A DNA stretch of 23,695 nucleotides, from assembly GCA_027491395.1 (NCBI GenBank), contig JAOZFI010000032.1, forward strand, positions 1-23,695. Direction: 5' to 3'. The stretch comes from Thermoproteota archaeon. GTDB lineage: Archaea > Korarchaeota > Korarchaeia > Korarchaeales > Korarchaeaceae. Positions 1-23,695 of this stretch are shown piece after piece. Each line of letters starts with the position of its first letter. Position 1 is the first letter of the stretch. The position numbers and the translations under genes are program-made. The notes below the pieces were generated by a model. It had not been told where the DNA came from. It saw only the letters and a program-made list of their open reading frames with translations, and did not search any database.

Positions 1-25
1 CACCGCATCCAATCACCTGAGGGAG

Positions 26-664
26 ATGCTGATCGACATCTTCGACGTCAGGAGGGAGGTGGCTGAATCACCGTTGGGCAGGTACCTAGTTGCCTTCTTC
101 GTACTAATCCTCCTGTCATCGGATGCCACCTACCTCGTGGAGCTCACCGACTTCGGCGTGCTGATATCCATGATCGCCATAGCTTGGAGCGTGACGAGGC
201 TGGAGAAGATGGCGGGCATGGAGGAGAAGGTATCTCTTCCTCTGACCTCGGTACTCTTGACGGGTATAGCTGCCTTTGTACTGGCTGTTGTGTCCCCTGA
301 TGTGGCCTTCGGAGGGGTGCTCTTCATCTTGGCTGCCACCATCTCCTTAGGTGTGGTTGCCTACGAGCTTGGGGTCGTGGAGCTCCTAACGCTCGTCACC
401 TCACTCATAGCGCTAATCTCCTCACCTGCGGTCATAGAGGCGATGAAGGGCCTCTCCGCGATGGGAGCTCTGCCGCCTACGATAGTAGCTTTCCTCCCGT
501 TCGCCCAGATAGCTCTAGATATACTGGCCATCTCTACGTTCATGCTGATGGCTTACTTGCTGGTCAAGAATAGGAGAACCGCCCTCATCATAATGAAGCC
601 TGCATTCGAATTTTTCGACCTCCTGAAGGAGAGATTCAGGGCGTGGAGGAATTCATCCGGTTGA
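26..664 (+). CDS. Hypothetical multi-pass membrane protein
   Basis: 212-aa ORF with about 6-7 hydrophobic segments; GAGGGAG just upstream of the ATG; no family motif recognised. Confidence 0.7.
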   Translation: MLIDIFDVRREVAESPLGRYLVAFFVLILLSSDATYLVELTDFGVLISMIAIAWSVTRLEKMAGMEEKVSLPLTSVLLTGIAAFVLAVVSPDVAFGGVLFILAATISLGVVAYELGVVELLTLVTSLIALISSPAVIEAMKGLSAMGALPPTIVAFLPFAQIALDILAISTFMLMAYLLVKNRRTALIIMKPAFEFFDLLKERFRAWRNSSG

Positions 665-706
665 GAATTCATCCTCCCTTCACCCACCAGATTTCCGCTG
701 GAATGT

Positions 707-729
707 CGTTATCTCATTAGAAGATAATG
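707..729. promoter_or_regulatory. Inverted repeat, candidate operator upstream of aor
   Basis: CGTTATCT-N7-AGATAATG; the core TTATCT/AGATAA is perfectly complementary; lies in the AT-rich intergenic region. Confidence 0.45.
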
Positions 730-846
730 CAAATGTTCTAACGTTATCACTAAAAGGAAATCGTGTGAACTATTTACTCCAAAATGTTATATTCGATTTC
801 CCCTTCATTCTTAAATAGGTGATGTTTTCTGCCCAAAGGCGGGTCT

Positions 847-2703
847 ATGGGTAGGTACGCCCGGGTCGATCTGACCTCGGGCAGGGTCACCGTCGGGAAC
901 ACCTTCGACCTAATACCCGAGGAGGTAATGAGGCAGTGGATTGGAGGCAGGGGCCTCGGAGTCTACCTGATGCTGAAGGAAGTTGATCCCAAGGTTGATC
1001 CCTTGAGCCCTGAGAACAAGGCTTTCGTCCTCACCGGACCTGTGACTGGCGTTGCTGCTGGATTAGAGGCCGGCAGGTGGACAAGCGTGACCAAGTCGCC
1101 CCTGACCAACACGGTACACGACTCCCAGTCCGGAGGACACTTCGGGCCCTACATGAAGTTCGCCGGCTTCGATCTGGTCATACTGGAAGGAGCATCTGAT
1201 GAGCCCGTGTATCTAGTGCTGGAGGAAGGAAAGGCTGAACTGAGGGATGCCAAGGACCTCTGGGGCAAGGACACCCACGAAACCACCAGGATACTGGAAA
1301 AGAGGCATGGGAAGAATGCGAAGGTGGCCTGCATAGGGCCCGCCGGTGAGAGACTTTCCCTGCTGGCGGCGATAATAAACGACATGGGGAGAGCCGCTGG
1401 AAGGGGAGCTCACGGAGCGGTTTGGGGCTCCAAGAAGCTGAAGGCCATAGTTGCTGTGGGGAGCATGAAGGTGCCGATAGGGGACGAGCAGAAGTTCCAA
1501 GAGGTGCTGAGGGACGCAGTGGACAAGAAGAAGCAGAGCGGCGTCACCAACGAGGCACTTCCGAACTATGGGACCGCTGTTCTCGTGAACATAATTAACC
1601 AAGCGGGCATATTCCCGACTAGGAACTTCCAAGAGGCCGTGTTCGAGGAGGCGGAGAACCTCAGCGGTGAGAGGATCGCCGCGGAGATCCTGCTGAAGAA
1701 GCAGCCGTGCTGGGGATGCATAATAGCATGCGGCAGGTTCTCCAAGACGAGGAAGCCTTGGGCCGGGATCGGTGATGGACCGGAGTATGAGACGGTCTGG
1801 GCCCTCGGTGCCAACACGGGAACTGGCGATCTCGATGCCGTCACCAAGGCGAACTTCCTGTGCAACGAGCTAGGGATGGACACTATAGAGACCGGAAATG
1901 CAATAGCGGTTGCGATGGAGCTCTACGAGAAGGGAGCCATATCGGAGGAGGAGAAGGAGAGGCTGGACGGTGTAGAGCTTAACTTCGGGAACCCACAGGC
2001 AGTGGTAGAGATGACGTGGCGCGCTGCCTACAGGAGCGGTTTCGGAGACGACATCTCGCTCGGGGGCTACAGGCTGGCTAAAAAGTATGGAAAGCCCGAG
2101 TTCTCCATGCATGTGAGGGGGCAGTCCCTGCCTGCTTACGATCCGAGGGGGGTGCAGGGTCACGCCCTCGGTTACGCGACCAGCAACAGGGGAGGGTGTC
2201 ATCTCAGGGCCTACATGATCTCCCCCGAGATATTGGGAGTTCCCAAGAAGCTCGACCCATACTCCACTGAGGGCAAGGCCGAACTCCTGAAGGAGTTCCA
2301 GGATGTGTTCGCGGCGTTGGACAGCATGGTGGTGTGCAAGTTCGTCACCTTCGCCTACTGGGATCAGGAGCTCGCTGCCCAGGTCAGCGCGGTGACCGGA
2401 TGGGACATGACTCCCGAAGAGTTCAGGACCGTGGGAGAACGCATCTACAACGCCGAGAGGGCATTTAACGCAATGGCTTTCGGGGATGGGGAGGAGTACG
2501 ATACACTGCCTGACAGGTTGACCAAGGTGCCCATACCTGGCGGCCCCTCTAAGGGACACGTAGCCAAGCTGGACGAGATGCTTCCCGAGTATTACCAAGT
2601 GAGGGGCTGGGTCAAGGGCAGGCCCACCAGGGAGACCCTAGAGAGGCTCGGCCTGAAGGAAGTGGCCGACAGGATGGAGCAGATGGGAGTTCTGCCATCC
2701 TGA
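847..2703 (+). CDS. aor: Aldehyde:ferredoxin oxidoreductase family protein (tungstopterin, 4Fe-4S); possible true start at CTG 829
   Basis: 618 aa with motifs GGRGLG, KSPLT, GRGAHGAVWGSKKLKAI, CWGCIIAC (CxxCxxxC), EYET, RGGCHL, distal VVCKF and C-terminal YYQVRGW..GRPTRETLERLGL. Confidence 0.95.
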   Translation: MGRYARVDLTSGRVTVGNTFDLIPEEVMRQWIGGRGLGVYLMLKEVDPKVDPLSPENKAFVLTGPVTGVAAGLEAGRWTSVTKSPLTNTVHDSQSGGHFGPYMKFAGFDLVILEGASDEPVYLVLEEGKAELRDAKDLWGKDTHETTRILEKRHGKNAKVACIGPAGERLSLLAAIINDMGRAAGRGAHGAVWGSKKLKAIVAVGSMKVPIGDEQKFQEVLRDAVDKKKQSGVTNEALPNYGTAVLVNIINQAGIFPTRNFQEAVFEEAENLSGERIAAEILLKKQPCWGCIIACGRFSKTRKPWAGIGDGPEYETVWALGANTGTGDLDAVTKANFLCNELGMDTIETGNAIAVAMELYEKGAISEEEKERLDGVELNFGNPQAVVEMTWRAAYRSGFGDDISLGGYRLAKKYGKPEFSMHVRGQSLPAYDPRGVQGHALGYATSNRGGCHLRAYMISPEILGVPKKLDPYSTEGKAELLKEFQDVFAALDSMVVCKFVTFAYWDQELAAQVSAVTGWDMTPEEFRTVGERIYNAERAFNAMAFGDGEEYDTLPDRLTKVPIPGGPSKGHVAKLDEMLPEYYQVRGWVKGRPTRETLERLGLKEVADRMEQMGVLPS

Positions 2704-2715
2704 ATCTCCCTTCAC

Positions 2716-2729
2716 CTTTCTACTTTTTC
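2716..2729 (+). terminator. Pyrimidine/oligo-T tract, likely archaeal terminator of aor
   Basis: ctttctactttttc shortly after the TGA stop at 2703. Confidence 0.45.
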
Positions 2730-2911
2730 ATCCACTCCGGATTCAGGCACTAAAATTCATCTCTTGGTTTCTACCGACGGAATGGAGCCTCTTCTCACTT
2801 TATGTATGCAACATGTATACCAAACACACCTCTACAGTATTAGAGGTGCTCCTAACGTGGGAGCCGACGCAAGATTTAACTATGATGTAGGAATTATTCA
2901 CACCGATCAGT

Positions 2912-3169
2912 ATGATTACAGTCAGGAAGAGAGTGGGACCCCGGGGACAGATAGTCATACCGAAGCTGCTCAGGGATGCCCTCGGCATAGGCCCCGGTGA
3001 TGACGTGCTGATCGAGGTGAGGGGAGGAGAGATCGTAATAAGACCAGGGAAGGATCCTGAAAAATTTTTAGAGGAATTCTGCGGGGTAGTCCGAAACAAG
3101 CTGAGGGAGAGGGTGGACTTGGAGCGCATGATCGAGGAGGAGGTGGAGGAGAGGTTTGCTCTACGTTGA
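2912..3169 (+). CDS. AbrB/MazE/SpoVT-family antitoxin
   Basis: RVGPRGQIVIPKLLRDALGIGPGDDVLIEVRGGEIVIRP is a classic swapped-hairpin signature; overlaps the downstream PIN gene. Confidence 0.92.
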   Translation: MITVRKRVGPRGQIVIPKLLRDALGIGPGDDVLIEVRGGEIVIRPGKDPEKFLEEFCGVVRNKLRERVDLERMIEEEVEERFALR

Positions 3170-3560
3170 TTCAAACGTTTTCATCTACCCCCTCATATAC
3201 GATACTGAGGTTGAGGAGGCGGGGAGGTCGAGGCAGTTCCTGAAAAGGATGGCCTCGGGGGAGGTTATGGCCTACACTTCCACATTGAGCTGGGACGAAC
3301 TGGTCTGGGTGGTCCGGAAGGTGGATGGTGTGGAATCATCCGTCAGGGCTGGCAGACTCTTCCTGAACTTTCCTCACCTGAGGTTCTTAACTGTGACCAA
3401 GAATACCCTGTTAAGGGCTCAGGAGATAATGGAGAAGTACGGAGTGAAACCCAGAGATTCCATACACGCTGCATCCGCTTTTGAGAATGGTATAACGACC
3501 TTAGTAAGCTACGATACGGATTTCGATAAGGTGGGTGGGCTGGAGAGGCTGGAACCCTAG
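3156..3560 (+). CDS. vapC: PIN-domain VapC toxin (type II TA)
   Basis: YVDSNVFIY ... WDE ... RDSIHAASA ... LVSYDTDFD acidic PIN residues; 14-nt overlap with the antitoxin. Confidence 0.93.
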   Translation: MLYVDSNVFIYPLIYDTEVEEAGRSRQFLKRMASGEVMAYTSTLSWDELVWVVRKVDGVESSVRAGRLFLNFPHLRFLTVTKNTLLRAQEIMEKYGVKPRDSIHAASAFENGITTLVSYDTDFDKVGGLERLEP

Positions 3561-3617
3561 TCTAAGAGTCCTCCAAGCTGTGTGGTCTACACACCTCTTT
3601 TGCCGAGCACGCAACTA

Positions 3618-3625
3618 TTATATAA
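3618..3625 (+). promoter_or_regulatory. TATA box for the S-component/radical SAM operon
   Basis: TTATATAA about 30 nt upstream of ATG 3656, which favours 3656 over TTG 3632 as the start. Confidence 0.55.
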
Positions 3626-3655
3626 AAGTAATTGCTGATCCCGCCAAGTGGGAGC

Positions 3656-4189
3656 ATGGAGGTTCCTCGCAGCCGTAACATTAGCGTGAAGGTTAGTTTA
3701 ATAGCCATATTCTCCGTTCTGGCCTTCCTGGCAGCCCTTTTCGTCAAGCTGACCGTCAGCTACGGGGCCATAGTCTATGCGATCTTGCTCCTGATCGGCG
3801 TTCTAGTAATCAGGGAACCCTACTCGGCTACTGCGATATCGTTCGTCGCGGGACTTCTGTACAGTTTCCAGTCGATCCTCTTCCTCCTCATCCTAGGGGC
3901 CTTCCTCGTCAGAGGCCTGGTGATAGATGTGGCTTTCTGGCTCTCGGGAGTTTACAAGGAAGCAGAGAAGGGCAGATACAGGGTCGTACCGATAGCCCTC
4001 ACCATGGTGATCTCCAGCTTCCTCGCGGGCATCTACCAGTACCTCTTCATAACTCTCTTCTTAGGGAAGCTGGTAGACTTCGGCGCCTTCATAGTCTCCA
4101 CCATCTTCTTGGTGGCCTTGGTATCCAATTTGCTGGCTGGAATCCTCGTTCCCAAGTACGTCATGCCTCGGATCGAGATGCGCTGGTGA
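3656..4189 (+). CDS. Membrane protein resembling an ECF transporter S-component
   Basis: About 177 aa with about 6 TM helices; pattern SLIAIFSVL...LVIREPYSATAISFVAGLL...GLVIDV resembles S-component families; stop lies 4 nt before the next ATG. Confidence 0.6.
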   Translation: MEVPRSRNISVKVSLIAIFSVLAFLAALFVKLTVSYGAIVYAILLLIGVLVIREPYSATAISFVAGLLYSFQSILFLLILGAFLVRGLVIDVAFWLSGVYKEAEKGRYRVVPIALTMVISSFLAGIYQYLFITLFLGKLVDFGAFIVSTIFLVALVSNLLAGILVPKYVMPRIEMRW

Positions 4190-4193
4190 TGCT

Positions 4194-5303
4194 ATGACCC
4201 ATCTCAGGTCCCTGTTTACAGGTAACGATCCCCTCTCGGCGGCCGAGAGAGCAGCCATGGCCTCCTTGAGGAGAGGTGGGATCAGCTCGGTTATATGGAT
4301 CGTCACCGAGCGGTGTAACCTCAGATGCATTCACTGCTACGAGGGGGGCAGGATCACGCCAGAGCTCTCCACTGGAGAGGTGCTCAGGGTAGCTGAGAGG
4401 CTGAAGGAGGCTGGTCGACCCCTCACCTTCATCTCCGGAGGGGAGCCCCTCCTCCGGGACGATATAATGATCTTGTTGAGGAAGCTGAAGGAATTTGGAA
4501 TCAGGGTCATCCTGAGCACCAATGGGACACTTGTTGACGAGAAGATGGCAAGAGAACTGGCTGATTCGGGAGTGAATAACGTGGCCATCCCGCTCTACGG
4601 ACCTGAGGATGTGCACGATGCTTTCACGAGGATGCCCGGTTCCCACGAGAGGGTGATCAGAGCCCTCGGACTGCTGAGGGACTACGGCCTGAGCCTGACC
4701 ATAAAGACCGTGGTAGCGAGGAGGGTGCTTCCCCACATCAAGTATCTCTTCGACTTGGCAGTGGAGTACGGAGCTAAGGCCGTATATCTCTGCGACTTCA
4801 TACCGGTAGGCAGGGGTGCCTTGATGAGGGAGGAAGTTCCCTCCAAGGAGGAGTGGAGGTCACTGCTCGACTGGTTCATAGATGAGATGCTCTTGGGTGG
4901 TGCCTACGGGGGGGTGGAGATAGATATAGGGTTGCACCCATCCACCGCCATCTACGTTATGGAGAGGCTCAGGGAAAGGGGTTACGATACCTCCCGAGCC
5001 GAGGAAAGGATGAAGGATAGGAGGCTCTCCGTTGAAGGTAGGGGCTTCATTTCAATCTCGCCCACCGGCGATGTGTACCTGAGCAACTACCTAACGGATT
5101 TCAGGCTGGGGAATGCCCTTCGAGATGACCTCAAGAAGCTCCTGAACCATCCACTGTACAGATCCGCTGGCGACTCCTCGCAGCTGAAGGGTAGGTGCGG
5201 CTCCTGCCCCTACAAGGACATGTGTGGGGGATCGAGGGTGAAAGCATACATCTACACAGGAGACCTCCTAGGAGAGGATCCCACATGCCTCATCCAAGAC
5301 TGA
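4194..5303 (+). CDS. Radical SAM/SPASM protein, AhbC/NirJ-like
   Basis: VIWIVTERCNLRCIHCY (CX3CX2C), SGGEPL, STNGT, C-terminal CGSCPYKDMCGGSR...EDPTC. Confidence 0.85.
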   Translation: MTHLRSLFTGNDPLSAAERAAMASLRRGGISSVIWIVTERCNLRCIHCYEGGRITPELSTGEVLRVAERLKEAGRPLTFISGGEPLLRDDIMILLRKLKEFGIRVILSTNGTLVDEKMARELADSGVNNVAIPLYGPEDVHDAFTRMPGSHERVIRALGLLRDYGLSLTIKTVVARRVLPHIKYLFDLAVEYGAKAVYLCDFIPVGRGALMREEVPSKEEWRSLLDWFIDEMLLGGAYGGVEIDIGLHPSTAIYVMERLRERGYDTSRAEERMKDRRLSVEGRGFISISPTGDVYLSNYLTDFRLGNALRDDLKKLLNHPLYRSAGDSSQLKGRCGSCPYKDMCGGSRVKAYIYTGDLLGEDPTCLIQD

Positions 5304-6457
5304 ACTTAGATGAGAGGCCCATCCTCATTTTCTGGGAGATGACTAAGGCCTGCCTCCTGAAGTGCAGGCATTGTCGTGCTGAGGCCATTCCAGATCCCCT
5401 GCCAGGTGAACTCTCAACGGATGAGGGTAAGAGGCTGGTCGATCAGGTCAGGAGATTCGGTGAGCCCTATCCAGTGCTGATACTCACCGGTGGAGATCCC
5501 CTCATGAGGGAAGACTTGGAGGAGATAGTGAGGTACGCAACTGACTCTGGTCTGAGGGTGGGCATAGCCCCAGCGGTGACCGAGAAGCTCCTGAACTCGC
5601 TGGACATGCTCTCCAAGTACGGCGTTCGCTTCATCTCTATAAGCTTGGATGGCATGAGGGAGACTCACGACTACATAAGAGGGGTTCGGGGCCATTTCGA
5701 GGCCACGCTGGAGTTTCTCAGGATACTAGCAGATGGCAGAGATAGGTGGGTACCTCAGGTGAACACTCTCGTTTCCAAGGAGAGCGTGATGGACCTCCCG
5801 GAAATAGCCCACCTCCTCACAGAGTTAGGCATAAAGATCTGGGAACTCTTCTTCCTAATCAAGGTAGGGAGAGGGGTGGAGCTAACGGACCTATCCCCTC
5901 GAGAGTATGAGGATGTGGTTCACTTCCTCTTCGAGGTCTCCAAGTACGGAATGGAGGTGAGGACCGTCGAAGCCCACTTCTTCAGGAGAGTCTACCTCAC
6001 TAGGAGAGGGGAGGGGATGGAGGGTATAAGTGGCAATGGCGATTACGTGGACGGAATCGCCATGAGGTACGGGTTGGGAGACCTCTACAGGAGGCTCACG
6101 AGGAGACTCATAGACCTGATGGGGCTCCCAATGGGGAAGCCTTCAACGAGGTCAGCTCAAACTAGAGACGGATACGGTATCCTATTCGTCGCATACAACG
6201 GGGATGTGTACCCCAGTGGTTTCGCGCCTTACAGGCTGGGTAACGTGAGGTCTGAGGACATTGTGAGGATATACAGGGAGAATGGGATCCTGAGAAGGAT
6301 TAAGAGGGCCGAATTCAGGGGGAGATGCGGGAGCTGCGAGTATAGACACATATGCGGCGGCAGCAGAGCTAGGGCCCTTGCATTGACTGGAGACATACTG
6401 GGCGAGGATCCTGCGTGCATTTACAGGCCGAACTCGATGGGGTTTGGCGGAAGTTGA
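5285..6457 (+). CDS. Radical SAM/SPASM protein, TIGR04053-like (NirJ/AhbD-related)
   Basis: Start moved to MPHPR (ATG 5285); PILIFWEMTKACLLKCRHCRAEA, LTGGDPL, FFLIKVGRG, DGYGILFV..GDVYPSGF, CGSCEYRHICGGSRARA...EDPAC. Confidence 0.88.
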   Translation: MPHPRLNLDERPILIFWEMTKACLLKCRHCRAEAIPDPLPGELSTDEGKRLVDQVRRFGEPYPVLILTGGDPLMREDLEEIVRYATDSGLRVGIAPAVTEKLLNSLDMLSKYGVRFISISLDGMRETHDYIRGVRGHFEATLEFLRILADGRDRWVPQVNTLVSKESVMDLPEIAHLLTELGIKIWELFFLIKVGRGVELTDLSPREYEDVVHFLFEVSKYGMEVRTVEAHFFRRVYLTRRGEGMEGISGNGDYVDGIAMRYGLGDLYRRLTRRLIDLMGLPMGKPSTRSAQTRDGYGILFVAYNGDVYPSGFAPYRLGNVRSEDIVRIYRENGILRRIKRAEFRGRCGSCEYRHICGGSRARALALTGDILGEDPACIYRPNSMGFGGS

Positions 6458-6996
6458 TCCCGGAGGTTCTGTATCAATAAAGTTAATGGGAGCTCTTGCA
6501 AGCAACCAACCAACTCTAACACAAAACTACCGTCTTAATGGATGAACGTTCAGTCCCATCCTTGATCCAAAACCCATAAGGAATCCGTCCCTGGTGAGAA
6601 GAGGGACCTGAACCTCCTCCAAGTAACCGCAACGATAGCATCCGCAACGCGGGCCAGTAACCTTCTCTTTCCTCAATAAACAGATCCATGCGATCTAGGA
6701 CAAGTGAATAGGCTTCCACAAGGTCGTCCAAGATGATTAGGACTACCTTAACCTTTCTTTACCTGCAGGGAGCGCATTTGAGGTATTTGGGCTCTGCTGC
6801 GGGTCGGGAAGACATTTCACAGAGATGAACAGTCGAGCTATACCGCGATTCAACGAGTTATAACGTGAGATTCGCGGAAGTGATTTGGAAACGGAGATCC
6901 TAGGATTGGTATGCCGCCAGATTCCCTCGATCCCATCCTAAGTAGGGATAGATCTCCGACAATCTTTATCCCTCCCTATGGGAGTCGACCAACGTA

Positions 6997-7919
6997 ATGG
7001 TGGGCAGCTTGACAGACGGGCTGACGGATCAGCGACCAAGCGAACCGGTCCATGAACTCCTCTGTAGAGGAGCTAGGGTGAGAGTTAGGGGCTGCAAGGT
7101 CGAGGTAATTACGGATCCCGCTGTAGTCAGCTGTCCCTACGTAAGAGCTGTTTACGGGATAGAGATAGCGGACAGGGAAGCTGTCAGGAAGATAGTCGAG
7201 AGGAAGATCGAGGAGTACGGCCATTTCTGCCCGCACAGGTCCCTGAAGTCCGATAGGATCATTCCATTCGGCAGTTCCGAGATGATAAGCACGGTCATGG
7301 GTGAGATCCTCGATGCTGCGGTGGTGGTTTGCGATGGGGCTGGTACCGTAATCACGGGAAACCCGGAGCTGTTACAGGGCATAGGCGCCGCCATGACCGG
7401 CCTCATCAAGACGACACCCATACCCGAGGTGGTCAGGAGGATAGAGGACATGGGCGGGAAAGTGCTCGATCCGCCGAGGATAGATCAGGTTGAGGGGGTG
7501 AGGAGGGCCTTCCAAGAGGGCTTAGGAAGGTGGCTGTGACTGTAATCGGATTGAACGCGGAGATCATTCCAAAGCTGAGGGAACTGGAGAAGGAGGTTGA
7601 GGGAGCTGAACTAGCGATCTTCTCAACGTGCAACACCCTAGTCCCTAGGGAGCATTTAAAGTACCTAGAGATGGCTGACATAGTTTGCTCGAGCGCTTCG
7701 AGACTGGTTCTTAGGAGGATTGGAAAGAGAGCCCTTATGCAGCTGGGCGTAGGAATACCAGTTTTCGCGCTTACCAGGCTAGGGAGGAGAATTGCCCTCA
7801 GATATCTGGAGGGGATGAAGTCACCGTTCGTGGTATCTAGGGCGAGGATGCCCTACTTGATTGAGGAGAGGCTCCCAATCCCAGTCAAGGGCCGAAGGGG
7901 ATCAGAGCATCGAATCTAG
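6997..7919 (+). pseudogene. DUF2099-family (methanogenesis marker protein 8-like) gene split by a 1-nt frameshift near 7518-7524, or a sequencing error
   Basis: ORF 6997-7539 has SCP, FGSSEM, DAAVVVCDGAGTVIT.NPELLQGIG..MTGLIKTTPIPEV, IDQVEGV; the -1 frame continues LRKVAVTV...CSSAS...QLGVGIPVFALT..G to 7919. Confidence 0.8.
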
Positions 7920-8699
7920 GAAGAGCATCAGGTAGAAGCCCGCAAGCAGTCCGACAGTGGCCTTAAGCTCGGACGAGCCCTCCCTATAAATCTCTGGTAT
8001 GGCCTCCTTCAGGGTTACGTAGAGCATCGCCCCACCTGAGAAGGCCATGCCGAGGGGGAGGATCACCCTGAAGTAGGAGAAGAGAGATGCGCCCACTAGA
8101 ACCATTACCATCTCACTGAAACCGCTGAGGGCCCCGACTAAAAATCCCATCCACCTGCCCCTGAGTTCGGCGACAGGGAGGGCCACAGCCAGTCCCTCAG
8201 GCATGTCCTGAACGCCTATCGCCACTGCCGTGGCCACGCCCACCGGGACTGAGTAGGCCATCGTCGTTCCCACCGCAAGACCCTCAGGCAAGTTGTGTAT
8301 GATCATGGCCATCGCTATCAGCCAGATCCTCCTCAACATCCTCCTCCCATGTTCGGGTCCCTCGTATCCCTTGAGGAAGTGTTCATGCGGGAGCAGCTTG
8401 TCCACAGCGAATATGGTGAGAACACCAAGAAGTATTCCAGCGCCAACCACGATGAAGTCCGTCATCTCTAGCGCTGGCAGTATCAGGCTGGTGAAGCTTG
8501 CTACGAGCATGACCCCGGCTGCGAACGCTAGTGAGAGGGTCATCTCCATACCCTTGCCCTCCCTCCTAACGAGAACTGGTACAGATCCTAGGGTGGTAGT
8601 CATGGCAACGAAGAGTCCAGAGTAGAAGCTCGCCACTATCACATCTTCCCCAGAGAGATCTCTGAGCATTGAGATGGCGAGATCAAGTAACGAGCTCAC
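7902..8699 (-). CDS. ZIP-family (GufA/ZupT-like) metal transporter
   Basis: LAFAAGVMLVASFTSLI, LPHEH, IIHNLPEGLAVG, AIGVQDMPEG, GGAMLYV..EAIPE; GGTGA RBS before the GTG. Confidence 0.93.
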   Translation of the reverse strand: MSSLLDLAISMLRDLSGEDVIVASFYSGLFVAMTTTLGSVPVLVRREGKGMEMTLSLAFAAGVMLVASFTSLILPALEMTDFIVVGAGILLGVLTIFAVDKLLPHEHFLKGYEGPEHGRRMLRRIWLIAMAMIIHNLPEGLAVGTTMAYSVPVGVATAVAIGVQDMPEGLAVALPVAELRGRWMGFLVGALSGFSEMVMVLVGASLFSYFRVILPLGMAFSGGAMLYVTLKEAIPEIYREGSSELKATVGLLAGFYLMLFLDSML

Positions 8700-8733
8700 A
8701 GGATCACCACCTTCAATGACTCAAAAATCTTTA

Positions 8734-9252
8734 CTACTCCCTCTCCCGTACATCCCCTAGAGCCGTCGCTATCAGACGCGAGGATGACCAGCATCCTAAG
8801 AACATGAGTATGAGACCTATTATGGCAGGGACCGGATAGGGGATCACTACCAGACCGCTACCCATGACTACCAAGAGCCCTCGGATCTTCAACCCGTCTA
8901 TCCGGAGCAGTGAGGACATGAGAATCAGGGACGATCCGGTGAGCAGATAGATCACCGCTTTGGATAGGAGGACCGATAGGCCCGTGGTCTCCGATGGCCT
9001 GATAATCCATATTGCCAGCTCACTTACAGCCAATACGAGGATCATGAGTGCGGAGTAGACGATTAGCCTCTTGGAACTTAGGGACCTCCCGACCATGTAC
9101 GTTGATGCGGAGAGGTAGAGGAAAGAGGTGAGGAAGTTCATCTCGACTATGGCCAGCACGGGCAGGCTAGGCATGAGGACCGCTATGACGACCAATGCAG
9201 GATAGAGGGAGGCCATCATGAGCGCGGCCGATATGTGCTCCAGAGATTCCAT
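8734..9252 (-). CDS. Hypothetical membrane protein (paralog of 9338-9889)
   Basis: 172 aa, about 6 TM; AT-rich promoter-like segment upstream; visible similarity to the neighbouring gene. Confidence 0.7.
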   Translation of the reverse strand: MESLEHISAALMMASLYPALVVIAVLMPSLPVLAIVEMNFLTSFLYLSASTYMVGRSLSSKRLIVYSALMILVLAVSELAIWIIRPSETTGLSVLLSKAVIYLLTGSSLILMSSLLRIDGLKIRGLLVVMGSGLVVIPYPVPAIIGLILMFLGCWSSSRLIATALGDVRERE

Positions 9253-9337
9253 TTCGACTACTATCTCATTCTATAATAAAAAGCAAAATGGGAGAGCATC
9301 TCCTCGATAGGAGCCTCGATCCCCTCATAATGCACCA

Positions 9338-9889
9338 CTAGATTTTGGCTCGGTCCCTATTTGCTCTATCGACCTCTCTCCGCTTGGACAAGGCTAGTAC
9401 CATCCTGAGATACTGACTTATCCCTCCTAGGCCTAGGCTGAGAAGTAGCAGCGCGATCAGTACGATGAAGCTTTCCCTTATCACGATGAGGAACGACCCC
9501 AGAGCGACCAGACCACCAAACCTGTCCAACTTTCCAACGCCAGTCACTTTAGCGACGCTGTGAGCGTATAACCCCATTACGAGCATGGAAGCGACAGTCC
9601 CCAAATTTGACATCATCCCAGAATGGGGGTTGGGGATCAGGGCAGCAATCAGTAGGACCGCGCTCATTCCCATCACTAGAGCCGAGAGCAAAGTCCTCCG
9701 GGGATCCGGCCACCTGACCTTCCAAAGAAATATCGAAGCCAGCGCGACAGTTAGTGTCAGGTAAAGGTGGAGCGCGAGGGACAGTCCTACCAGATCGGAA
9801 GTGTAGGATATTAGCGACAGCAGCGGGAAGAAGGCCATCATCCCCGAGATGTCCGCGAGCCTACTCAACCAGACGGCCTTTACTTCCAT
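9338..9889 (-). CDS. Hypothetical membrane protein, possibly DUF996-like
   Basis: 183 aa, about 6 TM; GAGGGAG RBS; segment VAKVTGVGKLDRFGGLVALGSFLIVI. Confidence 0.7.
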   Translation of the reverse strand: MEVKAVWLSRLADISGMMAFFPLLSLISYTSDLVGLSLALHLYLTLTVALASIFLWKVRWPDPRRTLLSALVMGMSAVLLIAALIPNPHSGMMSNLGTVASMLVMGLYAHSVAKVTGVGKLDRFGGLVALGSFLIVIRESFIVLIALLLLSLGLGGISQYLRMVLALSKRREVDRANRDRAKI

Positions 9890-9940
9890 TAAACTCCCTC
9901 TCAGTAAGGGTGGCCAGATGAGAAGGTAAAAAGAAAGTGA

Positions 9941-11530
9941 TTAGAGGGAAGCGGCCTCTCTAGCCAGCTCCCTCTCCACCTTATCGAGCTCCTCGAAGTA
10001 CTTGGGATCTCTCTCTTGGAGGAGTTTTATCCTCTCGACATAGAGTTCCTCGGAATTCTTAGTGAGCAGATCCCTAACGGAGACGCCGAGCTTCCTAGAC
10101 CCGAACCTGAGGGCCCATACAAGCAAAGCCACCCAGAGCAGGATATAGAGGGCCCATATCATCACCTGCCCCGTTCTGTCCATGGTTATGAGCGCTGGCA
10201 GGAATGTGGTCGGGGAATAAGAGCAGCAAGCCATCAAGCCGTCCCAGAAGTCCCTGGCAAGAGTGTAGGGCAGATAGCCTAGGTAGAAGAACGGCCATAT
10301 CATTAGTCCAGTTATGTAGAGGAGACCTGTCCTTCCATAGTTCCTGAACTCGCATCCCAGCATGAACACGGTACCCATCCCCAAGAGGAAGCCGCCGAAT
10401 ATGTCCATCGGTAGGGTGGTCATCTCCCTTATAGCTACGCCTGTCTTATGGAACTCCAAACCTGTGGCGCGGGCGAATGCCTCGGCGAATTCCTTCGTGG
10501 CCCAGTGATGACCTTCCATTATGCCGAAGAAGGCGAACCCTATGAAGAACGCGGTGCTGGCTATGATTATGTGAACCGCAAGGGCCGTGAAGGGCTGCAT
10601 TCCCATGAAAATGGTCCTTATGGAGTAGGGCATCTTCCATTTCTTAGCGAACTTCAGTTCGTCCTTCTCTATTATGGGACCCATTTCAGCGTTCAAGACA
10701 GCGCACTCCGTGCCTATCCCGGTCTTGGCAACGCTGGCTCCAAGGAGACCGCCGACCACCATCAACATCACTATGTTGGGCAGGTTTTCGATAGTGATCA
10801 TGTGCTTCGCTATCTTTGTCTTGGCAAAGCTTTCAGCCCATCCCATCTGAACCGCGTAGTCGATGCCGAAGAAGGCATTGGCCAGTATAACTAGAGCGAA
10901 CACCGCCCAGAATGCGTAGAGCAGGATCCTCAACCAGTCTCTTCCCGGGTTGTAGTTGAAGTCCAGTGTCAGGCCGTCGGCCCACCCCCTCTTCTTCGCA
11001 TCCTCCACGTACCACCTCGTATCTTGAGACTTAAAGTACTGGACAAGCCCGAATTTGCTCATTATCATTATACCTATTCCAGCCGCTACGGTCGCGGTGA
11101 TCATCACTACGAAGCTCTTCACGTTCATCGCAGCCCAGCCACCTAGCAAGTGGTGTAGCGTGCACCCTCCTGCAACTCTAGTGCCCCAAGCGAACATGAA
11201 GGCTCCGAGAGCGGTGAATACGAGGAACCCCTTTGGATACCTCACCCAGCTCCTTATGTCCTCCTCTAAGTAGGCGAGGACGAGTCCTGTGATTATTGCA
11301 CCCAGTATCACCCATTGGATATCCGGCTGATAGTCCGGTTTTGTGGCGATAAGGCTGTGTCCCGTCAGCCTGGCCTCCATGCCGGCCAGCATCCTAGCCA
11401 TTCCGGATGTTACTCCTATGAACTTGTGCTTAGGGTGCCCTAAGGGGAGGAACCAGTAATTTATGGCCTCAGCGAGGCCGGTAAGCACGCCAGCGGTCCA
11501 CCAGGGCCACTGCTTCTTCAGGAAACTCAT
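9941..11530 (-). CDS. YeeE/YedE (TsuA) family sulfur-compound transporter with reversed half-order
   Basis: 529 aa; WPWWTAGVL, GVTS, LGAFMFAWGTRVAGGC(123), GGLLGASVAKTGIGTEC(276), FGGFLLGMGTVFMLGC(393). Confidence 0.85.
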   Translation of the reverse strand: MSFLKKQWPWWTAGVLTGLAEAINYWFLPLGHPKHKFIGVTSGMARMLAGMEARLTGHSLIATKPDYQPDIQWVILGAIITGLVLAYLEEDIRSWVRYPKGFLVFTALGAFMFAWGTRVAGGCTLHHLLGGWAAMNVKSFVVMITATVAAGIGIMIMSKFGLVQYFKSQDTRWYVEDAKKRGWADGLTLDFNYNPGRDWLRILLYAFWAVFALVILANAFFGIDYAVQMGWAESFAKTKIAKHMITIENLPNIVMLMVVGGLLGASVAKTGIGTECAVLNAEMGPIIEKDELKFAKKWKMPYSIRTIFMGMQPFTALAVHIIIASTAFFIGFAFFGIMEGHHWATKEFAEAFARATGLEFHKTGVAIREMTTLPMDIFGGFLLGMGTVFMLGCEFRNYGRTGLLYITGLMIWPFFYLGYLPYTLARDFWDGLMACCSYSPTTFLPALITMDRTGQVMIWALYILLWVALLVWALRFGSRKLGVSVRDLLTKNSEELYVERIKLLQERDPKYFEELDKVERELAREAASL

Positions 11531-11562
11531 GCTCTCACTAGTCGTATGACGATATAACGTCG

Positions 11563-11570
11563 TTTATAAG
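11563..11570 (-). promoter_or_regulatory. TATA box for the yeeE-like gene
   Basis: CTTATAAA on the minus strand about 33 nt upstream of ATG 11530. Confidence 0.5.
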
Positions 11571-11735
11571 AAGACGTCTGTCTTATTTGCACCGGTGATC
11601 CACGAGCGGGCGCACTATTTGCTGGCTAGATGTCACGGATAAACTAATTAAAGATCATTAAATTGATCATGCCCGTATCATCGCGAGAGAGATTGAGTTA
11701 GTGAAGCCATCGATGTGCCACTGGTCGACCGACAG

Positions 11736-12197
11736 TCACTTGGACTTGGATCTGAGAAATTCGAGGACCTCCACCATATCGGGCTTCTCCCCCAGAGGAT
11801 ACTCCCTAGCGTAGACCACCCGACCTCCTTCATCTACAACGATAACCGCTCTCCCCGAAATCCCCCTCTCCTCGTTGAACAGCCCGTACGCACGCGCAAC
11901 CTTTCCATGGGGCCAGAAGTCCGATAGAAGCGATGTCTTTACTACACCCATGTGCTTGGCCCAAGCTCTCTTCGTTGGAACCGGGTCAACACTTATGCTC
12001 AGAGGGATGGCGTTAAGCTCAGATAGCTCGTCGTAAATGGCCTCCAGCTCTTTTACCTGTTCTTCGCAGATGCTTGTCCAGGCGAGCGGATGGAATGAGA
12101 GGATTACCTTCTTCTCCCTGAAGTCCGAGAGTCTGACCTCCTCACCGAACTGGTCCGGAAGGGTGAAATCAGGGGCCTCTGATCCAACATAGATCAT
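11736..12197 (-). CDS. 1-Cys peroxiredoxin, AhpE-like
   Basis: APDFTL, FHPLAWTSIC (PxxxTxxC), LLSDFWPHGKVARAYG, GRAVIVVD; only one Cys; GGTGA RBS. Confidence 0.92.
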   Translation of the reverse strand: MIYVGSEAPDFTLPDQFGEEVRLSDFREKKVILSFHPLAWTSICEEQVKELEAIYDELSELNAIPLSISVDPVPTKRAWAKHMGVVKTSLLSDFWPHGKVARAYGLFNEERGISGRAVIVVDEGGRVVYAREYPLGEKPDMVEVLEFLRSKSK

Positions 12198-12237
12198 GAA
12201 TTCACCATAGTTATAAATAACATGATATTGATAAATA

Positions 12238-13455
12238 TTACCATCTGCCCTTAACGATCAACTCGAGGACTTGAACGAACCTCTCCACCTCCTCCTCGGT
12301 ATTGTACAGATAGAAGCTAGCCCTGATCGTGCCATCTTCTGCTCCCAATCGCCTATGCAGTGGATGTGCGCAGTGAAGGCCCGTCCTGACCGCTATCCCC
12401 TGAGCGTCGAGCAGAGCCCCGACCATATGGGGATCCATCCCCTTCACGTTAAATGTAATTATACCGCCCCTCCTATCCACATCCATCGGTCCGTACAGGA
12501 TTATGCCCTCCAATTCGGAGAGGAGCTTTAATCCCATTCTGGTGAGCTCCTTTTCGTGCTCTCTAACCCTCTCCATACCTATCTTCATAAGGTACTCCGC
12601 AGCCTTAGCCAGCCCTATACCGCCAGCTATGTTTGGAGTCCCCCCCTCATGTTTCCAAGGCAGTTCAGCCCATTCCACTCCCTTTAGAGTGACATCCCTT
12701 ATCGTGCCACCACCAGGTTTGGCCGGCCTCATCTCCTCAAGAAGATCTTTTCTCCCGTAGAGCGCACCCGTGCCCGTGGGGCCAAGCATCTTATGACCTG
12801 AGAACGCTAGGAAATCAGCATCGAGCTTTCTCACATCGACAGGCATGTGGGGCACCATCTGAGCTCCGTCCAGCACCACCACAGCCCCCACCTGATGGGC
12901 CGCCTTGATGGCCCTCTCCACATCTGGGATTGCACCGGTAACATTGGACATGCCGGATATGGCCACTATCTTCGTTCTATCATCGACTAAGGATTCCAAC
13001 TCCCCCATCTTAGGCATTCCCTTGTTGTCCACATCAGCATAGACCACTTTCGCCCCGGTCAGCTCAGCAACGGTTCTCCAAGGAAGCATGTTGCTGTGAT
13101 GCTCCATGACTGTTGTGACTATCCTATCTCCCATCTTCAAGTGATGGAGGGCCCACCCCCAAGCCGCTAGGTTTATGGACTCAGTGGTGTTGGAGGTGAA
13201 GATCACCTCCTCGAAATCAGCATTTATGAACTTAGCTAACGTTTCGTGAGCCCCCTCATAGAGCTCGGATGCCTCCCTGCTGAGATAATGTATTCCCCTA
13301 TGGACATTGGCGTTGAGATTCTCGTAGAACTCTCTTATTGCATTAATCACCTGAACCGGCCTCTGGGTGGTGGCTGCGTTATCGAAGTAGATGAGAGGAT
13401 GATCGTTCACCTCAATCCGGAGGATAGGAAAGTCCTCCCTGACTCTCAGGTCCAT
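12238..13455 (-). CDS. sufS: Cysteine desulfurase / selenocysteine lyase, group II (SufS-like)
   Basis: YFDNAATTQRP, EHHSN, DGAQ, SGHKMLGPTG (PLP lysine), RTGLHCA (catalytic Cys), RASFYLYN. Confidence 0.95.
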   Translation of the reverse strand: MDLRVREDFPILRIEVNDHPLIYFDNAATTQRPVQVINAIREFYENLNANVHRGIHYLSREASELYEGAHETLAKFINADFEEVIFTSNTTESINLAAWGWALHHLKMGDRIVTTVMEHHSNMLPWRTVAELTGAKVVYADVDNKGMPKMGELESLVDDRTKIVAISGMSNVTGAIPDVERAIKAAHQVGAVVVLDGAQMVPHMPVDVRKLDADFLAFSGHKMLGPTGTGALYGRKDLLEEMRPAKPGGGTIRDVTLKGVEWAELPWKHEGGTPNIAGGIGLAKAAEYLMKIGMERVREHEKELTRMGLKLLSELEGIILYGPMDVDRRGGIITFNVKGMDPHMVGALLDAQGIAVRTGLHCAHPLHRRLGAEDGTIRASFYLYNTEEEVERFVQVLELIVKGRW

Positions 13456-13507
13456 AGATCACACCCACAACAATAGTTTTAGATGGGAGACGCTGAAAAC
13501 CTTTCGG

Positions 13508-14164
13508 TTAGGGAAGTGAGGAACCTAAGACTAAGGCCAGCTCTCCCCTAAGGAGGATTCCCTTCTCGCCTCTCGACCTGACGGCTCCGAACACACCGCC
13601 GAAAAGGACGCCGCCCAACCATAGATAGAAAGATGCTTTGGATACGGAAGCACCTAGTAGGCCGGCGCCCACATTCAGGAGGAGGTGATAGAACAATTTC
13701 CAGCTCAAGAGAAAGAGGATGCTCGGCAGAGCTGCGATCATCAGGGCCACGAAAAGGGGGCCTGTCACGAATCTTCGGGTTTTCATCACCCTGATGTCAT
13801 GAACTCCATATACCACCTTGGCGCCGAGATCCGCTCCGCTCTTAAAGGCGAAGAAGACGAACAAGGTGAAAACTGATGGGGGGCTGCTCACCAGCAGACT
13901 GATTGCTCCCACGGCCAGCCAGGCTAGGGTGAAGACCCAGTCTAGCCAATTCCTGCGGGCCACAGGGGCGTCGAGGGCTTTAGCGACTCCCCTACTGAAC
14001 AGGGACTGGACCCAGTACAGCACAGTTGGGATGAAGTCTACGATTCCCAAGACCACGGTCGACAGGAAGAAGGTCAGCTCTCCAACCGACATCGGGTGGA
14101 GGGGGGAGTGAAAGTTTAATCGATTACTGGATCCCTCACCAGTCGACGTAAGCAATGTCCACAA
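13508..14164 (-). CDS. Hypothetical membrane protein (start may be ATG 14092)
   Basis: About 5 hydrophobic helices; the first 24 aa are polar and look non-coding; lies between the TusA-like gene and sufS. Confidence 0.7.
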   Translation of the reverse strand: MWTLLTSTGEGSSNRLNFHSPLHPMSVGELTFFLSTVVLGIVDFIPTVLYWVQSLFSRGVAKALDAPVARRNWLDWVFTLAWLAVGAISLLVSSPPSVFTLFVFFAFKSGADLGAKVVYGVHDIRVMKTRRFVTGPLFVALMIAALPSILFLLSWKLFYHLLLNVGAGLLGASVSKASFYLWLGGVLFGGVFGAVRSRGEKGILLRGELALVLGSSLP

Positions 14165-14165
14165 A

Positions 14166-14474
14166 TCAGTCCTTCTTGATGAGGAGAGTGACCAATCCCT
14201 CTTCCGACGAAAGAACCTCTATCTTCGCTCCATAAGCCTTTGCCAAGGCTGCAACTGACTCTATGCTGAACCTAGCGGTCTCGATGGCCACGAGTATACC
14301 TTCTCCTTCCTTGAGTTTTGTGAGGAGGCTGGCCAGCTTCACGAGCGGAACGTAATTGCACTTGTACTGCCGCCCAGTCATAACTACCTTTCCGACCACT
14401 TTGACGTCCTTCAGGGACTGGGGCTGGGATGGAGACCTCAGGGCACCAGTTCCTCCTCCGTCGTCATACGCCAT
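14166..14474 (-). CDS. TusA/SirA/YeeD-like sulfur carrier with an atypical Cys motif (likely start CTG 14441)
   Basis: VVMTGRQYKCNYVPLVKLASLLTKLKEGEGILVAI...SVAALAKAYGAKIEV..EEGLVTLLIKK fits the TusA beta-alpha-beta-alpha-beta-beta pattern; single Cys. Confidence 0.7.
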   Translation of the reverse strand: MAYDDGGGTGALRSPSQPQSLKDVKVVGKVVMTGRQYKCNYVPLVKLASLLTKLKEGEGILVAIETARFSIESVAALAKAYGAKIEVLSSEEGLVTLLIKKD

Positions 14475-15214
14475 ATGGCCTCCACCACATCTCTAGCCGT
14501 TATTATTCCTCTTATCTCCCCCTCGGAGGTGAGGGGAAGCCTCTTTATCCTAGAGCTGGCCATTAATCTCGCGGCTTCAACGAGCGTGGCGCCCGCGTCT
14601 AAGGTCGCGAGATCATAGGTGGAGTACTTGCCCACCGGATCGCAGGGATCGCCTCCGCCCACGAGGAACCTCTTCACAGCATCCCTCTCGGTGAATATGC
14701 CCCTAATCTTCCTCTCCTCCTCCACCAAGAGGCTACCTACTCTCTCTACCTTCATTATCCTGACGGCTTCCCTCACACTAGCTTGGAGATGGATCTTCAG
14801 GACCTCCCATGTAGCGTAGGGTTTCAAGGGGGGACCTGTCGTGGTGGTCTCAGCGTAGGCTCTCGCTATATCAGCTGCCGTAACGACGCCGACAAGCTGA
14901 CCATCGTCGAGCACCACTAGCCTAGCCTTCACCTTCATCATCGCCCTAGCAGCATCGGCCACGGTCTCGTCCGGCCTGAGCACCCCGTATCTTCTGCTCA
15001 TGACATCCTCCACCTTTACCTGGTGAGGAGTCAGCCTAGCTGCGATTATCCCGGTCATTACATCCCTCTCCGTAAGCAATCCAATAATCTCGCCTTCCTT
15101 AAGAACGATCGGACTCCAGACATCTCTCTCGCTCATCCGCTCCAGTGCCTTAGCTACCGTGATATCGGGACTCACCACCAGCGGATCTCTACTCATGAAC
15201 TCCCTTACTCTCAT
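14438..15214 (-). CDS. CBS-domain protein (two Bateman pairs, four CBS motifs)
   Basis: Four repeats ending IIGLLTERDV, LVGVVTAADI, IRGIFTERDA, IRGIITARDV. Confidence 0.93.
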   Translation of the reverse strand: MRVREFMSRDPLVVSPDITVAKALERMSERDVWSPIVLKEGEIIGLLTERDVMTGIIAARLTPHQVKVEDVMSRRYGVLRPDETVADAARAMMKVKARLVVLDDGQLVGVVTAADIARAYAETTTTGPPLKPYATWEVLKIHLQASVREAVRIMKVERVGSLLVEEERKIRGIFTERDAVKRFLVGGGDPCDPVGKYSTYDLATLDAGATLVEAARLMASSRIKRLPLTSEGEIRGIITARDVVEAIWRMTTEEELVP

Positions 15215-15259
15215 CGTTCCTCAACTATATGGAGGAAGGACGAGATAATTAATCATTAT

Positions 15260-15285
15260 GAGGATGTTACAATTGTTTATTCCTC
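15260..15285. promoter_or_regulatory. Symmetric palindrome upstream of the CBS-tusA cluster
   Basis: GAGGA-N4-ACAATTGT-N4-TCCTC. Confidence 0.45.
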
Positions 15286-15329
15286 TATCTCCAAATCTCT
15301 CATGAGGGGATGAGGGTGGAGGGCTTGCG

Positions 15330-15488
15330 TCATCCGACCATCCCCGTGCAGCTAGTGGGGAAGGCGGGCCTTATCACCACCTTATCCCCGTCAGCCTCTA
15401 TCTTGACGACCATGCCGTCCCTCCACCCCAGAGCTTCGAGCACATCGCTGGGCAATCTCACTAGACCCCTGACGAGCCTAGTCTTCAA
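15330..15488 (-). CDS. Small AbrB/MazE-family DNA-binding protein, orphan and possibly truncated
   Basis: GGTGA RBS then TTG 15488: LKTRLVRGLVRLPSDVLEALGWRDGMVVKIEADGDKVVIRP; 52 aa; no toxin gene follows. Confidence 0.65.
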   Translation of the reverse strand: MKTRLVRGLVRLPSDVLEALGWRDGMVVKIEADGDKVVIRPAFPTSCTGMVG

Positions 15489-15656
15489 CCTCTCACCCCC
15501 CTGTAAAAGAATTTTAATATTGTGGACGAGGCACAAAGGTAGAGAAGTACAAAAGTACCTACCTGTAAAAGCACCGCTTTTAGCCAATATAACTTTTTCC
15601 ATGTCGGATTCGAGCTCGTCCCCCAGAACGCCTGTGCTCTGTTAGTTTCCTGTAAG

Positions 15657-15697
15657 AAACTAATATTTATATATTAGTTTTCGTTAGTATACTAACG
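15657..15697 (+). promoter_or_regulatory. TATA box embedded in two perfect palindromes
   Basis: AAACTAATAT-N4-ATATTAGTTT (15657-15680) spans TTTATATA (15666-15673); CGTTAGTATACTAACG (15682-15697) ends on the G of the GTG start. Confidence 0.7.
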
Positions 15698-16980
15698 TGA
15701 TCTCTAGGGACCTGCTCCCCCTTTTCAACACTTGGTGGAGAGATGGAAGCGTCAGGGAGGATATAGCAAAACCCTACCGAAGGAAAATCTTTATCGAGGT
15801 AGTAAGGGGGTTGGATCTCAGGCAAATTCAGCTGATCACCGGTCTCAGAAGGGTGGGCAAGTCCACCCTCCTCTACCAGCTCGTGGACCATCTCATTGGT
15901 AGGGGAGTCCAGCCAAGGCGCATAGTCTACTACTCCTTCGATGTCGCCGAGGATGGAATATTGGAAATCCTGAGATCATATTCTCAACTCACCGGAGTTG
16001 ACTGGAGATCTGAAAGGGTATATCTCCTCCTAGACGAGATTCAAAAGGTCGATGGATGGTCCTCATGGTTGAAGACAATCTACGACTCCCATCCGAACCT
16101 CAAGATCTTCGTGAGTGGGTCTTCAAGCCTCCACTTGGAAGAAGACGCTCAGAGGAACCTAGCTGGGAGGTACATCGTACACAAGGTTGAACCTCTATCG
16201 CTTATCGAGTTCTTCGAGCTGAAGACAGGTAGAACAGTCGATAACCCTGATCTCTGGAGGGATGATCTCCTAGCTGTGCTTGAAGAGTACCTCAGGAAAC
16301 CTTTCCCCGAGGTAGTCAATTGGAGCGATGTCCTTGCACTGACCTATGTAAGGGAGAGCGTGCTGGAGAAGGTGATGGCCTCGGATCTCTCTGCTCGTGG
16401 ACTCGACAGGTTCAGAACATACGAGATCCTATCTCTCCTCTTTTCTGAACCCGGTCTTTACCTCAATGTGAACTCGCTAGCTGGAGAGTTCGGGATGAGC
16501 AAGAAGACCCTCTACAAATACTTGGGATACATGGAGGATTCCTACCTTATCAGGATCCTGAGGAACTACAGACCTTCAGTCAGGGCCAGTTCTAGGAAGA
16601 TGAAAAGGATCTATCCATACCACTGGTCCCTACTCTACGGATTGGTACCGAAGACTGAGAGGGGAGCCCTGCTCGAGTCGGTTGCGGCCTCATTACTGAA
16701 CGCCGTCTACTACTGGAGGGAGGGGATGAGAGAGGTAGATTTCATCGTGGTAGACAGGAATTCTACCATGCCCATCGAGGTAAAAGCGAGGACCTCACTT
16801 AGAAGGGATGATCTGGGGAATCTAGCTTTCTTCATGGGTAGATATGGAATCAAAGAGGGTTTTCTGATCTACATGGGTGATGACGGTGTGGAGAAGCTCG
16901 ATGAAGGGATTGTGAGACTGATATCTCTACTAAACTTATGTATCTCGGGTAGAAAGGTTCTTATGACAAGGAGGTATTGA
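15697..16980 (+). CDS. AAA+ ATPase (AAA_14 + DUF4143) with wHTH and a C-terminal PD-(D/E)xK-like domain
   Basis: Walker A GLRRVGKS, Walker B LLLDEIQ, SGSS, LAGR, HTH NSLAGEFGMSKKTLYKYL, LES...EVDF...PIEVK. Confidence 0.92.
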   Translation: MISRDLLPLFNTWWRDGSVREDIAKPYRRKIFIEVVRGLDLRQIQLITGLRRVGKSTLLYQLVDHLIGRGVQPRRIVYYSFDVAEDGILEILRSYSQLTGVDWRSERVYLLLDEIQKVDGWSSWLKTIYDSHPNLKIFVSGSSSLHLEEDAQRNLAGRYIVHKVEPLSLIEFFELKTGRTVDNPDLWRDDLLAVLEEYLRKPFPEVVNWSDVLALTYVRESVLEKVMASDLSARGLDRFRTYEILSLLFSEPGLYLNVNSLAGEFGMSKKTLYKYLGYMEDSYLIRILRNYRPSVRASSRKMKRIYPYHWSLLYGLVPKTERGALLESVAASLLNAVYYWREGMREVDFIVVDRNSTMPIEVKARTSLRRDDLGNLAFFMGRYGIKEGFLIYMGDDGVEKLDEGIVRLISLLNLCISGRKVLMTRRY

Positions 16981-17263
16981 AATTTTTCGCGCTTTTCACG
17001 GACGACTGGGTCCAGACATCTCTCATCAGATCAAGTACCTCAGCCACCGTGATTTCGGGACTCGCTGCCAGCTCGCGAGACAGAGAGGATATGAATCTTA
17101 AGCAAATCCTCGGCTTATCATTGACCTGAGGAGGTGGGTGAGCTCGCCCTCCCCTACTGGCTCGCTGACCGCTCGTTCCAGCATAGGTGGGTGAGAGGGC
17201 ATCCCCCACCTACCAGACGATAGAGTCGGACTAGATCTGACTATAATAAAAGTGGACTGGAAG

Positions 17264-18484
17264 CTATCTCCTCCTCTTGATGAGTAGCACTGCAAGCAAG
17301 GCCAGCACGCCAGCGAGCCCTCCTAGCGGGAGGAGGAAGTCCTCACTAGGCTCCTCCACCACCGAGGTTACGGTGACAACGGTCTGAGCCTGAGATGATT
17401 GTGGTGGAGATGGTGAGGACGAGGGCTTGCTGCTCGTCTCTGCATTCCCTCCCGGGATCGAGGTAGATGGGATGGTAGATCCCGTGCCCATAGCGCCCGT
17501 GCTGGAGCTAGTGCTTCTCCTCACCAGCACTGAAAAGTCGGCCCTCTCCTCAATGTCCCCTGACCTCACAACGAGGGCCATGTCGAACCTCCCGTAGGAG
17601 AGGGGATGGGTGAATACCTTCAACTTGTAGCAGTTCCCCGCCCTTGATACGACGTACCTGTAGCCGGTTGGAAGACCCTCCAATCTGAAGCTTGGGTTGT
17701 CAAGATCTATGCACAGATCAAAATGAGCCACATCGCCTGCATCGACCTCTTCAAAGCTGGGGTTAAGTGAGAGGCCCCTGCTTGTGGTCGATCCCTGGAT
17801 CTCGGATTGTCGGGTTTCCGTATCCATGCCTGTGGTAGTCCCGCTTCCATGGATAGGGGGTGAGGTAGTCGACTTCGCTGTCGAGGTGGGGCTGAACCAA
17901 GGCGGTAGAGTGGGGGGGATTGTAGGGAGAGGATGAATCAACGTAGTAAATGTGGACGTAGTAGTGGGACCACTACATGTTACAGTAACGGTCTCCCCTC
18001 CAGCTTCTCCCAGATTAGCCTGCCTCTTGCTATAGGTTACGTAAAGTCTGTATTTCAAACTAGGATGGCATTCGCGAATGTGCGCGGTTGCCCAGATCTC
18101 CCCGGTGCCTTGCTTAGCCCCCGCTCCCGCATTAAGATTGCTTCTCTCGTCACTCGCCTGATTCGCGGGCAGATCGGTGATTGTGTATACCCTGCTCTCG
18201 GCCGTGTAGGTACCCTTCTCGTTCACCCGCGCATGTACATTAAGGAAGACAAGCGAGTTCGAGGGAACGGTTACCGAGTGCGGTATATCGTTTCCCACAG
18301 CATCCGTTTCAGTACCATCTGGATATCTGATTACAAACAGGAAGGTGAACTCTACGGGCCTAATATCTCCACGATCCTCATCTAGGGTAAGGGTGATTCT
18401 CCGGGAGACCTCCGGATGGTCGGCCCGGGCTCCTATCATAGGAGCTGACAAGATAAGAAGTAGAATGGCTACTTCCAAACGCAT
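17264..18484 (-). CDS. Secreted, C-terminally anchored Ser/Thr-rich cell-surface protein
   Basis: N-terminal signal peptide, two beta-rich domains each with two Cys, two S/T/P-rich linkers, C-terminal TM helix plus KRRR. Confidence 0.8.
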   Translation of the reverse strand: MRLEVAILLLILSAPMIGARADHPEVSRRITLTLDEDRGDIRPVEFTFLFVIRYPDGTETDAVGNDIPHSVTVPSNSLVFLNVHARVNEKGTYTAESRVYTITDLPANQASDERSNLNAGAGAKQGTGEIWATAHIRECHPSLKYRLYVTYSKRQANLGEAGGETVTVTCSGPTTTSTFTTLIHPLPTIPPTLPPWFSPTSTAKSTTSPPIHGSGTTTGMDTETRQSEIQGSTTSRGLSLNPSFEEVDAGDVAHFDLCIDLDNPSFRLEGLPTGYRYVVSRAGNCYKLKVFTHPLSYGRFDMALVVRSGDIEERADFSVLVRRSTSSSTGAMGTGSTIPSTSIPGGNAETSSKPSSSPSPPQSSQAQTVVTVTSVVEEPSEDFLLPLGGLAGVLALLAVLLIKRRR

Positions 18485-18666
18485 GACGCTCGTTGAAAGT
18501 CCTTCTATATTTTTTTAAATTTATAGTTTATAAACTGATTACGCGACATTGCTGTTGGTTCGATATACAGGAGATCCTAGCAGAGCGGAGTAATCTCAAT
18601 CCTAAAGCTTCTCTCGTCACTCACCTGAATAGAATAATCTACCAAAGAAATGAGATGAGGAAAGGA

Positions 18667-19296
18667 TCATATATTGACCTCTAGTCCAGGTATCTTCACC
18701 TTCTCATATATCCAGTCGAAAATTTTCATAGATACAGTGATCCATATGAAATATATTGCAGAAGCAAATAGGTAGACTTCCAGTGGCCTGAAGGTCTGAG
18801 CAGCTATGCTCTTGGATATGTTGGTCAGCTCCCTGATGCCGAGAACTATTAGAGCAGAGGTACTTAGTCCTAGAGAAATGTACTCGTTCGTCCAAGGTGG
18901 TATGACTATCCTGAGAGCCTGGGGGAGGACCACATACCTCAGAGTCTGCCTGAAGGTCATCCCTAGCGATTTAGCAGCCATCAGCTGGTCCTTGAAAACG
19001 GCCTCTATTGCTCCCTTGAAGTAACCCTTCTGATAGGCCCCGCTGTTCAACATGAGTGTCACGGCACCGGCGGTGAAAGCATCCCAGTTAAGTCCGGTAA
19101 GGGCCGGAATGGAGAAGTAGAAGAAGAGAAGCTGGACTATCAGAGGACTCCCCCTGAAGAACTCCACGTAGCCAGCGATCACCACTTTCATCAGCTTAGT
19201 ACCGTAGACATCCCCGAGAGCAGAGAGTATTCCCAGCGCGAAACCCCCAGCCAGTCCTAGGAAGGTCATCTCAACCGTGGTGAGGAATCCTTCCAC
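18667..19296 (-). CDS. Polar amino acid ABC transporter permease (frame extends upstream to CTG 19350/19368)
   Basis: YVEFFRGSPLIVQL, LNSGAY, QLMAAKSLGMT, VVLPQALR; the upstream in-frame DPLSFIISFVTEYYPFI looks like a normal N-terminus. Confidence 0.92.
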   Translation of the reverse strand: MEGFLTTVEMTFLGLAGGFALGILSALGDVYGTKLMKVVIAGYVEFFRGSPLIVQLLFFYFSIPALTGLNWDAFTAGAVTLMLNSGAYQKGYFKGAIEAVFKDQLMAAKSLGMTFRQTLRYVVLPQALRIVIPPWTNEYISLGLSTSALIVLGIRELTNISKSIAAQTFRPLEVYLFASAIYFIWITVSMKIFDWIYEKVKIPGLEVNI

Positions 19297-19364
19297 GATA
19301 AAGGGATAGTACTCGGTAACGAAGCTGATAATGAAGGATAGGGGATCCAGTGGCGCTGCCGTCT

Positions 19365-20108
19365 TCAGACCCCCCCGATGAGCCTCCTTAAGAACTCTCT
19401 AGCCCTAGGAGTCTTCGGATTCTTCAAGAGTTCCTCCGGAGGACCTGACTCTATTATGCGCCCGTCATCCATGAACAGGATCTCATCGGCCACCTCCTTC
19501 GCGAACCCGAGCTCGTGAGTGACCACTAGCATGGTGACACCCCTTCTGGCTAGGTCCTTCATTACATCGATTACCTCCCAAGTGAGCTCTATGTCCAGAG
19601 AGGCGGTGGGCTCATCGAACAGTATTATGTCCGGATCCATCGCCAAGGCCCTAGCTATACCCACCCGCTGCTGCTGTCCGCCGGAGAGCTGGGCCGGGTA
19701 ATGATGGGACCACTCCTCCAACCTGACCGTTTTAAGGGCCTCCAAGGCCTTCCTCTCTGCCTCGTCATCCTTCATCTTGAGGACGACCTTGGGACCGAGT
19801 TTCACATTCCCCAATGCCGTGAGGTGCCTGAAGAGGCTCGGTTCTTGGAAAACGAAGCCTATCTTCGCTCTTATCATGTTCAGGTCCAGTCCGGAGCCGT
19901 ATACATCCTTCCCCTCGAAGTATATTTTACCCTCGGTCGGTGGCTCTAGTAAGCCCATCAGCCTTAGGAAGGTGGACTTGCCGGACCCGCTGGGCCCGAT
20001 TATCACCTTGGTCTGCCCCTTCTCTATCTCGAAGTCAATACCCTTGAGGACCCACAGGCCCCCATACCTCTTTTTCAACCCCTCACACGCGAGAACTACC
20101 TCGCCCAT
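19365..20108 (-). CDS. Polar amino acid ABC transporter ATP-binding protein (GlnQ-like)
   Basis: GPSGSGKS, GFVFQ, LSGGQQQRV, ILFDEPT, VVTHE. Confidence 0.95.
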   Translation of the reverse strand: MGEVVLACEGLKKRYGGLWVLKGIDFEIEKGQTKVIIGPSGSGKSTFLRLMGLLEPPTEGKIYFEGKDVYGSGLDLNMIRAKIGFVFQEPSLFRHLTALGNVKLGPKVVLKMKDDEAERKALEALKTVRLEEWSHHYPAQLSGGQQQRVGIARALAMDPDIILFDEPTASLDIELTWEVIDVMKDLARRGVTMLVVTHELGFAKEVADEILFMDDGRIIESGPPEELLKNPKTPRAREFLRRLIGGV

Positions 20109-20112
20109 CGAA

Positions 20113-20766
20113 TCACCTCAAACCGTACTTTGTCTTCAGCCTCGACCCGAGCCTGTCGAGGTAATTGGCCACCGGGAAGGTGATCAGGATGTACAGGATG
20201 GCCGCTATCAGGTAGGGGTAAAGGAAGGATCTGGTCGCCTTCCTCACTATATCCGAATACTTGGTCAGTTCTAGGACGCCCAATACGAATGCATAGGATG
20301 AGTCCTTTATCAGCAAAGCTATCTCACTGCCCAGCCCAGGGAGGGCCACTATGAAGGCTTGTGGAAGGATCACATACCTGAATGCCTGCCACCTGTTCAT
20401 TCCCAAGGAGGTGGCCGCCATCATCTGCTGCCTACCCACGGAATTTATCGCACCCCTGAATATCTGGGACTGAAAGGCGCCGCTCCTTAATCCTAGGGCG
20501 AATGTAGCGGATAGGAAAGCGCTCTTAAACATGGGGATTATCCCTGCCATACCGAAGTGGAAGAGGAGCATTATCACTAGAACGGGGATCCCCCTCATGA
20601 TGCTAATGTATGCATCGGCCACGTACCCCAGACCGTATGGGGAAAACTGCTTGACTATGGCTGTAGGTATACCAAGGGCGAAACCTAGAGCGAACGAGAG
20701 GAAAGAAATCGCCAGAGTATTGGGTACCCCTTGAAGTAAAAAAAGAAAGTTCTCGAGGGTGAACAA
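20113..20766 (-). CDS. Polar amino acid ABC transporter permease
   Basis: YISIMRGIPVLV, LRSGAFQSQIFRG, QMMAATSLGM, ILPQA, LIKDSS. Confidence 0.93.
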   Translation of the reverse strand: MFTLENFLFLLQGVPNTLAISFLSFALGFALGIPTAIVKQFSPYGLGYVADAYISIMRGIPVLVIMLLFHFGMAGIIPMFKSAFLSATFALGLRSGAFQSQIFRGAINSVGRQQMMAATSLGMNRWQAFRYVILPQAFIVALPGLGSEIALLIKDSSYAFVLGVLELTKYSDIVRKATRSFLYPYLIAAILYILITFPVANYLDRLGSRLKTKYGLR

Positions 20767-20798
20767 AGCCTGACCTCCCTCAACTTACCTTGCCTCTC

Positions 20799-21740
20799 TC
20801 AGCCCTTGGGCACTCCCCACTTATCGGCTATTTCGTCGATCTTCGCGTTGGCGTACATCTCAGCTAGGATGCCGTCGATCTCCTTCATCAGGTCGATGGC
20901 ATCCTTGTGTAGGACGAAGGCCACGGGCCAGTAACTCCTGCTGTACACCACCTTCAGCGGCACCTCGGAGGTGGAATTCCAGTAGGTGGTGATCGGGGTC
21001 TCCGCGTAAACGGCATCTATGGTTCCCTTCTTCATGTCCTCGAGGGCCACCTCGAAGTCCGGATAGGACTTCACCTGCGAGGACTTCAACTTGCCCTGCT
21101 TCACCAGCTGGAGCAGCTCGTCCTCCTCGGTGGTCCCGCTACCAGTTCCTATCACCAAGTTGTACTTGAACGCCTCCTCCAACGAACCAAGCGTGGTTAT
21201 GCCCAGCTCCTTGGCCTTGGGCTCTAGCATTATGAGCTGGACCTTGGTTATGTGAATCGGCATGGTGAACAGGACCTCCTTCAGCCTCTCGGGAGTGACT
21301 GAGAAGCCGCTGACTCCCATGTCGACCTCCTTGTTCTTGACCGCTTGGATTATAGCGTCGAAGTCCATGGGTTTCCACTCAACCCTGACCCCCAGCTTCT
21401 TCGCCACTTCCTCCATTATGTCGACCTCGTAACCCACTATTTTGTTTGTCTTGGGGTCAATGAACTCGAACGGTGGCCAGTCAGGTGAGGTGGCCACGAC
21501 TATCTTGCCCTTCTTCTTTATCTCTGCTAGCACTCCTCCTGGTGCAGCTCCAGCCTGCGTTACCGTCTTCGTTACCGTTTGAGTAACGGTCTTCGCCCCG
21601 GGAGCGCCCTGAGTGATGGTGTTCGTAACTGTGACGGTCTTGACCTCTGCTGGGGCGCTCGGCTTCGCAACGTAGCCCACCGCGGCACCTATTATGAAGG
21701 CCACAATCAGACCTATGGCTAAAACTCCCTTGGAATCCAT
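20799..21740 (-). CDS. Polar amino acid ABC transporter substrate-binding protein (family 3), N-terminally anchored
   Basis: Start moved to MDSKG (ATG 21740, GGAGGTG RBS); N-terminal TM, Thr-rich linker with repeated KTVT, ATSPDWPPFEF, GFSVTPER. Confidence 0.92.
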   Translation of the reverse strand: MDSKGVLAIGLIVAFIIGAAVGYVAKPSAPAEVKTVTVTNTITQGAPGAKTVTQTVTKTVTQAGAAPGGVLAEIKKKGKIVVATSPDWPPFEFIDPKTNKIVGYEVDIMEEVAKKLGVRVEWKPMDFDAIIQAVKNKEVDMGVSGFSVTPERLKEVLFTMPIHITKVQLIMLEPKAKELGITTLGSLEEAFKYNLVIGTGSGTTEEDELLQLVKQGKLKSSQVKSYPDFEVALEDMKKGTIDAVYAETPITTYWNSTSEVPLKVVYSRSYWPVAFVLHKDAIDLMKEIDGILAEMYANAKIDEIADKWGVPKG

Positions 21741-22010
21741 AAGAACACCTCCTTTTGTTTTTGGACGAACCGCTCTAATATTAAGCTTCCGCATTTATCT
21801 CAGATCCTACGATAGATTAAGATTATTGCAAATCGGTACGAGGATGGAAATCGTGGAAAAGATGCCGTGGTGACTCGATAGAACCTCTTAATTGTTCTTA
21901 TGCGAGAAATAACTGAATTTACGCGTATTACCGACTGGAAATTCTACATCAATGAGTCATTATGTCATCGCAACTGAACATATTTATTTTCGGTCAGGTA
22001 TGAAGGGGAG

Positions 22011-22589
22011 ATGCCGGACATCTTCGATGTAATGGCGAGGCGTAGGTCCGTTAGGAGATATTCCAGTGAAGAAGTGAGCGAAGAGGACTTGAACCTGATA
22101 CTGGAGGCTGCATGCTCCGCTCCTTCAGCTGGTAATCTTCAGGCCTATGAGATAGTCGTGATAAGGGATAGGGAGAGGAGAGTTGGGCTGGCCAAGGCAT
22201 CTCTAAATCAGATGTTCATGGCCCAGGCACCAGTGCACTTAGTCTTCCTAGCCTATCCCGAGAGGTCCGCAGCCATTTATGGGAGGAGAGGAGCTAGGCT
22301 CTACTCGCTGCAGGACGCCACCATAGCTGCCACATTCGCTATGCTTGCAGCCCATGCTTTGGGCTACGGGACCTGCTGGGTGGGAGCATTTCGCGATCAG
22401 GATGTGTTGAGAATAGTGGAGGCTCCCAGAAACAGGATTCCAGTGGCTATAATCACTGTGGGGAAACCCGAGGGACTGGAACATACCACCCCTCGCCTCA
22501 AGATGGGGTCCTTCGTCTTTGAGGAGATTCACGGTAGGCCTTTCAATCACATAACCGTGATGAGGAAGTTAATCAGACCGGGTTGCTAA
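22011..22589 (+). CDS. Nitroreductase-family flavoprotein
   Basis: RRSVRRY, APSAGNLQ, QDATIAA..AMLAAHALGYGTCWVGAF. Confidence 0.93.
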   Translation: MPDIFDVMARRRSVRRYSSEEVSEEDLNLILEAACSAPSAGNLQAYEIVVIRDRERRVGLAKASLNQMFMAQAPVHLVFLAYPERSAAIYGRRGARLYSLQDATIAATFAMLAAHALGYGTCWVGAFRDQDVLRIVEAPRNRIPVAIITVGKPEGLEHTTPRLKMGSFVFEEIHGRPFNHITVMRKLIRPGC

Positions 22590-22608
22590 TGAGGAGTGAG
22601 CTGACTGA
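22557..22608 (+). ncRNA. Candidate C/D-box sRNA overlapping the nitroreductase stop codon
   Basis: C box GTGATGA, 10 nt, D' CAGA, 11 nt, C' ATGAGGA, 9 nt, D CTGA; 52 nt in total; guides are shorter than typical. Confidence 0.35.
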
Positions 22609-22648
22609 TTAGGAATGTTTAATTGGAGGAAATGTCCCATTCCACCGG

Positions 22649-23071
22649 ATGTTCGACTGGGAGGAGTACAGGAGGTGGATCGCTCAGGCGGAGCACACGC
22701 TCAGGTCAATTGAAGCAGATATCAGGAACGGTAGCTTCGACTGGGCGTGTTTCAAGGCTCAACAGGCTGCCGAACTAGCCCTCAAGGCCCTCCTGAGGGG
22801 GGCTGGGAGGGAGGCCTTCGGCCACGATCTCAGGAAGCTACACGAAGAGTTCAAGGAGATATGCGGCTACGACTTCGAGGGGGAGGTCCTTCACTTGAGT
22901 AAGTTCTACATACCGGCCAGATATCCTGATACCTTCCCTGGAGGATCTCCCTACGAATTCTTCAGCTTGAGGGATGCCGAAACTGCCCTTGATATGGCGA
23001 GGAGGGTTCTGGAGGGGGTGAAGAGGTGTGCATCGAGGATTGAGGAAATTGCTGGAGAGGAGGAGAGATGA
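22649..23071 (+). CDS. HEPN-domain protein
   Basis: WIAQAEHTL, WACFKAQQAAELALKA, GHDL, YIPARYPD. Confidence 0.93.
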   Translation: MFDWEEYRRWIAQAEHTLRSIEADIRNGSFDWACFKAQQAAELALKALLRGAGREAFGHDLRKLHEEFKEICGYDFEGEVLHLSKFYIPARYPDTFPGGSPYEFFSLRDAETALDMARRVLEGVKRCASRIEEIAGEEER

Positions 23072-23396
23072 GAGAAGGGCGATTATCGAAGAGGCTGTGG
23101 AGCTATCCAATAAGCTGAAAGAGAGGCTGGGAGAGGTTACGATCGTGCTATACGGCAGTTACGCTAGGGGCGACTTTAACCTATGGAGCGATGTGGACTT
23201 GATCGTCATATCGGACGCCTTTGTGGGGGTACCATTCCTCGAGAGGGTGGACCTGATAGTCGATCTCCTTCCTCCCAGATTCGAGGTAAGGTGTTTAACA
23301 CCCCAAGAAGCCCTTTCCCAATTTGAGAAAACTTGGTGGAGGAAGATACTGAGGGAGGCTGTGGTAGTGAGGGATGATCTCCACCTCCTGAGCTGA
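23028..23396 (+). CDS. Minimal nucleotidyltransferase (MNT) partner of the HEPN protein
   Basis: LYGSYARGDFNLWSDVDLIVI (GS-x10-DxD); overlaps the HEPN 3' end. Confidence 0.93.
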   Translation: MHRGLRKLLERRRDERRAIIEEAVELSNKLKERLGEVTIVLYGSYARGDFNLWSDVDLIVISDAFVGVPFLERVDLIVDLLPPRFEVRCLTPQEALSQFEKTWWRKILREAVVVRDDLHLLS

Positions 23397-23695
23397 GGCT
23401 CTCGGCAGTCACCCAACTTCCCCATTCAACTATCCATCCAGCACTCCAGAACCTGTTATGTGCAGTTCGGGTTTTTACCGCTTGCTTAATCCGGGGATCC
23501 TAGGATCGTGTCTAGCGGTGAAGCCCTCACAATTGTCGAAAATCGGTTAATTCTTAGGTGAATCGAGGGCCATGAGGAACCCTCCCTTCAAGGGGACGTT
23601 ATGGAGCTTTGGCTATGGTGGGAAATGATCGAGGTATATCCGCTATCTCGATGAATTGATGGTGGGTATTATCCTTACATCCAGCTTGTCCGCCA

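Follow-up and report, generated by a model that had tools for sequence, protein, structure and literature searches.

The YeeE/YedE proteins constitute the least understood cellular uptake route for thiosulfate, zero-valent sulfur and probably selenium. A canonical YeeE protein (the YedE3 type) has about 330–350 residues and nine transmembrane (TM) helices, arranged in the order N-half, H7 and C-half. YedE also has the canonical unit order, and we know of no solved structure in the YeeE/YedE family other than those of the canonical fused form. Thiosulfate uptake by YeeE is reported to be Cys-dependent (PMC7449682), and YeeD has been described as essential for YeeE (PMC11073785). The split half-proteins PmpA and PmpB, that is, YedE1 and YedE2 (Serratia, Cupriavidus and Sinorhizobium), are reported to match the C-half and the N-half, respectively (PMC11582611). 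PmpAB/YedE1E2, with one Cys per split protein, are reported as zero-valent sulfur importers (PMC11582611, PMC10812762), and the import by YedE1E2 as Cys-dependent (PMC10812762). The SoxT proteins of 330–350 residues, with nine TM helices in the canonical order, are described from sox/shdr clusters, and the superfamily members SoxT1A and SoxT1B are linked with a transcriptional regulator and with the import or sensing of sulfur compounds (PMC11582611).

Here, we analysed a 529-aa membrane protein encoded in the window, by which we mean the whole 23,695-nucleotide stretch of DNA from a Thermoproteota archaeon. The protein belongs to the YeeE/YedE (Sulf_transp) superfamily, and the halves homologous to the canonical C-half and N-half stand in swapped order, the C-like one first (Table 1). 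It is currently annotated as 'YeeE/YedE family protein', with a single Pfam domain assigned to its first 150 residues. A sequence-only reading of the same DNA had picked out a series of motifs, all of which occur in the ORF as claimed: FLKKQWPWWTAGVL at residue 3, HPKHK at 32, GVTS at 39, WVILG at 73, GTRVAGGC at 116–123 and CTLHH at 123 in the first part; AKTGIGTEC at 268–276, GHHW at 340, GGFLLGMG at 379, MLGC at 390–393, GRTG at 399 and CC at 435–436 in the later part. The protein contains five Cys residues in total (123, 276, 393, 435 and 436). The E. coli motifs given for comparison (EKRWHPF, GITS, LVLG and GASIAGGC; GALLG, QRGRFC, GGYIFGLG, AGGC and YRAG) are likewise all present in E. 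coli TsuA (b2013), for which the reference sequence was taken from NC_000913.3.

Table 1. Features of the reverse-order transporter locus, in window coordinates
Feature	Position	Strand	Assignment and basis
Transporter ORF, 529 aa	9941..11530	minus	Reverse-order YeeE/YedE-superfamily membrane protein; PF04143 above cut-off, AF2 model, VIA-align
First part, aa 1–165	11036..11530	minus	Counterpart of the canonical C-half (H8–H13); Pfam aa 3–150, hhalign, tree clade SH-aLRT 99
Linker, aa 166–244	10799..11035	minus	Amphipathic helix, new TM helix (aa 199–221), short outer segment; model helices
Second part, aa 245–430	10241..10798	minus	Counterpart of the canonical N-half (H1–H6); hhalign, relatives' Pfam 14–149, tree clade SH-aLRT 99
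C-terminal part, aa 431–529	9941..10240	minus	TM10 (aa 452–481) at the H7 position, then charged helical tail; model helices
Cys123 codon	11162..11164	minus	StYeeE C293 / E. coli C302, loop LD; aligned; invariant 48/48
Cys276 codon	10703..10705	minus	Putative counterpart of StYeeE C22 / E. coli C25, loop LA; invariant 48/48
Cys393 codon	10352..10354	minus	StYeeE C91 / E. coli C94, loop LB; invariant 48/48
Downstream partner gene, 183-aa six-helix membrane protein	9338..9889	minus	Start 51 nt past the transporter stop codon

The membership in the superfamily is evident from both family profiles and the predicted fold. Pfam PF04143 (Sulf_transp) matches aa 3–150 with its profile positions 172–308 of 310 (E 1.8e-10, 41.3 bits, cut-off 27), and the score is 47.8 bits in the search of the whole genome. 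The NCBIfam TsuA model (NF052577) aligns aa 7–145 with positions 189–315 of 330 at 21 bits, and the first part alone reaches 25.2 bits; the equivalog cut-off is 400, and therefore the transporter is not a TsuA orthologue. When the 529-aa protein was compared with the PDB sequences by phmmer, there were no matches at E ≤ 10. The AF2 model (pLDDT 87.3, pTM 0.90) adopts the hourglass fold. VIA-align superposes it on the YeeE chains 6lep_A (Z 17.2, rmsd 4.5 Å, 282 of 318 residues aligned) and 8j4c_B (Z 16.8), while the next, unrelated chain has a Z value of 5.5, leaving YeeE as the only strong structural match, and the YeeE structures also rank top in Foldseek. PF04143 and the hourglass fold are thus common to this protein and TsuA/YeeE (E. 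coli b2013; Spirochaeta thermophila, PDB 6LEO, 6LEP, 8J4C and 8K1R).

How are the two halves arranged? In the profile–profile comparisons with hhalign, the first part matches the TsuA C-half with 98.4% (E 5.6e-15, 91 columns, score 92.7), as against 41.9% for the N-half (22 columns, score 31.5). Like the Pfam and NCBIfam alignments of the N-terminal stretch, this match lies well above chance. The second part shows the opposite preference, with 73.2% for the N-half (E 3e-5, 50 columns, score 37.7) versus 28.2% for the C-half (22 columns, score 29.6). For the longer segment of aa 245–490, which includes TM10, the match to TsuA 1–195 reaches 88.3% (E 2.9e-6, 108 columns, score 45.7). The TsuA N-half, aligned with the TsuA C-half, gives a score of 32.5. 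Aligned separately, each part therefore pairs best with the crosswise half, as the sequence-only reading had anticipated from the motifs. The two parts of the transporter give 0.5% against each other, so that the internal repeat is undetectable at the sequence level in the reverse-order family.

In the single protein, the second part is recognised only weakly: aa 240–450 alone lacks a Sulf_transp match at E ≤ 10 in Pfam and NCBIfam, and its match in the PDB profile search, where two stretches of the protein were matched in a non-collinear manner, has 4.8 bits. The relatives make the assignment solid, together with the profiles described above and the tree. Pfam finds two stretches in each of 14 full-length distant relatives, the better one being the N-terminus against profile positions 163–310 in 13 of them and the C-terminus against positions 17–156 in the other (P0098). 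The isolated second halves of gammaproteobacterial homologs match Pfam positions 14–149 in all three cases, and in the genome holding locus L072 a single 501-aa frame carries both halves, swapped. Moreover, in the paralog-rooted tree of half-units, the first parts group with the canonical C-halves (14/14) and the second parts with the canonical N-halves (14/14). The basal split has an SH-aLRT value of 99 on each side, with no exception among the 28 permuted units. Four independent sequence comparisons, namely the Pfam/NCBIfam coordinates, the 2×2 matrix, the Pfam matches of the 14 relatives and the half-unit tree, are thus concordant on the swap, and the half swap claimed from the motifs is borne out by them and by the model.

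A collinear but highly diverged YeeE, in which the first half scores better against the C-half by chance, is hardly tenable. The YeeE halves are reported to be mutually homologous (PMC7449682), as the hhalign score between the TsuA halves also indicates, and the structural aligner returned a collinear alignment of the model (8..430) with the YeeE chain (3..328). A collinear alignment of both halves, which the sequence-only reading had named as counting against the swap, is not decisive for structures, because the internal pseudo-222 symmetry reported for YeeE (PMC7449682) allows either register to superpose. The crosswise pairing of both parts, the swapped Pfam matches of the relatives and of the isolated second halves, and the clean split in the tree all argue against collinearity; moreover, only the swap reproduces the Cys pattern, in which the C-like unit has none in its first loop and the remaining three loops have one each. 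On these grounds, the collinear reading is refuted.

The model contains 10 TM helices and four re-entrant loops. The first part has four TM helices and two re-entrant loops, the GVTS loop and the GGC123-T-L-H126-H127 loop; in the latter, the GGC falls on the GGC302 loop of E. coli in the alignment. The second-part loops read K269-x-G-x-G-T-E-C276 and G392-C393-E-x-R-x-Y-x-R-x-G, and this part carries insertions at aa 277–311 and aa 336–372. The linker stretch, which has no counterpart in canonical YeeE and no family matches beyond chance, forms helices at residues 172–180 and 199–221 in the model; the linker helix announced earlier is hence present as one new TM helix. In the C-terminal part, the hhalign match of aa 245–490 continues through TM10 onto H7. 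By itself, hhalign against H7 gives 6% for TM10 and 2.8% for the linker TM, neither of which is significant. From this alignment, we regard TM10 as the predicted positional equivalent of the canonical H7. The charged tail of about 48 residues that follows TM10 is predicted to be cytoplasmic. As compared with TsuA/YeeE, the protein has a reversed unit order, one more TM helix and about 180 extra residues, which comprise the linker, the two insertions and the C-terminal tail.

The distribution of positive charges supports an N-in model: the K+R count is 25.6 inside versus 11.3 outside (38/38 sequences), and when the termini are excluded it is 14.3 versus 11.3 (35/38 sequences), a modest signal. 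Both termini are therefore probably inside, and each unit would retain its canonical YeeE membrane orientation. The linker TM would be needed to join a unit ending inside to a unit starting outside, judging from the topology reported for YeeE (PMC7449682).

We next consider the conserved residues, for which 48 family sequences were used (38 from the main subfamily and 10 distant permuted relatives). C123, C276, C393, H127, R118, E394, R396, R400 and others are invariant in all 48. C393 is aligned on E. coli C94 by hhalign and with StYeeE residues 70–92 in the PDB profile search. The equivalence of C276 with E. coli C25 is proposed because, within the N-half-like unit, C276 belongs to the first re-entrant loop, and because the Pfam matches of the relatives start at profile position 14. 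The claim that three equivalent Cys are kept thus holds, by position in the case of C276. As in TsuA/YeeE, the three Cys are distributed over three of four central re-entrant loops, and both proteins have the GGC and GC motifs in these loops and the Arg that follows (YRAG in TsuA, YGRTG here). In this arrangement, C123 is predicted to face the outer side, and C393 and C276 the inner side. In contrast to TsuA/YeeE, a Glu stands beside each of the two inner Cys (E275 and E394 flank C276 and C393), and two consecutive His residues follow the outer Cys.

The unusual motifs noted earlier fared unequally. Of CTLHH, only H127 is kept in 48/48, and H126 is invariant in the main subfamily. H35 of HPKHK, H320 and H341 of GHHW are invariant in the main subfamily (38/38) but missing in the 10 permuted relatives that are more distant. 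C435-C436 occurs in 5 of 38 aligned members, and is therefore not a family feature. A His/Cys/Glu site for a metal or metal-sulfur species, serving the transport of a metal ion or a metal-sulfide complex, could be imagined from the five His residues (H35, H126, H127, H320 and H341) next to C123, from the Glu residues flanking the inner Cys, and from the zinc transporter gene ZupT, which lies two genes downstream in the window. However, among 80 related loci only one has ZupT in the vicinity, the distant permuted relatives keep just one of the five His, and there are no metal-related family matches, the strong relatives being sulfur transporters only. We consider a metal substrate very improbable.

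The transporter gene is accompanied by a co-inherited gene for a six-helix membrane protein that belongs to no known family. Where a main-family locus leaves enough room downstream, which is so for 68 loci, this partner in 66 of them lies on the same strand and starts at most 400 nt after the transporter stop codon; it encodes a protein of about 180 aa, and the loci carrying it come from archaea and several bacterial phyla. The archaeal and bacterial partner sets are homologous (hhalign 97.3%, E 2.2e-11). The partner has no Pfam or NCBIfam match, and the best score in the ESM Atlas is 0.86, for an entry without a family. In the fold search with its model (pLDDT 95.2), the leading structures were a six-helix barrel from protein design (Z 12.5), TMEM45A from human (Z 12.4 over 167 aligned residues) and a succinate-acetate permease (Z 9.7). 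We assigned no family from them, the Z values being within the range common for helical bundles. With respect to the gene neighbourhood, the six-helix partner would stand in place of the YeeD/TsuB neighbour of TsuA/YeeE. Among the recurrent neighbours in 80 loci (clustered ORFs of at least 70 aa), no conserved TusA/YeeD-like partner was seen, and in the window a TusA-like ORF with a weak score of 21.3 bits, under the cut-off, lies about 2.6 kb upstream.

The sulfur-related neighbours vary by lineage, and each is limited to a few related loci. A rhodanese and a PCO/ADO-type thiol dioxygenase are each found in 9 of 10 gammaproteobacterial loci, thioredoxin in four loci, and ComA, a sulfite-using enzyme, in five Thermoproteota loci. 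Five of the 80 loci, the window among them, have SufS and a peroxiredoxin upstream; since these five are all close relatives, we did not accept this synteny as general. The loci of the reverse-order family showed no sox genes nearby.

A LysR-type regulator lies nearby in 37 loci. This dedicated regulator, the peroxiredoxin or thioredoxin neighbours in some loci, and the presence of split pairs or a canonical gene beside the permuted gene in four of six carrier genomes (G043, G044, G046 and G047; not G000 and G045), which suggests a non-redundant role, might mean that the protein is not an importer. Instead, it could be a sensor or signal transducer, comparable to SoxT1B signalling, or could serve the export and detoxification of reactive sulfur species. 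The YeeE-like SoxT paralogs are indeed reported to have distinct roles, in import for oxidation and in signal transduction to a regulator (PMC11582611). However, there is no conserved sensor or kinase partner, YedE1E2 is reported to import rather than export zero-valent sulfur (PMC10812762), and the full set of pore Cys with their flanking charged residues is very strongly constrained, the archaeal and bacterial members being at least 57% identical, which fits a conducting pathway. A role in sensing or export therefore seems unlikely to us.

The LysR neighbours also bear on the transport of selenium species, selenite or selenide, as in the selenium-associated YedE/FdhT branch, which belongs to the same superfamily. 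For the six regulators scanned out of the 37, NF040786 ('selenium metabolism-associated LysR') is the top NCBIfam model in every case, and SelD is above the cut-off in two of five carrier genomes, each with an in-frame TGA. However, the six LysR scores range from 80 to 237 bits, all under the NF040786 cut-off of 250, with small margins over other LysR models in some cases, and the transporter scores 11.6 bits with the YedE/FdhT model (NF033796), for which the cut-off is 350. The Thermococcus and Thermaceae carrier genomes lack SelD. SelD is also absent from the window's genome (G000), which is 98% complete, the best match having 59 bits versus a cut-off of 125; selenium is therefore unlikely there. 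For the family, we rate selenium transport as quite unlikely.

What, then, would this protein transport? By analogy with the systems described above, the most likely function would be the Cys-lined transport of reduced inorganic sulfur species. We favour, at roughly 55%, a reverse-order YeeE-superfamily protein that passes such species via its three Cys together with the six-helix partner, and propose the following mechanism. The C-half-like unit (H8–H13) comes first, followed by the linker TM, the N-half-like unit (H1–H6), the H7-like helix and the helical tail, predicted to be cytoplasmic. The invariant C123 on the outer side, and C393 and C276 on the inner side, placed on three of the four central loops, would relay thiosulfate, or polysulfide or zero-valent sulfur, through the thin middle of the protein, in the way suggested for TsuA/YeeE and YedE1E2. 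The transporter may act together with its co-inherited partner, and the bacterial members may be controlled by the neighbouring LysR-type regulator.

How did the reverse order arise? The transporter shares its unit order with PmpA/PmpB, from which it differs by the fusion of the units in one ORF, the added linker TM and the three conserved Cys. All four split half-gene pairs examined have the C-half-like gene in front of the N-half-like one, and in three of these four N-half-like genes there is a fifth hydrophobic segment resembling TM10. Because the split pairs share the C-half-then-N-half order, fusion of such a pair in its native order is at least as likely an origin as circular permutation. 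In the half-unit tree, the permuted units are not placed sister to the split genes, and the ancestor forks are unresolved. The description 'circularly permuted' given at the outset is therefore correct for the swapped order, while permutation would be one candidate mechanism. The proposed survey of the permuted form places it in archaea and several bacterial phyla, with many source records labelled as hydrothermal or sediment metagenome bins. By title, the literature searched holds no prior report of a reverse-order or half-fused YeeE, subscription journals and supplements lying outside that search.

As a more tentative proposal, which we consider possible at best, the permuted YeeE and its strictly co-inherited partner would form a new two-subunit membrane machine that has spread horizontally among hydrothermal archaea and bacteria. 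Polysulfide or zero-valent sulfur might be taken up by way of an outer Cys/His/Lys site and an inner Glu-flanked Cys pair, without a TusA-type acceptor. Such a machine, born by split-pair fusion in the native gene order, would represent a fourth architectural class beside YedE1, YedE2 and YedE3.

The reverse-order transporter and its partner gene define a new architecture within a known transporter family, and the current annotation hides the swap, the linker, the partner and the distribution. A reverse-order fusion that keeps all three pore Cys and, as predicted, the orientation of each unit suggests that the units are autonomous modules, which can be joined either way. The family thereby provides a natural test of which pathway features are essential. 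In addition, the near-obligate six-helix partner, which would take the place of the soluble YeeD in the neighbourhood, points to a different manner of substrate receipt or gating. Finally, because the archaeal and bacterial members share at least 57% identity and many of the records are hydrothermal or sediment bins, the reverse-order family may matter for sulfur acquisition in these communities.

Sequence comparisons place the halves of the 529-residue YeeE/YedE-type transporter in the reverse order relative to canonical YeeE. Both the observation and the main inference of the sequence-only reading, a half-swapped YeeE, stand: every motif that it quoted lies at its given residue in the translation, and the swap is borne out by four structure-independent tests, namely the match coordinates, a 2×2 profile matrix, the relatives, and a half-unit tree. 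In Pfam, PF04143 (Sulf_transp) covers only residues 3-150 of the transporter, with profile positions 172-308 of 310 (E 1.8e-10; 41.3 bits, cut-off 27). The NCBIfam TsuA model aligns its positions 189-315 of 330 with residues 7-145 (21 bits, cut-off 400). The first 150 residues of the transporter thus correspond to the last 140 positions of both models. When the family profile was compared with PDB sequences, family positions 86-168 matched residues 245-327 of Spirochaeta thermophila YeeE (StYeeE; E 0.001), while positions 382-404 matched StYeeE 70-92 weakly, with only 4.8 bits.

The matrix compared 48 permuted-clade sequences with 39 canonical TsuA-type sequences, using hhalign. The first part (residues 1-165) pairs with the TsuA C-half (98.4%, E 5.6e-15, score 92.7, 91 columns) rather than the N-half (41.9%, score 31.5, 22 columns), and the second part (residues 245-430) pairs with the N-half (73.2%, E 3e-5, score 37.7, 50 columns) rather than the C-half (28.2%, score 29.6, 22 columns). 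In the alignment of the second part with the N-half, C393 falls on E. coli C94. Extension of the second part to residue 490 and of TsuA to residue 195 gave 88.3% (E 2.9e-6, 108 columns). Each of the 14 full-length distant relatives scanned (415-535 aa) shows two Pfam stretches; the best one is the N-terminus on profile 163-310 in 13 of them, and profile 17-156 on residues 261-409 in the remaining protein, P0098. Taken in isolation, the second halves of three gammaproteobacterial homologs align with Pfam profile positions 14-149 (E 1.8e-5 to 2.5e-4), and the genome of one gammaproteobacterial locus, L072, encodes both halves, in swapped order, in a single 501-aa frame. Two proteins of canonical length, P0137 and P0140, have full-length, collinear Pfam matches, and their own C-terminal ends match the first part of the permuted family.

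The AlphaFold2 model of the transporter, built on the alignment of 38 main-family sequences, has a mean pLDDT of 87.3 and a pTM of 0.90. Among 48,161 PDB representatives, YeeE alone stands out (6lep_A, Z 17.2, rmsd 4.5 Å, 282 of 318 residues aligned; 8j4c_B, Z 16.8; next chain, Z 5.5), and Foldseek also ranks the YeeE entries at the top (E 9e-3; TM 0.46-0.51, normalised to the target). The structural alignment came out collinear, with chain residues 3-328 on model residues 8-430. This is indecisive about the order of the halves, because YeeE is described as four similar elements with pseudo-222 symmetry (PMC7449682). In the same description, H1-H6 and H8-H13 have opposite membrane orientations and are connected by H7 (PMC7449682). 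In the model, the N-half-like unit has insertions after C276 and past TM7. The canonical H7 is in register with TM10 when TM10 joins the profile comparison, and TM10 alone is not significant. The Lys and Arg residues favour an N-in/C-in topology (25.6 inside vs 11.3 outside, 38/38 sequences of the alignment; 14.3 vs 11.3 without the termini, 35/38). Under this topology, we infer that both units keep their YeeE orientation; the C-like loops would dip into the membrane from the outer face and the N-like loops from the inner face.

Features of the transporter locus (nucleotide positions in the window) and of the transporter protein (aa, AlphaFold2 model)
Feature	Position	Strand	Description
Partner gene	9338-9889	-	starts 51 nt past transporter stop
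Transporter ORF	9941-11530	-	529 aa, N-terminus MSFLKKQWPWW
TTATAAA element	11563-11569	-	33-39 nt upstream of transporter ATG
TusA-like ORF	14166-14474	-	102 aa; weak match, 21.3 bits, sub-cut-off
C-half-like unit	aa 11-159		four TM helices, two re-entrant loops
Linker	aa 160-249		one new TM helix (199-221)
N-half-like unit	aa 250-424		four TM helices, two re-entrant loops
Tenth TM helix (TM10)	aa 452-481		
Charged helical tail	aa 485-525		

Conservation was scored over the 38 main-family and 10 distant sequences. T41, E89, R118, G122, C123, T124, H127, K269, G273, C276, G392, C393, E394, R396, Y398, R400, and G402 are invariant in 48/48, which yields the clade signature GTR-x3-GC-T-x2-H, K-x-G-x-G-T-E-C, and G-C-E-x-R-x-Y-x-R-x-G. 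Canonical YeeE carries C22, C91, and C293 on loops LA, LB, and LD, as reported in PMC7449682; the first loop of the C-like unit is Cys-free and the other three loops have one Cys each. This pattern is recovered in the transporter only under the swap. The sequence-only reading had also proposed three retained Cys, an added linker helix, and extra His/Cys motifs. C123, C276, and C393 are indeed invariant over the 48 sequences, and the AlphaFold2 model contains the new linker helix. The extra motifs are present but partly subfamily-specific, since H35 (HPKHK), H320, and H341 (GHHW) are constant throughout the main subfamily but not in the distant relatives. The C435-C436 motif—the remaining two of the five Cys in the transporter—occurs in just 5/38 sequences and is not conserved. 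A third, shorter permuted subfamily comprises P0098 (415 aa), P0091, P0097, and P0099. P0098 has two of the three pore Cys replaced (GGD for GGC, IEW for TEC) and retains only the GC-D/E-x-R loop Cys; its Cys relay is probably changed or lost.

How might the reversed order have arisen? The half-unit tree (57 rows; quick IQ-TREE search, SH-aLRT support only, midpoint root) included 6/38 main-family members, 8/10 distant relatives, eight canonical proteins, four split pairs, and five single half-size proteins. Two clades, each with 99% SH-aLRT support, form its base. On one side are the canonical N-halves and the second genes of split pairs, together with 14/14 permuted second parts. On the other side, 14/14 permuted first parts sit with the canonical C-halves, the half-size singles, and the first genes of split pairs. 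Each set of permuted parts is a single group (first parts, support 94; second parts, support 100), so the permuted architecture has a single origin. The split pairs are two separate adjacent YeeE-type genes, found in four genomes of different phyla. The C-half-like gene (167-195 aa, loop GAR-x-A/G-R/G-GCTSG) comes first in 4/4, and the N-half-like gene (154-303 aa, loop GG/GA-x-CPG, with a fifth hydrophobic segment in 3/4) comes second; this fits PMC11582611, where PmpA is assigned to the C-half and PmpB to the N-half. In a simple reading, canonical YeeE would be a PmpB-like (5 TM) plus PmpA-like (4 TM) fusion with no extra helix, and the transporter would be a native-order fusion, PmpA-like then PmpB-like, needing one added linker helix. 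The same protein would also result if a canonical gene had been circularly permuted through duplication and trimming. The tree fails to choose between the two origins; it does not resolve the relations of the permuted, split, and canonical groups, and three long branches were flagged. The classification outlined in PMC10812762 comprises YedE1, YedE2, and the canonical fusion YedE3, with no reverse-order class named there, and we found no description of a reverse-order form in the literature, subscription journals and supplements being outside the scope of the search.

A word-indexed search returned 74 protein clusters with 57-93% identity to the transporter, nearly all of 530-545 aa, with source labels including Asgard archaea, Chloroflexota, and Oceanithermus. 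When 1.84 billion representatives were searched exhaustively with the profile, just 74 matched at E<=0.001; the permuted clade is therefore small and distant from the bulk of YeeE proteins. A pattern scan over 185,579 species genomes yielded 110 encoding loci; 80 of them were retained. The carriers are archaeal (Thermoproteota, Thermofilaceae, Pyrodictiaceae, Thermococcus) and bacterial (Caldilineae/Anaerolineae, Melioribacteraceae, Calditrichota, WOR-3, Thermaceae), and one group (~33% identity, ~480 aa) is mostly from Gammaproteobacteria. The window itself looks archaeal, because it contains aldehyde:ferredoxin oxidoreductase, DUF2099, PIN, and HEPN/nucleotidyltransferase genes; the nearest genome records are metagenome bins labelled Thermoproteota or 'Crenarchaeota'. 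In its genome (1.72 Mb, 98% complete), the transporter ORF is the sole Sulf_transp match. Within the phylum sample, the gene is patchy: it is present in this genome, 7/20 other same-genus genomes, 2/5 of the sister genus, and 0/17 others. Elsewhere in the window, DUF2099 (PF09872, 257 positions) is divided between the overlapping ORFs 6997-7539 (+; profile positions 6-163) and 7530-7919 (+; 166-254), for which a frameshift, an error in sequencing, or a naturally split gene could account. The radical-SAM ORFs 4194-5303 (+), with a weak SPASM match, and 5195-6457 (+) overlap by ~100 nt when each is taken from its first start codon.

The main new finding on the locus is the partner gene, which encodes a hydrophobic protein of ~170-200 aa directly downstream of the transporter on the same strand. 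HMMs from the archaeal and bacterial versions, which are homologous (hhalign 97.3%, E 2.2e-11), detect it in 66/70 main-family loci, or 66/68 when two of the four misses, which lack room downstream, are set aside; all matches start <=400 nt from the transporter stop. The partner has no family in Pfam or NCBIfam. Its model (pLDDT 95.2) consists of six long helices, and a fold search with this model gave no decisive structural relative. The partner is absent from all 10 gammaproteobacterial loci (L072-L081), which have a PCO/ADO-type thiol dioxygenase downstream in 9/10 and a rhodanese in 9/10. The two representatives have hydrophobic leaders at the N-terminus. Of these loci, seven have a small TPR protein upstream and five an alpha/beta hydrolase.

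The SufS and peroxiredoxin genes upstream in the window are common to only 5/80 loci, all close relatives. In the window, the TusA-like ORF precedes a 218-aa membrane ORF, SufS, peroxiredoxin, and the transporter on the same strand; it has a single Cys, in KCNYVP, and no NCBIfam match, and could belong to a sulfur-relay cluster specific to its lineage. Read from the sequence alone, the TTATAAA element within the 205-nt peroxiredoxin-transporter gap could plausibly serve as an archaeal TATA box; the transporter would then have a separate promoter and a short leader. Five Thermoproteota/Thermofilaceae loci (L007-L011) have near the transporter a fusion of ComA (phosphosulfolactate synthase, sulfite-using) with a C-terminal winged-helix DNA-binding domain (e.g., L008:4768-5844).

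What does the transporter carry? The best-supported reading is a putative Cys-lined pathway for reduced inorganic sulfur species. In its favour are the fold and the place in the superfamily, the strictly conserved Cys triad flanked by Arg, Glu, and His, and the sulfur-enzyme neighbours—SufS, peroxiredoxin, thioredoxin, rhodanese, thiol dioxygenase, and ComA—which vary from lineage to lineage. Canonical YeeE is reported to take up thiosulfate, with C91 and C293 required (PMC7449682), and split YedE1E2 to import zero-valent sulfur, with both its Cys required (PMC10812762). The main rival substrate is a selenium species, suggested by the LysR regulators located <=3.5 kb from the transporter in 37 loci (adjacent and divergent in 21). 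The selenium-associated NF040786 is the top NCBIfam model for 6/6 regulators scanned, always under its cut-off (80-237 bits vs 250). However, SelD is absent from the window's genome and above the cut-off in only 2/5 carriers, and the transporter scores just 11.6 bits against the YedE/FdhT model. The SelD genes of two bacterial carriers (G044:C5:51279-52274 and G047:C53:18790-19725) each have one in-frame TGA, consistent with selenocysteine-containing SelD. Split pairs or a canonical gene accompany the permuted gene in 4/6 carrier genomes examined, and this co-existence argues for a distinct role. The transporter extends a known family by a new architecture and is accompanied by a conserved partner of no known family, but the system as such is not of a new kind.
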